Assembly: GCA_964534625.1 (NCBI GenBank)
Contig: CAZHRF010000008.1
Span: forward strand, 13,016-77,015
Reading direction: 5' to 3'
From: an uncultured archaeon
Lineage (GTDB): Archaea > Asgardarchaeota > Heimdallarchaeia > Heimdallarchaeales > Heimdallarchaeaceae
Length of the DNA: 64,000 nucleotides
Part shown: piece by piece, positions 1 to 64,000 of the stretch
How the letters are laid out: the number at the start of each line of letters is the position of its first letter
How positions within the stretch are numbered: the stretch's first letter is position 1
Position numbers and translations under genes: made by a program
The notes under the pieces: model-generated
What the model was told of the DNA's origin: nothing
Databases searched by the model: none
What the model saw: the letters and a program-made list of their open reading frames with translations, nothing else

Positions 1-843
1 AAAATACTCATGAACCTTATCTCTTTGCATCTCAAGAAGTATGATTTATCAAAAAAAATAGAAGAGTTACATCATGCATTAAATTACATCAGACAGGTGA
101 CACCTTATTTCAAAGAAGTTCATAGAGAAGAGGATCAGGTACCCATCTTGATTTTAGAAGCGAAAATCTTTACCATCATAGGCAAATTGGACAAAGCATA
201 TAACGATTTACAGAAAGCAAAGAATTTAGCAGAAGAGAGTAAGAAGAAAGAGTTAATGTCTTTCATAACTGATAAAGTTCAATTAATAGATCAAGCATAT
301 AAAGGAGAAAAAAAGAAAGAAACCATAGATTGGGGTAAAGACCCTTTCAGTAACGATATAGCTAAACTTGAAGAATATGGCATAAAATACATCCCTATAT
401 TACAAGAAGAAAAAATAATTACTCCATTAGCATTATTGATCTTACATGGTTCTGGTATTCCTTTACGGTCTTATATTGTAACTCGACAAACAGTAAGGGA
501 TGAATTGCTTTTTGGTGGTTTTATTGTAGCAGTTAAAGATATGCTCGAAGAACTGTTCCAAAAGCCTAAAAGTCAAGTTATGGTAATAACTTATGGTAAT
601 CATAAAATAATGATTGAGACATATGAAGATCAGTTTAGTTCAGTTCTTATAGCACCAAAGGATTCGTTTGCGCTTAGAAGGAAAATACACGCGCTAAATA
701 CTGAAATAGCTAAATTAGACTTACCTAAAAAATTCGTTGGGAATTTGTCAGAAGAGTTGACGAATGAACTAGATAAGCATGTAGAGACACTCTTTGGAGA
801 CCTGCTTAAAGTGATATATGCAAAAAATAAATTTGTTATGTAA
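1..843 (+). CDS. 5'-truncated TPR-like helical protein with C-terminal longin-like domain
   Basis: Frame is open from base 1. Helical repeats are followed by 'ALLILHGSGIPLRSY...DELLFGGFIVAVKDMLEELF...VITYGNHKIMIE...SSVLIA', the longin/roadblock-like pattern seen in Asgard proteins. Confidence 0.7.
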   Translation, partial: KILMNLISLHLKKYDLSKKIEELHHALNYIRQVTPYFKEVHREEDQVPILILEAKIFTIIGKLDKAYNDLQKAKNLAEESKKKELMSFITDKVQLIDQAYKGEKKKETIDWGKDPFSNDIAKLEEYGIKYIPILQEEKIITPLALLILHGSGIPLRSYIVTRQTVRDELLFGGFIVAVKDMLEELFQKPKSQVMVITYGNHKIMIETYEDQFSSVLIAPKDSFALRRKIHALNTEIAKLDLPKKFVGNLSEELTNELDKHVETLFGDLLKVIYAKNKFVM

Positions 844-1172
844 CTTTAAAGAACTAACCTGAAATAGAATAAAAGATTAGGAAATATTCTTTTCCTGTAA
901 ACATACTGAAAAGTCAAAAAGCCCAATTTAAAGACAACTATGCCGATTACAGAAAAGCAAAATGCAGTCATGTTTTTTTATTATTCGTATTTTGTGGTAT
1001 CAGAATCACCCATATAGTGCATAACTGAGAATTACACTTTCTGGAGGATGTTTTCCTCACTTTAATTCTAATATTACTATTTTGAGTTACAATCAAATTT
1101 GTTTTTTAATAAGGTTTATATGCTTTTATAGACTATAGTACAATTAAAAGAATATTTAGTAGGAATAAGAAA

Positions 1173-2069
1173 ATGATAGCTACGAATGGTTTTTTTAATA
1201 TGTTTAAAAAAGGTGATAAGGAAAAGAAAGCTATCTTCCATGGAGATACTGAAGATAAACGAGGCAAAAAAGACATTTTAGAAATAGCTTTTTCTTCCGC
1301 TAGTTCCACCATACGTTTAGTCGATCTAAACTTAATAAAAATTAATCTTGAACCTGTGAAATTAATGGATCATCTGGTAAATGTTGTAATAAGTAAAAAC
1401 CATCTCACCAAAATCGATTTAACTCCACTAGGTTCAAAGTCCTCTTTGTTGTTGCTTGATTTGAGAGAAAATAATTTAACTACAATCGATTTACCCCCTA
1501 TTTCATCAACGGTTAAACTACGTGAACTATATCTTGATCATAACTCTTTAACTCATGTTGATTTGTCCCCTTTAAGTACAATTTTTGATTTAGAGCGAAT
1601 ATTTTTAGGTTATAATAAACTAGAAATTATAGACCTTACACCTATTTCTCGTCTTAAAAAGATAGAATTCTTAAGATTTGATTGTAATAAATTAGAGTCA
1701 TTTGATTTTGATTTACTAATTAACATGGATAATATAAGAAGTTTAAATATACGTTGTAATGAAATTAGGAGTATGAATCTTGAACCACTTAGAAATAAGA
1801 TAAACTTAGTGTCACTATCCCTAGGACATAATCCTATTACTTCAATAGATTTATCTCCATTATCAAATTGTAAAAAATTAGAAATTATTCATTTGCTCGG
1901 AACACAAATATCAGAATTAGATGTGAGCCCATTAGAGGAATTAAAAGAATTAATAGAGGTACATGTTGACCCGACGGTGAAAATAAAGTGGACACGTGAT
2001 GAACCAAATTATGATATCCTCCCTAGAGGTTTACAAAAACTCCAAACAAAAATTCAGGAAAATTTCTAA
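1173..2069 (+). CDS. Leucine-rich repeat protein (22-aa internalin-like repeats)
   Basis: Repeated LxxLxLxxNxLxxIDLxPL units. Confidence 0.9.
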   Translation: MIATNGFFNMFKKGDKEKKAIFHGDTEDKRGKKDILEIAFSSASSTIRLVDLNLIKINLEPVKLMDHLVNVVISKNHLTKIDLTPLGSKSSLLLLDLRENNLTTIDLPPISSTVKLRELYLDHNSLTHVDLSPLSTIFDLERIFLGYNKLEIIDLTPISRLKKIEFLRFDCNKLESFDFDLLINMDNIRSLNIRCNEIRSMNLEPLRNKINLVSLSLGHNPITSIDLSPLSNCKKLEIIHLLGTQISELDVSPLEELKELIEVHVDPTVKIKWTRDEPNYDILPRGLQKLQTKIQENF

Positions 2070-2071
2070 CC

Positions 2072-2192
2072 TAGTCCTTCCGAATTAAGAATATAAAATT
2101 GAGTTAAACGTGAGTTAACGTGTTTAAAATGGGGTTAAATTATTTTTTACATATTAATGCAGCTATATTTACACACTATTTTGGAACTACTA
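2072..2192 (-). mobile_element. MITE copy 1 (inverted, 121 bp)
   Basis: Ends TAGTCCTTCCGAATTAAG ... CACTATTTTGGAACTACTA match the TIRs of the copy at 43664-43772 in reverse orientation. Flanks TAACC/TAAAT are a degenerate duplication. Confidence 0.75.
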
Positions 2193-2258
2193 TAAATATA
2201 ATAAGACATATATGATAGCTCCAAAAATTTTTATGCCTAAAAAAGAATCTTATAAATA

Positions 2259-3554
2259 ATGAAACTGTATCAGCAATTATCTGAAGGAGCATTTCCTATT
2301 TCTGTAAATAATCTTTCTCCCTCCTTGGAGTCTTGGGTGGAAGAAGCAGAACAAAGAATTTTCTCATTAGCTACAGGTAATAGACTGGGTCATATAGCTC
2401 CCAAAATAATGGCTATAGGATTAGCAAAGATCCTTTACTCAGCTAATGAGTTAGGATGTGACATTGACTCTGCAAAACCTTATATGTTATTTGCACCCGA
2501 TGGTACTATAACCTTTAATGGTTTACGTATCAAAAGATGTTTCTCGTATGGGGGAATACTCTCAGCTAGTTTTGGTTCATTAATAGCCACCAACAATAGT
2601 ATGCCTAATGGTTGTGGTTTCTCGCTCTTTGAACTAGATCCATCATATACTGATGAGCAATTACTCACCCATCTTCACAATATTGATGAAGAGATGAAAA
2701 AAGAGGATCTAAAAAACATAAGTAAAGGTAACCATTTTGCTTGTCTTTACGAAGTTAAAGACGCCATTACAGGTGAGGATACTGGCCGACGTATTGTAAT
2801 GATTCATTGTAGTGGAAAAGAATCACGTAAAGAAAAAATCTATCATACTGACTGGCTAAGTGAACTAGATGGCTATTATTCTGTTGAAACACCTCATGGA
2901 CAGATTTCTCTTTTAGAATCTGATGCAAAAGCCATGTATCTTGAAGAATTTCATGATTTTGATCAAACCAATCTTAACTATAAACATAAGCTTATGGCAG
3001 ATATGTTTGATGGTTTTGACTATTCATTATTAACAGAAATAACTCATCAAGGTCTTACAAAAGATGGTAAAAAACATCTAATTGGGAGCCAATCACATGA
3101 AGAAGGTATTGTGCCTATCGCCTTTAATGCTGAAGAAGGTTCAATTTTAGTGAAAATAAAAAAGAATTTGTCTAAAGAATTCATAGAAAGGTGGGAATAT
3201 AGAGAAACTATTCAAGAACTAGGTTATGAACAAATCCTTCAAAATAGTAATATTTCACCGCATGGGGGAGGTTATGAGCTCAAGTATCCTATTAAATCAT
3301 TCAATATGGTTCTAAATAAAGAAGGGCTGGAAACATTTACAATCCATGCAAAACCTAAAAACAACCAAAACCTTATCCTAACTGCCCATTCATTCAAAGA
3401 ATTAAGAGAACATATAGTGTATAGGAGAAAACTACCTTTAATGAAGGAAATATTCAAAGCAGAACTAGTAGAACATAAATATGATTTGAAACCACTTAAA
3501 CAGATCCACCCGCGCCCCAGAGAACATATATATGGGATAATAGATAAAAGATGA
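2259..3554 (+). CDS. Divergent RtcB-superfamily protein
   Basis: Collinear RtcB-like motifs: FAPDG..YGG, PNGCG, KGNHF, MIHCSG, THQG, SPHGGG, LKPL. Confidence 0.7.
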   Translation: MKLYQQLSEGAFPISVNNLSPSLESWVEEAEQRIFSLATGNRLGHIAPKIMAIGLAKILYSANELGCDIDSAKPYMLFAPDGTITFNGLRIKRCFSYGGILSASFGSLIATNNSMPNGCGFSLFELDPSYTDEQLLTHLHNIDEEMKKEDLKNISKGNHFACLYEVKDAITGEDTGRRIVMIHCSGKESRKEKIYHTDWLSELDGYYSVETPHGQISLLESDAKAMYLEEFHDFDQTNLNYKHKLMADMFDGFDYSLLTEITHQGLTKDGKKHLIGSQSHEEGIVPIAFNAEEGSILVKIKKNLSKEFIERWEYRETIQELGYEQILQNSNISPHGGGYELKYPIKSFNMVLNKEGLETFTIHAKPKNNQNLILTAHSFKELREHIVYRRKLPLMKEIFKAELVEHKYDLKPLKQIHPRPREHIYGIIDKR

Positions 3555-3636
3555 AAATAGATCTGTAAAGATAGCGACTTAATGAGTTTAGCAATATTTT
3601 CTTGAAATTTATTTTTTTTCTAATTCATTTAATTTT

Positions 3637-3743
3637 TTGTACTTCCGAAATTGTGCTCTACTTATATGATTTCCGCGATGGGATCGCTAAAATTCACTTT
3701 AAATGAATAGATTCCTTGGATATTTCTTAATTGGTGAGGACTA
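3637..3743 (+). mobile_element. MITE copy 2 (107 bp) with ATTTT 5-bp target-site duplication
   Basis: TTGTACTTCCGAAATTGTG ... CTTAATTGGTGAGGACTA. ATTTT at 3632-3636 and 3744-3748. Interior resembles the 43664 copy. Confidence 0.75.
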
Positions 3744-3787
3744 ATTTTGAAGATAGTTTTAAAAATTAGTGCTAGAAATTAACTAGT

Positions 3788-4678
3788 ATGACTGCAAAGA
3801 TAGGATTAATGGTTGACTCAGCTTGTGATTTACCAGATAAAATTTTAGAAAAGTATGACATGTATTTACTGCCTCTAGGGATAACATTTCCAGATGAAAA
3901 CAAAACATACAAACACCGAGTTGATATAACAGAAGAAGAATATAATAAAAAAATAGCCTCAGCAAAAGAACACCCCCACACGACCCAAGCAAATGGTTAT
4001 GACTTTGTTCAATTGCTTGAAAAAATTGAAAAGGATGGATATGCAAAAGTGTTTTATGTTTCCATAGGATCAGGTATTAGCGCTAATTATAGCACAGTAC
4101 AAGGCCATCTCAAAAGATATAAGAAAATGGGAGGAAAACTAGAAGTGCATATCTATGATTCACTTCAAGGCTCTATGGGAATCGGAATACAAGCAATTCG
4201 AGTTGCACTTTGGATACAAGAAGGTAAAAGTATCGATGAACTAGTTGAAGAATTAGACCTTTTCAGAAAGGAAAATATCAAAGTAACTTTTACAGTGAAA
4301 AGTCTGAAATATTTAATGCGCGGTGGGCGTGTGAGTAAGCTCAAATATGCTTTTGGTTCACTCTTACATATTAACCCTTGTATGGAAGTTTCCATTGATG
4401 AAGGTAAATTAGAAGTATTTACAAAATCTCGAGATTACTTAGAATCAGTAGAAGTAATTGTTGATAGAGCATATGAGTATTTTGAGAATAAAGATAATCT
4501 TGCTTGTTATATAGTAGAAGGCAATGCGACTGAAGGGGCAGAAAAAGCTAGAGAATATATAAAAACCAAATACCCCGATATTACGATTTATGATACATAC
4601 AAGTTAGGTGCGGTTATCTATACCCATTCAGGTCCAGGAACAGTAGAAATAGTTTTATTCAAAGACTTCAAACACTAA
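3788..4678 (+). CDS. DegV/FakB family fatty-acid-binding protein
   Basis: VDSACDL, PHTTQA, SGISANY, YDSLQGSMG, LKYLMRGGRV, THSGPG motifs. Confidence 0.92.
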   Translation: MTAKIGLMVDSACDLPDKILEKYDMYLLPLGITFPDENKTYKHRVDITEEEYNKKIASAKEHPHTTQANGYDFVQLLEKIEKDGYAKVFYVSIGSGISANYSTVQGHLKRYKKMGGKLEVHIYDSLQGSMGIGIQAIRVALWIQEGKSIDELVEELDLFRKENIKVTFTVKSLKYLMRGGRVSKLKYAFGSLLHINPCMEVSIDEGKLEVFTKSRDYLESVEVIVDRAYEYFENKDNLACYIVEGNATEGAEKAREYIKTKYPDITIYDTYKLGAVIYTHSGPGTVEIVLFKDFKH

Positions 4679-4846
4679 TCGGTATATAACTTCTTATTTT
4701 TCTTTTGTTTCTTAATCTCATTAACTTCTTTTCTCTTAATCTCATTTTCTTTAATATATCAAACCTCATACTTAAAATAGAGCATGTGACAAAGGTTAAT
4801 CCTTATAATCTTGTACGAGAACAATCAATGACAATGGAGAGATAAA

Positions 4847-5581
4847 ATGCATAGAGATATTTGGAATATTGCCCATAGAGGTTTTTCAGGAGCATACCCA
4901 GAGAATACGATGATAGCTTTTAAAAAAGCAATATTTAACCATGCAGATATAATAGAAATTGACTTACAATTAACAAAAGATAATATTATCGTCGCTTTCC
5001 ATGATAGAAAGGTAGATCGAATCTTGGCTGATCATAAAGGAAAACGTATTAAAGATTTTCATTACAAAGAGTTACAAAAATTAGATGCGGGAAGTTGGTT
5101 CGATTCATCTTTTGAAGGAATAAAAATCCCTTCTTTGCATGATATTATGACCGAATTGCCGTCTAATATCTCATTAATACTCGAAATTAAGGATACGAAT
5201 CATATTTTGATTGAAAAAATGCTTAACTTACTCGATGATTATAGTCGGACACTTGGTAAAGGTTACATTTCTGTAAGAGATATGGAAACTTATTCTATTG
5301 TTAAGGAGCAGAATCAGAAGTATAAAATAGGTGTTATGCAAAAGAAAAGAACACCCGTAGAAACAATAGATCTGATCAAACAACATGAGTTATCTATTAT
5401 TCAGATTAGGTGGCGTAAATGGTCAGAAGATGAATGGGAAGAACTCTTGAGGATAAACCCTGTTATTACTGCTTATTATGCTGATACTATCCCCGATTAT
5501 AAGTATCTAATAAACAAAGGAGGAAAGGGCATATTAACGAACTTCCCGAATAAACTTCACCAATTATTAAGGAAAAATTGA
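4847..5581 (+). CDS. Glycerophosphodiester phosphodiesterase (GDPD)
   Basis: IAHRG...PENT, EIDLQLTKD, FHD, LEIK, ILTNFP. Confidence 0.92.
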   Translation: MHRDIWNIAHRGFSGAYPENTMIAFKKAIFNHADIIEIDLQLTKDNIIVAFHDRKVDRILADHKGKRIKDFHYKELQKLDAGSWFDSSFEGIKIPSLHDIMTELPSNISLILEIKDTNHILIEKMLNLLDDYSRTLGKGYISVRDMETYSIVKEQNQKYKIGVMQKKRTPVETIDLIKQHELSIIQIRWRKWSEDEWEELLRINPVITAYYADTIPDYKYLINKGGKGILTNFPNKLHQLLRKN

Positions 5582-5717
5582 TCAATGAACACAATCACTA
5601 CTAATTAAATTTTTCATAGATAGAATAATTTTATTGTTCGGTTGTCGTTGATCCTTTACTTTTTAGCTTTCTCTCATCTCTCGCAAATTTTTTTAGACTG
5701 TTCTTAATAGCTAGTTT

Positions 5718-5966
5718 ATGACTATTTCAGCTTACATATTATTCACAACAAAATTAGGAAAAACACCTGAAGTAATTAGTAAGATAAGATCAATCACTCA
5801 ATTTCAATCGGTAGCCGTAGTTACAGGTGAGTGGGATATAGTTGCCAGAATACAAGTTAAAGATTTAGAAGAACTATATGAAATTACAAGCACTAAACTT
5901 CATCTGATTCAAGGAATAATAGAAACACACACAGCTGTAATTGAAAAAGAGTTAGCTAACGACTAA
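5718..5966 (+). CDS. Stand-alone Lrp/AsnC ligand-binding (RAM) domain protein
   Basis: 82 aa; AYILF...VVTGEWDIVARI...IQGIIETHT; no HTH. Confidence 0.9.
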   Translation: MTISAYILFTTKLGKTPEVISKIRSITQFQSVAVVTGEWDIVARIQVKDLEELYEITSTKLHLIQGIIETHTAVIEKELAND

Positions 5967-6004
5967 TAGTTATTAAAATTATTACATGAGGAGTTGCAAT
6001 CAAG

Positions 6005-7273
6005 ATGCCTTTCTATTCTGGTAAAAGTATGGGTAAATTTCGGAGAAAATTTACCTTCTATTTCTTGGGATTAACCTCTGGACTTCTTACTTCTATTTGG
6101 GTTATTCTTGATATGATAGCTAATCGAAGATATATCACTAATGTCTATCTTTTTGGCGCATTTGAAATGTTTGTAGGGCTTATTGTCTCGCTCCTTCTTG
6201 TTCTTGTTTTTCTAATTCCCATTCCTAATAAAAAGAAACCAAAAATGTTGATTGGGCATTTATTTGATCCTTCTTTCAATAAAATAGTACTGCCCAAAGA
6301 TAAACAAGCTCTCTATACTTTGTTAGCTGGGCTTTCTGCTGGTGGTAATACAATACTTTACTTTATCTTGATAGGTAAATATGATGCATCGGTAATCATG
6401 CCCTTTAGCCAGTTTGTATTAATCTACCTTTTAGCTGGAGATGCGATAACAGAAAGAGAGAAACCTGTTTTAATAGAAATACAATCAATCATCACAATTA
6501 CAATAGGCGTGATAATAGCTTCCATAACACAAGATGCGGCAATCTTCGATATGCAAGGATTCTTATTAGTTATAGGACCATTTAGCCTCTTTTCTGCTTT
6601 CTATACCTACTTCCAGAAAAAAGCACTTGCTGTAAAAGATGACAAAGGAAAGAAAATGGATACAGTTAATTTACGTTTATGGACATTGCTGATAATGGTT
6701 ATTATACAAATCTCATTCTCATTACCATTTATATCTTTCGAAGATTGGCAAGAATTACAGCTAAACTGGGTTTTCTCTTTGCCTTATATTATTTCCTCTA
6801 TGCTATTAGTTTATATTGGAGTTATATTTTATACTAGGGCTTTGAATATGGGTAAAATGAGCGTTGTTAAATCGCTTAATAGTATTAATGTTATCATGAC
6901 CATACCTTTAGCTGCTTTGGCTTCTTTTTGGTGGTCAGATGTCTTTCAGAATGAATTTTCTACAGTAAGCAGTACAATATTAAAGATGGTCGGGGCGATT
7001 CTTGTTCTAACTGGAGTAATTGCTCTAGCGATGTCTGAAGTACGAGGTATTTTCCTAGCTAAACTGCAACAAGGCGAACCTATTGAGCTTGAAAAATTGA
7101 CAAAAATGGCAGGTATAGACAAAGTTTCTTTTGTCACTGGTAGGTATGATTTGTTAATCTCTATTAAAACAAGGTCTATCGGTAAAACATATAATTTAAT
7201 TGAGAAGAATATATCTAAAATGCCATGGATAGCAGATATCACAACTTTGCAAGTAATGAAAGAATATAATTAA
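6005..7273 (+). CDS. EamA/DMT-family 10-TM transporter fused to a C-terminal Lrp/AsnC RAM domain
   Basis: About 10 hydrophobic helices in two repeats. C-terminal 'GIDKVSFVTGRYDLLISI...ISKMPWIADITT' is a RAM domain. Confidence 0.8.
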   Translation: MPFYSGKSMGKFRRKFTFYFLGLTSGLLTSIWVILDMIANRRYITNVYLFGAFEMFVGLIVSLLLVLVFLIPIPNKKKPKMLIGHLFDPSFNKIVLPKDKQALYTLLAGLSAGGNTILYFILIGKYDASVIMPFSQFVLIYLLAGDAITEREKPVLIEIQSIITITIGVIIASITQDAAIFDMQGFLLVIGPFSLFSAFYTYFQKKALAVKDDKGKKMDTVNLRLWTLLIMVIIQISFSLPFISFEDWQELQLNWVFSLPYIISSMLLVYIGVIFYTRALNMGKMSVVKSLNSINVIMTIPLAALASFWWSDVFQNEFSTVSSTILKMVGAILVLTGVIALAMSEVRGIFLAKLQQGEPIELEKLTKMAGIDKVSFVTGRYDLLISIKTRSIGKTYNLIEKNISKMPWIADITTLQVMKEYN

Positions 7274-7351
7274 ATTAACAGGTATCAGTCAAATGACATT
7301 GATTGACTTTTTTCTTCTTTTATCATGATTAAACTGATTTCGGTAATATTG

Positions 7352-8017
7352 TTAGTTATTCCCACTCATCATTTCATCCATATTTGTTTTAACATATTCT
7401 TTTAGCGCGGTAGGCAATTTCCCATATTTTCTTGTAGAACCATCCCAATATATTTTAACATTAGTATCTATGGTAAGGCTTTCAAGTTTTTGACAATTAG
7501 TTAGCGGTGTTACATTGAGCTCTGTTAAGTTATTACCTAGTACTTTGAATTCTTTAAGTTCAGGTAAATTCTCTAGCGGCGTAAGATCAAGTGTTTCCAG
7601 TAAATTGCCACTCACATTAATTTTTTGTAATGTCTTACAATTAGAAATGGGTTCTAAGTCTAATTTTTTGAGTTGATTCCTGTAAAGGTATAGTTCTTGT
7701 AAATTAGTTAGATTTGTGAGCGGTGTTAAGTCAACAGTACTGATTTTATTTGAAGAAAGATCAAGTATTCTCAAATTTGAGCATTTTTTAAGCGGCTTTA
7801 GGTCTATAAGATCTAATGCATTGAAATTAATAAAAATAGCTTGCAAGTTACATATTTTCTCATTAGAAAGCGGAGATAAATCGATATCTGTAATGAAACT
7901 AAATGAAAAATCTAGTGCTTCATTTATATCTGAGATAGAAAAAGAAATTTGTTTCTCATTGTTTTTCTTTGATTTACAATTGAAATTTAACTCCATGATA
8001 TACCTTAGATGCTTCAC
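7352..8017 (-). CDS. Leucine-rich repeat protein (paralogue of 1173-2069)
   Basis: Same IDLxPL LRR units and a similar C-terminal cap (IDTNVKIYW...LPTALK). The start may be the ATG at 7996. Confidence 0.88.
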   Translation of the reverse strand: MKHLRYIMELNFNCKSKKNNEKQISFSISDINEALDFSFSFITDIDLSPLSNEKICNLQAIFINFNALDLIDLKPLKKCSNLRILDLSSNKISTVDLTPLTNLTNLQELYLYRNQLKKLDLEPISNCKTLQKINVSGNLLETLDLTPLENLPELKEFKVLGNNLTELNVTPLTNCQKLESLTIDTNVKIYWDGSTRKYGKLPTALKEYVKTNMDEMMSGNN

Positions 8018-8290
8018 TTTAAATATTTAATGGAGAAAACAAGATATATTAATTCTAATCTTATCTCTTGGCACATAAAGTTCTATTTGTGGAAAATACT
8101 ACTTACTAGAAGTCATTCTTTACTTATCATTAAGAATTAAAGAAAAAGGGTTGACAAGAGAAAATTTAATTTCCTTTTTTTCTGGGGTATATCATCAACA
8201 ATTACACTATTGAATATATATTCAAACACCAGACCTACTTATCCAAATCTTTTTAATGCCCTCGGTGTCACGATTTTTGAAAAGGTGTTA

Positions 8291-9379
8291 TTGTATTTGA
8301 AACACAAAAACGTACTATTAATAGCAATTGTAACAATAATCCTCGTAGGAGGAGGAACTGCTTTATTGTTGGTTGATATTGGTCCTACAGGTACAAGGAC
8401 TGTAACTGATATGGCAGGAAGAAAAGTATCAATACCCTCTAAGGTTGAACGAGTCGTTGGAGTAGGTCCTGGTGCATTAAGGCTTTTAGTCTATTTAGAA
8501 GCAACTGATTTGGTGGTTGGTGTCGAAACAATTGAACATACCAGTAATAATACAAGACCCTATAATATCGCTCATCCAGGGTTATTAGATCTCCCTTTAA
8601 TTGGCCCCATGCATGGAGGAGATCCTGAGCTTATTGCAGCACAAACTCCCGATGTGATACTTTGGACTTATGCCCAAGCGGGAGAAGCTAATGATTTACA
8701 GACAAAGACCGGAATTCCTGTGATAGTGTTGGGTTATGGATCTTTAGAAGCCGAAAGAGACATATTTTATGCAGCATTAGAATTAACAGCTATTGTCCTT
8801 AATAAAGAAGAAAGAGCCTCATCTCTAATGAACTATTTTGATAATATGATTGCGGATTTAGATAACAGAACGAAAACGATTAGTAATCAAAACCGGCCAT
8901 CAGTTTATGTTGGAGGAGTTAGTTATAGAGGAGCCCATGGCTTAACATCCACTCGATCTATTTATGCCCCATTCAATTTTACTAATTCCTTGAATGTAGG
9001 AGCGAATTTATCAAGTGACCATACCTTTATTGATCCAGAACAACTAATTGAATGGGACCCTGATATAATTTTTGTAGATCAAGGAGGATTAAGTTTGGTT
9101 ATGCAAGATCTGCAAAATACCACCGCTTTCTATTCAACTCTTACTGCTGTTCAAACAGGTGAATTGTATTGTGTTTTGCCTTACAATTTCTACACTGGAA
9201 ATATGGGAACTATATTAGCTGATGCATATTATGTAGGTACAATACTTTATCCAGAGTATTTCACAGATATTGATCCCATTGAAAAAGCTGGAGAGATTTA
9301 CTCATTTCTAGTAGGATCTGATGTTTATGCTACCATGGCCCAAACATTTGGCGGCTTCTATAAGTTAAAGTTGGATTAA
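8291..9379 (+). CDS. Iron-complex/cobalamin-type ABC transporter substrate-binding protein, N-terminally anchored
   Basis: TVTDMAGRKVSIPSKVERVV, DPELIAAQTPDVI, DPEQLIEWDPDIIF. TTG start at 8291 or 8297 follows AAGGTG; the ORF-track start 8210 is probably too long. Confidence 0.88.
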   Translation: MYLKHKNVLLIAIVTIILVGGGTALLLVDIGPTGTRTVTDMAGRKVSIPSKVERVVGVGPGALRLLVYLEATDLVVGVETIEHTSNNTRPYNIAHPGLLDLPLIGPMHGGDPELIAAQTPDVILWTYAQAGEANDLQTKTGIPVIVLGYGSLEAERDIFYAALELTAIVLNKEERASSLMNYFDNMIADLDNRTKTISNQNRPSVYVGGVSYRGAHGLTSTRSIYAPFNFTNSLNVGANLSSDHTFIDPEQLIEWDPDIIFVDQGGLSLVMQDLQNTTAFYSTLTAVQTGELYCVLPYNFYTGNMGTILADAYYVGTILYPEYFTDIDPIEKAGEIYSFLVGSDVYATMAQTFGGFYKLKLD

Positions 9380-9380
9380 C

Positions 9381-10454
9381 ATGATCCGAGATAAAGAAAC
9401 TATAACTTCATCATATGATCAATATGTAAATAAGAAAGTATGGTTTATTGCCATTTCGATAAGTCTCTTGATTTTTTTCATTTTTTTAGGGTTAACGTTT
9501 GGTTCTGCTGATATATCCTTAGGTGAAATAATCAAGGCTTTTTTTAAAAATGGAGATCATGTTCATGAACAAATTATCTGGAAAATAAGATTACCCAGAG
9601 TTTTATCCGCATCTCTTGCTGGTATGGCTTTGGCTGTTGTCGGGGTATCTATGCAAAGTATTCTTAGGAACCCCTTGGGCTCTCCTTTCACCCTTGGTTT
9701 GTCAAATGCTGCTGCTTTTGGTGCTTCATTTGCTGTTATCATTTTAGGCGCAGGATCTCAACATAGTAGTTCTTCTGATGCAGTACTAATTAATAACCCT
9801 TATCTTATTACTCTATCTGCTTTTTTTTGGTGTGCAGTAGCAACTTATTGTGTCTTATTAATAATCAAATTAAAACTTGCAGATCCGAAAACAATGATTC
9901 TCATGGGTATTATAATGGGTTCACTTTTTTCAGCAGGAACAACTGCATTACAATATTTTGCAGATGACGTACAATTAGCTTCAATAGTTTTTTGGACTTT
10001 TGGCGATTTAAGCCGATCAGATTGGAAAAATTTCCTTATTCTCTTACTTGTAGTTTTACCTGGTTCTTTATACTTAATTTCTAATAGCTGGAATTATGCC
10101 ACTTTGAACTCAGGTGATGAAACTGCAATGAGTTTAGGAGTAGATACAGAAAAAATTAGGATACGAGGAATGTTAGTTTCTTCTCTTTTAACAGCAACAG
10201 TAGTGGCTTTTTATGGTATTATAGGCTTTGTAGGCTTAGTTGTTCCACATATTGTACGACGTTTTGTAGGTAATGATGAAAGGTACTTGATACCTGCAAC
10301 AACTGTATTTGGTGGATTATTTCTCTTGGTAGCTGATACAGTAGCTAGGACAATTATTGCGCCAATAGTCTTACCGGTAGGCATTTTAACATCGTTTCTA
10401 GGTGCACCATTGTTCATGTGGCTTTTAATGAAAGAAAAAGGGAGGAACCTATAA
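9381..10454 (+). CDS. FecCD/BtuC family ABC permease
   Basis: IRLPRVL, QSILRNPLGSPFTLG, GIIGFVGLVVPHIVR, LPVGILTSFLGAP. Confidence 0.95.
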   Translation: MIRDKETITSSYDQYVNKKVWFIAISISLLIFFIFLGLTFGSADISLGEIIKAFFKNGDHVHEQIIWKIRLPRVLSASLAGMALAVVGVSMQSILRNPLGSPFTLGLSNAAAFGASFAVIILGAGSQHSSSSDAVLINNPYLITLSAFFWCAVATYCVLLIIKLKLADPKTMILMGIIMGSLFSAGTTALQYFADDVQLASIVFWTFGDLSRSDWKNFLILLLVVLPGSLYLISNSWNYATLNSGDETAMSLGVDTEKIRIRGMLVSSLLTATVVAFYGIIGFVGLVVPHIVRRFVGNDERYLIPATTVFGGLFLLVADTVARTIIAPIVLPVGILTSFLGAPLFMWLLMKEKGRNL

Positions 10455-10455
10455 G

Positions 10456-11259
10456 ATGATTTTGGACATAAGTGGTTTAAAATTTGCTTATAATGGAAAA
10501 CCAGTCTTGAATGATCTAAATTTTAAGATTAACGAAGGAGAAATGGTGGCTATTCTTGGTCCCAATGGATCTGGAAAAAGTACACTTTTGAAGTGCATAG
10601 ATTACATTTTACGTCCTAAGGAAGGTAAAGTTGTGATTAATAATAAAGAATTATCAACTTACAGCAGGAATGATTTAGCTAAAGAAATAGCCTATGTTCC
10701 ACAATCGGAAGGTACACCGTTTCCTTCTACTGTGTACGATACAATATTATTGGGAAGAAAACCACATATTGAATGGAAGCCATTAACAAAGGATAAAGAG
10801 ATAGTTTCTTCAATTCTTGATAAACTAGAATTAACTGCTTTTACTTTGAGGAAATTAAATCAGTTAAGTGGTGGTCAAAGACAAAAAGTTTACATTGGAA
10901 GAGCTCTAGCTCAAAAAACGCCTATACTACTTTTAGATGAACCAACAGCCAATTTGGATCCCAAATATCAGCTAGAAGTTATGAACCTATTAAAACAACA
11001 AGCTGAGAAAGGGGTGAGTATATTGATAGCCATACACGATATTAATCTTGCAGTAAAATATTGTGACAAGATTATTCTACTAAAAGAAGGTAAAATTTAT
11101 GCACATGGTGGAATTGAAGTAATTACAAAAAAGAATCTTGAAGAAATATATGAAGTTGATCTAGAGATACTAAAACATAATGGCAGTATTATAGTAATAC
11201 CCGAAAAACCAAGAAACCACATTAAGAAGGAAAGTAAAGCAATAATTAAATCCAAATAA
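10456..11259 (+). CDS. Iron-complex/cobalamin ABC ATPase
   Basis: GPNGSGKST, LSGGQRQ, LLDEPTANLD, H-loop IHD. Confidence 0.95.
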   Translation: MILDISGLKFAYNGKPVLNDLNFKINEGEMVAILGPNGSGKSTLLKCIDYILRPKEGKVVINNKELSTYSRNDLAKEIAYVPQSEGTPFPSTVYDTILLGRKPHIEWKPLTKDKEIVSSILDKLELTAFTLRKLNQLSGGQRQKVYIGRALAQKTPILLLDEPTANLDPKYQLEVMNLLKQQAEKGVSILIAIHDINLAVKYCDKIILLKEGKIYAHGGIEVITKKNLEEIYEVDLEILKHNGSIIVIPEKPRNHIKKESKAIIKSK

Positions 11260-11362
11260 TATCTCCTTCTCCTTCTTCAGCATAGTCTAATTTATTGAAA
11301 GGCTGAATTTTTCTTGATATATTTATTCTTTCAATACAGAATTAAATGGCTTATATTCGATG

Positions 11363-11377
11363 AACGAAATATTCGTT
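11363..11377. promoter_or_regulatory. Palindrome AACGAA-ATA-TTCGTT upstream of the TauE gene
   Basis: Perfect 6-bp arms about 75 bp before the start; a candidate operator. Confidence 0.3.
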
Positions 11378-11451
11378 GTTAATTCGAATTTGCCTGTTTG
11401 ATTTAACACAAAATATAATAATCTGAAGTCAAACGCCTATAATGAAAATTT

Positions 11452-12369
11452 ATGATAAACAATGTGCTTCAGTTTATTATCCAATTAAATCTAATTATTA
11501 TAGGCTTAGCTTTTCTATTTCAATTCATGAATGGTACTTTAGGTATGGGTTTTGGCTCTCTCTCTCCCATTCTTATTGCATGGGGATTTGCTCCATTAGA
11601 GGTAATCCCCGCAATTATTTTTACTAGTGGCATTTTAGGTATAATATCTGGCATATTGCATCTGATTTTTCGTAATATAGATTTCTGGTATGGTACTAAG
11701 AACATTAAAATTGCAGGTTTATTCTTTATTGCTGGTATAATAGCTATATTTATTGGGGTTTTAGTTGCGATAAATATTTCTGCCATAGTTTTGAAAACTT
11801 ATATTGGTTCGCTTACTCTATTAATGGGCTTTATCCTAATTTTTAATGATATCCTTAAAAATCGTAATAAAGAATATTTTATGAAACTCCAACAATACTT
11901 CAATAGCTTTGAGAAGAAAATTTTAGAAAAAAAGAAAAAGAGTTTTTATGATCCACATGAGGGTATAGAAATGCACAAAGAAGTATCTTGGCTAAGACTT
12001 GGTGCATTAGCATCCTTGGCATCCTTTAATAAAGGTATGACTGGTAGTGGATATGGTCCTGTTCTATCAGCTGGACAAGTCATTTCTGGAATGGATAGTA
12101 AAAGAGCTGTTGGTATTACTGTTCTTGTTGAAGGTTTAGTCAGTTCTGTGGGTTTTATTGTTTATTATTTTTTAAATCAAACCACGACCATTAATTGGAC
12201 TTTAACAATTTCAATTCTCGCTGGTGGTTTGGTAGCAGCACCAATCTCTGCGTTAATAGTAAAAAAAACACATCCTGGTAATCTCAAATATGCAATGGGG
12301 ATTTTATGTGCATTAATAGGCTTATTCTCTATTATCGATACGATTATAGATTTTACAATACTCATGTAA
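11452..12369 (+). CDS. TauE/SafE (TSUP) family membrane transporter
   Basis: GTLGMGFG and GMTGSGYGP glycine motifs in two repeats; about 8 TM; charged loop insertion. Confidence 0.85.
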   Translation: MINNVLQFIIQLNLIIIGLAFLFQFMNGTLGMGFGSLSPILIAWGFAPLEVIPAIIFTSGILGIISGILHLIFRNIDFWYGTKNIKIAGLFFIAGIIAIFIGVLVAINISAIVLKTYIGSLTLLMGFILIFNDILKNRNKEYFMKLQQYFNSFEKKILEKKKKSFYDPHEGIEMHKEVSWLRLGALASLASFNKGMTGSGYGPVLSAGQVISGMDSKRAVGITVLVEGLVSSVGFIVYYFLNQTTTINWTLTISILAGGLVAAPISALIVKKTHPGNLKYAMGILCALIGLFSIIDTIIDFTILM

Positions 12370-12420
12370 TTTAAAATATGGTTTATGATTGGTTTATGAT
12401 TGTTTATTGTTGTTCAAAGA

Positions 12421-13185
12421 TCACCAAATAAATGGTATGAGCGCCTTTCTTCTTTCTGGATATTCTTCAAATTTATTGTTGTACCATTTATGGTGTTGAA
12501 CAGCTCTTGGAGCTAAATTTGCAAAAGTCCATATGAAAAATATTAATCCTGCTAATGACCATGTTAATAGTGCCCATCCTGCCCATTCGATTATTTCTCC
12601 TAAATAGTTGGGGCAAGAAACATATTCAAACATACCTCCTTTTGGTATTTTATACCCTTTCTCACCGGGCTTACGTAGATTTCTTAAGATGAAATCCGCG
12701 TTTCTATTAATACTATATCCTCCATAAAAAACTACTAAACCTACAATAAAGCGTATATCCAAAAACCATTGTAAAGTATAGATATGCTCATCAGCAAAAT
12801 AGAATAAATACCTCCCTTGCAGATATGTATTACATGTATTGAATAACATACCCATGATCATAACGCTTACTGGAAAGTTTTTCTTTTCATACAATTTTAT
12901 CGGATAAATAAATGCTCTATGTATATAATGACTTTGCCATATGATCAAAAAAACTATTAACACGGGATTTTTTTGTTTATCACCAATTACATAGAAAACT
13001 ATCATAAGAATTGACGCAGGAGTTTCCATAATTATCCATCCTAGCCTATTAGAAATAGATGTTCCCCATCCTTTACGTTTATACCTCCCATAAGGAGCTG
13101 CAACATAGAGAAGAAAGACAAAGCTAATTGATGCTACAACGATGAAAGAGAAGGCTATAAGATTATAAAATTCTAGTTCTATCAT
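12421..13185 (-). CDS. Steroid 5-alpha-reductase (SRD5A/DET2)-like membrane enoyl reductase
   Basis: APYGRY, WIIMETPA, HYIHRA, YKIPKGGMFEYVSCPNYLGEIIEW, ANLAPRAVQHHKWY, RKALIPF. ATG at 13185. Confidence 0.92.
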   Translation of the reverse strand: MIELEFYNLIAFSFIVVASISFVFLLYVAAPYGRYKRKGWGTSISNRLGWIIMETPASILMIVFYVIGDKQKNPVLIVFLIIWQSHYIHRAFIYPIKLYEKKNFPVSVMIMGMLFNTCNTYLQGRYLFYFADEHIYTLQWFLDIRFIVGLVVFYGGYSINRNADFILRNLRKPGEKGYKIPKGGMFEYVSCPNYLGEIIEWAGWALLTWSLAGLIFFIWTFANLAPRAVQHHKWYNNKFEEYPERRKALIPFIW

Positions 13186-13357
13186 TTTGATATCCGAAAA
13201 AAAGAACACTGATATAAATATCTTTCACCAAAAGGATTACAAAAAAGTGTTGGAAACACGATTAAAGGATTTTTTTATTTTGAAACCACCTAAATCTTTT
13301 GATTTAAGCCTCCAATACTAATTCTAATCTCGCTTTAATGAGCTTTTTTAACAATAT

Positions 13358-13561
13358 TTATTGTTTTCTTCCGCAATAAGGACAATGATCTTGTTCAGGA
13401 GTCAATTCTTCTTCACAATACCAGCAGAGTTTGGTATCATAATCTTCTTTAAATTTCTCTTTGTATTTTTGTCTCTTTTTTATATAACGAATTGTGCTTA
13501 TTAAGACAAGTGCAATTAGAACTATAATTATTACAATAATAGTAATTGTTATGACATTCAT
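13358..13561 (-). CDS. Small single-TM protein with C-terminal zinc ribbon
   Basis: Hydrophobic N-terminus, basic patch, CWYC-x10-CPYCG. Confidence 0.75.
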   Translation of the reverse strand: MNVITITIIVIIIVLIALVLISTIRYIKKRQKYKEKFKEDYDTKLCWYCEEELTPEQDHCPYCGRKQ

Positions 13562-13617
13562 GTTGTACTATACTATAAAACTCAATGATAAATATTTCTT
13601 AAGTTTTTATTTTTATT

Positions 13618-13731
13618 TTGAACTTCCGAAATAGTGTGATAATACATCAAAATCAAGAAATAAATCGATTTATTTTCGGTGTAAACATATTGAAGAGTAT
13701 ATAATATTATTGCTTAATTCGGAAAGTACTA
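13618..13731 (+). mobile_element. MITE copy 3 (114 bp)
   Basis: TTGAACTTCCGAAATAGTG ... CTTAATTCGGAAAGTACTA; flanks TTATT/TTATG (4 of 5 match). Confidence 0.75.
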
Positions 13732-13805
13732 TTATGAGTTCTCTCTGTATGAGTTGTGATAGATTTCAAGAAAAGTATTTAAAGCATCAAAAATATACCG
13801 TTTTT

Positions 13806-15359
13806 ATGAATATCTCTGACATTGGCTCTTTAATTCAAAGACTGGTTCAAAAAACCAACAAATCAGAAGATCAAATCAAGGTAATGATTGCAAATAAAGT
13901 AAAAGAATATGAAGGTTTATTGACAGAATCAGGTGCAGCCTTTCTTATTCTCAAAGAAATTGATGATACGTTTACGCAAACTACTACATACAAACCCGAA
14001 TTTTTAGCTATCAATAAAATCACTAAGTCCCACGGTATTTGTTCTGTTAAAGGTATAATCGTTTCTAGCTCAAATGTTCGTTCTTTTCTTAGAAAAGATG
14101 GATCAGTAGGCGAGTATACTTCTTTTCTTTTATCGGATAATACAGATTTAATTCGTGTTGTTCTGTGGGATGAGAAAACCTCTTTTGTTGAATCTCTTGA
14201 TTTAAAAAGAGGAAAAACCGTTGAAATTATTAATGTTTACCCTAAAACTGACCGTAATCAAAAATTGGAATTACATTCAGGGAGAAATACAATAATCGAA
14301 CCTCTTTCTACTGATGAAGAGTATATTTTACCTGAAGCTGAGCATATAGATATAACAAACATTGATGAATCTACTAGCAATTTCAAAATTATTGCTAAAA
14401 TAGAATCAATATCTCCAGAGAGAGTATTCGAACGTTCAGATGGTACAGAAGGTAAAGTTATCAATTACGTGCTTAGAGATAAAACTGGTACTATCAGTTT
14501 AGCATTTTGGAATAAAAGAACGGAAAAGGCTAAAGAAATTATGGGTGCTACTACTCATCTATCAGAAGCGATCATTGAAGTAGTTAATCCTTATGTCCGC
14601 AAGAATAGTTTTGAAGAACTTGAATTAGGTGTTGGGCGAGAAACAGAGATCACTATTTTAGAGAACTACGACTTAGGCTTACCCGATGAATATCCAACAA
14701 AAGATTTACCCTTAATCAAAATAGGAGAAATTGATAAAGAGAGTGGTTTTGTTAGAACTATGGGTATAGTAGGTAAAGTGCGGGAGATAAATGAATTTAC
14801 CCGATCAAATGGAGATTTGGGGGCAGTATGTTCTTTTTATTTAATTGATGAAACGGGTGAGATTAGAGTTGTTCTTTGGAACGAGAAAACAGAATTGATT
14901 AATGAATTGTTAGAGTATGCACCCGTTCAGTTGAACAATTTTATTGCCAAACTAGACAGAGAAAATGAAATAGAATTACATTCCATAAACTCTTCTTCTA
15001 TCACCAAAGAAGGACTTGAAGAAATATTCACCCCTGAAAACTTTCTAAAAAACATCTTCGAGATCAAAGATAGAATGTATAATTTAACTATCCGAGTAAA
15101 AATTAATTCAATAGGCGAAGAGAGAACCTATATAAGAGATGATGGTTCTTCAGCTACCGTATTGAATGTTGATGTGGAAGATTTGACAGGAAAAGCGCGA
15201 TTATCTGTCTGGGATAATGAAATAGCAAAAATAGAATCAATTCCAGAAGAAACATGGGTTGAAATAACAGGTGTAAGATCAAAGGTATCTGAAATGGGTT
15301 TAGACTTAATCTTAAGCAAAGCATCTAAAGTTGAAGTATTAAAACAAGCAAGAAATTAG
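13806..15359 (+). CDS. rpa: Replication protein A (helical N-domain plus four OB folds)
   Basis: N-terminal 'KVKEYEGLLTESGAAFLI'; four repeats with R.DG..G / D.TG.IR..LW. The ORF-track start 13710 lies inside the MITE, so ATG 13806 is preferred. Confidence 0.88.
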   Translation: MNISDIGSLIQRLVQKTNKSEDQIKVMIANKVKEYEGLLTESGAAFLILKEIDDTFTQTTTYKPEFLAINKITKSHGICSVKGIIVSSSNVRSFLRKDGSVGEYTSFLLSDNTDLIRVVLWDEKTSFVESLDLKRGKTVEIINVYPKTDRNQKLELHSGRNTIIEPLSTDEEYILPEAEHIDITNIDESTSNFKIIAKIESISPERVFERSDGTEGKVINYVLRDKTGTISLAFWNKRTEKAKEIMGATTHLSEAIIEVVNPYVRKNSFEELELGVGRETEITILENYDLGLPDEYPTKDLPLIKIGEIDKESGFVRTMGIVGKVREINEFTRSNGDLGAVCSFYLIDETGEIRVVLWNEKTELINELLEYAPVQLNNFIAKLDRENEIELHSINSSSITKEGLEEIFTPENFLKNIFEIKDRMYNLTIRVKINSIGEERTYIRDDGSSATVLNVDVEDLTGKARLSVWDNEIAKIESIPEETWVEITGVRSKVSEMGLDLILSKASKVEVLKQARN

Positions 15360-15491
15360 AAAATTGCAATAATGGAGATACCATATGGTACTTCCTGAGC
15401 TGTATAACGCACAGACTCGAAGTCTAGTACACAAGTCGCTGTACAATTTGTTTTTTTAATTTATTAACTATTTGGGATTGATTACGTCTGA

Positions 15492-16988
15492 TTACAAATC
15501 TATCTCTAGCTTGCCTATGTTTCTAATTACTGATTTGAGAACTTTCCAGATGATTTCGACTGACTCTATTTCTACAAACTCCGAAGGACTATGAGGATTT
15601 CTTATATTAGGACCTATGGACGTAACTTGTAATTCTGGTTTTAATCTCAAGAATAATCCACATTCTAATCCTGCATGTATGGCCCTTAATTCTACTTTTT
15701 CCATATGTTCTAAGTATGATTTTTTCACTAAACGCGTAAACGCTGAATCAGGTTCGGGTTTCCAACCAGGATAAGCTTCTCCTTGCTCAACTTCAAAATT
15801 ATAATTTTCGCCCAAATCCGCCAAGCCTTCTCTGAACAAGCCTAATTCTTCCGTAACGGAGCTTCTAGTACTACAATGAATATTTACAGTGTTTTCAGCT
15901 ATTTCCAAAACAGCAAGATTGTTAGATGTCTGAACTAATCCTTTAATAGTTTTACTGAATTTTATAACACCATGGCGGATCGAACGAATCAGCATAAGAA
16001 TATTTATTGTATCCTCTTCAGTAACACTTTTCTGCATCTCTATTGGTTCGTAGTTAATGGTAATTTTTTCTTCATGCTCTTTTTGTTCTTTAATAGTTCT
16101 TTTTATCCACTTATCGAGTATTTCAGTTGCCATTGATTCATAGGTTTTTTCTATAACGAATGTATATTTTGCATCTCTAGGAATAGCATTATGGGCACTA
16201 CCACCTGTAGATTTGCCTAAATAGAAGAAAGCCTTATCTACTCCCATCTCTTCTTCAAGTTCTAGCCGCAAGTTAAGTAAACATTCAGCACCTAATTTGA
16301 TAGCATTCGCTCTAGGAAGGTGTATATCTGTACCTGAATGTCCGCCTTTTAAACCTCCAATCTTAAGCATATATCCCTGGTACTCATCGCTTACATCAAC
16401 CCAGCTGAGCTTACGCTTAAAAGTCGTCCCACCACCACCTGCTGAACCTATTGTTATCTCTCCCAGTTCTTCGGAATCAATATTTAATAAATAATCTCCT
16501 TCAAAGAATCCTTTATCCATTGCAAAAGCACCAGTAAGACCTGTCTCTTCATCTACAGTAATGAGTACTTCTAAAGGACCATGTTCTAATTTTTGATCCT
16601 GTAAAATTGCTAAAGCTAATGCAACACCCACACCATTATCTGCACCTAAAGATGTACCCTTTGCATAAACAATCTTATCATCATGAGCTATTGGTATAGG
16701 ATCATTTTCAAAATCAATCTTTACCTCAGGTTCTTTCTGGCAGACCATATCCATATGCCCTTGTAAAGTTAAAATAGGCCAATCTTTACATCCCTCGGAA
16801 GCACCTTTTTTTATTACTAAGTTACCGATGTCATCACTTTTGTAAGCCAGATTATGTTCTTTAGCCCATTCGATGAGCCATTCCCTTATCTTCGCTTCTT
16901 TTTTAGACGGGCGAGGGATCTTGGTAATTTGCTCAAATATGTTCCAAACTTTCCTGGGTTCTAAATCTCCTAAAATATTATTCGTCAT
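15492..16988 (-). CDS. pepD: Aminoacyl-histidine dipeptidase (M20C)
   Basis: LQGHMDMVCQK, LGADNG, VDEETGLTGA, GGHSG, IHAGLECG, PHSPSE. Confidence 0.95.
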   Translation of the reverse strand: MTNNILGDLEPRKVWNIFEQITKIPRPSKKEAKIREWLIEWAKEHNLAYKSDDIGNLVIKKGASEGCKDWPILTLQGHMDMVCQKEPEVKIDFENDPIPIAHDDKIVYAKGTSLGADNGVGVALALAILQDQKLEHGPLEVLITVDEETGLTGAFAMDKGFFEGDYLLNIDSEELGEITIGSAGGGGTTFKRKLSWVDVSDEYQGYMLKIGGLKGGHSGTDIHLPRANAIKLGAECLLNLRLELEEEMGVDKAFFYLGKSTGGSAHNAIPRDAKYTFVIEKTYESMATEILDKWIKRTIKEQKEHEEKITINYEPIEMQKSVTEEDTINILMLIRSIRHGVIKFSKTIKGLVQTSNNLAVLEIAENTVNIHCSTRSSVTEELGLFREGLADLGENYNFEVEQGEAYPGWKPEPDSAFTRLVKKSYLEHMEKVELRAIHAGLECGLFLRLKPELQVTSIGPNIRNPHSPSEFVEIESVEIIWKVLKSVIRNIGKLEIDL

Positions 16989-17245
16989 TTATTTTCATAA
17001 ATAATAAAGAATAACCAGTTAAAAAAGATTTTTCAATAACAAATACTCATGACTAATTTAAAAAAAATCTCAATAGCAGAACTTATGACAAATTCGAAAG
17101 ATTTCTTACCTTACTATCAATTCCCCTATGTTCCTCGGAAAATATTAGTAATAGTACCAATGTAATGATTTTCATAACAAAGGTTATATTATTGGAATAA
17201 TAATAATAATTATTGGTAGGTATTCGTTATTAGGAGGTATTTGTC

Positions 17246-17794
17246 ATTTCAGAAGATTTCGAAGAGGAACTGTTAGAATTAGCAAAGATTCAAAATGACA
17301 ATGACCAACAAAAAAAGAGAGAAAAAGATCTGCTAGAAAAAAAAAATCGGATGCAAAAAAAACTCTCTCAAAAGCCTACTGCGTTACGATTGCCTGTTTT
17401 TCAATTTGCGATTATTGAACTATCAGGCATTATTTTATACAATCGCCGATTTGAAAAAGAGCTCATGGATGAATTTCTCTTCTCTGGTTTTAGCGCGGCA
17501 ATCATAGCCTTTTCTAAAGAATTAGGAACAACTTTGTATATGATATCTATGAAGGATGTGAATTTCTTCTTCAAAGAATTAGGGGACTTTTTTATTGTAA
17601 TAGCTTCAGATCCAGCAATAAATAACGAGGATGTCAAAACATTAATTGAAACTATTACTAATCAATTAATATCCATTGAACTGAACAAGCTTCCTAATAT
17701 TAACGATTATTTTCTCACGGATGAGTTTGATGATTTTATTCTGCAAGCTATGATCCATTTCCAGATAGAGCAAAAAGGAAATGTTATTAAGTAA
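17246..17794 (+). CDS. Coiled-coil plus longin-like domain protein (probable ATT start)
   Basis: 'FAIIELSGIILYNRRF...DEFLFSGFSAAIIAFSKEL...ISMKDVNFFFKELGDFFIVIA' is longin-like. The frame opens after TAG 17231, and GGAGGT lies 7 nt before ATT 17246 (ORF-track ATG is 17351). Confidence 0.75.
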   Translation: MSEDFEEELLELAKIQNDNDQQKKREKDLLEKKNRMQKKLSQKPTALRLPVFQFAIIELSGIILYNRRFEKELMDEFLFSGFSAAIIAFSKELGTTLYMISMKDVNFFFKELGDFFIVIASDPAINNEDVKTLIETITNQLISIELNKLPNINDYFLTDEFDDFILQAMIHFQIEQKGNVIK

Positions 17795-17941
17795 ATTATA
17801 CTACACTAACAACATTACAGTTAAAATAAACTGTACTTTAGAAAAAGGGGATATAGATTAGTTAAAATCATTGTTTTTTGGGATTTTGGGATCTGGTGTT
17901 TTATGTTTTATTACCACTGTTTTTTGCTACCAATCTCATTT

Positions 17942-19717
17942 CTATTCTTCAACCACGCCATATATTCTAAGTACATTAGCCCCTATTTTCTTTTGTTTCT
18001 TGATTCTAAATTTTCCAATCTCTCCCGTATGGTCTACATGCGGTCCTGCACAAAATTCTTTAGAAAAGTTTCCAACTGAATAGATGCTTACTTTATCGCC
18101 ATATGTTTCATCAAATAATCCTATAGCATTGGATTTTTTCGCTTCTTCAAGTGGCATTATCTCTTTTTCAACTGGCAAATCCGCTTCAACTTGTTCATTA
18201 ACTATCTCTTCTACTTGTTTAACTTCTTCTTTAGTCATTTTTCTTTTGAAAGTAACATCAAAGCGTGTTCTTTCTTTGGTGATGTTAGAACCAGTTTGAT
18301 GAACAGTATCACCCAAGACATTTCTCAATGCTTGATGGAGCAAATGTGTCGCTGTATGATAACGTTTAACTGTTTTTGAGTGATCACTTAATCCAGATTG
18401 AAACCTTCCCTTAGCTGCTGTTCTTGATAATTCCTTATGTTCTTCAAAAGAAGCATAAAATTCTTCTTTATTTATAGGTAAATTACGTTCTGCCAATAAT
18501 TCAAAAATGATTTCTTTAGGCATTCCATAGGTTGAAAAGAGCATGAAAGCGTCTTCACCTGATAATCCATTATTATTGTCTACCATTCTATTGAATTTCC
18601 TCATCCCTCTTTTAATGGTATTACGGAACTTCTTGGCTTCTTTTTCAGTTTGTTGGTATACAAAATCTCTTCTCTCTATTAATTCCGGATAATGATCGCC
18701 AAATTCTTCTATTATTGGATTAATTAATTCTAATATAATATCAAGTTCTAGGTCTAATTGATCTAGTTTAACCATTGCGCGTCTTAATAACCGTCTAATG
18801 ACATATCCTTGCTCTTCTTTACCAGGAGGTATGCCTTTAGGATCACCCATAGCGAAAACAGCACTACGAGTATGATCTACAATTATTCTAATTCTTTTAA
18901 TATCCTTATCAGTAAGATCATCTTCCTTTCCAACTAATTCTTTAACTTTTTCAAATAAAGGTTGGAAAACATGTGTATCGTAAATTGTTTCTTTTCTATT
19001 CAAAATTTGTAGCATTCTCTCCACTCCCATTCCTGTATCGATATTTTGTTGTTCTAATATGTTATATGTTCCATCAGGTTGTTTATCATAAAACATAAAC
19101 ACATCATTCCAGACTTCAACATACTTGCCACAACTGCATCCGGGTTTACAGTTTTCACTACATTTATCGAATCCATTATCAAAGAACATCTCAGTATCTG
19201 GGCCACATGGACCCACATGTCCTACTGGTCCCCACCAATTATCTTCTCGACCTAAAAAGAAAATATGATCTTCAGGAACACCTAAATCCATCCATATGTT
19301 TTTAGACTCTTCATCTCGCGGAATTTCTTCATCTCCTTCATAGAGAGTAATGTAAATCTGATTTGGATCCATATTCAGCCATTCTTTACCCGTTAAAAAC
19401 TCAAATGACCATGATATGGCTTCTTTTTTACCATAATCTCCAAGAGACCAATTTCCTAACATCTCAAAAAATGTTAAATGTGTAGTATCGCCTACTTCGT
19501 CAATATCACCAGTCCGTATACATCTCTGAACATTATATAATCGCGTCCCTAATGGATGCCTTTCACCTAATAAATAAGGAACAATAGGATGCATGCCTGC
19601 ACTTGTGAAAAGTGCACTAGGGTCGTTCTCAGGGTAAAGAGAAAAGTTTTGGATTTTTTTGTGATCTTTGCCTTCAAAGAATTTGAAATAAAGCTCAATT
19701 AGAGTCTTTCTATCCAT
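17942..19717 (-). CDS. alaS: Alanine--tRNA ligase, short form lacking the C-Ala domain
   Basis: LFTSAGM, QRCIRTGDIDEVG, HLTFFEMLGNWS, IDTGMGVER; editing motifs HTATHLLH and EFCAGPHV. Confidence 0.97.
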   Translation of the reverse strand: MDRKTLIELYFKFFEGKDHKKIQNFSLYPENDPSALFTSAGMHPIVPYLLGERHPLGTRLYNVQRCIRTGDIDEVGDTTHLTFFEMLGNWSLGDYGKKEAISWSFEFLTGKEWLNMDPNQIYITLYEGDEEIPRDEESKNIWMDLGVPEDHIFFLGREDNWWGPVGHVGPCGPDTEMFFDNGFDKCSENCKPGCSCGKYVEVWNDVFMFYDKQPDGTYNILEQQNIDTGMGVERMLQILNRKETIYDTHVFQPLFEKVKELVGKEDDLTDKDIKRIRIIVDHTRSAVFAMGDPKGIPPGKEEQGYVIRRLLRRAMVKLDQLDLELDIILELINPIIEEFGDHYPELIERRDFVYQQTEKEAKKFRNTIKRGMRKFNRMVDNNNGLSGEDAFMLFSTYGMPKEIIFELLAERNLPINKEEFYASFEEHKELSRTAAKGRFQSGLSDHSKTVKRYHTATHLLHQALRNVLGDTVHQTGSNITKERTRFDVTFKRKMTKEEVKQVEEIVNEQVEADLPVEKEIMPLEEAKKSNAIGLFDETYGDKVSIYSVGNFSKEFCAGPHVDHTGEIGKFRIKKQKKIGANVLRIYGVVEE

Positions 19718-19946
19718 AATTAGTAATACCTCATCTTGAAATGATGAAAAGTCTATAAAAAAATTATTGTTTTACGAGAGTCTCTCCAAATTTTGTAGGT
19801 GAGATTTATTTCTCTCATTATCATATCAATTATTCTTAGATAGTGCATTTTTTGAATTTTTGAGTTGTTTTTTTCTCGTATTCCTAGTAAATACATTTTT
19901 AACTATGTTTACCTCAATTGTGATTGATTAATATACGTGAGTTATA

Positions 19947-21881
19947 ATGAAGTCAATAGAAGAGATCTGTGAAAAATTTGCAGTACAAAATGCTCTAGAG
20001 CATGGTGAAGCTAAAATCGGTCCTGTTATGGGGAAAGTGATGTCAGCTCATCCTGAACTAAGAAAAAAGGCTAACGAAGTCAAAGATATAGCATTAAAAC
20101 AAATTGACCTAATTAACACATTAACCGTATCAGAAATTCAACAAATAGCTCAAGACCGATATCCAGACTTGCTTAAAGAGGATAAGAGTAATGAGCAAGA
20201 AGGTACAGACTTCATTCGCGCCATAGTCGAAAAACATATGGAAACAGGCCGTTTTAACGGAAAAGTACGTACTCGTTTTCCTCCCGAACCTAATGGCTTT
20301 CTTCATATAGGGCATGCCTTTTCTATCTTATACAACTATAATCTCGCTAAAGAGTATAATGGAACATTTAATTTCCGTTTTGACGATACTAATCCCATCA
20401 AAGAAGAAGATGTCTATGTTAAGGGAATGATTGAAGATATCAAATGGCTGGATGTCTATGAGAAGCGGGGAGATGATGATAATGTTTTGTTTGGCTCCGA
20501 TTATTTCCAACAGTTTTATGATTATGCTTTACAATTAGTAGAAAAAGGTTTAGCCTACGTTGATGATTTGAGTGCTGATGAAATTAGTGAACTACGTGGA
20601 ACATTAACTGAACCTGGTGAAAAGAGTCCTTATCGAGATCGACCTGTTGAAGAGAATTTAGATTTATTTAAACGCATGAAAGTAGGGGAATTTCCCGATG
20701 GTGCAAAAGTTTTACGAGCTAAAATCGATATGGCTCACCCTAACATGAATATGCGTGACCCAGTTATGTATAGAATCCTCCATAAATCTCATCATAACAC
20801 GGGAGATAAATGGTGTGTCTATCCCATGTATGACTGGGCTCATGGGTTAGAAGATTCAATTGAAGGTATTACTCATTCTATCTGTACTCTGGAATTTGAA
20901 AACCATAGACCTCTTTATGATTGGTTTTTAGATCAGCTTGAAGATGAAGAAAATAACCCGATTCATCACCCCCAGCAAATAGAATTCGCGAGAGTCAATG
21001 TTTCGCATACTGTGTTAAGTAAACGTAGGGCTCTCATTTTAGTCAATGAGGGATATGTAAATGGATGGGATGATCCACGGCTTCTTACTATAACGGGGTT
21101 AAGAAAAGCTGGTGTGCCTGTGGCAGCTATTCGTTCTTTTTGTGAGAGTATAGGAATCTCTAAACGAGATAGAATTATTGATAGGTCAATTTTAGACCAT
21201 CACATACGGGAAGAATTAAACAAAATTTGTCCTCGTACTATGGCTGTTATAGACCCATTAAAAGTTGTAATAACTAATTATCCAGAAGGGAAAGAAGAGA
21301 AATTTGAAGTTTCTAACCATCCTTTTGATACATCATATGGAACTCGTAAGATAACATTTTCTCGTGAAATTTATATCGATCGAGACGATTTCATGGAAAA
21401 TCCACCTGATGATTTCTATAGACTATCTAAGGATAGAGAAGTACGCCTTAAATATGCTTATCTAATTACTTGTGATGAAATAATTAGGGATGAAAAAACA
21501 GACCAAATAGTCCAATTAAATTGCTCATACGATCCTAAGACTTATGGTGGGAAAGTACCAGATGGAAGAAATGTAAGAGGAACTATTCATTGGATTTCAG
21601 TTGCTCATGCAGAAAAAACTACCATACATCTTTATGATAGATTATGTACACGAGCTAATCCAATGGATACTGAAGAAGGAAAAGAATTTACAGAATATGT
21701 TAATCCTGATTCATTTAAGATTAAAGAAGCATATGTTGAGCCATATTTAATCAAAGAAGAGTTAGGTACAAGAGTGCAGTTTGAACGTAATGGCTATTTC
21801 TATTTGAGTCCATATGAATCTACTCAAGATAATAAAGTGTTCATACAAATCATCTCTCTAAAAGATTCTTGGTCCAAGTAG
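19947..21881 (+). CDS. glnS: Glutamine--tRNA ligase with archaeal GluRS-like N-terminal domain
   Basis: RFPPEPNGFLHIGH, RFDDTNP, YPMYDWAH..EDSIEGITHSICTLEF, QIEFAR, VLSKR, GWDDPRL, GTIHW, QFERNGYF. Confidence 0.92.
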   Translation: MKSIEEICEKFAVQNALEHGEAKIGPVMGKVMSAHPELRKKANEVKDIALKQIDLINTLTVSEIQQIAQDRYPDLLKEDKSNEQEGTDFIRAIVEKHMETGRFNGKVRTRFPPEPNGFLHIGHAFSILYNYNLAKEYNGTFNFRFDDTNPIKEEDVYVKGMIEDIKWLDVYEKRGDDDNVLFGSDYFQQFYDYALQLVEKGLAYVDDLSADEISELRGTLTEPGEKSPYRDRPVEENLDLFKRMKVGEFPDGAKVLRAKIDMAHPNMNMRDPVMYRILHKSHHNTGDKWCVYPMYDWAHGLEDSIEGITHSICTLEFENHRPLYDWFLDQLEDEENNPIHHPQQIEFARVNVSHTVLSKRRALILVNEGYVNGWDDPRLLTITGLRKAGVPVAAIRSFCESIGISKRDRIIDRSILDHHIREELNKICPRTMAVIDPLKVVITNYPEGKEEKFEVSNHPFDTSYGTRKITFSREIYIDRDDFMENPPDDFYRLSKDREVRLKYAYLITCDEIIRDEKTDQIVQLNCSYDPKTYGGKVPDGRNVRGTIHWISVAHAEKTTIHLYDRLCTRANPMDTEEGKEFTEYVNPDSFKIKEAYVEPYLIKEELGTRVQFERNGYFYLSPYESTQDNKVFIQIISLKDSWSK

Positions 21882-22239
21882 AATTAGAAAAACAGAAAGA
21901 CTTAGTATCATTTTCTTTTAGAAATAAAGATAGAGGACATAGACGGAGATTTAATGACCTCTTCTCTTTATCCTTTTGTGATGAATTACGTTCGTAGAAA
22001 CGTATCCGTATAACATTTTCTCAATTACTTTTAAACTCACTTAACAAATATAGGATAGTTTTTAAACTAAAAAAAGGGAGAAGAAGAGACTCAAGATTAC
22101 ACCGTTTTTACACTAGGGAGAACAAGGATAATTAGATAAAAACACAACAAACAAACTAGTTAATAGTCTTAGATGGTCTCTATCAATAGTTTAAGATAAA
22201 TAAAGTTTTACTGGCACCTGGATGAAAAAAAGATCCGCT

Positions 22240-22668
22240 TCAAAGTTTCTTCATACTTATTTGCAATGATTTATTAATTGAATATCTAGGATAACCATAT
22301 TTGTCATATTTGTCTTTATATTTATTTATTGCAACAACAGATAGCTTTACTTTAAACTGATGTACACCACCTCTAAAAGTAAAATGATACTTATTCCAAA
22401 CTTCCTTTAATTGGTCATAATCAATAAATTCTGGTTTAATCTTACTAATATCGTCGTCTCTTTCTTTCGCTGATACTCTATCGGTCGCATACCAAACTTG
22501 GAATGAAGGTTTCCCATGTGGAATTAATCCTTCTTTTCCCTCATCATCTTTAAAATGAACCAATCGTTCCAAAATAAACTTTGCTGCAAGTATTGTATCA
22601 TCCTTCACTTCATACTTATTCCATTCTTCTTTTTGTGTTTCAAATTCTATTACTTCATATTCCATCAT
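22240..22668 (-). CDS. Uncharacterised protein with an internally duplicated E-x-W-N-K-Y domain; third gene of the hicBA operon
   Basis: 'EFETQKEEWNKYEV' and 'DYDQLKEVWNKYHF' repeats; GAGGTGAT SD overlaps the hicA stop. Confidence 0.8.
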   Translation of the reverse strand: MMEYEVIEFETQKEEWNKYEVKDDTILAAKFILERLVHFKDDEGKEGLIPHGKPSFQVWYATDRVSAKERDDDISKIKPEFIDYDQLKEVWNKYHFTFRGGVHQFKVKLSVVAINKYKDKYDKYGYPRYSINKSLQISMKKL

Positions 22669-22674
22669 ATCACC

Positions 22675-22899
22675 TCATAATGCCTCTATAAATTCCTTTT
22701 GAGAAATATTTGCTTGTTTTAGAATTGAATCAAGAGTGCCTTTTTTTATCTCTGGATGATTGGGGATTACAACCCTTTTGCCAGTTGTATCATGTCTTAA
22801 TACAATATGCTTTTTATGTCGTAATACTTGATATCCAAATTTATTAAGCACTTTTACAACATCCATCGCAGAACACACTGGTAATTTAAAAATTAACAC
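22675..22899 (-). CDS. hicA: HicA family mRNA interferase toxin
   Basis: KLPVCSAMDVVKVLNKFGY...KHIVLRH...VVIPNHPEIKKGTLDSILKQA. Confidence 0.9.
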   Translation of the reverse strand: MLIFKLPVCSAMDVVKVLNKFGYQVLRHKKHIVLRHDTTGKRVVIPNHPEIKKGTLDSILKQANISQKEFIEAL

Positions 22900-22905
22900 C
22901 TCATT

Positions 22906-23175
22906 TTATCTTCTGATAACTTCTAATTCAAACATTGACTTACCAAAATTATAAGGAAATTCTTTTCCCTCTTGTAAAAAAGAGCGATGTAATTCCCTGT
23001 ATGCATCACTAAATTGATCTAATGCTTCATCTTCATCTTCACATTCAGTAATTATTTCGGGTATTGAAGGAACTGTGATTGTGAAACCTCCTTCTTCTTG
23101 TTCTTTTGCAATTACTTTGATTATGGTAAATTCATCTTCTTGGCCTGATGTATTATTATCTAATTGAAGTGTCAT
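22906..23175 (-). CDS. hicB: HicB family antitoxin (no DNA-binding domain)
   Basis: EQEEGGFTITVPSIPEIITECEDEDEALDQ. Confidence 0.85.
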   Translation of the reverse strand: MTLQLDNNTSGQEDEFTIIKVIAKEQEEGGFTITVPSIPEIITECEDEDEALDQFSDAYRELHRSFLQEGKEFPYNFGKSMFELEVIRR

Positions 23176-23350
23176 TCGTATCTCCTTTTTCAGTATATAT
23201 ATCTTATAGTCAAATGCTTATAAAATATTTCCCTTAAGAGTGAATTATGAGCTTATTTTCACTGCTTTCTTCCTTTTTTGCTTCTTTTTTCTAGTCATTT
23301 TCACGTGTTTATAAGGAGTAAGTTCACCTAAGAAACAGGTGTAATCTTTT

Positions 23351-24520
23351 TCAACTAGACCCTTTGCTTACTCCAAAATTTGATTCTACTAATGCATTTA
23401 CATTTTCAACCTCATTTTTTCTTAGATTAATATCCGTACTCATACTAGCTATCACTTCACCTACGTCTTCTTTGAATCCCTCTAGTGCTTCAATAAAATA
23501 CTTTGAAGATAGATCTGTGACTAAAACAATCGATAATTTATCACCCAACGGCTTAATTAAAAGTTTAAGATCTTCAAATGCTATTTCTTTAATCTCTTTT
23601 TCTTCTCCAACAAATTCATGGATGAGATTTGATATGGCTTTTAAGGCACCAGAAAAAAGTATCTGCTTATTTTCACATTCTGTTTTCGAGAGAGAATTAT
23701 CCTCTTCAAATGTATTAAAAGAATAACTATAAACAGGAATGCCAGACTCATTGATAATAATCAGATTTCTAAGGCTTTCAGATTGCAAAAGAAATATTCC
23801 ACCTTTATTATAAAAGTAGAAAAATAGCCCTAAACTTATAGTGATGATGAATCCTGCTAGATCAATATTTGGATTTTGGAATAAAACCCCAATAAAAACG
23901 GGCGCCAAGATCATAATCCCTAGAGTAACGGTCATTTTTTTTAACAAATTTTTGACATCTGTGTTTCTCGTGTTTCTTATCTTACTCACTAGGCGTTTTA
24001 TAATACAAACTGCAATTATGAAAAATAACACATAGAGTAATATGCTGAAAATGACATATAAAACACTTACTGATAATTCTAAATAAGTAGGAACACTATC
24101 CTCAAACAAGTGTTCAATGGAAGTTAAATTATATTGACCAATCAATATCCTCATTAACATCGATAGCATAAAATAAAGAGGGGTTGCGCTCACCATTAAC
24201 CCACCTAATATTAGATTCTTTTTTGTTAATACATTCTCAGATTCAAATGATTCAATAAATAACAAAATCAAATAAAGACTGATTAATTGAACAATGGTAA
24301 TAAGACTCCAAGCCATAATGCCGATCTCAGTATCAAAAGGGAATATAATAGTGTAAATGTGTGAAAAAATCATCAATCCTACTGCAATAAAAATAAACAC
24401 CAACGTTTTGTATCTATACTGAATATAATTACGAATAATCCAAACAAATAACATGAAAAGTATAATAAGCTGAGCTATGAAAAAAATGGTATTTAATAGT
24501 TGCATAGGAACCAATAACAT
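23351..24520 (-). CDS. About 7-TM membrane protein with C-terminal longin-like domain
   Basis: About seven hydrophobic segments, then 'LIIINESGIPVYSYSF...LFSGALKAISNLIHEFVG...IKEIAFEDLKLLI...IVLVTD'. Confidence 0.8.
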   Translation of the reverse strand: MLLVPMQLLNTIFFIAQLIILFMLFVWIIRNYIQYRYKTLVFIFIAVGLMIFSHIYTIIFPFDTEIGIMAWSLITIVQLISLYLILLFIESFESENVLTKKNLILGGLMVSATPLYFMLSMLMRILIGQYNLTSIEHLFEDSVPTYLELSVSVLYVIFSILLYVLFFIIAVCIIKRLVSKIRNTRNTDVKNLLKKMTVTLGIMILAPVFIGVLFQNPNIDLAGFIITISLGLFFYFYNKGGIFLLQSESLRNLIIINESGIPVYSYSFNTFEEDNSLSKTECENKQILFSGALKAISNLIHEFVGEEKEIKEIAFEDLKLLIKPLGDKLSIVLVTDLSSKYFIEALEGFKEDVGEVIASMSTDINLRKNEVENVNALVESNFGVSKGSS

Positions 24521-24708
24521 AGTTTACTTATATTTATTTTCAAACATGTAAAGGTTCAAGCGGATCTTACATTACAGAAATAATTAAAGGAGCGTAGTTA
24601 AATTGCAGTAGACCGATTGTATCTGATTTGGATCACCTTATCATTAAATAATGAAACTCGTGGATTATTAAGATGATTGCATGTGTGGATTTAGGAATTT
24701 TAGTATTC

Positions 24709-25155
24709 CTAACTAATTGCCCCGAAAGGGCATATATCAATACAGGCTCTACAATTTCTACATAGCGATCTATCAATTTGCGCTTTTCCGTTGACTATTT
24801 TAATTGCATTATATTTACAGCTCGCTAGACACTTTCCGCATCCCTTACACTTATCGATATTAACTTTCGGAATATTTCTTTGTTGGATTACTACCTGTTC
24901 GCTATATGAACTTTCTATATTATTTGATCGATATATTTGATTTTGATTTATTGCATTGTTTTGTTTCCAACCTTGTCGTATCATAGGAGAATTACATGTA
25001 GGACAAAACATTTCAGTACAAGGTATTCCTCGTTGATGTGATACAGTTTCTCCACATCTAGGACAGTAACACATTTTTAATCTCATTCTACCTTCTGCTT
25101 TTCTTCCCTTTTGATTTCTTTTGTGTATACCCACTCTTCTTCCTCTACCACTCAT
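24709..25155 (-). CDS. Cys-rich zinc-finger plus 2[4Fe-4S] ferredoxin domain protein
   Basis: GRGRR leader; CYCPRCG..HQRGIPC..FCPTC; two CxxCxxCxxxC motifs. ATG 25155 preferred over 25212. Confidence 0.85.
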   Translation of the reverse strand: MSGRGRRVGIHKRNQKGRKAEGRMRLKMCYCPRCGETVSHQRGIPCTEMFCPTCNSPMIRQGWKQNNAINQNQIYRSNNIESSYSEQVVIQQRNIPKVNIDKCKGCGKCLASCKYNAIKIVNGKAQIDRSLCRNCRACIDICPFGAIS

Positions 25156-25420
25156 TTCATCACTAAACGATAATGGGTAATAACCCATTATAAACGTTGT
25201 CTTTGTAAACAAAGTTAAATAAGGAGATAGAGCTAAAAGAAACTCATCTCTGATTCTAAAGTGTGGGGTGTATCTCTGTATCTATTAATTAGTTATATTT
25301 GATAAGTTAAGACGGATTATACTGAGAAAAAACATGGTTGATGAATGTCTGATTTATTTGAGTACTAACTTAATTAAGGCAAAAAATTATATACCCTTAA
25401 TATCTTTACACTTTGATTAT

Positions 25421-26692
25421 ATGCATACTAACGACGAAGATGACCCTTGGCTTATGGCTTTGTCACAATTAGACAGAATAGCCAAACTTATAGATTTAGA
25501 TCCAGATATACATGAATTTTTAAAAAACCCAATGCGTATTTATGAAGTAAATTTTCCTGTCAAAATGGATAATGGCTCAATTAAAGTATTTAAGGGCTTT
25601 AGAGTCCATCATGTAGAGATATTTCCAAGCAAAGGGGGGATAAAATATGCCCCGTACGTAACTAAAGAAGAAATGCAAGCATTAGCCATGTGGATGACGT
25701 GGAAATGTGCAGTTGTTGAACTCCCCTACTCTGGCGCAAAGGGTGGCGTTATATGTGACCCTACTAAGATGTCTGTAAGGGAAATAGAGAACCTTACTCG
25801 TCGATACACTTTCCAGTTATGTAATGTTTTTGATCCCCAATATGATATACCTGCTCCCGATGTTAATACCTCATCACGCGAAATGGCTTGGATTTACGAC
25901 ACATATAGTATGAATAAAGGTCATTCAGTACTTGGTGTTGTTACTGGTAAGCCTGTTGAAGTTGGGGGTTCTAAAGGTAGAGATGCTGCTACAGGAAGAG
26001 GGGTCTTTTTCACAACACGTGAGATTCTTAAAAAGAAAAATAAGCCTTTAGAAGGGGCCACTATAGCTATTCAAGGTTTTGGTAATGTTGGATCATGGTT
26101 TGCTAGAATAGCTCATGAGCATGGGGCAAAGGTGGTTGGTATTGTTGATCTTTATGGTGGGGTATATAATCCCGATGGCTTAGATATAGAAGATTTGTAC
26201 AAATATGTCTATGAAAATGGAGATAATCCAATAAAAACAGTCAAAGATTATCCCAAAGCTGATCCATTGACCAACGAAGAATTATGGAAATTAGATGTGG
26301 ATGTATTAAGCCCTTGTGCAACTGAAGGTCAGATAACTAAACAAAATGCACCTGATATAAGAGCCAAGATTATTGTTGAAGGAGCTAATGGACCAACAAC
26401 ACCTGAAGCTGACGACATTCTTACTGAAAAAGACATAGTTGTAGTACCAGATATACTCGCTAATGCTGGTGGTGTAACCGTAAGTTATTTTGAATGGGTA
26501 CAAGGCAATGACGCACTCTTTTGGGAAGAAGAAGAAGTTAACAAAAGACTTGAGCAGATAATGGTCAAAGCATTCAATGAAGTTTATGATAAGAAACAAG
26601 AAATGGATGTACCAAGTTTAAGATTAGCTGCCTACGCCATTGCAGTAAAAAGAGTTGCTAAACAAATAGAACTTAGGGGTATCTATCCCTAA
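25421..26692 (+). CDS. gdhA: Glutamate dehydrogenase (Glu/Leu/Phe/Val family)
   Basis: KGGI, MTWKCAVVELPYSGAKGG, IPAPDVNT, ATGRG, QGFGNVG, EGANGP, PDILANAGGVTVSYFEWVQ. Confidence 0.95.
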   Translation: MHTNDEDDPWLMALSQLDRIAKLIDLDPDIHEFLKNPMRIYEVNFPVKMDNGSIKVFKGFRVHHVEIFPSKGGIKYAPYVTKEEMQALAMWMTWKCAVVELPYSGAKGGVICDPTKMSVREIENLTRRYTFQLCNVFDPQYDIPAPDVNTSSREMAWIYDTYSMNKGHSVLGVVTGKPVEVGGSKGRDAATGRGVFFTTREILKKKNKPLEGATIAIQGFGNVGSWFARIAHEHGAKVVGIVDLYGGVYNPDGLDIEDLYKYVYENGDNPIKTVKDYPKADPLTNEELWKLDVDVLSPCATEGQITKQNAPDIRAKIIVEGANGPTTPEADDILTEKDIVVVPDILANAGGVTVSYFEWVQGNDALFWEEEEVNKRLEQIMVKAFNEVYDKKQEMDVPSLRLAAYAIAVKRVAKQIELRGIYP

Positions 26693-26815
26693 GTTAAACT
26701 TACCAATCCGAGCATCATATCTGGGATTTATTTTTGCTCATTATTTTGCTCATTATTTATAGATTTAGAAAAAGGAAAGAAAAATAAAAAGGGAAACTTT
26801 TCATTCTTGTAGAAC

Positions 26816-28906
26816 TTAGAAATGAATGTTTGTCCAATAAACTGGATGATCAGTATACGATTCTGGGGGTGGTATGTACGTAGAACCTGTGATAGTAAAT
26901 TCGGGAGAAACAAAAATATGATCGATTCGCCTAGTCATGTCTAAACCATTTCCTGTTCCATCAGGATATACTGCCAGCCATGTGTCAACCAAAACGTCTA
27001 CGGATTTGTTATAGTAAATTGAACCTTGGCGGAAATTGAAATCCCCCATCGAAATAACATTATCCAATCCCTCTATTCGATCCATGAGTGTCTCAATATG
27101 AGCTAAAAAGGCATCATGAGATCCTGCGGGATGGTTATTAAATATATGAAAGGTTCTTCCTCCTACTTCAATTTGAACATAAGCTGTTCCTATCTCATCT
27201 TTATCACTATACGTAAAGAAGGTTTCCGCAGCGGTAATTGGATAGCGTGAAAGTATGGCAGTTCCATATGTGCCTGTAACCTTCTTTGGACCGTAATAGG
27301 AGTAGAAGCCGAGTTTTTCAGCATAATATCGTACAACATCGGAATTACCCCCTCCTAGTTTTGCAGTATCGGATTCTTGTAAGGCAATAATATCCGCATT
27401 CGAGTCAATAATAACTTGTAATTGTTGATCATAGTTTTTACTCCCCGCTTCATTAACCCCATTTTGAATGTTGTAAGTCATTAGTGTTAATGAAGTAATA
27501 TTATCCAAATCTTGAGGAGCTGCCCAAAGTTCTGGGGATGAAATCAACACCGCGGTGAAGGTACTGAGAAAAGTCATACTAATCAAGACTATACCTATCA
27601 TTGCTGTTTTACGTAACTTCCCTTTGAATATTTTATGGTTTACCATAAGATCTTTTAGTTTTTGAATTCCTAGATCTCCATACTTAACGCAAAGTAAACC
27701 TAGCCAGATTCCGAGTATAGCTATAAGGAACGGAAACCAAAATTTGTTACGAAAAATTTGAGAGATTGGTTCAACATAGCCCCATATATTGGTAAAAACA
27801 AATATGAAGACTACTAAGATAAAATGCAATCCGCCTAACGTAAATCCTGTCGCCAGTTGGGGGATAGTAGGCTGTAATTGAATTAGCTGACGGATAATCA
27901 GCATAAAATCAAAGTAAATAATTGGTGAACTGAGAACCATTAGATAGAGGGGAATCTGCTGATACCACTCTGGAGAAGTGACAGTAACAGCTGGTGATGA
28001 GGGTAATGGGGGAAATCTGATTGTATGGGCTAGAATCGTGATTAAGAGAGTTATTCCAAAAATTAAATTCCAACCCATGAAATATTCTTTTTTGTGAATG
28101 AATACTAGCCATTCTGGTTTTATAACAGAAAGTATTATAAAACCACTGAGTGACCCAGATAAAAGTGTGACTATGACAATATAATTTCCTTCAGTCCAGC
28201 GAGATATAACAGTGGGGCTTTCAAATGCAATATATATTAAAAGAAAAATACTGATGATCCCCAAAATTAATCCAACAACCCGCATAAAAGGAGCTTTATT
28301 TTTACTTGGTTCTTTCATGGGTTTTGTTGCATATTCATCTGATTTAGTTAAGTTAAAAACATAAAACACCGCTATTATACCAATAAACCAGGCTATAATT
28401 TGATATGTTTTGTAAAATGTTAAATCAACCGTACTGTTCAAAGATCGAAACAATATTGACAATAAAACCGTTCCAGTCAAACCCAATCCGAACTTAAGGC
28501 TTGATTGTTCATAATTACTATGTGATTGATGCCAGAGAAACAACGGAAAGAAGATCATAAATCCTCCAACTGAGATCCCTGAAAAAACAAGGCAAAGAAC
28601 TGTATCAAATAGTGGTGCTAATAAACGAAACAAAATCATTCCCAATCCACTAAAATGCAAGATTTTTGTGTGGATCAGCTTCCAGTCATGAGAAGAAGAT
28701 TTTTCTTTATTCAATCCAAATAAATACAGAAATGCTGCGAAAAGAAAGAAAACAATTCCTACTGCGTGTTCATCAATTCCTGTTCCCAATAAGCCCTTCA
28801 TGTATATGGCTTCGATTAATAACGTTACCGCTTGGAAGAAAAAGAGGAAAATAACTCCAATACCAATTGCGTCTAGAATTCTATGTTTATCATACAATGA
28901 TTCCAT
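26816..28906 (-). CDS. Multi-TM protein with C-terminal EEP (exo/endo/phosphatase) domain, Cwh43/PGAP2IP-like
   Basis: Many TM helices, then MTYNIQ, IALQESD, GNSD, YGTAILSRYPI, MGDFN, RIDHIF, TDHPV. Confidence 0.85.
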   Translation of the reverse strand: MESLYDKHRILDAIGIGVIFLFFFQAVTLLIEAIYMKGLLGTGIDEHAVGIVFFLFAAFLYLFGLNKEKSSSHDWKLIHTKILHFSGLGMILFRLLAPLFDTVLCLVFSGISVGGFMIFFPLFLWHQSHSNYEQSSLKFGLGLTGTVLLSILFRSLNSTVDLTFYKTYQIIAWFIGIIAVFYVFNLTKSDEYATKPMKEPSKNKAPFMRVVGLILGIISIFLLIYIAFESPTVISRWTEGNYIVIVTLLSGSLSGFIILSVIKPEWLVFIHKKEYFMGWNLIFGITLLITILAHTIRFPPLPSSPAVTVTSPEWYQQIPLYLMVLSSPIIYFDFMLIIRQLIQLQPTIPQLATGFTLGGLHFILVVFIFVFTNIWGYVEPISQIFRNKFWFPFLIAILGIWLGLLCVKYGDLGIQKLKDLMVNHKIFKGKLRKTAMIGIVLISMTFLSTFTAVLISSPELWAAPQDLDNITSLTLMTYNIQNGVNEAGSKNYDQQLQVIIDSNADIIALQESDTAKLGGGNSDVVRYYAEKLGFYSYYGPKKVTGTYGTAILSRYPITAAETFFTYSDKDEIGTAYVQIEVGGRTFHIFNNHPAGSHDAFLAHIETLMDRIEGLDNVISMGDFNFRQGSIYYNKSVDVLVDTWLAVYPDGTGNGLDMTRRIDHIFVSPEFTITGSTYIPPPESYTDHPVYWTNIHF

Positions 28907-29162
28907 AATATGAATTCAACTGCAGTTGTATATTAATTTTCTCGGTACTTTATTAGTTTGTTTTCTGAGAAGACTAGTGAGCCTTTTTAGGGTGATATTA
29001 TGAAAATTCAACCTAGTCTGTTGTTCTAAATGACTAAATCTTGAAACACATTACAAGTTTCAAAACCTAATCTTATTAGTCTCATATAATATTTCATTAA
29101 ACCAGCTGGAAATCTTTTATTATTTAAGAACATTTATTATGCTGTATTATTTATCGAACACT

Positions 29163-31028
29163 ATGGCATGTCAAAGATTCCAAGATCAATCTTCATCTTT
29201 TTATAATTATCTTTCGGCAAAGTGGTATTCTAAAGGCAAACTATGGTGGCTGCTTGGTCATACATTACAGCACAAATTAAGTTTAATTACTATTACAATT
29301 TTTTCTATAGTTGGGATAGGCTTTCAAACTATTATTCCATTTATCTTAGGTGATCTATTTGAAATTATGTCTCCTTCTTTAGATCTTACCATTGTGATTA
29401 ATTATGGTTTGTTGGTTCTTTTTTTAGGAGGAGCTAAGCTCCTTACGAATTTTATTGCTTCTGCACTTAATGAAGTCATGGCTCAGAAAGTTGAAATGCA
29501 AATTAGGATAGAATTTTATGAATCTTTACAAACAAAAAGCATGGATTTTCATGATGAAAGTAGAGTAGGAGATCTAATGAGCATGGCAACCCAAGATACA
29601 CGTATGATTAATGCGTCTGTATCTCCTGGAGTTCGAATGATTTCTACCACCATAATATCGTTATTAGTTACATTTATTGCAATGTGGATAGCATCACCAA
29701 TCCTTTCGATTATTTTCTTGCTTATTCTTCCTCTCTACATATATTTATTAAAAAGGTTTGCAACCAATCTCATTCCCTTGAGTATAGAAAGACAGTCTAA
29801 AGTAGCACAGATGAGTGCTGAATTACAAGAAAATTTGACAGGAGTGAGAGTTGTTCGTACATTTAGTGGACAAGATCGTGAGATAAAAAAATTTGATTTA
29901 ACCGCTCAAGAATTAAAAGATATTCTTATTAAACGAGGTGTCACTAGTGCTTTTTATATTCCGCTACTTCTCATTGGTCTTGTAAATGCTGTCATTTTTC
30001 TTGGTGCTGTATATTTGATAGAAGCTACATTAGGTGGAAGTATAATTCTCTTGGGTTTTACTATTGAACAAATAGGGATTGGGGAACTAATTACTTTTCT
30101 AATTTTAACCTCATTTTTAACTATGCCAACTATGTTTCTAAGATGGATTATAGATATGACTTTACTTGGTTTTGCGGGTGCAGAGAGAATATTTAATGTG
30201 CTTGCTGGTGAAGCGGAACCATCACAAGGGGCTTATATACCTGAAACTGTAAAAGGAGAAATAATATTTGATAATGTCTCTTTTTCGTATAAAAAAGATA
30301 GTCCTCTTGTTATAAACAATGTTTCACTAAAAATAGAGCCAGGGGAATCTATTGTAATACTGGGACCTACAGGTTGTGGCAAAACTACACTAGTCAAGCT
30401 ATTGCTTTATCTCTATTGTGTTAACGGCGGGTCAATTAAAGTCGATGGTGTAAATATTACAGAATGGGATATTAATTATCTGAGACAGAATATAGGAGTT
30501 ATAGAGCAAGATACTTTTTTGTTTAGCTCAACAATTAAAAACAACATAGCGTACGGAAAAAATGACGCCACAGATGAAGAAATAATAGCTGCTGCTAAAT
30601 CTGCTCAAGCTCATGAATTTATAATGAATCTTGAAAATGGATATGATACTGTTGTAGGAGAACGGGGAATTACTCTTTCTGGTGGTCAAAAACAACGTGT
30701 TGCAATGGCTAGAGGTTTTGTTCTTAACCCTAAGATTCTTGTTATGGATTCTTCTACTAGTGCTGTAGATGCTGAAACTGAGGCTAAGATACAAAAGGCC
30801 ATTGATACTATTCTGATAGGCAGAACGACCATTATTATTACTCATCGATTATCAACACTTAGAAGTGCTTCCAAAATTGTTTTTATGGAAAAGGGCACGA
30901 TTAAAAAAATTGGCAAGCATGAAGAGTTGATAAAAAGCTTTGAACCCTATCGGGATATTTTTAAACGTTATTTGGATCTTCCTCCTTTGGAAGAAAACAG
31001 TATTGTTGCTGGTGGAGGTGATGATTAA
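29163..31028 (+). CDS. Heterodimeric ABC exporter subunit A (TMD-NBD)
   Basis: GPTGCGKTT, LSGGQKQR, degenerate Walker B 'VMDSSTSAVD'. Confidence 0.93.
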   Translation: MACQRFQDQSSSFYNYLSAKWYSKGKLWWLLGHTLQHKLSLITITIFSIVGIGFQTIIPFILGDLFEIMSPSLDLTIVINYGLLVLFLGGAKLLTNFIASALNEVMAQKVEMQIRIEFYESLQTKSMDFHDESRVGDLMSMATQDTRMINASVSPGVRMISTTIISLLVTFIAMWIASPILSIIFLLILPLYIYLLKRFATNLIPLSIERQSKVAQMSAELQENLTGVRVVRTFSGQDREIKKFDLTAQELKDILIKRGVTSAFYIPLLLIGLVNAVIFLGAVYLIEATLGGSIILLGFTIEQIGIGELITFLILTSFLTMPTMFLRWIIDMTLLGFAGAERIFNVLAGEAEPSQGAYIPETVKGEIIFDNVSFSYKKDSPLVINNVSLKIEPGESIVILGPTGCGKTTLVKLLLYLYCVNGGSIKVDGVNITEWDINYLRQNIGVIEQDTFLFSSTIKNNIAYGKNDATDEEIIAAAKSAQAHEFIMNLENGYDTVVGERGITLSGGQKQRVAMARGFVLNPKILVMDSSTSAVDAETEAKIQKAIDTILIGRTTIIITHRLSTLRSASKIVFMEKGTIKKIGKHEELIKSFEPYRDIFKRYLDLPPLEENSIVAGGGDD

Positions 31029-32815
31029 TGTCACAAATGTTCGATAAAGCAAAGAAACAATTTTTTGATCAAGAGTACAGTTTCAGTGAAATCCTCTCCA
31101 TGCTCTGGGCTTATGCTAGAAACGAGAGAAAAAATCTCTTTCTTTTATTTATTACATTAATTCTCAATACAGCCATTACTATTATTGTTCCTCTCCTAAT
31201 CAGTACAGCTATAGATTATTTAACTTTTGAGGGATCTATTGATTTTAGGACCATACACATCTATGGATGGCTATTTTTAATTGGTAATATACTCACCTTT
31301 ATTGCTTTCTTTTTTGTAGTAAGGGCTCAATGGACAATTGTAGCTCGTACAGTTACTAGATTGCGTCTAGATATGTTCATATCATTGCAAAAACATGATC
31401 TATCTTTCTATGATCGTGTAAAAACAGGACGGATAATGAGCAGAGTAATGGATGATACTTGGGAATTAAGCACCTTTATGCTTATTTTTGTTGATCTGGT
31501 CATTAATGGCGCAGCTATCATTATTATGGTGTCTATTTTATTCAGTGTTGAATGGAGATTAACTTTTGGAGTTCTAAGCATAGTACCTTTAATAGCGTTT
31601 ATGATGTTTGTATTAGGTTCTTTAATTGTCAGATTAAGCCGTGAATGCCAACAAACTGTTGCAGCAGTTAATGGTGCAATGCAAGAGTCTGTAGCTGGAA
31701 TAGCTATCTCTAAAAGTTTTTCTCGTGAGGCTAAAAACAAAAAAGAGTTTTATGATCTAAATAAAGATAATTTAAGAGCGAATATTAAACGAAGCTTAAC
31801 TTTTGCGAGTTTCTTTCCTATTTTTGAATTTCTTTCTCACTTGATTATTTTCGTTATAGTTTTTCAAGGTGCTCGTTATGTTATCGAAGGTACTATTACC
31901 CCAGGTGATTTATATCTTTTCTATCTCTATTCATTACAACTAATAGGCCCACTTATTAATTTCAGCCAACAAATAGCTCAATTTCAATCAGGTCGTGCTG
32001 CAGCTGAAAGGATCTTTTCTTTAATTCAAGTGCCTAGTTTTATGAAAACAGGATCGATTATTACTGAAGATATTACAGGCAGAATAGAATTTAGAAATGT
32101 TGTATTTGGCTATAGTGATACTGCAATTTTATTTGACAATGTTAGTGTAACAATTGAAGCAGGGCAAAATATAGCCATAGTTGGACATACTGGATCAGGT
32201 AAAACCTCATTTATTTCTTTACTTGCTCATTTCTACGAGATCCAGAAAGGTGAGATATTAGTTGATGATATGAATATAAGAAAAATGAATGTAGATGATT
32301 ATAGGAACCATTTAGGAATAGTGCTACAAGATCCTTATTTGTTTTCAGGTACTATTCTTGATAATATCAAGTATGGTAATCCCACTGCTATAGAAAAAGA
32401 AATAGAAAGAGCTATTGAAGCAAGTCATGTAAAAGACTTTATTGAATTTTTACCTGAGGGATTACTGACACAAGTAGGCGAAAGAGGATCAAAATTATCT
32501 TTAGGACAACGTCAATTAGTATCATTAGCTCGTGCTTTAGTAGCCAACCCTAAAATTTTGGTATTGGATGAGGCCACAGCATCAGTAGATGCTTATACTG
32601 AAAGTCTAATACAAGATGCTTTAGAAAGTTTGTTCAAAGACAGAACATCTATCGTTATTGCTCATAGATTATCTACAGTAATTGGAGCTGATAGGATACT
32701 TGTGTTCCAAGAAGGAAAAATTGTTGGTGATGGTTCTCACCATGAATTAATAGAAAATAATCTTACATACCAAGAGCTCTACAAAACTTATTATGAGTTT
32801 CAAGGTGTCTTCTGA
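31028..32815 (+). CDS. Heterodimeric ABC exporter subunit B (TMD-NBD)
   Basis: GHTGSGKTS, degenerate signature LSLGQ, intact LDEATASVD; 1-nt overlap with subunit A. Confidence 0.93.
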   Translation: MSQMFDKAKKQFFDQEYSFSEILSMLWAYARNERKNLFLLFITLILNTAITIIVPLLISTAIDYLTFEGSIDFRTIHIYGWLFLIGNILTFIAFFFVVRAQWTIVARTVTRLRLDMFISLQKHDLSFYDRVKTGRIMSRVMDDTWELSTFMLIFVDLVINGAAIIIMVSILFSVEWRLTFGVLSIVPLIAFMMFVLGSLIVRLSRECQQTVAAVNGAMQESVAGIAISKSFSREAKNKKEFYDLNKDNLRANIKRSLTFASFFPIFEFLSHLIIFVIVFQGARYVIEGTITPGDLYLFYLYSLQLIGPLINFSQQIAQFQSGRAAAERIFSLIQVPSFMKTGSIITEDITGRIEFRNVVFGYSDTAILFDNVSVTIEAGQNIAIVGHTGSGKTSFISLLAHFYEIQKGEILVDDMNIRKMNVDDYRNHLGIVLQDPYLFSGTILDNIKYGNPTAIEKEIERAIEASHVKDFIEFLPEGLLTQVGERGSKLSLGQRQLVSLARALVANPKILVLDEATASVDAYTESLIQDALESLFKDRTSIVIAHRLSTVIGADRILVFQEGKIVGDGSHHELIENNLTYQELYKTYYEFQGVF

Positions 32816-32882
32816 TTTCAGATATTTTCTCTTCTTACATTTTCTATGATAACTCATGTTCTATTTTCCTCTCCTTTCTCTA

Positions 32883-33191
32883 TTATAGTGTTCGTTCATT
32901 TTTAACCCCCTCATTTTTACTAGAATCAAACCTACGTGGGTTATCACAACTCGTGGGAACAGATTCTTCTGTGTTCTCCCTCTCATCGAATGTATTCAAT
33001 AAGTGATAAAGTTCGATATCAATTTCTAACGAGGGAACAGCAGTACTACCTCGTACAAAAACAGCTTTATGGGGATTATACCGCCCAAAATTAACGTCTT
33101 TTCCCAAGATGTCTAATATTATTAGTTCAATAAAAGTAAGTGGAATATCGGTCTTTTCTGCAATCCAATATAAAGGCCTAAAAAAAGTTTC
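32883..33191 (-). pseudogene. Probable C-terminal fragment of a winged-helix/PCI-like protein
   Basis: Frame is open 28 codons upstream of the ORF-track TTG, with no ATG/GTG/TTG start, and reads LYWIAEKTDIPLTFIELIILDILGKDVNFGRYNPHKAVFVR, a wH-like pattern. Confidence 0.4.
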
Positions 33192-33252
33192 CTATGTTTT
33201 TCTGATAAGTAATACGATAAATACATATAATATCTCACCTAATCGTTAAAAG

Positions 33253-34554
33253 ATGAACATTGTAATGCTTTCAGCTTCATATTATCCGAGGACAGATGGA
33301 GTAGCTGATCAAGTACACAAAATAGCAGAAAATATGTTAAAACAAGGGCATAATGTTGTTTTATTTGTTCTGGATCAGAAAAATCAAGTTGAGCAAAAAA
33401 CGAAAGGTTACAAAGTGCATAGATTCGAAAGTAATAAATTACAAACTTACACAGATAGTTTTTTTTATCGAACAGATTATCCAAAAGAAAATATCAAAAG
33501 CATTCTGGATATATTTGAACCCGATATTCTCCATGTACATTCACCTTTTACAATGGCTCACTGGGCTGAAAGGATTGCAAAAGATTATGAAATACCTATT
33601 GTGGCAACATATCATACGTTTATGTTAGATCATGCAAAATTGTTATTGAAAAAAAATATTAGAAATGGCCTATACATATCCTTCCTAAAACTTCTATTAA
33701 GAACATTTGGTAACTTTTTCTTAAACAGTATATTCAAGGCAGCCAACCTTAATATTGCTCCTTCAAAAAATGTGAAAGCGTTTTTGCATAAAAAAGGCAT
33801 CAATCATGTAGAAACGGTTTATAATTTGGTTGAAATTCCTGAATTCTCAAAAAACACTGAAAAAATACAAAAGAAATTTAATATCAATGCCGATGATTTT
33901 GTTATTTTACACGTAGGGAGACTATCTCCTGAAAAAAGAATTGACGTATTGTTACATGTTACTAAACAGTTGGTTGAAAAAGGCTATGGAAATAAAATTA
34001 AAGTTGTTATCACAAGTAAAGGAATTCTAGCTAAAGAATTGCGAGAGATCACAAAAGATCTTAATATACAAGATCAAGTTATTTTTACAGGTTTCTTAAA
34101 TAGTTCAGATCTTTATACTTGTTACAGTATCGCTGATATATTTGTGGATCCAAGTATCTATGATACGTTTAATATTTGTGTTCTAGAGGCATTGATAATG
34201 GGTCTGCCTGTTGTTGGTGCAGACTCAAAAGGAGTGGGAGAATTGATAGAAAATGATGAAGTAGGAATTGCCATTCCTTCTGATGAGAAAGAAATAGAAA
34301 AATATGCAGAAGCAATAATTGATTTAATAAATAATCCTCACAGATTAAAAAAATTAGCTGAGAAAGCACAAACATATTCAAAAGAGAAGTATAACATCAA
34401 AAAACAAGTAAAAAAATTAGAGCAGTTATATCAAAATGTTATAGATGGTAAATATCAAAGAGAGAAAAAAAGACTAAGACTAAGACTAAGATACCTAATC
34501 AATCACATTAAGTATAAGATTTTGCTAAATATAGTAAAAAGGCTGAATATATAG
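33253..34554 (+). CDS. GT4 (GT-B) glycosyltransferase
   Basis: YYPRTDGV, DILHVHSPF, VATYHT, VGRLSPEKRID, DTFNICVLEALIMGLPVV. Confidence 0.92.
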   Translation: MNIVMLSASYYPRTDGVADQVHKIAENMLKQGHNVVLFVLDQKNQVEQKTKGYKVHRFESNKLQTYTDSFFYRTDYPKENIKSILDIFEPDILHVHSPFTMAHWAERIAKDYEIPIVATYHTFMLDHAKLLLKKNIRNGLYISFLKLLLRTFGNFFLNSIFKAANLNIAPSKNVKAFLHKKGINHVETVYNLVEIPEFSKNTEKIQKKFNINADDFVILHVGRLSPEKRIDVLLHVTKQLVEKGYGNKIKVVITSKGILAKELREITKDLNIQDQVIFTGFLNSSDLYTCYSIADIFVDPSIYDTFNICVLEALIMGLPVVGADSKGVGELIENDEVGIAIPSDEKEIEKYAEAIIDLINNPHRLKKLAEKAQTYSKEKYNIKKQVKKLEQLYQNVIDGKYQREKKRLRLRLRYLINHIKYKILLNIVKRLNI

Positions 34555-34599
34555 TGGTAATGATTAACCTAAACATGCTAACAAAAAAAGAGGAGTATT

Positions 34600-35133
34600 A
34601 TGAAATTTTATGTTGATGCTATGCTAGGAAAATTAGGGCGATATCTAAGGCTTTTAGGCTTTGATACTCTAATAGCAGATGAAATAACTAAGGATCATCA
34701 AATTCTTTGTAAAACTATCAAAGAAGAAAGGATATTAATTACCCGCGACAAAGAATTATATTCTATCACTAAAAGAGAATATCAAGAGAAAGCGAAGGAT
34801 TTACCTGATAATCACTTATTAATTAAAAATGATGATTTGGTTTGTCAATTAGCTACTTTCTTTATACACTTTGACATTAACGTTGATCAATATACGTGGA
34901 AAGGAAAGGATATCCCTTTTGTTAAATCGCGTTGTACGAAATGTAATGCTGAGATTGAAGAAGTAGAAAAAACAGAGATACTAGAAGAAATCCACCAAAG
35001 GACAGCTAAGCATTATGATCTATTTTTTCGCTGTCAAAATGAACAATGTAAACAGGTATATTGGATAGGAAAGGCACATTGGAAGAATATCGTAAAAACA
35101 ATAAAAAGAGCAAAAGAAAAAATGGAGAAATAA
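34600..35133 (+). CDS. Mut7-C PIN-like RNase domain protein with zinc ribbon
   Basis: FYVDAMLGKLGRYLRLLGFDT, RILITRD, SRCTKCN, C..C.QVYWIG. Confidence 0.92.
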   Translation: MKFYVDAMLGKLGRYLRLLGFDTLIADEITKDHQILCKTIKEERILITRDKELYSITKREYQEKAKDLPDNHLLIKNDDLVCQLATFFIHFDINVDQYTWKGKDIPFVKSRCTKCNAEIEEVEKTEILEEIHQRTAKHYDLFFRCQNEQCKQVYWIGKAHWKNIVKTIKRAKEKMEK

Positions 35134-35205
35134 AACAACCTGCATATCTCTATCTTCTTAAGTGCTATTCAGTACTAACCAGAAAAGTTTTTATCTATTA
35201 TTTAT

Positions 35206-36141
35206 CTATTTATTTCGGAAGAAAATCTTTCTAAATAGATTTTTGAAAATGTCTATTGCCATCAACGGATTTGCAGTTAATCTTCTTTTGAGATACGCTG
35301 TTGCATTTTTCTTCCTCTCTGCGAAAGGAACGTATAATCGCATTATAAACCCTTTTTCCATAATTATTTGTTGAATTTTTTTTCTTGGAACGCCTAATAA
35401 CATCTGATACTCTATTTGTTCTGGAGTATATCTCTTTTTCTCGCTTATTTCCATCATCTTCTTGATTAATTTTTCATCATGGGTTGCAAAACCAACATAA
35501 TATCCTTTTGTAATTAATAATTGGGCTTGATCGATCATTCGTTCTTTCATCGATGGTTTGTGTGTGAGAGCTATGTCTTTAGGCTCTTTGTAAATACCAA
35601 TACACAACCTAATGCGAGCATTATCCACATTCATTTGTTCAATGTCATTTTTGGTTCTATGTAATCGTGTTTGAAGTACAGTCCCAAGAGTCGGATACAT
35701 AGGTTTGAATTTTTCATATGATTCTAATGTAGGATCAGTAAATTTATGATCTTCCATGTCAATTGTAATTTTTATTGCCTTTTCTTGAGCTTTTTTCAGT
35801 ACTTTTTCCAAACTCGTGAAGTAATATGTTTTACTTACTAGCAATCCTAAAGAACTAGGTTTGACAGAAATAGTTGTATATTGTTGCATGTTTTCTTCAC
35901 TTACCCGCTTAATTAAGTCTTTATAGAGTTCAACTGCATGCTCCACTTCTTCTGCATCTTCTAAATCCTCTCCCAGTAGATCCATCGTGGAATATAATCC
36001 ATTAGTTTCATAAATTTTTTTAGCAGTTTGTATACCTTCTTCAAGACTATTCCCACCCAAATAAGGTGATGCAAAAAGATGTATGAGAAAAGGAGGCATT
36101 AAACGAACAAAGAAAGCATTGATATTTGTTATAATTGACAT
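35206..36141 (-). CDS. Monofunctional proline dehydrogenase
   Basis: DLLGE, ISVKPS, IDMED, RIRLCIGIYKEP, ATHDE, QMLLGV, RLYVPF. Confidence 0.9.
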   Translation of the reverse strand: MSIITNINAFFVRLMPPFLIHLFASPYLGGNSLEEGIQTAKKIYETNGLYSTMDLLGEDLEDAEEVEHAVELYKDLIKRVSEENMQQYTTISVKPSSLGLLVSKTYYFTSLEKVLKKAQEKAIKITIDMEDHKFTDPTLESYEKFKPMYPTLGTVLQTRLHRTKNDIEQMNVDNARIRLCIGIYKEPKDIALTHKPSMKERMIDQAQLLITKGYYVGFATHDEKLIKKMMEISEKKRYTPEQIEYQMLLGVPRKKIQQIIMEKGFIMRLYVPFAERKKNATAYLKRRLTANPLMAIDIFKNLFRKIFFRNK

Positions 36142-36251
36142 CTTATTTACCTCGTTTGTTATACTTTGTCTTCAAAACTTTTTGAACTTTGTCTATTAGT
36201 TTCATAATATCCCTTAAAGTTTTAATATAAGCTCTTTTTTCTATACCACGT

Positions 36252-37163
36252 ATGATAATGAACAAGCGCCCTGATGGGACATTGGTTAAGAATATATCAA
36301 AATTTCAAGAGTTGGCCTTTCATATAATGCCCGACCGTACAAATTCTAATGCCCTTTTTGATTTAAGCATAGATTTACAACATACATTTGCATATTTAGA
36401 AAAATATAATGATAAACCTAAAGGAGAAAGAATTACATTATTTGAAATTATTTTGGCAGCTTTGGGTCGCGCTATGATGTTAAGACCAAAAAGTAATAGA
36501 TTCGTGCAAGGGAGGCGATTATTTCAGCGAAATGAATTATCCATAATGTTTGTTGTGAAAAAACAAAAAACAGAGGAAGGTGAAGAAATAAATGCTAAAA
36601 TACTTTTTAGCCCATATGATACCCTCCAAGATGTGTCGATTAGAACAAAAAAGATAGTGAGTGAAGCGAGATCTGGAACAAGCTCAAATGCAGAAAAAAT
36701 AGAATTTTTCGGTAGATTACCGCGTTGGATAATTAGAATAATAGCTAAAGTTTTGTTTATAACAAATAAGATTAACTGTCCAATTTATAGTGTAACAAAA
36801 GAAATGCCTATGTTTGCGTCTGTATTTCTTACTCACTTGGGTTCAATAGATTTGGATGCTGTGTATCATCATCTCTATGAGATGGGTACAACTTCGTTCT
36901 TCATCTCAACAGGAAAAGTGCATAAAGCCCCTATTATTGATCAAGAAACAGAGGAAATATTAGTTCATCCTATGATGCAATTACGGTTAAATATAGATGA
37001 ACGGGTAGCAGACGGAATTTACTGGGTTCGTACAGTCAAATTGCTTAAAAATTTCATACAGAATCCGAGTTTAATGGAAGAACCAATCGATGTAACAGAT
37101 GAATTGCTTGATAAACTGAAATTAAAATATTTGCCAGAAGATAAACAAATTAGTAAAAGATAA
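36252..37163 (+). CDS. 2-oxoacid dehydrogenase E2/CAT-like acyltransferase catalytic domain (no lipoyl domain)
   Basis: SVFLTHLGSI, LNIDERVADG (Glu in place of the DHRxxDG His). Confidence 0.8.
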   Translation: MIMNKRPDGTLVKNISKFQELAFHIMPDRTNSNALFDLSIDLQHTFAYLEKYNDKPKGERITLFEIILAALGRAMMLRPKSNRFVQGRRLFQRNELSIMFVVKKQKTEEGEEINAKILFSPYDTLQDVSIRTKKIVSEARSGTSSNAEKIEFFGRLPRWIIRIIAKVLFITNKINCPIYSVTKEMPMFASVFLTHLGSIDLDAVYHHLYEMGTTSFFISTGKVHKAPIIDQETEEILVHPMMQLRLNIDERVADGIYWVRTVKLLKNFIQNPSLMEEPIDVTDELLDKLKLKYLPEDKQISKR

Positions 37164-37254
37164 TTTTATATTATAACACCTATTTTTATTGTTTTTTGTT
37201 TTTTCTCATATACTTTGACAAAGCCTTTTAAACATAAAATTTAGGTATGGGTAT

Positions 37255-38334
37255 ATGAGTTCCAAATATACTATTGATATAAAACTATGCCCAGAGGAAA
37301 AAAGAAAAGAGAAAGTTCCCGACTCAGAATTAGGGTTTGGGAAAATATTTACTGACCATATGTTTCTTATGCAATACAAAGACGAACAATGGCAACCTCC
37401 AAAAATAGTCCCCTATCAAGATTTGAGTCTTGATCCTGCTGCATTAGTATTTCATTATGGCCAAGAAATTTTTGAGGGAATGAAGGCTTTCATTCATGAT
37501 GATGGAAGTGTTCATCTTTTTAAACCGAAAGAAAACGCAAAAAGATTTCAGTTATCAGCTGAACGGATGTGTATGCCTAAGGTGGATAAAGAACTTTTTG
37601 TCAAGGCTATTAAAGAACTCATTAAAGTGGAAAAAGATTGGATACCTTCAGCTCCCGGAACAGCATTATACATTCGACCAACAATGATTGCTACTGAAGT
37701 TGCCTTAGGCGTTCATCCTAGCGACGAATATTATTTTTATATCATCTTAAGTCCAGTCGGACCATACTTTAAATCTGGATTCAAACCCACAAAAATTTAT
37801 GTTGCTTCAGAAAATGTAAGAGCATGTCCAGGTGGAACTGGAGAAGCAAAAACAGGCGGTAATTATGCTGCTACTCTTGCTGAGACTCAAAATGCTAAAG
37901 AGTTAGGATACTCACAAGTTTTATGGTTGGATGCTATTGAACGAAAATATGTCGAAGAAGTAGGCTCAATGAATATAATGTTTGTAATCAATGGGGATCT
38001 CTACACGCCTCCATTAGATGGTACAATACTAAAAGGCATTACTCGTGCTTCCGTTATTCATTTAGCTAAAGATTTGGGATATAAAGTCTATGAAGAAAAG
38101 ATAAATATTAATCAATTGACAAACCAAATAAAGAAAGGAGAATGCACAGAAGCATTTGGGGTAGGAACAGCTGCATCCATTACTCCCGTTGGAGAATTGT
38201 ATTACAAAAAAGAACAATATGTACTAAATGATTTGGAAGTAGGACCAGTGACGCAGCATCTGTATGATGAATTGGTTGGATTACAGAAAGGCAAAAAAGA
38301 AGATAAATATAATTGGTTAGATAAAGTGCTCTAA
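37255..38334 (+). CDS. ilvE: Branched-chain amino acid aminotransferase
   Basis: GFGKIFTDHM, FHYGQEIFEGMKA, LYIRP, AKTGGNYA, EEVGSMN, LKGITR, GTAA. Confidence 0.96.
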   Translation: MSSKYTIDIKLCPEEKRKEKVPDSELGFGKIFTDHMFLMQYKDEQWQPPKIVPYQDLSLDPAALVFHYGQEIFEGMKAFIHDDGSVHLFKPKENAKRFQLSAERMCMPKVDKELFVKAIKELIKVEKDWIPSAPGTALYIRPTMIATEVALGVHPSDEYYFYIILSPVGPYFKSGFKPTKIYVASENVRACPGGTGEAKTGGNYAATLAETQNAKELGYSQVLWLDAIERKYVEEVGSMNIMFVINGDLYTPPLDGTILKGITRASVIHLAKDLGYKVYEEKININQLTNQIKKGECTEAFGVGTAASITPVGELYYKKEQYVLNDLEVGPVTQHLYDELVGLQKGKKEDKYNWLDKVL

Positions 38335-38421
38335 ACTGCCATTTTATTACTTTTTTTATTCTTCTCATTTTTTAGTATGGATTGAATTAACTTTTAATAA
38401 ATTAATAACAACAGCATTATA

Positions 38422-38730
38422 ATGACTTCTATTAAAGAATTGACTTTGGAAATAGTCAAATTTAGAGATGAAAGGAAATGGAAAAAATACCATACGCCTA
38501 AAAATCTGTCTCTTTCAATAATAATTGAACTTGCTGAACTATTTGAGTTATATCAATGGGAAACAAACAAAGAAATCTCCACCAAACTATCTCAGATACG
38601 CCCTCAACTTGCAGAAGAGTTGGCTGATGTAACCATTTATCTTTTCTTGTTAGCTCATGAGTTGGGAATAGATTTAGAAACTGCTATACCTGAAAAAATT
38701 AAAAAAAATGGTAAAAAATATCCTTTGTAG
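38422..38730 (+). CDS. MazG-like nucleotide pyrophosphohydrolase (DCTPP1-like)
   Basis: FRDERKWKKYHTPKNL, ELAELFELYQW, EELADV, KKYP. Confidence 0.92.
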   Translation: MTSIKELTLEIVKFRDERKWKKYHTPKNLSLSIIIELAELFELYQWETNKEISTKLSQIRPQLAEELADVTIYLFLLAHELGIDLETAIPEKIKKNGKKYPL

Positions 38731-38820
38731 TTGAATCGAGGAGAGAGAGAGATTTTCTATCCATTCTAAGGCAAAGAAATGAAAAAAAGGTATAAAAAGA
38801 GGCTAATCTTCTATTCTATT

Positions 38821-39612
38821 TTATGTTATTAATGCACTTAATCTTTTGGCTACAATGAACATTCTTATTCTTCCTTGAGCTAATTCAACAATTTTACTTT
38901 TTTTCAATCCTTGATTTTCGATTAATTTATTTACACTAAATAAAGGCATATGAAAATTAATTTTATTGATCTTTCTGTATAAAGCTTGCACACCTAATCT
39001 CACCAAGTCGATTAAAGCTATGAATATGTTACTTGAAATAAACTCTTCAACAAGTAATATCTGTCCGTGTTTAAGTAACAATTCTTTACATTTTTTAATT
39101 ATATTCTTCCTATCTTCTGAATCTTGTTTCTTCAATCCAAAAAAGATGATTATATTGTAATATTTTTCACTCATAGATTGTAATTCTTCAAGCTTAAATT
39201 GTTTAATGTCTAGTGCTCTCAGTATCTCTTCATCTTTTATTTCTGTTCTAGGGCTAATATATGTTGGACTTGTATCTCTTGCTCTTAAAGGTAGTTCGGT
39301 TTCCCTAATTATTTCTTCACAAAAAGAGCCTATATTATCCCCAATTAATAAAGTACTACCTTCTTTGATTAAAGAGAGTATTTTTTGTTCTACTTCATCT
39401 CTGTAAGAATCCAATTGTACTTTTGATTTTACTTTATTTGTAAAATCATTGATGTCTATTTTTCTTGTCTTTTTTTCTTCAGTTTCAATTTCAGATTCTG
39501 TTTCATTTTCCTCTCTCTTTTTAATTTCAGGTACTTTTAGCTCTTTTTCATCTTGCTTTTTTTGTATCTCTAAAATTTCAGGTAATTCGGGAAGTTCTTC
39601 ATCTTCTTTCAT
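38821..39612 (-). CDS. Acidic N-terminus plus degenerate class I SAM-methyltransferase-like domain
   Basis: 'YYNIIIFFGL...LLKHGQILLVEE' resembles motifs IV-VI; motif I is degenerate (LLIGDNIG). GGTGAT SD precedes ATG 39612. Confidence 0.55.
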   Translation of the reverse strand: MKEDEELPELPEILEIQKKQDEKELKVPEIKKREENETESEIETEEKKTRKIDINDFTNKVKSKVQLDSYRDEVEQKILSLIKEGSTLLIGDNIGSFCEEIIRETELPLRARDTSPTYISPRTEIKDEEILRALDIKQFKLEELQSMSEKYYNIIIFFGLKKQDSEDRKNIIKKCKELLLKHGQILLVEEFISSNIFIALIDLVRLGVQALYRKINKINFHMPLFSVNKLIENQGLKKSKIVELAQGRIRMFIVAKRLSALIT

Positions 39613-39629
39613 CTTTATCACCACCAATG

Positions 39630-40274
39630 TTAAATTTTCTCTTTCCATTCTCTAACTGAATCTAGTAGGTCGCCTTTTAGTTCTACATCTTTTTCAGATA
39701 TCGAATCTAGTTTTTGGCAATATTTTTCAACTTCATAGATTAAACTACCAGTGAGCCCTATCTCTACTAGACTATCTCTGAGTAGACAAAGAGAGCTATA
39801 TATTTCTTCTGCATTGTTTGGATTAATATCAGAATAATTGTTAAGAATAGTTATTAAATCATCAAATTCTTCATGTATGTTAAGAGCAATTTTGAAATCA
39901 GAATGAATACCTTCTTTAATCAATTCACCAATTAATTCTCCAGCTTCTTCCCATGAATGAACTTTTCCTTCATGATAATATATGTTCGCTAATTTCGCTG
40001 CTAATTGTTTTAGACACAATTCAATAAGATCATTGTTCATCTCAGGAATAAGGTGTAATAATCCCATACGTATTAAGATCATATTCGTATTTGTTTTTGC
40101 ATAAGTATATTCCGATTCATCTAATTTATTGATATGTCTCAATCGGTCTAATAAGTCATAAAAACTGTTTTGATCAAACTTGAGAATATCATCGTAAGTT
40201 AAATAAGGTTTGATTTTTTTAACTATCATTTTCCACTTTGGAATATGTCTATTATTTACTTCGGAATTGTTCAT
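39630..40274 (-). CDS. Hypothetical helical protein
   Basis: 214-aa ORF with protein-like composition, co-oriented with the downstream gene. Confidence 0.7.
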   Translation of the reverse strand: MNNSEVNNRHIPKWKMIVKKIKPYLTYDDILKFDQNSFYDLLDRLRHINKLDESEYTYAKTNTNMILIRMGLLHLIPEMNNDLIELCLKQLAAKLANIYYHEGKVHSWEEAGELIGELIKEGIHSDFKIALNIHEEFDDLITILNNYSDINPNNAEEIYSSLCLLRDSLVEIGLTGSLIYEVEKYCQKLDSISEKDVELKGDLLDSVREWKEKI

Positions 40275-40336
40275 GTAAAAACTATTGAAAGAACCCCTAT
40301 TAAAAGATACTTGTGATATTAGTTTCGTGTTTCGTT

Positions 40337-41095
40337 CTATTTTTTGTCCTGTTTCTTTTTTACTAATAAGCGAGTTGTTGAACCTACTAGAACTGAAAAA
40401 ATGATTAGAAAAAAATAAGCATTAGTAAGCCCAGGACTTAATTGGTCATTCATAGCTAATGGATAAATATCTTCGGGGTTTGTCCAGCCATCTATAGAAT
40501 AAGGTCCGTTACCATCCCAGTCTGACCAGTAATTTCCTTGTTGAAGGGTCTCATTATACCACCTATTATATTCTCCATAATCAAATCCTTGAGAAGAACT
40601 ACCCCCATTGGCAATAAAACGATTGAGATAAATAGTATTGTTAGTACTAGAAACAGACCAAATATAGACCCCGTAATCCTTATTATTTTTAATTGTATTT
40701 TGGGTCACAATAGATCGAGTGGAACCTGACCATAGCCCAACACCACCCCAAACATTATTTGTTACATTATTGAAAGTCACAATTGTCATTGAACTAGATC
40801 CTATTCCAACCCCAAGTTCATTGTTTGTGACATTATTATCCGTAATTAAAGTATTTGAACTAGACCAAATGTAGATCCCTCTATACGTTTCATTAATTGT
40901 ATTGTTCAACAAATTAATGGTAGAACTAAACCTAACAGATATACCCCAATTTGTATTGTTTTTTACTATATTTTCTTCAATACTGGATTGAGTACTATAT
41001 GAGATTCTAATTGCCCCATCGTTTTCTGAAAACGAATTGTGGGTTATACTTACATTAGTACTATGCCAAGTTGAAATTCCCCATCTATAATTATC
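40337..41095 (-). pseudogene. 5'-truncated NosD/parallel beta-helix surface protein with C-terminal TM anchor
   Basis: N-N-x-I/GI-x-I beta-helix repeats, GNYWSD and DIYPL. The repeats continue 61 codons upstream of TTG 40912 to a TGA at 41096-41098, with no ATG/GTG/TTG start or signal peptide. Confidence 0.7.
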
Positions 41096-41337
41096 TCATA
41101 ATTATTTAACCAATTCTTGTAATGGTTAATTGATTGGTTATAGAACCATTTTTTTCTATATTTTTATATCTTTATGCCTCCATTAAGTTCTTTATGTCAC
41201 ATTTTTTTTCGTCTACATGTCCATACATGTCCTTAGGTCTCTTGCAACTCGCTTTTGTTTATTTTCAAGTATTTGCAAATATTTATAAGGGATAGAGTTA
41301 CTACTATGGTAGTAATAATTAATTTGGTGAAATCAAG

Positions 41338-42747
41338 ATGTCAAGAAAATATTGGAATGGCTTTTCCATTGTTAGTTTGGTGTTCTTCATTATCACACTT
41401 CTGCCATTAGGTATTGTGGGTGGTATAGGTGCAGGTACTGCAGAATATGACATTACACAAGTAAGTTTGGATATAAACGGAACAAGAGTCATTTACATTA
41501 GCGAAGGAGAAACACATTTCATAAATTATGAAGTGTATAGTAATCAAAAAATAGACGTTTACTTGCTGTCTAAAGATCAATTTGCAGCTTGGAATGAAAC
41601 AGGAATCCCCACAGCTTATATTAAAAACTATTATGCTGAAGAACAGTTTTTCTTTTTCAATGGAAACAAAGGCTATGGGATAATAGATCATCCGCACATG
41701 GAGGATGAAGGTGATGAAAATGCCACTTATACCACTACTCATGATCAAGGTGGTCCACAATATGTTTTGGCTAATTATCTGGTTCTAATCAATACTAGTG
41801 ATAATTCCGTTCAAATGGATTTTGTACATATTGGGATAAATACAGGTTTACTTATTGCCTCTGTTGTTTTAGGGATCATCAATGCTACCTTTTTAACCTT
41901 CTTGATCCTTCATACGCTCTTCTTTATTTTAGCGTCTATATTCGGTTCTGGTTCTAAAAAAGAGGATCAATCTGAATATCAAAAATCAAAGGTGTATATG
42001 TCGTATAATCAATCTCAAGGGTCTGAAAGAGAAAAAACATATGAAGCAGCTCCAAAACATGAACAAAAGAAAAAGTTTGACACGCCTGAAGATGTGTCCG
42101 TAGTTGTTCAGCAAAAGAAAGGTCAAATTGTTTATGAAAGTTCAGGAAATGTTGTAAAAGCAAAAGAACCTAAAGATTATGGTGAAATACATCAGCTTAA
42201 AGGGAGAATTGAAAAACTTTGGGACTATGCTGGTGTAGCAGAAAAAATATTGATCGGTATTGCCGTTTTCTGGGTTTTAATAGGCGTAACTACGTTTAAC
42301 TGGTGGATGTTATTGGCTTTTGCAGCCCCATTGGTACTTATAGCATATATAGTTGGAGCAGTAAGAGAACACAACCGCAATAGAATTATCTCACTTATTG
42401 AAGGACATGGGGCTATTGATGTACTAACGCTTGAAAAATATATTGAAGCATCCGCAAATAATATTAGAAATCACATTTGGGATATAATTAGGCTAGGATT
42501 AGCAAATGTTGCCTATGATGTTTCTAATGATGTTGTTTTTATTCCCGGACAAGTATCAGTCAAAACTAGAGAAAAAAAAGAAAACTATGAAAAAGGACCA
42601 CAACATGTGATAGAAGATCAACAACAGCAAAAAACAGAAAAAACAGTAGATGAAAAGATAATTTATTGTCCTTTCTGTGATGCAGAGAACCCAGCAGATA
42701 GCAAATTCTGTATAAAATGTGGAGCCAGCTTACATCCAGCAAAATAA
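41338..42747 (+). CDS. Membrane protein with extracytoplasmic domain, wH/PCI-like domain and C-terminal zinc ribbon
   Basis: Four hydrophobic segments; RIISLIEGHGAIDV...WDIIRLGL..AYDVSNDVV; CPFC-x10-CIKCG. Confidence 0.8.
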   Translation: MSRKYWNGFSIVSLVFFIITLLPLGIVGGIGAGTAEYDITQVSLDINGTRVIYISEGETHFINYEVYSNQKIDVYLLSKDQFAAWNETGIPTAYIKNYYAEEQFFFFNGNKGYGIIDHPHMEDEGDENATYTTTHDQGGPQYVLANYLVLINTSDNSVQMDFVHIGINTGLLIASVVLGIINATFLTFLILHTLFFILASIFGSGSKKEDQSEYQKSKVYMSYNQSQGSEREKTYEAAPKHEQKKKFDTPEDVSVVVQQKKGQIVYESSGNVVKAKEPKDYGEIHQLKGRIEKLWDYAGVAEKILIGIAVFWVLIGVTTFNWWMLLAFAAPLVLIAYIVGAVREHNRNRIISLIEGHGAIDVLTLEKYIEASANNIRNHIWDIIRLGLANVAYDVSNDVVFIPGQVSVKTREKKENYEKGPQHVIEDQQQQKTEKTVDEKIIYCPFCDAENPADSKFCIKCGASLHPAK

Positions 42748-42800
42748 TATTCTTCCTTTTTCTATTTTTTTCTTTCCTTTTGAGTTTTTGTTTTCTTTGT

Positions 42801-42850
42801 CATTCATCCCACCCCTCAAGGAGTGGGTCTTCTGGCTAAGCATAGATAAA
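42801..42850. mobile_element. IS200/IS605-type end hairpin remnant
   Basis: ATTCATCCCACCCCTCAAGGAGTGGGTCTTCTGGCTAAG...GATAAA; GC-rich hairpin related to those at 43815 and 53057. Confidence 0.6.
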
Positions 42851-42909
42851 AATCGAATAGAAAAAATTGAAATAAATTAAAAATAAGTTTACAAGAGAGA
42901 TCTTTTGTT

Positions 42910-43620
42910 TTATTGTTCTTTTTTGGTTGATTCTGTCTTACGATCTTTTGGTTCTTTTTCTTGTTTTTTTAGCTCTTTTTCTTGTTCTTCTGGTTGTTTT
43001 TCTTGTTCTTTTGGTTTCTTATCCTTCTTCTTCTTTTTCTTGTCCTTGTGATCAGTTTTTTCCTTTCCAACAATTCCATCAAGAATTAGACCTGAACTAG
43101 TAATTAAGAATAGAAAAGCCATATAGTAAATAACAGATTCACCTACGTTTTGAGTTTGAGTAATCAAAACAACTAGAGCTAAAGTAACACAAACAGAGCC
43201 ATTCATTATATAGATATTTGTTAACCACCGAGGGAACTCTGTATTTGTCCACCCAGCATATACTCGAAATCCTCCAACTACAATCATAACCAGCATTATG
43301 ATGATAGTAATCATAAGGTTGGCAATTCCTGCAAATATCATAGGGAGAATACCTAATACAACCAAAACAATTCCTGCACCAATAACTAACATGCGCTTTC
43401 TTGGCTTTTCTTTATAATCTTTATTCAGAAAGCCTAAGATGGCAAAGACAATGCCAATAATTATGAGTGATACGGATAACACCCACCTCATAATATCAAG
43501 TGTTTCTTGAGCATAAATTGTACCGATGACTGCAAGTACAATTAAGACAATACCACTAGCTATTTGTGCAACTCTAATCCATAAAGCTATTTTATTTGTA
43601 GTTTCTTTATTTTCTGACAT
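42910..43620 (-). CDS. HdeD/DUF308-like 6-TM membrane protein with K/E/Q-rich tail
   Basis: Three helical-hairpin repeats; tail with about 7-aa repeats (PKEQEKQ PEEQEKE LKKQEKE). Confidence 0.75.
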   Translation of the reverse strand: MSENKETTNKIALWIRVAQIASGIVLIVLAVIGTIYAQETLDIMRWVLSVSLIIIGIVFAILGFLNKDYKEKPRKRMLVIGAGIVLVVLGILPMIFAGIANLMITIIIMLVMIVVGGFRVYAGWTNTEFPRWLTNIYIMNGSVCVTLALVVLITQTQNVGESVIYYMAFLFLITSSGLILDGIVGKEKTDHKDKKKKKKDKKPKEQEKQPEEQEKELKKQEKEPKDRKTESTKKEQ

Positions 43621-43663
43621 AAAAGTTAATGGATTTCTATATTAATAAACCTTATGTAGAATC

Positions 43664-43772
43664 TAGTACTTCCGAAATAGTGTTCTGCTGCTATAATTTC
43701 GGTAATCAACTCTGCAAAGATGAGTTCTAAATGAATATAGTCTTTAATATTTACGTTAATTCGGAAGTACTA
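43664..43772 (+). mobile_element. MITE copy 4 (109 bp), perfect 13-bp TIRs and 5-bp TSD GAATC
   Basis: TAGTACTTCCGAA ... TTCGGAAGTACTA; GAATC at 43659-43663 and 43773-43777. Confidence 0.88.
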
Positions 43773-43814
43773 GAATCAAGAGTTAAAAATGATTAAATGT
43801 ACTGAATAAAAAAC

Positions 43815-43863
43815 ATGAATTACTCCACCCCAAGTGATAGGCATTCTGGCTAGGCAAGGTAAA
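43815..43863. mobile_element. Degenerate IS200/IS605-type end remnant
   Basis: ATGAATTACTCCACCCCAAG...TTCTGGCTAGGCAAGGTAAA; shares parts with 42801 and 53057. Confidence 0.45.
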
Positions 43864-43981
43864 ATTTTCTTTAATCGCATTTTCTAGATCCATAAATTAA
43901 TGGAGAAAAAACCACCATATTTTAAAAATAACAACCTTAAAAAATAAAAAATACAAGAATGAGGAATTAGATTAAATTAGA

Positions 43982-44257
43982 TTAGATACTGATAATAATG
44001 TTTTTCACATTAGTTTTGCATATTTTCCTTACGCCATGATTACCAGGCTCATATCTTCCTTTAACGATCCCTACTTTTTCAAGATATTTAATTTGAGCAG
44101 ATGTGTTAGCTTCAGTTTGCCCGATTTCATCTGCGATTTCGCTAATTGAGAGCTCTTTGTCTGTTAACAATTTGACAATCTTATATCTTGTATCAGAACT
44201 TAGCGCTTTAGCTAATTTCTTGATTTTTTCCGGTTCACTTATTTTTATATCTTCCAT
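43982..44257 (-). CDS. ArsR/SmtB family wHTH transcriptional regulator
   Basis: AKALSSDTRYKIVKLL..ELSISEIADEIGQTEANTSAQIKYLEKVGIV. Confidence 0.9.
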   Translation of the reverse strand: MEDIKISEPEKIKKLAKALSSDTRYKIVKLLTDKELSISEIADEIGQTEANTSAQIKYLEKVGIVKGRYEPGNHGVRKICKTNVKNIIISI

Positions 44258-44278
44258 TTTGAATCTCTCACCAAATTC

Positions 44279-44293
44279 GGTAAATATTTTACC
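44279..44293. promoter_or_regulatory. Palindrome GGTAAA-TAT-TTTACC, candidate ArsR autoregulatory operator
   Basis: Perfect 6-bp arms about 22 bp upstream of the ArsR ATG. Confidence 0.4.
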
Positions 44294-44759
44294 TAAATAA
44301 CAAATAATAATAGTATTATTTATACTTTATTATTTGACTAAATAAAATAACAGACAATACGATACTACTTTCAAACATGCTGTTTAACTTACAACTCTTT
44401 TCTCCAAAAAGGATTTCTAGGTGCATTCTATATGCCTTTTAGTTATAGTTTCTAATCTATTTCTCTAGTATATAGTTAAAACTCGTTAACGCAATCTGTA
44501 TATATTACTCATATCCATTTAAATAAAAATAAGAACCCCCAGTTATGTTAATTTTGTAACTTTTTTATTTTCATGTGATCAAAAAATCTAACTCGGGGAT
44601 AGGTGACCGTGTCACCAGCGAGGTTTTACATCTTTTTTAATGTAAATTTGTTAAACTTGACATATAACGAATTAGAGGATAATATAGTCTTATTATATGA
44701 ATCCGCGTTTTTCATTGTTTCACCTTAGAACTTTTATAGTTTTTTTTTCTCAGTATCTT

Positions 44760-46100
44760 ATGAAAAAAGACAATATTATTTTATCCATGCTTTTTATTAT
44801 AGCATTATTATCAGTTAATGTTGTTAGCTCACATACTCATGTTGATTTTTACGATGATAGACAAATAATAACCGAACAAAAGTCTACTTCAAAAAATGTT
44901 ATACTCATGATCGCTGATGGACTGGGTTATGAACATGTAAAACTTGCTAGACTGGTTGAATACGGATATACGGCAAATTTGACTATGGAAGCCCTTCCTT
45001 ATTATTGTAATGTTTATACAGAAAATTATTACGGAGAGATAACTGACTCTGCTGCAGCTGCTACTGCTTTAGCTACTGGTGTAAAAACAAGCGACAGATA
45101 TTTGGGGTTAGATAAAGATAAGAATGTTGTAAAGAATATTGTAGAGATAGCACATGAACTCAATAAGTCTACAGGTGTCATAGCAACAGCCACAATATAC
45201 CATGCCACACCAGCTGGGTTTATAGCTCATACTGATAGTAGATATAATACAGAAGAAATAATAAAACAGATAGCTGAATCATCAGTGAATGTTCTTTTAG
45301 GAGGAGGTAAAACAGACATTATCATAAACAATTATTATGAACAATTTGAAAATAATTACACAATTGTTGAAAATAGAACAGATCTTCTTTCAACTACCGA
45401 AGAGAATAATTTATTAGGTCTTTTTGCTGGATTTAGTTTACCTCAAGAAAAAGATCGTAATTTTACAACTATACCAAGTTTAGCTGAGATTACAGAAAAA
45501 GCACTTGATATTCTTTCCTTGAATGAGAATGGTTTTTTCTTGATGGTTGAGGGAAGTCAAATAGATTGGGGCGGGCACGATAATGATCCTGTATACGTTG
45601 CTCTGGAAACTATAGCTTTTGATTATGCAGTAAAAAAAGCATTAGAATATGTGCAAAATAACGATGATACAATACTTATTGTGACTTCTGATCATGAAAC
45701 CGGTGGTCTTCAAGTAAAAAGTAACACTTTAAATGACACCTTACCTGATTCCTTATCGACAGAAGAAGAAAAAAGAGAATTAAGGCTAGCTAGAGCAAAC
45801 CAGATATCTGTATCGTGGAGTACTGGCGATCATAGTGATATACCTGTTCCATTATATGCGTATGGAGAACCATTTGATTCCTTAAATGAGGGAATCTATA
45901 TTGAAAATACTGACGTTTTTCATATGATGAATCAGAGTATACAAGGAGAACCTATAGCTGTAACGGAGAAAGAACCACCAGAAATAACTGAACCAACTAC
46001 AACACCTGAAAAAACACATTGGTTTATAGTTTTTTCTTTAATACCGATTTCAGTAGTTGCCATTGGTAAAAAACATAAACACAAAAAACAGAACCAATAG
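44760..46100 (+). CDS. Alkaline phosphatase (PhoA family), secreted with C-terminal TM anchor
   Basis: MIADGLG, TDSAAAATALATG, HATPAGF, VEGSQIDWGGH, VTSDHETGG, DHS. Signal peptide starts at ATG 44760; P/T linker and TM tail. Confidence 0.95.
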   Translation: MKKDNIILSMLFIIALLSVNVVSSHTHVDFYDDRQIITEQKSTSKNVILMIADGLGYEHVKLARLVEYGYTANLTMEALPYYCNVYTENYYGEITDSAAAATALATGVKTSDRYLGLDKDKNVVKNIVEIAHELNKSTGVIATATIYHATPAGFIAHTDSRYNTEEIIKQIAESSVNVLLGGGKTDIIINNYYEQFENNYTIVENRTDLLSTTEENNLLGLFAGFSLPQEKDRNFTTIPSLAEITEKALDILSLNENGFFLMVEGSQIDWGGHDNDPVYVALETIAFDYAVKKALEYVQNNDDTILIVTSDHETGGLQVKSNTLNDTLPDSLSTEEEKRELRLARANQISVSWSTGDHSDIPVPLYAYGEPFDSLNEGIYIENTDVFHMMNQSIQGEPIAVTEKEPPEITEPTTTPEKTHWFIVFSLIPISVVAIGKKHKHKKQNQ

Positions 46101-46281
46101 AGGAATACCAATTATACTATTATGTTCTTCTTTTTTATTTCAGTTTTTAGTCAGTGTTATTGACAAATGTTGTAAGAGGGATAAATAGTTAATTTCTCTC
46201 CAAACCTTTATAAAATTAATACGAACTATTATTTATATTTAGAGTGAAACAATCCTAATTCAAAAATAAAGAGGTACTAAA

Positions 46282-47139
46282 ATGGGATTAAAAGATTTAA
46301 TATCAAGAGGTTTCGAGAAACTTAATCAAAATATAGCTGAAAATAACCTTCAAGAGGAATTAAGACGTCGTCCTAAAAATGCTGATGCATGGTACAATTT
46401 TGGACTACTAAGAGCTCATCAAAACCGTCTTGATGAAGCTGAAACTGCATTTAAAACTTCGCTTAAATATCGCCCTAAACATTCTGGAGTGTACTATAAT
46501 TTGGGTGTCCTCTATGAGAGCAAGAATCAGATAAATAAAGCCGAAGAAGCATACAAGAGTGCAGTAAACGTCAATATGAAAAATGTTGAGGCATGGAATA
46601 ACTTGGGATTTTTACTTGCCAAAAAAGGAGATAGTATAGGAGCTGAAGATGCTTTATCCTCTGTTCTAAAGCACAAACCTAAAACAGCAAAAGCATGGTA
46701 CGGATTAGGTGTAATAAAATATCAGCAAAAAAAGATCAAAGACGCAAAAAAAGCGTTAAGAACAGCAGTCAAGTACAATTCTAAATTTGTACAAGCTTGG
46801 TTTTATTTGGGAATATTATTAGGCGAAAAAGGCGATTTAAAAGGAGCTGAAGAATCATTGAATGTGGCTTTAAAATATCTACCAGATTCAGCTGAGCTGT
46901 GGTACAATTTAGGTGTTATAGAAAATGCACAAAAGAAGTTTTCAGATGCTGAAACATCAAATAGAAATGCTATTCAATATAACCCTGATTATCTCGAAGC
47001 ATGGACAAATCTTGGTGTTACGCTCGAGAACCAAGGTAAACTTGAACAAGCTAAAGAAGCATATGAAACTGCACTAAAATTAGCCCCGGCAAATTGGCCC
47101 TATAAACAGGTATTAGAAGCCAAATTAGGAAAAAGATAA
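46282..47139 (+). CDS. Tetratricopeptide repeat protein (about 7 TPRs)
   Basis: AWYNxG...A...F/Y..AL...P 34-aa repeats. Confidence 0.93.
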   Translation: MGLKDLISRGFEKLNQNIAENNLQEELRRRPKNADAWYNFGLLRAHQNRLDEAETAFKTSLKYRPKHSGVYYNLGVLYESKNQINKAEEAYKSAVNVNMKNVEAWNNLGFLLAKKGDSIGAEDALSSVLKHKPKTAKAWYGLGVIKYQQKKIKDAKKALRTAVKYNSKFVQAWFYLGILLGEKGDLKGAEESLNVALKYLPDSAELWYNLGVIENAQKKFSDAETSNRNAIQYNPDYLEAWTNLGVTLENQGKLEQAKEAYETALKLAPANWPYKQVLEAKLGKR

Positions 47140-47208
47140 ATAATAGGAAAAAACACTTTTTTTTTGATTTCTTTTTTCATGTTATACTTGATTTATGTTT
47201 AACCAATT

Positions 47209-47361
47209 TTATTGTCTGTTTTTTCCATGTGCTTTATCCCAACAAGTTTTACAAACAGTTTGCTTGATCATACTACAACATGTACGTATTTGCATTGTTT
47301 TTGTTTCATTGTATGGTACCTCTTCACCACAAGCATCACATGTAACCATTTTTGCAGTCAT
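47209..47361 (-). CDS. Small zinc-finger protein, 50 aa (not in the ORF track)
   Basis: MTAKMVTCDACGEEVPYNETKTMQIRTCCSMIKQTVCKTCWDKAHGKNRQ; AGGAGGT SD upstream. Confidence 0.8.
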   Translation of the reverse strand: MTAKMVTCDACGEEVPYNETKTMQIRTCCSMIKQTVCKTCWDKAHGKNRQ

Positions 47362-47523
47362 ATCTATCTATACCTCCTCTTTTCTTTAACTGTCAAGATG
47401 GGTGCTCATATCGACATATTTAACTTTGTCGGTATAACGAGAATTATTTGATTTAAAAAAGAAACTGATGATAAAAGATATACAGAGAATTGGCATAAAG
47501 CAAAGAAAAGTAGAAAAAAGTAG

Positions 47524-48552
47524 CTATCTAATCTTTTTGACTAGATTTGTGCCACATCGAGGACAATGAAATGTTCCTTTTGGGATTTGATAGCCACAGG
47601 ATGGACAGAATTTGGGGTATTTCTTTTTTTCCTCTTCCTTATGTAAAGGCTGGAGAATTATCTGATTTTCTTCTACTTTCCACGAGAATAATTTATGTCC
47701 TTCAAATTGCATAGTCAACTTTTCAGGTAACGGTAACCTATTTTGTTGATCTAACACAAGTATTCTTGATGAATCAAGATCCATAAAATCAAGATCTAGT
47801 CCATGTTGACCTAGTATCAATCCATCTTGTATTTCTAGTGTTCTATCTGAAAATTCTCCTACAATTGGATCATGTGAGCAAAGTAAATAACTTGTTCCTG
47901 TTTCATCCTTTAATTCTTTAAATAGTTCAAGAATAGTTTGTGATGTTTCAGCATCCACAGCTCCTGTTGGTTCATCAGCAAGTATGATAGCAGGTTCATT
48001 TGCTAACGCCCTACAAATTGCTACTCGCTGTCTTTCCCCTCCTGAGAGTCTAGTGGGCTGATGATCTTTTCGATGCCAGATACCTAATCTTTCCATTAAG
48101 TCTTGTGATCGTTTTCGCCTTTCCGCCAAAGGTTTATTTATAAGTTTCATTGGCATTTCAATGTTTTCTCTTGCAGTAAGATAGTTGATAAGGTTCCCTT
48201 CTTGAAATACATAACCAACATTATATCTTCTGAAAGAAAATAACATTTCTTCAGGTAGTTTGGTAATATCGGTTCCATCGCTAAAAATAATTTCTCCTGC
48301 TGTAGGTTTTAGCATTCCGCCTAAAGATAATAATAAAGTGGATTTACCAGCTCCACTCGGTCCAATTATCCCCAAAATTTCTGCTTTGTTTAGTTCTAAA
48401 CTAACGCCTTTTAATGCGACAACCTTTGTTGCTCCTTGTATCCCATACACATGGTATATATCGTTAATTTTCATGGTCATATTACCAGGTAAAGGAGGTC
48501 TTTGCATGTTCATATTCGTCATGTAATGGGTATTATTTGTCATTTTTTTCAT
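47524..48552 (-). CDS. LolD/MacB-type ABC ATPase with C-terminal AbrB-like domain and zinc ribbon
   Basis: GPSGAGKST, LSGGERQR, ADEPTG; tail 'VLDQQNRLPLPE...VEENQIILQP' and CPSC-x10-CPRCG. Confidence 0.9.
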   Translation of the reverse strand: MKKMTNNTHYMTNMNMQRPPLPGNMTMKINDIYHVYGIQGATKVVALKGVSLELNKAEILGIIGPSGAGKSTLLLSLGGMLKPTAGEIIFSDGTDITKLPEEMLFSFRRYNVGYVFQEGNLINYLTARENIEMPMKLINKPLAERRKRSQDLMERLGIWHRKDHQPTRLSGGERQRVAICRALANEPAIILADEPTGAVDAETSQTILELFKELKDETGTSYLLCSHDPIVGEFSDRTLEIQDGLILGQHGLDLDFMDLDSSRILVLDQQNRLPLPEKLTMQFEGHKLFSWKVEENQIILQPLHKEEEKKKYPKFCPSCGYQIPKGTFHCPRCGTNLVKKIR

Positions 48553-48558
48553 CTCCTT

Positions 48559-51330
48559 TTATACTACACGCATTTCCTCCACTACTTTGATTCTAGAAGC
48601 TGCTATGGCAGGTAACAAAGTCGCCAAGATAATCACTGCAAAGGATCCTAAAACAGTGAATGACAAGGTTATTGGCGGAAAGATTAATCGCCTGTTCATA
48701 GTTGAAGTTGATAGAAGATCAAAAAAGCCATTAAATTGAAAAGCAAGTAAACCTCCAATAATTGTACCAAAAATAGTAGCAAAAAATGCCATGGATAAGA
48801 TTTCGGATAATACAAGCAAAATAAGTTGCTTCCTAGATGCTCCTTCTGCAATTAAAATTGCAAATTCCTTACGCCGTCTATTAATAATCATAAACATAAA
48901 GATAAAGACACCAATCAAAGCTGTTATTTGGGAAACTAAAAAGGCAATGGTAAGTAAACCCGGAATACCAAAATTTCTCCCTTGAGCTTGTTTCACTTGT
49001 TCATAGTAGTCCTCAAATGTTATTGCGTCACTTACAAAATCGAAATTGTTGATAAATTCAAATGAAAGGTTTTCTTTTTCTGGATCGACATTACTCTTGA
49101 AATTAACGATAGCACTAACAATTGGTGTTTCTGGAGCATGTTCTAAAATAAATTCTTTGCTTGTAAAACATGTAAATGAGCTTACTGACCCTGAATCCAT
49201 TATTCCACCAGGCAAATGATCAAATTGACCAACAATATTTATTGTGGTATTGCTTCCAGTAGGCGTCATAACATTAAATTCTTGCCTTTCTTCATTAACC
49301 TCCATAAAGAAAGCAGAACGCCACCCTATTATAACATTCTTTGTTTTATTTTGAGATAAACTGGTAAATACTGTGTTTGTGTCCGCTTTATACATTGAAT
49401 CAGGATGGATGAAAGTATGCTGGCGATAGAGAGAGAGATCTGCTCCATAAACAGTAATTAATCTCTGTCCAATAGTGAATTCTGCAGAGTAAATAGGGAT
49501 GACTGTATCAATTTTGTCTTCAAGTCCAGTAAAGTTCTCTTTAGTTAAAGTAGATCCATATCCAATGTCTAATTTCATCTCTCCACCAATTTGAAATTCA
49601 GCTTGACGAGTGAGGTCATATGTTCCTGTTTCACCTTGTACAGCACTAAGCACACTAAGAGAAATACTTAGGCATAGTAAAACTGTTATTCTTGGAAAAC
49701 TTTGATCCCTTCTTGAAAGACTGCCTTTAATTAAAATACCTATGTCGCGAAAGATTTTCAATAGGATTTTATCTAGTTTTTCAGGAACTTTCACGGATAT
49801 TCTACTAGCCACTCCAGCACTACCATACCACAATGTTAATGGGCTGAAAAATTGCACTAATTGAATCCCAAATCCAAAAGAAATATTAGGATTAATTGCT
49901 TGGGTGATGCTTAAAACGACGCCTATTAAACCTAGGAAGAAAAAGATTACATCTCCATAAATTTTCTTAAACCATCCTTCCTTTTCTTTGTCAATAGTTG
50001 AAGCCAGGGCAACTTCTTGTTGAATAAAAACATTGGTTTTTTTAGCAGTGGTTATTAATAATACACCAAGTGTGACAATAGCTGTTACAATTATTGTCCA
50101 TGTTTTAATTTGTAGTAGCGAAAGAGCTCTGGTGAATTCAACCAGATCAATATTCATGAAACTGTATATGGATATCACGCTAGCTGCCCCTAACGCCCCT
50201 AAAAACAGTCCAATAACCTCTCCAATTATTCCAATAATAATAACCTCAGTAAAGATTTGAAATCGTATCTGTTTTGGGCTAGCTCCTTGAGCTTTCAGAA
50301 CCGATACTTCATATTTTCGCTCTTGTAAAGCCAATTCGGCACCAAAATTAATTAAAATTAATGATAATACAATAGCTGGAATATAAAGCACCATATCTAT
50401 AATCTGCATTAATACTAACATGAATTGATTCATAACTATAAGAAAACCAATTGCATTCCTGCCTGTTAATGCATTGTTTGACTTTTCTTCAATTCGGAAA
50501 ATAATCCGGTCGATTGCATCATTAAGATTACCAAGGTCGTTTACAGGAAGTTTATTGAAATCAAGTTTTGTGGGTAGAGAAAATAATAGATTATCTACGA
50601 AAACATCAATGAGTTCCTTTTCAAAAACAGCACTAGACATTATAATGCTACGACCACCGTAGCCAGTAAATGGGCCGGACATTTCTTGCGTTCTATAAAA
50701 ACCATTAATGGTCAAATTAAGAGTACGTTGATACACAATTGATATATTGTGTTCATACTCTGTAAATTCCATTTTCATAAGAGTATAATTAAAACTAATT
50801 GTTTGCCCTACTTGGAGATTGAATTCTTTATAAGCTTGATATGATAATAAGACTCCATCAGAGCTGAGAGTGTTTTCGCCTACAACTATATCAATACTAT
50901 TGACAATGGCAGAGTCAGTAAAAGATTCATCCACTATTTTTGGAAATACAATCTCGTGTGGTCTAAAACTAGTAAAATTCTCTATGGTTTGCATATTTTG
51001 TTCGAAATATACATTTTGTGTATCCCGTTGCTCATTCTCTCCATACATAATAATAACATCTTCAATTTCCGACTCTTCTTGTATAAGTGAAGCTAAATCA
51101 GTAGGAGTAAGAGATGATGTTTTAGTTGGATAAAACATTACTTCTGCTTCAGTATTCTCAACAATATCAGCTACAGCTATACTATTGATAATTGTACCAT
51201 AAAAAAATACAGAAGCAAAGATTGTTGCACCTAACACCATACCAGCACCAATAGCTAAACTTCGGCGCTTATTAGCCCAAATAGATTTAAAAGCCCAAGC
51301 TACGTCAGATAAAAAGTTTAGAATTTTCAT
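48559..51330 (-). CDS. FtsX/MacB-like ABC permease (duplicated)
   Basis: ERKYEVSVLKAQGAS and RRKEFAILIAEGAS motifs; two large extracytoplasmic loops. Confidence 0.93.
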   Translation of the reverse strand: MKILNFLSDVAWAFKSIWANKRRSLAIGAGMVLGATIFASVFFYGTIINSIAVADIVENTEAEVMFYPTKTSSLTPTDLASLIQEESEIEDVIIMYGENEQRDTQNVYFEQNMQTIENFTSFRPHEIVFPKIVDESFTDSAIVNSIDIVVGENTLSSDGVLLSYQAYKEFNLQVGQTISFNYTLMKMEFTEYEHNISIVYQRTLNLTINGFYRTQEMSGPFTGYGGRSIIMSSAVFEKELIDVFVDNLLFSLPTKLDFNKLPVNDLGNLNDAIDRIIFRIEEKSNNALTGRNAIGFLIVMNQFMLVLMQIIDMVLYIPAIVLSLILINFGAELALQERKYEVSVLKAQGASPKQIRFQIFTEVIIIGIIGEVIGLFLGALGAASVISIYSFMNIDLVEFTRALSLLQIKTWTIIVTAIVTLGVLLITTAKKTNVFIQQEVALASTIDKEKEGWFKKIYGDVIFFFLGLIGVVLSITQAINPNISFGFGIQLVQFFSPLTLWYGSAGVASRISVKVPEKLDKILLKIFRDIGILIKGSLSRRDQSFPRITVLLCLSISLSVLSAVQGETGTYDLTRQAEFQIGGEMKLDIGYGSTLTKENFTGLEDKIDTVIPIYSAEFTIGQRLITVYGADLSLYRQHTFIHPDSMYKADTNTVFTSLSQNKTKNVIIGWRSAFFMEVNEERQEFNVMTPTGSNTTINIVGQFDHLPGGIMDSGSVSSFTCFTSKEFILEHAPETPIVSAIVNFKSNVDPEKENLSFEFINNFDFVSDAITFEDYYEQVKQAQGRNFGIPGLLTIAFLVSQITALIGVFIFMFMIINRRRKEFAILIAEGASRKQLILLVLSEILSMAFFATIFGTIIGGLLAFQFNGFFDLLSTSTMNRRLIFPPITLSFTVLGSFAVIILATLLPAIAASRIKVVEEMRVV

Positions 51331-52064
51331 TTTTTAACTTTCCTCCTTTCTTCAATATTTTTTACTTGTTCTTCGATAACTCGCCCATTCTGTAAAATAT
51401 AAATGCGTTCTGTTTGAGAGGCTGCATTATGATCATGAGTAACCATGATAATAGTAACATTTTGTTCCTTTGCTAGTTTCTTAAAAAGAAAGATTATTTC
51501 TCGACCCGTATGTGTATCTAAATTTCCTGTCGGTTCATCTGCATAGATAATATCCGGATCATGAGCTAAAGATCGAGCAATAGCTACTCGTTGTTTTTCA
51601 CCACCAGATAATTGTTCGGGGAGATGATCACGTCTTGAATGGAGACCTACTTCTGTAAGTAGTTCCAATGCTCTATTCTCCGCTTTTTTTTCTGATTCTT
51701 TCCTTAATAACATGGGGAGCTTGACATTCTCTTTGGCTGTTAGATAAGGGATCAATGCAAAATTTTGAAAAACAATAGACGATTTATTCCGTCTAATTCG
51801 AAGGGTTTCATTTCTATTTAATTCATGTAAAGAAACACCAGCTATAAACACCTCTCCATCTGTAATAGTTTCCAGAGTCGATAAAATGTTTAGCAAAGTA
51901 CTCTTACCTGATCCTGAAGGACCCATGATAGCAATGAATTCACCCTTGCCAACTTGCATATTTACGCCCTTAAGCACGTGAACGACTTCTCCACCAGATA
52001 AATCGAAGTTCTTAATTAAATTCGAAGTTTGCACTATAACGTTTGGGGATTCATTCATAAGCAT
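51327..52064 (-). CDS. LolD/MacB-type ABC ATPase
   Basis: GPSGSGKSTLL, LSGGEKQR, ADEPTGNLD, VTHD. Confidence 0.95.
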   Translation of the reverse strand: MLMNESPNVIVQTSNLIKNFDLSGGEVVHVLKGVNMQVGKGEFIAIMGPSGSGKSTLLNILSTLETITDGEVFIAGVSLHELNRNETLRIRRNKSSIVFQNFALIPYLTAKENVKLPMLLRKESEKKAENRALELLTEVGLHSRRDHLPEQLSGGEKQRVAIARSLAHDPDIIYADEPTGNLDTHTGREIIFLFKKLAKEQNVTIIMVTHDHNAASQTERIYILQNGRVIEEQVKNIEERRKVKK

Positions 52065-52144
52065 GAACTACTAAACGACTAAATAAATATAACTAAATTA
52101 TGAAAAAAGTTGGTAAATAACACAAATTAGGTTTTTATATAACC

Positions 52145-52171
52145 AAGAGTGATATAGTTAAGAGTGATATA
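52145..52171. repeat. Direct repeat AAGAGTGATATA x2 just upstream of the Fe-S protein gene
   Basis: 52145-52156 and 52160-52171 are identical. Confidence 0.6.
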
Positions 52172-52172
52172 A

Positions 52173-52997
52173 ATGTGTGATTATTGCGCTGAACATGGAG
52201 CAGGGAAAAAATGGTATCTAGAAGCTAAAAATTACCTAAGAAATCATAAAAAAGATGATAGAAGAAGAAAAAATTTTGCAGAAGATTTTATTGAACACTT
52301 TATGACCACCTATGAACGTTTCTTAAAGAATGGCGAATTAAACCAGATCCTTCCAAATGATGATCCTTCTTGGGTTGAACGATTAAAAATGAAATATTAT
52401 TTCAAATATCTACATTCGGGACAAGTTATACCCAAAGAAGAGGCTAAATTAGTCATGGAATTATCCGGACAAATTTCACTCATCCCATGCGTATGCAGAT
52501 ATGCTAATGCTGGAGAGAAACATAATGTGTGCATGATTTTTATGAATATTCCCGATAATCTGTATGGTAAAAATCGTTTTGATAAAATACGCGATTTAGA
52601 AGTTTTAACAGTGGAAGAAGCTAAATTGAAAATAGATGAATTTGCAGATACTGGCTATGTACAATCTGTATGGACATTTCTATCCCCGCATATAGGTGCC
52701 ATATGCAATTGTGATTATCCCTTCTGTACAGCATTAAGATATAGACGACATACAGGAATCAACAGATCTATGTATAAATCAGAATATATTGCTGATATAA
52801 ATGAATCACTTTGTGAAAATTGTGGTAGCTGTGTACCCAAATGTCAATTTGGAGCCCTAACCGTCTCACCTTCACATGGAACAGCAATAGTTAATGTACA
52901 TCAATGCTTTGGGTGTGGAGTATGTAGAGAAGCTTGTACAAATGGGGCTATAAAATTAATACCAAGAGAACAAAAAATACCCAATCCTACATGGTAA
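52173..52997 (+). CDS. 4Fe-4S dicluster protein with additional Cys ligands
   Basis: MCDYCAEHG, PCVCR, ICNC..PFC, two CxxCxxCxxxC motifs. Confidence 0.9.
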   Translation: MCDYCAEHGAGKKWYLEAKNYLRNHKKDDRRRKNFAEDFIEHFMTTYERFLKNGELNQILPNDDPSWVERLKMKYYFKYLHSGQVIPKEEAKLVMELSGQISLIPCVCRYANAGEKHNVCMIFMNIPDNLYGKNRFDKIRDLEVLTVEEAKLKIDEFADTGYVQSVWTFLSPHIGAICNCDYPFCTALRYRRHTGINRSMYKSEYIADINESLCENCGSCVPKCQFGALTVSPSHGTAIVNVHQCFGCGVCREACTNGAIKLIPREQKIPNPTW

Positions 52998-53056
52998 TAA
53001 TAGTCTTTAAAATGAATTTAATTGGCAAAATAAGATAATCAGAAGACTAGTAGGAG

Positions 53057-53089
53057 ATGAACTGCCCCACCCTCAAGGACGGGGTTTTC
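53057..53089 (-). mobile_element. IS200/IS605 tnpB-type right-end hairpin remnant
   Basis: Minus strand GAAAACCCCGTCCTTGAGGGTGGGGCAGTTCAT resembles the AAGCCCC..GGGGTAGTTCAC ends typical of these elements. Confidence 0.65.
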
Positions 53090-53167
53090 AAGAAGACGTT
53101 CAAATAAAAATAAAAATAAAAAGTAGAAGGAAAAAATTACAGGTATTTAGAAGCCATAAATAATTAA

Positions 53168-53302
53168 TTATTCATGACATGGACCTGTGCCATTGCAATG
53201 ACAATTTTCCTTACTTTGACTTGTTACATGTTTTTCTTTACAATCGCATTCTTGTTCGCGACCTTGCTCTTTGCAGCAACAATGATCTTTCTTGTCAGTC
53301 AT
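53168..53302 (-). CDS. Metallothionein-like Cys/His-rich peptide, 44 aa (not in the ORF track)
   Basis: MTDKKDHCCCKEQGREQECDCKEKHVTSQSKENCHCNGTGPCHE; 8 Cys, 4 His, no F/W/Y/L/I. Confidence 0.75.
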   Translation of the reverse strand: MTDKKDHCCCKEQGREQECDCKEKHVTSQSKENCHCNGTGPCHE

Positions 53303-53338
53303 AGTTATCAAATAGAGTTTCTCGCTTATCTATTTAAA

Positions 53339-53353
53339 TCATAAAGTTTATGA
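53339..53353. promoter_or_regulatory. Palindrome TCATAAA-G-TTTATGA between the divergent peptide and hxlR genes
   Basis: Perfect 7-bp arms near the middle of the 80-bp intergenic gap. Confidence 0.5.
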
Positions 53354-53382
53354 GATAGAAGTCACTTTCTCATTTGATAGTA

Positions 53383-53787
53383 ATGGAAGCCCCTCCATGT
53401 TGTAATAATAGAGTCGAAATAGAAGAGCATTGTTTAAAACGTTTAGAGCCTATTCTTGACTTTCTGAGTAAAAAATGGGCTTTTCATATCATAAGCATTC
53501 TACATAATCATGAAGAACCTAAGCGTTTCAATGAGATAGAATCCGAATTCGAAAAAATGAATGTTAATATATCTCCAAAAACTATTACAACAAGATTAAG
53601 AGAGGCTGAAGATTTAGAGTTAATCTCAAGGCAAGTTTATGCTGAAATCCCTCCAAGAGTAGAATATACGCTGACTGATGAGGGGAAAGGCTTTATTCAT
53701 GCTATTATACCTCTATTTGAATGGGCAGAAAGAAGATTTCCTCATAAATGTATTAAATTAAAATCATTGAAAGAAAACCATAACTAA
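53383..53787 (+). CDS. HxlR/DUF24 (MarR-like) wHTH regulator with Cys-rich N-terminus
   Basis: LSKKWAFHII, KRFNEI, ISPKTITTRLRE, RQVYAEIPPRVEYTLT; N-terminal PPCC...HC. Confidence 0.93.
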   Translation: MEAPPCCNNRVEIEEHCLKRLEPILDFLSKKWAFHIISILHNHEEPKRFNEIESEFEKMNVNISPKTITTRLREAEDLELISRQVYAEIPPRVEYTLTDEGKGFIHAIIPLFEWAERRFPHKCIKLKSLKENHN

Positions 53788-53935
53788 ATAATGAATTTTT
53801 TCTTAAGTAGCCTGTTTTTTGTTTAATCTAAAATGATGACAAACAAAAATAAGTTGAAAAAAAGATGTTGAAAAAAGATTAATAATTGTTTTTTCCGATT
53901 TTATTTAATCTGCCTAAACAGCATTAGCAAGTGTT

Positions 53936-54433
53936 TTATGTTTCTATTGTAATTGTTTCTTCCCCTAGCTCGAAAATAAGATCTTCAATCAAACTACCTA
54001 AATCTAGCCCAAATATTACTGGTGAAGCTATTATTTTGATAGTTACGCTAACAGATCCACCTCCTCCAATAGTCGTTGCATCCGTTTCCGTTAACTCTAT
54101 TACAAACACTAAAGTTGAACTATCACCTAGAGTTAAAAGATCCTCTGCTGAGTCAATGAAATCTGTTCCTTTATAGACTTCAAATGTCATTTTCAATTGT
54201 TTGGGAATATATCCCAGTTTAGGGGACTCTACTACTATTGAAATAGTTATAGTCTTATTATCATCAGCTAATGAATATGTGGGCGTACCAGCACTAAATT
54301 CATCTTGCTTTTCTGTTATGCCTTGATATGTTAAATATCCATCTGCTCCTACAGCAGCTATTACCAAAATTAAGAGTACTAAGATTACTAAAAAGATTTT
54401 TAGTCCTGTTCTCTTCTTTTTCTTTTCAGTCAT
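53936..54433 (-). CDS. Single-TM anchored beta-rich hypothetical protein
   Basis: Basic N-terminus, TM helix, alternating beta-strand pattern. Confidence 0.75.
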   Translation of the reverse strand: MTEKKKKRTGLKIFLVILVLLILVIAAVGADGYLTYQGITEKQDEFSAGTPTYSLADDNKTITISIVVESPKLGYIPKQLKMTFEVYKGTDFIDSAEDLLTLGDSSTLVFVIELTETDATTIGGGGSVSVTIKIIASPVIFGLDLGSLIEDLIFELGEETITIET

Positions 54434-54496
54434 AATAATATATTATACAAGCTAAATATAAAAGGATTTCAATGGAACAAAAAGTTCTTATGAAAC

Positions 54497-55633
54497 TCAA
54501 AAGTTTTTTAATACTTCTAAAACAGCGAAAAAAGCAGGTTTGGGATTGAAATATGCATCAAACAGTAATGGCCAATCTATATCTTGGTCTAACCACCAAG
54601 CATCTTTTATATAACTATATTTGTCACTTAAACCCCAAAGCGTTATGCCTGTACAATTAGGATGAGAATAACAAACTTCGTAGATATCTGCATATAACTG
54701 TGCTTGCTGGTCTAATTTTAACTTTGTCTTTCCTTCCAAATTATCATTGATGAGAATATCAAGTTCAGTAATCTGACAATCTATACCCAGATTACTAAAT
54801 CTATCAAACTGTTCTTTGTAATAAGTCATATTATGTTCAGTACTTATACTAATATGCCCTTGAAAACCTACTCCTTCAATGGGAATCTCTTTTTCTATTA
54901 AAGAATAAACTAGGCTGTAAAGTTTGTCTGCTTTAGCTTTATGCTCGTGAGGATTACCTAAAATACCATATTCGTTGATAAACAATTTAGCATTAGGATC
55001 TGCTTCATGTGCCCATAAGAATGCTTTTTCGATATAATCCTTTCCCAGTTTCTCTTTAAAGAATGTATCTCGTAGAGAATCATTACCAAAGCCTTCATGT
55101 ACAATACCTTCATTGACGACATTCCAGACTTGTATCAACGTAGGAAATTTCGTTCGAAAATGGATCATAACTGTTTGAATATAATCTTTGACTAATGTCT
55201 CGATTTCACTGTTATTGTATCCTCCTTCTTCTAACCACGAAGGTATCGTACCATGCCAAAGAAGATGTCCACCACGCAAAGACATGTTGTTATTAATAGC
55301 ATAACTAGCTATTTCATCAATCCAGACAAAAGAATAATTTTCCTCTCCCAGCCATATTTGATCCATCGATAAAGAATACTCAGCTGAAAAACTATTGAAC
55401 TGTTCTGTTAACACTTTTCCATAGATATCAGCATCTTCTCCTATTTTCCATTGATAATAATTCATCAATGAACCAATTAAGAAATCCTCTCTTTTAGATA
55501 CTTCTCGAAGTGTTTCTCCTTCATAATTATATTTTGTAACAGGTTGATTTATCAACAAGTAGATAAATATTGTGGGGATTAAAACGATCATTAAGGTAAG
55601 AAGTGAGATACTAACAAGATACATTCTTTTCAT
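54497..55633 (-). CDS. GH10 endo-1,4-beta-xylanase family, N-terminally anchored
   Basis: RGGHLLWH, WNVVNEG (acid/base), KLFINEY, GFQGH, ITELDI (nucleophile), WGLSD, LLFD..PKPA. Confidence 0.93.
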   Translation of the reverse strand: MKRMYLVSISLLTLMIVLIPTIFIYLLINQPVTKYNYEGETLREVSKREDFLIGSLMNYYQWKIGEDADIYGKVLTEQFNSFSAEYSLSMDQIWLGEENYSFVWIDEIASYAINNNMSLRGGHLLWHGTIPSWLEEGGYNNSEIETLVKDYIQTVMIHFRTKFPTLIQVWNVVNEGIVHEGFGNDSLRDTFFKEKLGKDYIEKAFLWAHEADPNAKLFINEYGILGNPHEHKAKADKLYSLVYSLIEKEIPIEGVGFQGHISISTEHNMTYYKEQFDRFSNLGIDCQITELDILINDNLEGKTKLKLDQQAQLYADIYEVCYSHPNCTGITLWGLSDKYSYIKDAWWLDQDIDWPLLFDAYFNPKPAFFAVLEVLKNF

Positions 55634-55881
55634 TAAATATAGAGTCTATTGTTTTTCCTAAAAACCTTTTGTAACCGCGACAGAGCGATAGGCCAAATGA
55701 ACAAGTTTATTAGCTATTGCCTTACATAATCATGATATTTTAATGGTTGTAGTGTAATTATTTTTAACAAACTAGCGGCATTTCTAGCACATATTTATAA
55801 ATTTTACTTGGTTATAGGTTCATAGAACCAAATAACCTTTAAATAAAAGTTATAGAAAATATAGTTAGAAGTGGTTTACTT

Positions 55882-57102
55882 ATGAAACGCTTAAAAGGAA
55901 TGATTATATTATCTATTTTTCTACTTTCAATTTGTGCTGGTAGCTATTCAGTTACTGCATCTTATGAAACAGTAGACGAAGAGATAAATTTTAACGCAAT
56001 AGATGATACTTTTGCAGATGAAGAAAAAACGATCAATTTCAATTCTGATGGAACGAATAATTTGAATTTCAATGGGCTTTATCCTGGTGATATCATTTTA
56101 CTAGGAACAGACGGAACATTCTTTGATTATTTAATTCCTGGAGAGTTCAGTCATACTGTCATCTTCTCTGGATTTGTTGAAGAAGGAGAATTGATTTGGG
56201 ATCGTGATAATCACGAATGGATGCCTGTAGGAACGCCTTATGTTGTTCATTCAACAAAAAGTGATAACGCTGGCAATGGATTAGGTTACTCTAGATGGAG
56301 TGTAGCTGTCAATGAGCATGCTGAAAGTGCACTTGCCTTACGTGTTGATGGTTTATCAGTCAGTCAATTACAAGGAGCTGTTGATTGGATTAAATCTTTT
56401 GCAGGTGACGGAACTAATCCTGAGGCATATAAGTATGATTGGGGTTGGACTACAAAGCAAATTTATGGCACCAGTAGTGTATCTGGTATCAATGGATGGT
56501 ACTGTTCAGAATTAGCATGGGCAGCTTATAAATACCTATATGGAATTGATTTGGATCCTGATGGCGACTCATGGTCTTGGACAACTGCTTATGGTGTTAG
56601 TCCTTCTGATCTTTACGAAGATAGTGACTCTTTTGTTGTAGACATAGATAGTTGGGATCCTTCTGATTGCTACTATGTAAAAATCAATTTAGTAGGGATT
56701 TATTATGAAGATGATTATGATCCTTGGCCCAGTGGAGCTGGCGAAATGTACGTCAAATGGTTCTTAGGCGATGGATATGGTGGATCAGGTTATGTTATAG
56801 AAGATTTTCATGGAATTGAAAAAAGAGATGGTCCAGGATATGTTTATTGGGAAGTTACTATGGCATATGTTATGATACCTAAAGGACATCCACTTAAAAT
56901 ACGTGTAGAAGCGTGGGAAGAAGACGGATGGCTCAATGGCGATGACCAATACCCAGTATTTAATTGGTGGGAAGATTCAATGTTAGATTATGTTGATGAT
57001 GGGTGGTATTGGTGGAATTATTGGGATGCTGGTGACTGCAGGTATTGTATAGAATTCAGTATAAGCAATTCCCCAATCGGTACAAGTCCTAATGGTATAT
57101 AG
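55882..57102 (+). CDS. Secreted permuted NlpC/P60 (YiiX/YaeF, C92) enzyme with acidic C2-like C-terminal domain
   Basis: Signal peptide; PGDIILL, FSHTVIF, YKYDW, WYCSELAWAAY, VSPSDL; C-terminal 'DDYDPW..GEMYV...IRVEAWEED...DD'. Confidence 0.8.
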   Translation: MKRLKGMIILSIFLLSICAGSYSVTASYETVDEEINFNAIDDTFADEEKTINFNSDGTNNLNFNGLYPGDIILLGTDGTFFDYLIPGEFSHTVIFSGFVEEGELIWDRDNHEWMPVGTPYVVHSTKSDNAGNGLGYSRWSVAVNEHAESALALRVDGLSVSQLQGAVDWIKSFAGDGTNPEAYKYDWGWTTKQIYGTSSVSGINGWYCSELAWAAYKYLYGIDLDPDGDSWSWTTAYGVSPSDLYEDSDSFVVDIDSWDPSDCYYVKINLVGIYYEDDYDPWPSGAGEMYVKWFLGDGYGGSGYVIEDFHGIEKRDGPGYVYWEVTMAYVMIPKGHPLKIRVEAWEEDGWLNGDDQYPVFNWWEDSMLDYVDDGWYWWNYWDAGDCRYCIEFSISNSPIGTSPNGI

Positions 57103-57354
57103 TTCTTTTTTCTCCTTTTTTTTATTCATCCTTTTAGTGAAAAAAATTTCTTTCAGCAAAGTCATTTATTTTATGCTTTATTGATCGTAGTGTTAATTTT
57201 TCACTTATTTCCGCTTGGTATTTTAGGTAATATATTACTAGATGTTCATTTCTTCTCTGTTCAGTTGATGTTAAGAAATATTCTACTCTCTTTAGACATC
57301 ATTTAAAATTAGTCTTAAATGATTTAATATTAAACAACTTGGCACTTTTTTTGC

Positions 57355-57840
57355 TTAATTTTTTGAAAGACTGAGCAAAGATTGATTAGAATCCACTCTA
57401 TCACCAGGCTTAACCGCAATTTTAGATATAATAGCATTAAAAGGAGCACAAATTTGGATCCTCATTTTCATTGTTTCTAAAAATAGTAAAGGTTCGTCTT
57501 TTTTAACAACAGTTGTCTCGTTGACTAGTACTTTGGCTATTGTTCCCGGAATCTTTGTTTTAATGTCCATATTTTTTACTATTTTTGGTTTATGATTAGA
57601 GAAAACAGGTTTATAAGTAAATTTGACCACGTCTTCATTGATGCATAAGTTATTTTCGTCTTTGGATATTTTGTAAGATTTATCGTCGATTTTTATTATA
57701 GAAGTATTGTTACCATTGTTAATAATCGTAGGTGTGTATGTTGAATCACCAATTGAATAGTCACCATTTGACCAAATTTTTACCTCGAATGTTTCATCAT
57801 TCAAGTTAATTTTATATCTGTTACTGACATTCTTCTCCAT
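57355..57840 (-). CDS. Biotin carboxyl carrier protein
   Basis: IPGTIAKVLV, LETMKM biotinylation motif, VKPGDRV. Confidence 0.9.
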   Translation of the reverse strand: MEKNVSNRYKINLNDETFEVKIWSNGDYSIGDSTYTPTIINNGNNTSIIKIDDKSYKISKDENNLCINEDVVKFTYKPVFSNHKPKIVKNMDIKTKIPGTIAKVLVNETTVVKKDEPLLFLETMKMRIQICAPFNAIISKIAVKPGDRVDSNQSLLSLSKN

Positions 57841-57856
57841 ATTAACACTCTCCGAT

Positions 57857-59326
57857 TTATATTCTCCTTCTATTTTTCATATCAACATCTATACGCAAGG
57901 GATAAGGATTATTATCATAATTTGATTTCATACTGTGTGCGAGTAGTGCAATAACTTTATGGTGCTGTTCTTTTTGCAAGATATCGATTATATTACTATT
58001 CTTAATTGTTTTTGTATCATACTTACCTGTTATAAACTCTGGTGAATTTAACAATACTTCGTGGAAATGTTTATTTGTCATTACTCCTTCTACCTTAAAA
58101 TCGCTTAAAGCTGTTAAAAGACGTTTTCTACATTGTTCTCTATTAACATCCCACGCTAATATTTTTGCTATTAAAGGATCAAATGTAGATGATACATGAT
58201 ATCCTTCATATATAGCTGTATCGGTTCTGATACCCGCACTAGAAGGAAGAATAACCGAGTTGATTGTTCCGGGTGAAGGATGAAAATTATCTAAAGGATT
58301 TTCTGTATTAATCCTTACTTCGATTGCATGACCTCTTAGTTTGATATCATCTTGTGAAAAAGATAGAGTTTGACCCAAAGCCACATGAAACTGTTCTAGG
58401 ATAAGGTCGTAATTTGTGACAAGTTCAGTAACTCCTATTTCATTTTGCATACGTGTATTAACTTCGATAAAATAGAATTCGCCATCATGATATAAGAATT
58501 CTACAGTACCAGCATTTTCATAATTGTATGTTCGAATAAATTCTACTACTAAAGTTCCTAATTCCTCTCGCATTTTTTCGTTCAATGCTGGTGAAGGAGA
58601 CTCTTCTAGTAGTTTTTGATGCCTTCTCTGAATAGAGCACTCCCTTTCACCCAAATGAACGATATTACCATACTTATCAGCAAAGAATTGAATCTCAATA
58701 TGTTTAGGATGATCAAGATATTTCTCTATATAAATTTCAGAGCTGGATTGAACAGAATCTAATAATTCTGTAACATGGCAATACGCTTCTTCCATTTTGG
58801 ATGGAGATTCTACATTTAAAATGCCTACCCCTCCTCCTCCATAGTTGGCTTTTAAGATAACAGGGTACCCTATTTGTTCTGCTATGTCTTTGGCGTGTGA
58901 AAAATTTTTGATGAGTGTAGTTGAACCCGGTATGATTTTTAAATTGGCTTCTTGAGCCTTTTTTCTAGCCATTAATTTATGTCCAAGATTAGCAATAGCA
59001 GTTGCTGAGGGTCCAATGAATTTATAGCCTTTTTTTGAAACTTGTTCTGCAAAGTTAGGATTTTCAGAGAGAAACCCATACCCAGGATAAACAGCATCTG
59101 CTCCGTTTTCTTGACATGCTTGTAAGATTTTAGGGATATTTAAATAGGTTTTCGCAAGATTTCCATCTCCCAAATAAAAACTATCATCTGCTAATTTTAC
59201 ATGTCGATCATTTTCCTCACCTTTAGAGAAGATGGCAACTGTTTTAAGATCAAGCATGTTAGCAGCATAAATGGCTCTAAGGGCAATTTCTCCTCTGTTG
59301 GCAATTAAAACTTTGCTGAAATCCAT
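57857..59326 (-). CDS. accC: Biotin carboxylase
   Basis: KVLIANRGEIALR, YPGYGFLSEN, ERECSIQRRHQKLLEESPS, AGTVEF, EVNTR. Confidence 0.93.
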   Translation of the reverse strand: MDFSKVLIANRGEIALRAIYAANMLDLKTVAIFSKGEENDRHVKLADDSFYLGDGNLAKTYLNIPKILQACQENGADAVYPGYGFLSENPNFAEQVSKKGYKFIGPSATAIANLGHKLMARKKAQEANLKIIPGSTTLIKNFSHAKDIAEQIGYPVILKANYGGGGVGILNVESPSKMEEAYCHVTELLDSVQSSSEIYIEKYLDHPKHIEIQFFADKYGNIVHLGERECSIQRRHQKLLEESPSPALNEKMREELGTLVVEFIRTYNYENAGTVEFLYHDGEFYFIEVNTRMQNEIGVTELVTNYDLILEQFHVALGQTLSFSQDDIKLRGHAIEVRINTENPLDNFHPSPGTINSVILPSSAGIRTDTAIYEGYHVSSTFDPLIAKILAWDVNREQCRKRLLTALSDFKVEGVMTNKHFHEVLLNSPEFITGKYDTKTIKNSNIIDILQKEQHHKVIALLAHSMKSNYDNNPYPLRIDVDMKNRRRI

Positions 59327-59654
59327 TATGTGTCTCCTGCTGAGATTAGTAAACCTATATCAATATCATTAATATGAGTATATTCTTTCTTGTAAGGAAA
59401 AAGAATGTTCTATATACTGAATGAATGAGGTTAGAGAAAGATAAAAATAAGAATTTATGTATTTATCGATGTGGAGATAATAATATCTAGAAAAAAGATA
59501 TTGTTTATTTTGAATAGAAATAATGAAATCAATAAAGGAAATATCTTTATCTGTTTCTTGCTTGACTTTCACAAACATCTGCATGATACGCTAATTTCTC
59601 TTTTTTCACTTCCCAGAGCAAATTTTTAATAATCTTCTTTGTTTCCTATATTTG

Positions 59655-61265
59655 ATGAGAGAGAATAGACAAGAAGAACCATCTAAGTATAGTTCAGATG
59701 AAATAACTACAGAAGATATCACGTTTAATCAAGAACTAATTAAAGAATTGACAAATAAAAAAATAGCCGCTAAGGTGGGAAATGAAAAGAAAATTTCCAA
59801 ACAACATAACCAAGGTAAGTTTACGGCGAGAAAAAGAATTGAAATGCTTTTAGATCCTCAAAGTTTTTCTGAAATAGGGCTTTTTGTTAAACATCAGTGT
59901 ACGGATTTTGAAATGGAAAAAAAGAGAATGCTTACCGATGGGGTTATTACTGGTCACGGAACTATTAATGGGCGACTAGTTTATGTTTATGCTCAAGACT
60001 TTACAATCATTGGTGGAACAGTTGGCAAAGCACATGCAAATAAAATTAAAAATATAATCAAAGAAGCTCTAATGGTCGGTGCACCTGTAATTGGACTTAT
60101 AGATACAGGAGGAGCGCGTATACAAGAGGGAGTAAACTCTCTAGCAGGCTATGGCAGTATTTTCCAAGAGATGACTAAAGCATCAGGCGTTATTCCTCAG
60201 ATATCGGCCATTTTAGGTCCCTCTGCTGGAGGAGGAGTGTATACTTCAGCTCTGTCTGATTTTGTTTTTATGACTGAAAATATTACCCATGCATTTATTA
60301 CTGGACCAAGGGTTTTGAAGAGCGTAACAGGGAGAGAGATCTCTTTAGATAAACTAGGGGGTGCATATGTACATAGTCATAAATCGGGAGTAGCACATTT
60401 TGTTCATTCTACGGAAGAAGAAACATTACACGCCATACGCGAGTTAATTGACTATTTACCTTCTGACTCGTCTAATGAACCGCCCATAGTTGAAACAAAA
60501 GACATACCTCATAGAAAATGTCCAAAATTAGATGGAATTATACCTGCAGATCCAAAAGAAACCTATGACATGAAAAAGATTCTTGTTGAGATAGTTGATA
60601 GAGAAAGTTTTTTCGAAGTGCAAGCAGATTGGGCTGCTAATTTGGTGACAGCTTTTGCCAAATTGAATGGATACACTATAGGGTTAGTAGCCAATCAATC
60701 TATAACCTTAGCTGGAGCACTAGATATAGATGCGTCAGATAAAGCTTCTCGCTTCATTAGGTTTTGTGATGCCTTTAATATCCCAATTGTGACATTTGTA
60801 GATGTACCTGGCTTTTTACCTGGAGTAGACCAAGAACACAATGGAATTATCAGGCATGGAGCTAAAATACTCTATGCTTATGCTGAAGCAACAGTTCCCA
60901 AGATATCTGTTATTACACGGAAAGCATATGGTGGGGCGTATATTTGTATGTCATCAAAAGATTTAGGGGGAGATAGAAACTATGCATGGCCAACAGCAGA
61001 GATTGCAGTGATGGGAATAGATGGCGCAATGAGTATTTTATACAAGAAAGAAAGTGACAAGGAAGAAGATAGTACTGATTTAGATGCATTTAAAGAAGAA
61101 TTCAAGAAAAAGTTTATGAGTCCCTATAAAGCAGCTGAATATGGATATATAGATGATATAATACAACCAGCTCATACAAGAATCTTTCTGATCAATGAAC
61201 TATGGACATTATTAGCAAAAAAGGTAGAACCAATAGATAAGAAACATGGAAACATACCACTATAG
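59655..61265 (+). CDS. Acyl-CoA carboxylase carboxyltransferase (PccB/MmdA-type)
   Basis: DGVITGHG, QDFTIIGG, GGARIQEGV, FCDAFNIP, DVPGFLPG, RKAYGGAY, KKHGNIPL. Confidence 0.95.
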   Translation: MRENRQEEPSKYSSDEITTEDITFNQELIKELTNKKIAAKVGNEKKISKQHNQGKFTARKRIEMLLDPQSFSEIGLFVKHQCTDFEMEKKRMLTDGVITGHGTINGRLVYVYAQDFTIIGGTVGKAHANKIKNIIKEALMVGAPVIGLIDTGGARIQEGVNSLAGYGSIFQEMTKASGVIPQISAILGPSAGGGVYTSALSDFVFMTENITHAFITGPRVLKSVTGREISLDKLGGAYVHSHKSGVAHFVHSTEEETLHAIRELIDYLPSDSSNEPPIVETKDIPHRKCPKLDGIIPADPKETYDMKKILVEIVDRESFFEVQADWAANLVTAFAKLNGYTIGLVANQSITLAGALDIDASDKASRFIRFCDAFNIPIVTFVDVPGFLPGVDQEHNGIIRHGAKILYAYAEATVPKISVITRKAYGGAYICMSSKDLGGDRNYAWPTAEIAVMGIDGAMSILYKKESDKEEDSTDLDAFKEEFKKKFMSPYKAAEYGYIDDIIQPAHTRIFLINELWTLLAKKVEPIDKKHGNIPL

Positions 61266-61331
61266 TTAATTGAATTAGACTAATTGAATGCTTTCCGATG
61301 ACAGAAATGGTTAGATTATCGTTCTATCATA

Positions 61332-63626
61332 CTATGTTTTTGATAAGTCAATACTTATGGATATTTTAGTAAGATTATTATTATTGGAAATATCTAATGT
61401 CCATTCATGAGCTTCTATTATTTTCATAATTATTTGGAAGCCCAATTGCCTTGATTTTTTATTTGTAATCAGATTAATTATTTTATCGGTTATTATATTT
61501 CCGTCATTGATTATATTGAGTACACAGGTATTATTATTTGACATTTCTTGAGTTATTTTTATAAACGAAGGTTTTCCATGTACGACGGCGTTTTCAATAA
61601 TATTCTTAAAAACTTGTAAAAGCTTAACTGGATCGCCATAAATGGGTGGGAAGGTTTCAGGCATATCTATACTAATATTAGGTGGTACTGTGATATCAAC
61701 GCATTCTTGTATGATCCTTTGTAAGTTGATTTTTTGTTTTTTACCTATTACGTTTCCTGCTTCAGCAAGAGAAATTGATTTATCCATGAGTTTTTCAATA
61801 TAGTTCGTTTGTTTAGTAATTAATTTAGTATATTTGGAAATATCGTCCAAATTTTTAGTTTGTTCAAGATTTTCAGAACAAAAATTTATGATAGCTACAG
61901 AATTGTTAAGATCATGCTCCATATACCTTACTAAATCGTTAAGCTCTTTTCTTTGTCTTATAATAGTTTCTTCAGCTTCTTTACGCTTAGAAATATCAGT
62001 ATGAGTTCCGACAATACGCATAATAGTGCCATCTTTATTTCTTTCAACTATTCTTCCTCGCCCTAGAATCCATTTATAGCTACCATTTTTGCATCGCATT
62101 CTATATTCAACCTCACTAAAAGGAATCTCGCCTTCATAATGTCGCGTATTCTGTTTTTCTGTGCGTTCAATGTCATCAGGATGTAATCTAGATGTATATT
62201 CAGTATACTCATTAGCTATCTCTTGATCGTCATATCCTATCATTTCCTTCCATCGTTTAGAATAAAAAACAACATTGGTTGTGCTATCCCAGTCCCATAT
62301 CCCATCATTGGCTGCTTCAACAGCTAATTTCCATCGCTCTAATTCGTGTTTTTGTTGCTTCTTTTCAGCATTATTGACAATTAGTTTTTGGACTCTTTCT
62401 AAAAATGCCCATTCATCTGTAAAAGACTGCTCTCTCTTATGAGAAAAAATTATCCCTAACAAACTATGAAATTGATTTTTTATGATGATAGGAATAAAAA
62501 TTACAGAAGTTATTCCTAGGTTTTCTAGTATGTTTTTTTCTTTAGGCGTAATAATTGCATCAGGGTGATTATTAACACTAAAAATTTTTCCTTCCTCAAA
62601 TGCTTGTAACCAGCTATTTTCGGTAAGTATGTTCTTATAATCTTCTTTGTTTTGATTGATGGGAGTATTAACCTTTTTTTCATTCCATTGAAATTCAGTT
62701 TTAAAAGTAAACATATCTTCTATTACATTATAAAAAAATATTTGGTCAGCTTGAAGGGCATCTCCTATCTCTTTAAGAGAGAAATTAAGTGCAGATTGAA
62801 AATCCGATTTAAGAAATCGATTAGAGATGGTATTTATACACCTTTCAAATGTACTATCAAAGAATTGGACTAGAAAATAATTTTTAACAGGAGAAAAAGC
62901 ATATACTTTATACCAACGTTTAAGAGGAAAAGAATACGCTTCAAATTCAGTTGTTTTTTGTTTTAATGCGACGTTCCCATATGTATTTATCCAATCAAAG
63001 TTTCCATTTCTTATCGATGGTTGAATTGCTGTTATCCTTTTACCGATAATATCAGAAGCAGTTAAACCTGTAAAACGTTCAAATGCAGGGTTAACTTTGA
63101 TAAATTCATAGTCTATAGGTATGCCTTGATTAGACAAAATAATTTTATGATATGCAAATGCTATAGGCGTATGGTAAAATATTGCATCATATATTTCTCT
63201 TTGTAAATTCAGTTTTTGTTCCATTTTATACCGATTATATGCTTGTTTGATAAAATGATCCAGTTTAATTTTATCTATCTTCAAATCATTAGTTTTTTGT
63301 AAATAGAAAGTATCTAAACTCAATGCTTTACTAGCAACATTTTCTTCGTAACTTTCTGTTAGAATGATAGACGGGATATTGTATTGCTCTTTAACCTTTC
63401 TTAGAAAGTCCAGTCCAGTACACCCAGACATTTGATACGCAGTTACAATCACATCAATTCTTTTTTTCGATAATAAGTCCAAAGCTGATGAAACAGAATG
63501 GGAAGTGGTTACATTAAGATTTTGTTGATCTGAAAATGATTCAGTAATACTAGTAAGGAAATCACAATCATCATCAACAAAAAGCACATTTATAGTCTGT
63601 ATAGAGAGCATGTTTGTAACTACCAT
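61332..63626 (-). CDS. Receiver-PAS-GAF-PAS-histidine kinase (degenerate receiver and G2 box)
   Basis: LFVDDD receiver; PAS motifs VNPAFERFTG and DGIWDWD...LHPDD; H-box EHDLNN; N-box FKNIIENAVVHG. Confidence 0.9.
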   Translation of the reverse strand: MVVTNMLSIQTINVLFVDDDCDFLTSITESFSDQQNLNVTTSHSVSSALDLLSKKRIDVIVTAYQMSGCTGLDFLRKVKEQYNIPSIILTESYEENVASKALSLDTFYLQKTNDLKIDKIKLDHFIKQAYNRYKMEQKLNLQREIYDAIFYHTPIAFAYHKIILSNQGIPIDYEFIKVNPAFERFTGLTASDIIGKRITAIQPSIRNGNFDWINTYGNVALKQKTTEFEAYSFPLKRWYKVYAFSPVKNYFLVQFFDSTFERCINTISNRFLKSDFQSALNFSLKEIGDALQADQIFFYNVIEDMFTFKTEFQWNEKKVNTPINQNKEDYKNILTENSWLQAFEEGKIFSVNNHPDAIITPKEKNILENLGITSVIFIPIIIKNQFHSLLGIIFSHKREQSFTDEWAFLERVQKLIVNNAEKKQQKHELERWKLAVEAANDGIWDWDSTTNVVFYSKRWKEMIGYDDQEIANEYTEYTSRLHPDDIERTEKQNTRHYEGEIPFSEVEYRMRCKNGSYKWILGRGRIVERNKDGTIMRIVGTHTDISKRKEAEETIIRQRKELNDLVRYMEHDLNNSVAIINFCSENLEQTKNLDDISKYTKLITKQTNYIEKLMDKSISLAEAGNVIGKKQKINLQRIIQECVDITVPPNISIDMPETFPPIYGDPVKLLQVFKNIIENAVVHGKPSFIKITQEMSNNNTCVLNIINDGNIITDKIINLITNKKSRQLGFQIIMKIIEAHEWTLDISNNNNLTKISISIDLSKT

Positions 63627-63810
63627 TATTAAAATTATTAAAGTACAACATATTGATTCTCTATTTAATTCTATTCTTTATCACATGTCTATTTTATTGC
63701 GGAAATATTTGAGAAATACAAGTGAGATTTTTTCAAAAATAGGTCAAAGAAAAAGAAAAAGAAAAAGTGTAGAGGTTATATAGGAAAAAACAATGAAAAA
63801 CTAGAAGAAC

Positions 63811-64000
63811 ATGAAAAATGTACAAAGGACTGAACAGATCAAGGTGAAACAAACAATCATATTGATGCGGTTGGCACACCAAAGTAAAAACCCATACAAT
63901 TATGCAAACTATATCATGAACTATTATTTCTAGAAAAACCATGGATGAATTTGGGTACTTTTGGGTAAGAGAGTGAGGGATTTAAATAGGAACAGACAGA
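63811..64000 (+). pseudogene. tnpB: Degraded tnpB N-terminus (IS200/IS605-type), running off the window
   Basis: MKNVQRTEQIKVK..LMRLAHQSKNPYNYANYIMNYYF* matches the TnpB 'RTE.I...L.H.SKNLYN.ANY' start. In-frame TAG at 63931 and TGA at 63946. Confidence 0.65.

Follow-up and report, generated by a model that had tools for sequence, protein, structure and literature searches.

What does an archaeon that already possesses a normal RNA-joining enzyme RtcB do with a second, very distant RtcB-like protein? The question is raised by an open reading frame at 2259-3554 (+) of the window, the 64,000-nucleotide stretch analysed here (positions 13,016 to 77,015 of contig CAZHRF010000008.1, assembly GCA_964534625.1), which comes from an uncultured member of the Heimdallarchaeaceae whose source is microbial mats. 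The frame starts with ATG and encodes 431 residues (protein P0001). The first-pass annotation, made from the sequence alone, described it as a divergent RtcB-fold enzyme that keeps the catalytic His and Cys residues, has lost basic RNA-contact residues and may still form a His-NMP intermediate while acting on something other than standard RNA ends. Its observation is confirmed: all nine motifs that it listed are present, as FAPDGT (residues 79-84) with SYGG (96-99), PNGCG (116-120), GNHF (157-160), IHCSGK (182-187), THQG (262-265), HLIGS (273-277), SPHGGGY (333-339), EHIVYR (384-389) and LKPLKQIH (410-417).

Homology to RtcB is supported only at the profile level. As a single sequence, the protein returned only noise from Pfam, NCBIfam and a phmmer search of the PDB; it gave no hit to the RtcB family PF01139 even at E<=10, and thus fails the Pfam gathering threshold of 27 bits. 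Sequence searches found 97 homologues, 76 of them close (42-87% identity), and 90 cluster representatives; the protein belongs to an unnamed family of proteins of about 400-445 residues. The window protein carries all 25 invariant columns of a 45-sequence family alignment (A1), and 22 of these 45 members give sub-threshold hits to PF01139, with a best E of 1.8e-4. A local profile-profile alignment (hhalign) of A1 with 29 canonical Heimdall RtcBs gives a probability of 85.9% and an E of 5.2e-6, collinear over 328 columns (25-415 of A1 against 36-484 of RtcB); in global mode the same program gave only a meaningless end overlap. The distant-clade alignment A2 gives 84.2%, the Heimdall-only alignment 78.7% and the shallow 15-sequence alignment A3 13.8%, while seven scrambled controls, reversed and five column-shuffled alignments among them, give 0.1-0.6%. 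Of the 10 PDB hits of the A1 profile at E up to 10, nine are RtcB, with a best E of 2.9e-4, and 24-25 of the 30 nearest Atlas clusters carry RtcB; a short Myxococcota RtcB-like cluster was also seen in this comparison. The RtcB fold of the protein is predicted from profile comparison alone.

The conservation of individual residues was examined in a MAFFT alignment of 156 family members, 74 of a Heimdall clade and 82 of a distant clade, the two clades being split by a 36% identity cut-off to the window protein rather than by a tree. C119, N158, H159, H183, H263 and H335, the counterparts or candidate counterparts of RtcB active-site residues, are invariant or nearly so. P80-D81 (2496-2501, +) align with P64-D65 of the PDGH motif of Pyrococcus horikoshii RtcB, the Pro being present in 74/74 and 76/82 members and the Asp in 74/74 and 77/82. 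In PNGCG (2604-2618, +), C119 corresponds to the bridging metal ligand Cys98 and is found in 74/74 and 80/82 members. In GNHF (2727-2738, +), N158, found in 74/74 and 80/82, corresponds to Asn202, which holds the 5'-OH nucleophile in RtcB, and H159 to the Mn2 ligand His203. In IHCSGK (2802-2819, +), H183 corresponds to the Mn1 ligand His234, and in PHGGGY (334-339; 3258-3275, +), H335 corresponds to the nucleotidyl-accepting His404. H159, H183, H263 and H335 are each present in 74/74 and 82/82 members. The correspondences to Cys98, Asn202, His203, His234 and His404 come from profile-profile alignment. H263 of THQG (3042-3053, +) is the candidate equivalent of the Mn1 ligand His329; it is not paired with His329 in the full-length alignments and is paired with the AHN motif only in a segment-restricted alignment that is not significant on its own (probability 0.6%), so this correspondence rests mainly on motif order and invariance. 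The roles of the RtcB residues are taken from PMC8051266 and PMC9745838.

The residues that read GTP and hold RNA have fared differently. At the position of the Mn2 ligand Asp95, three residues before the Cys, stands Pro (P116), in 72/74 and 71/82 members, and the next residue is Asn (N117), in 74/74 and 74/82. C162 lies at the position of the guanine reader Glu206, which is Gly, Ala or Cys in 73 of 74 Heimdall-clade members. H417, in the C-terminal segment DLKPLKQIHP (409-418; 3483-3512, +) that aligns with the RtcB C-terminus, lies at the position of the guanine-O6 reader Lys480 (PMC9745838), which is Tyr or His in 71 of 74. Y339 lies at the position of Arg408, which is Tyr in 74/74 and 72/82 members (the roles of Arg341 and Arg345 of E. 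coli RtcB are reportedly addressed by Maughan & Shuman 2016), and HRKG has become HLIG. The spacing between the Cys and GNHF is 40 residues against 105 in canonical RtcB, and the roughly 65 missing residues belong to the segment that holds the 5'-OH strand contacts Arg190 and Gln194 in P. horikoshii RtcB; the whole protein is about 55 residues shorter than RtcB. The calculated pI is 6.1 (family median 6.0) against 8.7 for canonical RtcB. The first-pass annotation was thus mostly right about the changed residues. However, the third 5'-OH strand contact, Arg238, which it counted as changed, is K187 in this protein and still basic; the position is His in 60 of 74 Heimdall-clade members.

The genome also encodes a canonical RtcB. 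A PF01139 scan of the whole genome finds only one gene, on contig C10 (58734-60044), with archease at 60363-60755 of the same contig, about 320 bp away; RtcA is encoded on contig C1. As the first-pass annotation had remarked, no archease, RtcA or TROVE gene is adjacent to the RtcB-like gene: none is on the contig of the window, and TROVE was not found in this 89.8%-complete genome. The RtcB-like gene is therefore an extra paralog, and the condition set beforehand as refuting the divergent reading, that it be the only rtcB, is not fulfilled. Canonical RtcB is present in 60 of 61 relatives, including all 33 that carry the RtcB-like gene. The idea that distant-clade members are the only tRNA ligases of their hosts, which arose because two of the first five genomes lacked PF01139, is rejected, since 36 of all 41 distant-clade genomes have a canonical RtcB and the five without are 1.0-1.6 Mb MAGs of unknown completeness.

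The main clue to function is a partner gene 1.3 kb downstream that the first-pass annotation did not notice. It encodes a GDPD-family phosphodiesterase of 244 residues (4847-5581, +; PF03009, E 3e-29), which clusters with the GDPD partner of the RtcB-like gene in related genomes and is 46% identical (E 3.6e-66) to the partner in one of them, G007. A GDPD ortholog (E<=1e-20) is found in 32 of the 33 relatives positive for the RtcB-like gene and in 0 of the 28 negative ones. The ortholog of a second partner, a tandem metallophosphoesterase (>=41% identity), is found in 26 of 33 positive genomes, and among the 28 negative genomes there is only a 69-residue remnant. Within one Heimdallarchaeial genus (g4), the counts for the two partners are 8/8 and 7/8 in positive genomes against 0/17 in negative ones, and the three genes form a single, dispensable presence/absence cassette. 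In four of five negative genomes of this genus that were examined the flanking genes abut, while the fifth holds a 950-bp scar with the N-terminus of the metallophosphoesterase and the C-terminus of the GDPD but no remnant of the RtcB-like gene. Related genomes are not independent, so that the co-occurrence may reflect few gain or loss events, and the cut-offs used to call orthologs were chosen after seeing the tables. In the window the cassette is loosened. A DegV-family gene (3788-4678, +; PF02645, E 2e-62), which is not part of the conserved module, separates the RtcB-like gene from the GDPD gene; of the 21 loci compared, only the window has a gene between these two, and the gap is <=400 bp in 20 of the 33 positive genomes. 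The metallophosphoesterase ortholog (64% identity) lies on contig C51 (8165-9733), between a BON-domain gene and an ABC-ATPase gene, and the gene upstream of the RtcB-like gene is an LRR gene. Co-transcription therefore cannot be argued here.

The patchy presence within one genus, with clean empty sites and a deletion scar, might suggest a conflict or defence system, anti-phage or anti-toxin, in which the RtcB-like protein repairs or modifies a target after attack, much as bacterial RtcB2-PrfH repairs colicin-damaged rRNA. The metallophosphoesterase hits the PADLOC candidate PDC-S10 (E 4e-17) and, far below their cut-offs, NCBIfam anti-phage phosphoesterase models. However, these hits are generic domain similarity, no PADLOC hit was obtained for the RtcB-like protein (P0001 and P0092) or for either GDPD tested, and no integrase, transposase or defence-island neighbours were noticed in the loci compared. 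This reading is very unlikely.

A different kind of evidence comes from another branch of the family. Two proteins, P0132 and P0186 (743 and 745 residues, 68% identical), fuse a PF01636 kinase with intact catalytic motifs, of the small-molecule (APH/choline-kinase-like) type and not a P-loop polynucleotide kinase, to an RtcB-like domain that keeps all core residues. These fusions are a new observation. The P0132 gene sits in a co-oriented, metabolite-type cluster with two HydE/PylB-like radical-SAM enzymes, an ATP-grasp enzyme, a HisC/CobD-like PLP enzyme, an SDR and a HAD phosphatase. The fusion is known from only two sequences in a distant branch, 22% identical to the window protein, and need not share its substrate; a phmmer search with the fused kinase halves found no APH-like gene among the neighbours in 62 loci. 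Distant-clade members are followed on the same strand by an AP_endonuc_2 TIM-barrel gene (13 of 41 loci) or an HD hydrolase gene (5 of 41).

These contexts can also be read in favour of a non-canonical nucleic-acid end-repair enzyme that seals or caps RNA or DNA 3'-phosphate or cyclic-phosphate ends, with the partners acting as end-healing enzymes. The GDPD, metallophosphoesterase, AP_endonuc_2 (the superfamily of endonuclease IV) and HD families all include nucleic-acid end-processing enzymes. The best NCBIfam hits of the neighbour d2 are deoxyribonuclease IV models (E 1.5e-17, far below their cut-offs), and the metallophosphoesterase weakly resembles the 2',3'-cyclic nucleotide phosphodiesterase SpdA. 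Altiarchaeotal copies lie beside a GCD14/TrmI-like tRNA methyltransferase gene and PolB. The full catalytic set, including Asn158, is retained, and most distant-clade members keep the guanine readers, with Glu or Asp at the Glu206 position in 47 of 82 and Lys at the Lys480 position in 59 of 82. Against this stand the replacement of Arg408 and Arg238, the missing segment with Arg190 and Gln194, the acidic to neutral pI, the presence of canonical RtcB in nearly all carrier genomes, the type and setting of the fused kinase, and the fact that the GDPD and DegV neighbours are lipid or small-molecule families. End repair is therefore possible but unlikely. Nucleotidylation of a protein or of itself as a regulatory modification, or a catalytically silent structural role, seems more doubtful still. 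Histidine nucleotidylation is the first step of RtcB and needs no nucleic acid, and the loss of substrate-binding arginines is compatible with a changed acceptor, but the near invariance of Asn158 and of the proposed metal sites across 156 archaeal and bacterial sequences argues for full multi-step catalysis, and the linkage is to hydrolases of phosphate esters rather than to signalling proteins.

The interpretation given in the first-pass annotation is supported in each part that could be examined. The best explanation is that the gene encodes an intact member of an undescribed, deeply diverged branch of the RtcB superfamily, with RtcB-type chemistry on a non-RNA phosphomonoester; it is held with no more than even confidence. 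What the analysis itself establishes is the profile-level homology over nearly the whole length, the conservation of the Cys, four His and one Asn, the loss of guanine-reading and strand-binding residues in the Heimdall clade, the co-inheritance with the two phosphoesterases, and the kinase fusion in another branch, whereas the fold, the geometry of the metal site, catalysis and the substrate are inferred, function resting on gene association only. In the inferred mechanism, His335 would attack an NTP, in this clade probably not read as GTP, at a two-metal site formed by C119, H159, H183 and H263, with N117 in place of the Asp, to give enzyme-His-NMP. The NMP would then be passed to a phosphomonoester on a non-RNA substrate, most likely a small polyol-, glycerol- or sugar-phosphate type compound, and the resulting NDP-activated ester would be either released or attacked by a hydroxyl to form a new phosphodiester. 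The GDPD and the metallophosphoesterase would supply or recycle the phosphomonoester or alcohol, so that the three would form a cut-and-rejoin or headgroup-exchange module.

A bolder form of this reading, somewhat less likely than not, is that the family is the first RtcB-type enzyme to work on metabolites rather than nucleic acids, activating a small phosphomonoester, such as glycerol phosphate released by the GDPD or the product of the fused kinase in other lineages, as an NDP-ester that is then joined to a hydroxyl or a phosphate. That would be a new, fold-independent route to phosphodiester or NDP-activated compounds in Asgard archaea, Altiarchaeota, Hadarchaeota, Atribacterota and others, and RtcB chemistry, which has been described only for nucleic-acid ligation (His-GMP, activation of the 3'-phosphate, then attack by a 5'-OH), would have a second, metabolic use. 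Literature searches, supplements excluded, found no paper on this family, which is widespread (about 90 clusters at 50% identity in at least six archaeal and four bacterial lineages). Its genes are currently labelled 'hypothetical' or, in one case seen here, 'RtcB family protein', and should not be counted as tRNA ligases. The cassette offers biochemists a defined set of three proteins, and its presence/absence polymorphism within one genus allows comparative metabolomics or genomics.

Comparison with known systems helps to place the family. RtcB itself (P. horikoshii PH1602, PDB 1uc2, 4dwq and 7lfq; E. coli RtcB; human RTCB) shares the order of the PD, CG, GNHF, H-x-S/G, H and H-G-x-G motifs. 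The paralogs M. xanthus RtcB1-3 and E. coli RtcB2-PrfH are likewise extra copies beside a housekeeping RtcB with specialised substrates, but they are ordinary PF01139 members and reportedly act on RNA or DNA ends. The chemical logic of the second and third RtcB steps on a small molecule is matched by the assembly of the cobamide nucleotide loop, in which CobU/CobY guanylyltransferase activates a phosphomonoester as a GDP-ester (through a His-GMP enzyme in CobU) and a hydroxyl then displaces GMP to make a phosphodiester, with CobS; the folds are unrelated. A cobamide link is rejected for this window, since no cobamide genes were found linked and the nearby binding protein is of the iron/siderophore type, and the CbiR similarity of the distant-clade neighbour is weak (56.5 bits against a cut-off of 105). 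Among the remaining neighbours, a recurring protein of 190-204 residues is a Rab-like GTPase, probably a chance neighbour, and a 277-residue ORF lies at 10-843 of the window. The gene after the metallophosphoesterase paralog on contig C16 is of the HAD sugar-phosphatase type.

Sequence analysis shows an ATG-started open reading frame of 431 amino acids at 2259-3554 on the + strand, and all nine motifs that the first-pass annotation had listed (APDG..YGG, PNGCG, GNHF, IHCSGK, THQG, HLIGS, SPHGGGY, EHIVYR and LKPLKQIH) are present in its translation and in the order claimed. The observation made there therefore held. The window (contig C8, 13016-77015) has a G+C content of 30-37% throughout and belongs to a 3.37-Mb genome of 120 contigs that is 89.8% complete, the DNA of which is found in four microbial-mat metagenome runs of one study. 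Homologues of the protein carry Heimdallarchaeota, Heimdallarchaeaceae, Kariarchaeaceae and Hodarchaeales names.

As a single sequence, the protein hits neither Pfam RtcB, NCBIfam nor any PDB chain, and a six-frame scan of the genome with PF01139 finds only another gene. It nevertheless belongs to a well-populated family, with 97 proteins in an index of 5.8 billion proteins (76 at 42-87% identity and about 20 at 24-32%) and 90 cluster representatives in an exhaustive HMMER search. A 45-sequence alignment of the family used as a profile finds 10 PDB sequences at E up to 10, of which nine are RtcB, with Pyrococcus horikoshii PH1602 at E 2.9e-4 through the GNHF and His-x-Ser region. Scanned one by one, 22 of the 45 members give sub-threshold PF01139 hits, with a best E of 1.8e-4. 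Alignment of this profile by hhalign against 29 canonical Heimdallarchaeial RtcBs taken from relatives' genomes gives a probability of 85.9% and E 5.2e-6 over 328 aligned columns, with family positions 25-415 against RtcB 36-484. A 60-sequence alignment of the distant clade alone gives 84.2% and the Heimdall clade alone 78.7%, but a shallow 15-sequence alignment gives only 13.8%, while the reversed RtcB alignment and five column shuffles give 0.1-0.6%. A language-model atlas of proteins places the sequence next to unnamed archaeal clusters and then next to clusters that carry RtcB (24-25 of 30 neighbours). Homology to RtcB is thus considered well supported, with high confidence, although an RtcB fold is inferred from sequence alone.

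In RtcB, Mn1 is bound by Cys98, His234 and His329 and Mn2 by Asp95, Cys98 and His203, His404 carries GMP, Asn202 holds the 5'-OH and the GMP phosphate, Arg238, Arg190 and Gln194 hold the 5'-OH strand, and Glu206 and Lys480 read guanine (PMC8051266, PMC9745838). The numbering was checked on the alignment of the genome's own canonical RtcB to 7lfq. Among 156 family members (74 of the Heimdall clade and 82 of the distant clade), C119 (Cys98) and N158 (Asn202) are each conserved in 74/74 and 80/82, respectively, and H159 (His203), H183 (His234), H263 (candidate for His329) and H335 (His404) are each conserved in 74/74 and 82/82. The pairing of H263 with His329 is not given by the full-length profile alignments and appears only in a segment-restricted alignment that has no significance by itself, and so it is an inference from order and invariance. 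At the Asp95 position (P116), Pro is found in 72/74 and 71/82, and the next residue, N117, is conserved in 74/74 and 74/82. The Arg408 position is Tyr (Y339) in 74/74 and 72/82. The Arg238 position, K187 in the present protein, is His in 60/74 and Lys in 12/74 of the Heimdall clade, and Pro in 27/82, Ser in 18/82 and Lys in 6/82 of the distant clade. A protein-modifying or an inactive role for the family is regarded as very unlikely.

The two guanine readers separate the clades. At the Glu206 position the distant clade has E/D in 47 of 82 while the Heimdall clade has G/A/C in 73 of 74, and at the Lys480 position the distant clade has K in 59 of 82 while the Heimdall clade has Y/H in 71 of 74. 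The protein studied here has C162 and H417 at these two positions. The spacing between the catalytic residues shows where the protein is shorter, since from the Cys to GNHF there are 40 residues against 105 in canonical RtcB, and this is the segment that carries Arg190 and Gln194. The other spacings differ by 4-14 residues (20 of the 29 canonical sequences matched all five anchors). The family is acidic to neutral, with a pI of 6.1 for this protein and a median of 6.0, against 8.7 for the canonical RtcBs. Residues conserved in the family but not explained by what is known of RtcB include K57, R90, Y97, Y227, R242 (K in this protein) and Y388-R389.

The gene is an extra paralog. The genome encodes a canonical RtcB (488-aa ORF, PF01139 E 2e-169, 568 bits to P. 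horikoshii RtcB) on contig C10 at 58734-60044 (-), which forms a divergent pair with archease at 60363-60755 (+), about 320 bp away, and this pair is the housekeeping ligase system of the genome. RtcA is on contig C1 and no TROVE gene was found in the genome. The first-pass annotation had named, as a condition that would count against its reading, that this gene be the only rtcB and show normal tRNA ligase activity; the first part of this does not hold. Canonical RtcB is found in 60 of 61 Heimdallarchaeial relatives, including all 33 with the RtcB-like gene, and in 36 of 41 genomes that carry the distant clade, so nowhere does this family look like the sole tRNA ligase.

In the window, the genes upstream of the RtcB-like gene encode a 277-aa protein without Pfam hits (10-843) and a leucine-rich-repeat protein of 298 aa (1173-2069, +). 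Downstream come DegV, a GDPD phosphodiesterase, a stand-alone 82-aa Lrp/AsnC ligand-binding-domain protein (5718-5966, +) and an EamA-type transporter of 422 aa with the same ligand-binding domain fused to its C-terminus (6005-7273, +), which may be a ligand-gated exporter. A comparison with 20 loci of relatives with 6-kb flanks showed that the RtcB-like gene is followed by a GDPD of roughly 247 aa in 11 of 21 loci, counting the window, and accompanied by a tandem calcineurin-type metallophosphoesterase of roughly 528 aa in 9 loci. Only the window has a gene, DegV, between the RtcB-like and GDPD genes.

The three genes are co-inherited across the 61 relatives. A strong RtcB-like match (E<=1e-60) is present in 33 genomes, the weaker matches being canonical RtcBs hit through the GNHF region. 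The GDPD ortholog (E<=1e-20) is present in 32 of these 33 and in none of the other 28. The metallophosphoesterase ortholog (>=41% identity) is present in 26 of the 33, whereas six genomes of family f5 have only 35-36%-identical relatives and one genome (G023, 72% complete) has none; among the other 28 genomes it is present only as a 69-residue remnant. These cut-offs were chosen after the tables had been seen, and related genomes are not independent. A 33%-identical paralog of the metallophosphoesterase is almost universal, and in the present genome it lies on contig C16 and is followed by a HAD sugar-phosphate-phosphatase-like gene (284-1795 and 1931-2689). Inside genus g4, 8 of 25 genomes have the RtcB-like gene, all 8 have the GDPD, 7 have the metallophosphoesterase, and none of the 17 others has either.

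The cassette behaves as a single presence/absence unit. In two genomes (G009 and G021) the three genes lie between two flanking genes (c17 and c18), and in four negative genomes (G010, G012, G014 and G017) those flanking genes are about 115-195 bp apart. In a fifth negative genome (G015, contig C65, within the 3500-7000 segment at about 1700-2500) the 950-bp gap is a deletion scar in which the N-terminus of the metallophosphoesterase (residues 24-117) abuts the C-terminus of the GDPD (residues 181-245, with 3 TAG stops in a longer match), and nothing of the RtcB-like gene remains. The three genes are therefore one dispensable unit. They stay co-present where they are not adjacent, in families f4 and f5 and in the present genome, where the cassette is loosened and the metallophosphoesterase (64% identity) is on contig C51 between a BON-domain gene and an ABC ATPase gene. 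A defence role is thought to be very improbable.

A scan of species-representative genomes found 41 loci of the distant clade, from Altiarchaeota, Hydrothermarchaeales, Hadarchaeota, Methanofastidiosia, Geothermarchaeales, Jordarchaeum, Atribacterota, Armatimonadia, Clostridia and Chloroflexota. The gene is followed on the same strand by an AP_endonuc_2 TIM-barrel protein of roughly 275 aa in 13 loci, which is weakly like deoxyribonuclease IV, the cobamide phosphodiesterase CbiR and sugar epimerases, all far below their cut-offs, and by an HD hydrolase in 5 loci. In 4 loci from Hadarchaeota and a Chloroflexota bacterium it sits with an ATP-grasp-like protein, and an AstE/AspA-like deacylase is there too in 3 of the 4 (not in the 2.5-kb locus L084). 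A GCD14-like methyltransferase (14 loci), PolB and TBP are syntenic in Altiarchaeota. The recurring theme is a hydrolase of phosphate esters of varying fold. Every partner family also has nucleic-acid members and most of the distant clade still has the guanine readers. An unusual nucleic-acid end repair enzyme with healing partners is the main rival to the mechanism proposed below, possible but unlikely.

A fusion was found in one cluster representative (P0132, 743 aa) and in a second protein 68% identical to it (P0186, 745 aa). Both carry an N-terminal PF01636 domain of the APH/choline-kinase type (E 3e-20) with its HxD..N and DxD motifs, and a C-terminal RtcB-like domain that keeps PD, YG, PNGCG, GNHF, His, HQ and PHG-G-Y. 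The P0132 gene was recovered on a 16.6-kb metagenome contig (Ga0315275_10002515), where it is the fifth gene of a co-oriented run at 3518-11751 comprising two HydE/PylB-like radical-SAM enzymes, an ATP-grasp enzyme similar to LysX and RimK, a HisC/CobD-like PLP enzyme, the fusion, an SDR and a HAD hydrolase. A second HAD phosphatase and a GT4 glycosyltransferase lie on the other strand. This looks like a metabolite-building cluster in which a hydroxyl is phosphorylated and the phosphate is then handled by the RtcB-like domain. However, it is one branch of the family, 22% identical to the window protein, and thus a hint and not proof for the Heimdall clade.

The analysis itself establishes the homology, the conserved catalytic set, the lost RNA and GTP readers, the paralogy, the co-inheritance of the cassette and the kinase fusion, whereas the fold, the catalytic activity and the substrate are inferences from sequence and gene association. 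In the mechanism proposed, the enzyme would form His335-NMP from an NTP at a two-metal centre, transfer NMP to a phosphomonoester that is not an RNA end, and then release the NDP-ester or let a hydroxyl displace NMP. The GDPD would make the phosphomonoester or alcohol by cutting a glycerophosphodiester, and the tandem metallophosphoesterase would remove or recycle a phosphate or pyrophosphate ester. This mechanism is judged about as likely as not. The interpretation of the first-pass annotation, that a divergent RtcB relative may still form a His-NMP intermediate but act on something other than standard RNA ends, is supported to this extent. The closest known family is RtcB, but the protein fails several of its defining features and should be described as an RtcB-superfamily enzyme and not as an RtcB ligase. 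Literature searches, which did not extend to supplementary material, found no paper on the family or its cassette, and source names for the homologues are 'hypothetical protein' except one 'RtcB family protein'.

Further along the window, a second leucine-rich-repeat protein of 221 aa (7352-8017, -) flanks the region on its other side, followed by an iron/siderophore-type periplasmic binding protein (8210-9379, +; PDB 2etv-like, E 3e-98). The latter is followed by ORFs of 357 and 267 aa, the second of which clusters with proteins of other loci, and these may, as a guess, be an ABC-transporter permease and ATPase. A Rab-like small GTPase (Thorarchaeota Rab 7ezb, E 4e-39) recurs within a few genes of RtcB-like genes in 5 of 21 loci (8892-9506 of locus L045 in genome G007, and loci L059-L062), which is probably chance given how many such GTPases Asgard genomes carry. 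In relatives G001, G004, G007, G017, G027, G033 and G035, and also in genomes G065, G070, G093, G096 and G097, canonical RtcB sits in open frames of about 930-1020 aa and the PF01139 match is split into positions 1-50 and 44/49-426, roughly 1.5 kb apart. This looks like a large intein inserted near residue 50 of RtcB, and it recurs in archaeal and Atribacterota genomes.

Follow-up and report, generated by a model that had tools for sequence, protein, structure and literature searches.

The 64,000-nucleotide stretch of DNA analysed here (the window) encodes a chimeric GlnRS. Sequence matches far beyond chance confirm that the protein is made up of an N-terminal domain of the archaeal GluRS type (N-domain) and of a bacterial-type GlnRS body. 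The initial annotation had proposed such a chimera in an Asgard archaeon. Both parts are borne out, the chimera by the matches to 3aii and NF003169 for the N-domain and to 5bnz and TIGR00440 for the body, and the host as a member of the Heimdallarchaeia. We consider it probable that a bacterial GlnRS was acquired by horizontal gene transfer, that a GluRS N-domain was later fused to it as a tRNA helper acting in cis, and that the enzyme works beside GatDE. The features of the locus are the following.

19718..19946, no strand: AT-rich spacer of 229 bp separating the GlnRS gene from the AlaRS gene, which is transcribed divergently; presumed promoter region (sequence and ORF map)
19947..21881, + strand: complete chimeric GlnRS gene, 644 aa and stop (single ORF)
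19947..20186, + strand: N-domain, residues 1-80, four- to five-helix module of the archaeal-GluRS type (3aii and NF003169 matches)
20187..20210, + strand: acidic disordered linker, residues about 81-88 (low pLDDT)
20211..21878, + strand: bacterial-type GlnRS body, residues 89-644 (family score, residue mapping, trees)
20262..21179, + strand: class Ic catalytic domain PF00749, residues 106-411 (Pfam E 2.9e-95)
20901..20903, + strand: codon of Asn319, at the position of E. coli Asp235 (residue mapping)
21228..21806, + strand: two beta-barrel anticodon-binding domains, PF03950 (residues 428-529) and PF20974 (residues 546-620) (Pfam E 6e-30 and 2.2e-19)

The ORF list and the translation give a 644-aa product without internal stop. 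In its AlphaFold2 model, the full-length protein has a mean pLDDT of 92. The linker falls below 50 (residues 78-86 in the full-length model, 80-88 in the model of the domain), and it differs in length and sequence between homologues.

Judged from its sequence, the body is a bacterial-type GlnRS in which every Gln-specific and anticodon-reading residue is intact. Residues 83-644 match solved bacterial GlnRS from end to end, with 617 bits for P. aeruginosa 5bnz and 597-600 bits for E. coli, compared with 375 bits for human GlnRS and 196 bits for the archaeal GluRS 3aii. The NCBIfam glnS model TIGR00440, which has a curated equivalog cut-off of 425.8 bits, is matched at 628.4 bits over profile positions 1-524 of 524. 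The whole protein stays below the cut-offs of both archaeal GluRS models (356.8 vs. 401.75 bits for TIGR00463 and 348.8 vs. 516 bits for NF003169). The sequences singled out earlier as Gln determinants, YDWAH, HSICTLEF (with Cys where GluRS has Arg) and QIEFAR, are found in the translation, as is TDFIRAIVEKHM, and residue mapping shows these determinants to be intact. The catalytic motifs are HIGH at 120-123 and VLSKR at 356-360, and the counterpart of E. coli K270, the KMSK lysine, is conserved. The Gln pocket comprises R110, Y295, S311, C313 and Q344, mapped to E. coli R30, Y211, S227, C229 and Q255; pocket and HIGH/KMSK residues are unchanged in the window protein and do not vary within the fused clade. 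Cys313 occupies the position (229 in E. coli GlnRS) that carries the Arg of GluRS. The anticodon readout residues R430, R492, R500, Q611 and R614 are all present, and the counterparts of E. coli R341, R402 (in a loop), R410, Q517 and R520 are conserved in the body. The residues reading U35 and G36 are thereby kept together with the G36 loop and the Leu136 unpairing loop, both of which are missing from archaeal GluRS. From this we infer a working, glutamine-specific enzyme.

The N-domain has another source. Taken alone, residues 1-100 match archaeal GluRS only, position for position. The domain aligns in register with residues 3-86 of 3aii (E 2.6e-8) and with positions 3-87 of NF003169 (E 3.2e-16). 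A phmmer search with residues 1-88 gave 121 matches among 1.8 billion representative proteins, and in nearly all of these the N-terminus carries the domain, whether the protein is as large as a GluRS (528-624 aa) or a short fragment. The model of the domain (pLDDT about 96) contains helices 4-19, 24-34, 36-57, 61-71 and 74-80. All fused GlnRS N-domains retain the signature common to GluRS N-domains (K10, N15, A16, H19, G20, A22, G25, PELR36-39, N57, E63 and PELL73-76). The conservation of these residues implies that purifying selection acts on the same function in both. With 12 K+R vs. 14 D+E, the domain is net acidic, an unusual composition for a general RNA binder.

As regards its origin, an HMM built from the GlnRS N-domains was scored against archaeal GluRS. 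It gave 75-83 bits with Hodarchaeales GluRS and 60-75 bits with other archaeal GluRS, the named ones belonging to Thermoprotei or Nitrososphaerota, but only 37-60 bits with the resident GluRS of the host family (f1). By sequence, the N-domain thus resembles GluRS of the Hodarchaeales type and of other archaea more than the resident GluRS of the family, and the proposal that it came from the host GluRS is unproven.

Kinship of the N-domain with GatB/YqeY appears weak. PF02637 (GatB_Yqey) matched none of 113 N-domains, and the Pfam scan of these 113 gave no consistent family. With the N-domain model, Foldseek returned no match in the PDB at E <= 0.001 and a wide VIA-align search only middling helical-bundle matches (best Z 6.2), so that no fold is assigned on structural grounds. 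The VIA-align match to the tail subdomain of the human GlnRS N-terminus (residues 119-182; Z 5.2) is tied with many unrelated bundles. With hhalign, residues 1-55 weakly match an alignment of the GatE tail (P 7e-4, probability 26%), and the G-x-x-M-G-x-V/I-M motif of GatB_Yqey is aligned in this match. Residues 1-85 of archaeal GluRS, which are disordered in its only crystal structure, were named "YQEY domain" by Nureki et al. (2010; PMC2978374). The initial annotation had set the domain apart from the YqeY-like appendages of other GlnRS; by this label, it is one more instance of that design.

Fused GlnRS are found in 31 of the 42 genomes sampled from two Heimdallarchaeia families (21/30 in f1 and 10/12 in f7). 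Heimdall-group MAGs contribute about 50 protein clusters of full-length homologues at 57-66% identity. When trees are rooted on archaeal GluRS, the fused clade (support 98/100) is nested among bacterial GlnRS, with E. coli outside; as expected from the initial annotation, the body does not group with archaeal GluRS. This position within bacterial GlnRS diversity argues that the body was imported. The GC content, ameliorated to the host level, is consistent with horizontal transfer. FastTree and a quick ML tree joined the fused clade with the Hodarchaeales clade (support 0.31; SH-aLRT 89), whereas a careful tree placed the two apart and an AU test did not reject their joining (p 0.37). Given these conflicting topologies and the AU result, one or two acquisitions both stand.

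Compared with bacterial GlnRS (E. coli GlnS 1GTR/1QTQ/1O0B; P. aeruginosa 5BNZ), the chimeric enzyme has the same domain order, motifs, pocket, loops and U35/G36 arginines. It differs by an 80-residue N-terminal helical domain with its linker, present in no sampled bacterial GlnRS, by the change of Asp235 to Asn (Val/Ile in relatives), by its archaeal host and by a presumed A1-U72/A73 tRNAGln substrate. The GlnRS of D. radiodurans (2HZ7) likewise combines a bacterial-type core with a flexibly tethered small helical domain. However, that appendage is a C-terminal YqeY domain of 215 aa, whereas the one described here is N-terminal, about 80 aa long, of the archaeal-GluRS type and PF02637-negative; the chimeric body scores 465 bits with 2hz7, against 617 with the Pseudomonas enzyme. 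A Pfam scan found no C-terminal YqeY domain in the chimeric protein, which ends with the GlnRS body, and the GlnRS/YqeY fusion model NF011291 is matched only at positions 8-558 of 769, that is, over its GlnRS part. In archaeal non-discriminating GluRS (M. thermautotrophicus 3AII), the N-domain also immediately precedes a class Ic catalytic domain, but the catalytic and anticodon domains of the chimera are those of a GlnRS, with Cys for Arg at 229 and with the G36 and unpairing loops. Eukaryotic GlnRS (yeast Gln4 3TL4; human 4YE6) also have a helical appendage ahead of the core. This appendage has two subdomains and about 185 aa, compared with about 80 aa here, and the eukaryotic GlnRS N-terminal families have no Pfam match in the chimeric protein. 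Eukaryotic GlnRS were compared by PDB bit scores only; on these scores (617 bits bacterial vs. 375 human), the chimera is neither a eukaryote-like enzyme nor the ancestor of one, and it has the look of an import that was adapted to an archaeal host.

Hodarchaeales and Thermoplasmatota also have bacterial-type GlnRS, usually linked to tRNAGln genes, and these are devoid of the N-domain. The Thermoplasmatota clade is separate from the fused clade (support 100/100), and its genes lie beside A73 tRNAGln. The Hodarchaeales enzymes are 70-72% identical to Desulfobacterota GlnRS, and the adjoining tRNAGln has a bacterial-like G73. Hence, archaea can have GlnRS without the N-domain, and the earlier idea that it was the domain that allowed GlnRS in an archaeon has to be given up, the more so as these domain-less enzymes are often encoded beside A73 tRNAGln.

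Both tRNAGln genes of the genome are of the archaeal type (A1-U72, A73, G2-C71, G10), with C3:G70 or U3:A70 at position 3:70. In relatives, the GlnRS gene is located 60-100 nt upstream of tRNAGln genes; within this window, no tRNAGln adjoins it. In the scenario that we favor, a Heimdallarchaeia lineage would have gained a bacterial-type GlnRS by horizontal transfer, and a gene fusion would then have added the roughly 80-residue archaeal GluRS N-domain via a flexible acidic linker. The body would activate glutamine and read CUG/UUG anticodons like E. coli GlnRS, while the tethered N-domain would be a module for tRNA binding or affinity, working in cis to help the enzyme hold the archaeal-type tRNAGln (A1-U72, A73, non-G3:C70). 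The loss of the Asp235 acceptor-stem readout would fit the same adaptation to the host tRNAGln. Gln-tRNAGln would thus be made directly, beside the retained GluRS and a divergent GatDE. A tRNA-binding helper acting in cis is the most likely role of the N-domain by analogy with Deinococcus and yeast GlnRS. Indeed, the YqeY domain of D. radiodurans GlnRS is active only in cis, and its deletion results in a 24-fold higher Km for tRNAGln and a 108-fold lower kcat/Km (PMC1865053). The N-terminal domain of yeast Gln4 binds tRNAGln (PMC3333875).

A more specific role, compensation for the A73 discriminator, was considered and dropped in its strict form because Thermoplasmatota GlnRS without the domain adjoin A73 tRNAs. 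The idea had first been favored by the Hodarchaeales, which have no N-domain and a G73 tRNA beside the gene. The domain-less Thermoplasmatota enzymes next to A73 tRNAGln, together with the Asn235 of some bacteria, indicate that neither the added domain nor the change of Asp235 is strictly needed to serve an archaeal tRNAGln.

The genome was checked for gltX, gatD and gatE, and still has all three, with a separate, genuine GluRS encoded on contig C17. GatDE is kept in nearly all GlnRS-bearing genomes. The acquisition of direct Gln-tRNA synthesis put forward initially therefore holds, from the sequence evidence, in that a direct route seems to have been added; the indirect route is not visibly replaced. 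With GluRS and GatDE still present, the chimeric GlnRS may be dispensable to the cell, and we infer a division of labour between this enzyme and GatDE. A stronger reading, which we regard as rather unlikely, is that in Heimdallarchaeaceae the chimeric GlnRS has already taken over Gln-tRNAGln synthesis and that the partners of the indirect route are decaying or being repurposed. The candidates for such a fate are a fast-evolving GluRS and the divergent GatE of family f1, with scores of only 375-410 bits and a tRNA-binding tail that is degenerate. If this were true, close archaeal relatives of eukaryotes would show the change from indirect to direct route in progress, with the same design as eukaryotic GlnRS, a core with an N-terminal GatB/YqeY-like tRNA sensor.

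Also rather unlikely is that the N-domain does not bind tRNA and is a protein-protein docking module, for a GatDE transamidosome-like complex, for EF-1alpha or for a multi-synthetase assembly. The imported GlnRS would thereby dock onto the usual partner of the archaeal GluRS N-domain, channelling tRNAGln or Gln-tRNAGln; that domain is not known to have a partner, which weighs against the proposal. The net acidic character of the domain and the conservation of surface signature residues in GluRS and fused GlnRS alike would suit docking, as would the retention of GatDE alongside GlnRS and the archaeal GluRS-GatDE-tRNAGln transamidosome that has been described (PMC9499178). Against it, both GlnRS appendages studied experimentally, those of Deinococcus and yeast, act on tRNA, and the degenerate tail of f1 GatE is ill-suited to a conserved interaction with GatDE.

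Two further explanations are very improbable. The first holds that the N-domain is a neutral leftover of recombination or an artefact of ORF calling, and that the functional enzyme starts near residue 85. Some NCBI records do start at an internal Met, giving a 559-566-aa protein, and other archaeal GlnRS work without the domain. However, upstream of the start of the truncated record, the N-domain can be read in the same frame without a stop. Across 31 genomes of two families, the domain persists at 41-67% identity and retains its GluRS signature residues, and its fold is predicted with confidence. Moreover, no in-frame Met lies near residue 85 of the window ORF: after M32 the next is M98, already within the first helix of the GlnRS body. 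According to the second, which we judge equally remote, the specificity has changed and the enzyme charges Glu or another tRNA, such as a tRNAGln-like species with a UUA anticodon. In its favor, odd tRNAGln-like genes with this anticodon adjoin the GlnRS gene in relatives, and the acceptor-stem determinant Asp235 is lost: the position is Asn319 here and V, N or I across the fused clade, never Asp. In E. coli, Asp235 reads G3:C70 of tRNAGln, and D235N is a mischarging mutant. Nevertheless, the Gln-pocket and anticodon-reading residues are all invariant, and no UUA-anticodon tRNAGln-like gene was found in this genome. Among 30 sampled bacteria, the position is Asp in 20 and Asn in 10, and its loss is for this reason a detail of specificity that does not define the family.

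The fusion is not a misassembly: although the source genome is a 120-contig MAG with an estimated contamination of 2.6%, a faulty junction or a bacterial contaminant in an archaeal bin can be dismissed, as the fusion recurs in two closed single-contig genomes (G014 and G015; 3.1 and 3.3 Mb), dozens of independent assemblies share it, and the GC content is continuous over the junction of N-domain and body. Moreover, proteins typical of Asgard genomes are encoded nearby, one with a longin domain and one with an RPA-like OB-fold. A coxABC neighborhood was reported by Appler et al. (2024); no cox genes occur among the ten neighboring ORFs scanned (13.7-28.9 kb of the window).

According to reviews up to 2022, GlnRS is absent from all archaea, and the cause given is the incompatibility of archaeal tRNAGln with foreign GlnRS (PMC9499178). 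This barrier appears to have been crossed in the Heimdall lineage and in two other archaeal lineages, and the Heimdall solution, an imported GlnRS fitted with a small archaeal GluRS domain, is distinctive. No paper describing this chimeric GlnRS was found in the literature. After Deinococcus and eukaryotes, it is a third case of a GlnRS core with a tethered helical appendage, here YqeY-like according to the literature. It thus offers a natural experiment on the adaptation of an aminoacyl-tRNA synthetase to a foreign tRNA, on the role of the uncharacterised N-domain of archaeal GluRS, and on the coexistence or replacement of the direct and indirect Gln-tRNA pathways. The finding also bears on annotation. 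The NCBI name "GlnRS/YqeY domain fusion protein" does not fit this clade, in which the YqeY part of the underlying model is unmatched, and some records cut the real N-domain away.

The GlnRS gene of the window is a single open reading frame that encodes a two-part protein. Its domains and genomic surroundings are as follows.

Features of the GlnRS gene and its neighbors in the window
13710-15359, + strand: multi-OB-fold RPA-like protein
17351-17794, + strand: small longin-domain protein
17942-19717, - strand: AlaRS gene, 591 aa, short form, the genome's sole AlaRS catalytic domain
19947-21881, + strand: chimeric GlnRS gene, single 644-codon ORF
GlnRS residues 106-411: class Ic catalytic domain (Pfam)
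GlnRS residues 428-529 and 546-620: Glu/Gln-type beta-barrel anticodon-binding domains (Pfam)
25334-26692, + strand: glutamate dehydrogenase

The protein scores 628 bits with the NCBIfam GlnRS equivalog TIGR00440 (cut-off 426), with the full model length covered, and falls below the cut-offs of both archaeal GluRS models. Over their full length, residues 83-644 align with solved bacterial GlnRS structures (617 bits for P. aeruginosa, about 600 for E. coli). Scores with other solved structures are 465 bits for D. radiodurans, 375 for human, 347 for yeast, and 196 for archaeal GluRS. A Pfam scan finds no domain in the first 100 residues; searched alone, these residues match only archaeal GluRS, in register. 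The N-domain aligns with M. thermautotrophicus 3AII (residues 3-86, E 2.6e-8) and with NF003169 (positions 3-87, E 3.2e-16). Among 1.8 billion representative proteins, phmmer with residues 1-88 gives 121 hits, nearly all of which have the domain at the start of a protein of GluRS size or of a short fragment; the named full-length proteins are archaeal GluRS. Thus, the initial annotation, which saw an archaeal GluRS-like N-terminus set on a bacterial-type GlnRS, was correct in every detail of that observation.

The body carries the specificity residues of a GlnRS. R30, Y211, S227, C229, and Q255 (E. coli numbering) are all identical to those of E. coli GlnRS, position 229 being Arg in GluRS. 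The HIGH motif, the KMSK lysine, and the Leu136 unpairing loop are conserved, as is the G36-recognition loop, which archaeal GluRS does not have, and the anticodon readers R341, R402, R410, Q517, and R520 are identical. One known tRNA determinant is changed: Asp235, the G3:C70 reader, is Asn in the window protein and Val, Asn, or Ile, never Asp, across the fused clade; 20 of the 30 bacteria sampled have Asp. An AlphaFold2 model of the N-domain, built with a 113-sequence alignment, predicts a confident helical module at residues 1-80 (pLDDT ~96; helices 4-19, 24-34, 36-57, 61-71, and 74-80) and, after it, a disordered acidic linker. The full-length model (mean pLDDT 92) likewise shows two modules, and its pLDDT drops under 50 at residues 78-86 only.

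The fusion is not an artefact. It is present in 21 of the 30 genomes of the window's own family and in 10 of the 12 of a second Heimdallarchaeia family, two closed single-contig genomes (3.1 and 3.3 Mb) among them. Full-length homologues (57-66% identity) form about 50 protein clusters, the named ones from Heimdallarchaeaceae, Heimdallarchaeota, or “Asgard group” MAGs. The GC content shows no step at the junction and is the same as in the flanks. A misassembly at the junction, against which the initial annotation had cautioned, is excluded by this continuity and by recurrence in closed genomes and many assemblies. Among 400 Asgard genomes scanned, GlnRS is restricted to three families, each a member of the class to which the window belongs. 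Certain NCBI records list a 559-566-aa GlnRS that takes an internal Met as its start. In the single record checked, a 559-aa Heimdall GlnRS (RDOD01000062.1), the 80-codon N-domain lies in frame directly upstream (L208:1261-1500), so the short annotation is a start-site artefact; several other records of 559-577 aa are probably truncated in the same way. The name that NCBI gives the clade's product, “GlnRS/YqeY domain fusion protein,” derives from model NF011291, whose match is confined to its GlnRS part (positions 8-558 of 769). A 2022 review states that no archaeon has GlnRS (PMC9499178), and GlnRS transfer to Archaea is mentioned in general terms by Lei and Burton (2022). In our literature search, no paper combined “glutaminyl-tRNA synthetase” with “Heimdallarchaeota,” and no description of the fusion came up.

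By sequence affinity, the body is bacterial in every archaeal case, and its similarity to bacterial GlnRS far exceeds that to eukaryotic GlnRS. In trees of 550 body columns from archaeal and bacterial GlnRS, rooted on archaeal GluRS, E. coli falls outside a group uniting all archaeal GlnRS with Chloroflexota, Planctomycetota, Desulfobacterota, and other bacteria. The bacterial affinity therefore points to an import and not to a forerunner of the eukaryotic enzyme, the eukaryotic comparison consisting of the PDB bit scores. The fused sequences form a single clade (98/100 support) with a long stem. GlnRS of the third Asgard family, in Hodarchaeales, are devoid of the N-domain and are 70-72% identical to Desulfobacterota enzymes. 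These two clades join in a quick tree (SH-aLRT 89), are apart in a careful one, and an AU test does not reject their union (p 0.37); they may or may not stem from one acquisition. Many Thermoplasmatota/Methanomassiliicoccales MAGs (L044-L102) also have a GlnRS, without N-domain, 54-58% identical to the window body and forming their own clade (100/100 support), which makes Thermoplasmatota, as judged from these sequences, a third archaeal lineage with GlnRS.

The donor of the N-domain was an archaeal GluRS, but need not have been the host's own, which the initial annotation proposed. An HMM built from GlnRS N-domains and scored on archaeal GluRS gives its top scores to one Hodarchaeales GluRS type (75-83 bits), then to assorted other archaeal GluRS (60-75 bits; the named ones Thermoprotei or Nitrososphaerota), and lower ones to the resident GluRS of the window's family (37-60 bits) and of the second family (41-62 bits). 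In a 90-column tree, the GlnRS N-domains likewise group (SH-aLRT 92) with GluRS of the Hodarchaeales type and with some that are unnamed, of which one is from Nanoarchaeota; the resident GluRS of both families fall elsewhere. GluRS is itself heterogeneous in the window's family: those of closed genomes G014 and G015 (L172, L173) are 39% identical to that of the window genome, and those of other members (L136-L161) 56-61%. Hodarchaeales have two GluRS types.

The window genome (3.37 Mb, ~90% complete) holds genes of the indirect pathway as well. The genes gltX, gatD, and gatE, which the initial annotation left to be checked, are all present: a genuine archaeal GluRS is encoded on a contig other than that of GlnRS, and gatE and gatD are adjacent (G000 C33:32917-36145; L003/L004/L125). 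AsnRS is present, and GatCAB was sought in this genome and not found. By gene content, the genome thus has both a direct and an indirect route. GatE is found in 80 of 83 genomes of the class. The window's family has only a divergent form (375-410 bits with TIGR00134, vs. 560-640 in GlnRS-less sister families), whose YqeY-like tail is weak or undetectable, with a degenerate motif. The second family has two copies, a canonical one and a divergent one, and in two genomes the divergent one is on the GlnRS contig.

Both tRNAGln genes of the window genome (CUG and UUG, contig C27) are archaeal-type, with A1-U72, A73, G2-C71, G10, C3:G70 or U3:A70, and an encoded CCA. In most relatives within the family, the fused GlnRS gene is followed after 60-100 nt by tRNAGln genes. 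Several of these relatives also carry there a tRNAGln-like gene (L032:2229-2302 in genome G013; L014:1165-1239; L010:1132-1206; L012:1168-1242; L038:6538-6612) with an AGCCC acceptor stem, A73, and, in most copies, A1-U72. This gene has either a UUA anticodon, predicted to pair with the stop codon UAA, or an unusual 6-nt anticodon loop (UUUAGG), and may be a candidate ochre suppressor or a pseudo-tRNA. The search of the window genome gave no such gene. In Hodarchaeales, the tRNAGln adjoining GlnRS (L197, L198, L206, L034) has a bacterial-like G73 and no encoded CCA, and genome G066 has a further tRNAGln(UUG) elsewhere with archaeal A73, which suggests two tRNAGln sets, one per pathway. The tRNAGln genes that flank GlnRS in Thermoplasmatota have A73 or G73.

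The GlnRS gene and the genome's only AlaRS gene are divergently transcribed neighbors, an adjacency not seen at relatives' loci. This AlaRS scores 799 bits with NF002436, 585 with TIGR00344 (alaS; cut-off 457), which we take to be a bacterial-type model, and 237 with the archaeal model TIGR03683 (cut-off 745). It is apparently a second non-archaeal synthetase, head to head with GlnRS. Unlike the locus in Hodarchaeales and Kariarchaeaceae, where GlnRS lies beside cox genes (Appler et al., 2024), that of the window has no cox genes in the ten neighboring ORFs scanned.

In the best-supported reading, the body would act as bacterial GlnRS does and the N-domain would be a tethered tRNA-binding helper acting in cis. 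D. radiodurans GlnRS has a flexibly linked YqeY domain active only in cis, without which the Km for tRNAGln rises 24-fold and kcat/Km drops 108-fold (PMC1865053), and residues 1-85 of archaeal GluRS were described as a disordered “YQEY domain” (Nureki et al., 2010; PMC2978374). Evidence for kinship of the N-domain with YqeY is weak but points in the same direction. Pfam and Foldseek give no match; hhalign pairs residues 1-55 with the C-terminal 60 residues of GatE, with the motif G-x-x-M-G-K-I/V-M in alignment (P 7e-4, probability 26%), and in VIA-align the human GlnRS N-terminal tail subdomain (Z 5.2) is one of many helical bundles with tied scores. Fused GlnRS and GluRS share the signature K10, N15, A16, H19, G20, A22, G25, PELR36-39, N57, E63, and PELL73-76, which argues that the N-domain keeps its GluRS function. 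A live rival is that it may serve as a docking module for a protein partner of GluRS. The Hodarchaeales pairing of an N-domain-less GlnRS with G73 tRNAGln hinted at two different ways of making GlnRS and tRNA compatible, but Thermoplasmatota GlnRS, which lack the N-domain, are often beside A73 tRNAGln. The N-domain is thus an aid at best and not a requirement.

The chimeric GlnRS is real and instructive, neither unique to the window nor mechanistically proven. An added helical domain, putatively tRNA-binding, is known from other GlnRS; here the domain is N-terminal and GluRS-derived, in an archaeal host. Another kind of appended tRNA-binding domain occurs in many GlnRS of about 707 aa (P0159, P0162, P0179, P0211, and others; the named ones from Deltaproteobacteria), which carry an extra tRNA_bind domain (PF01588).
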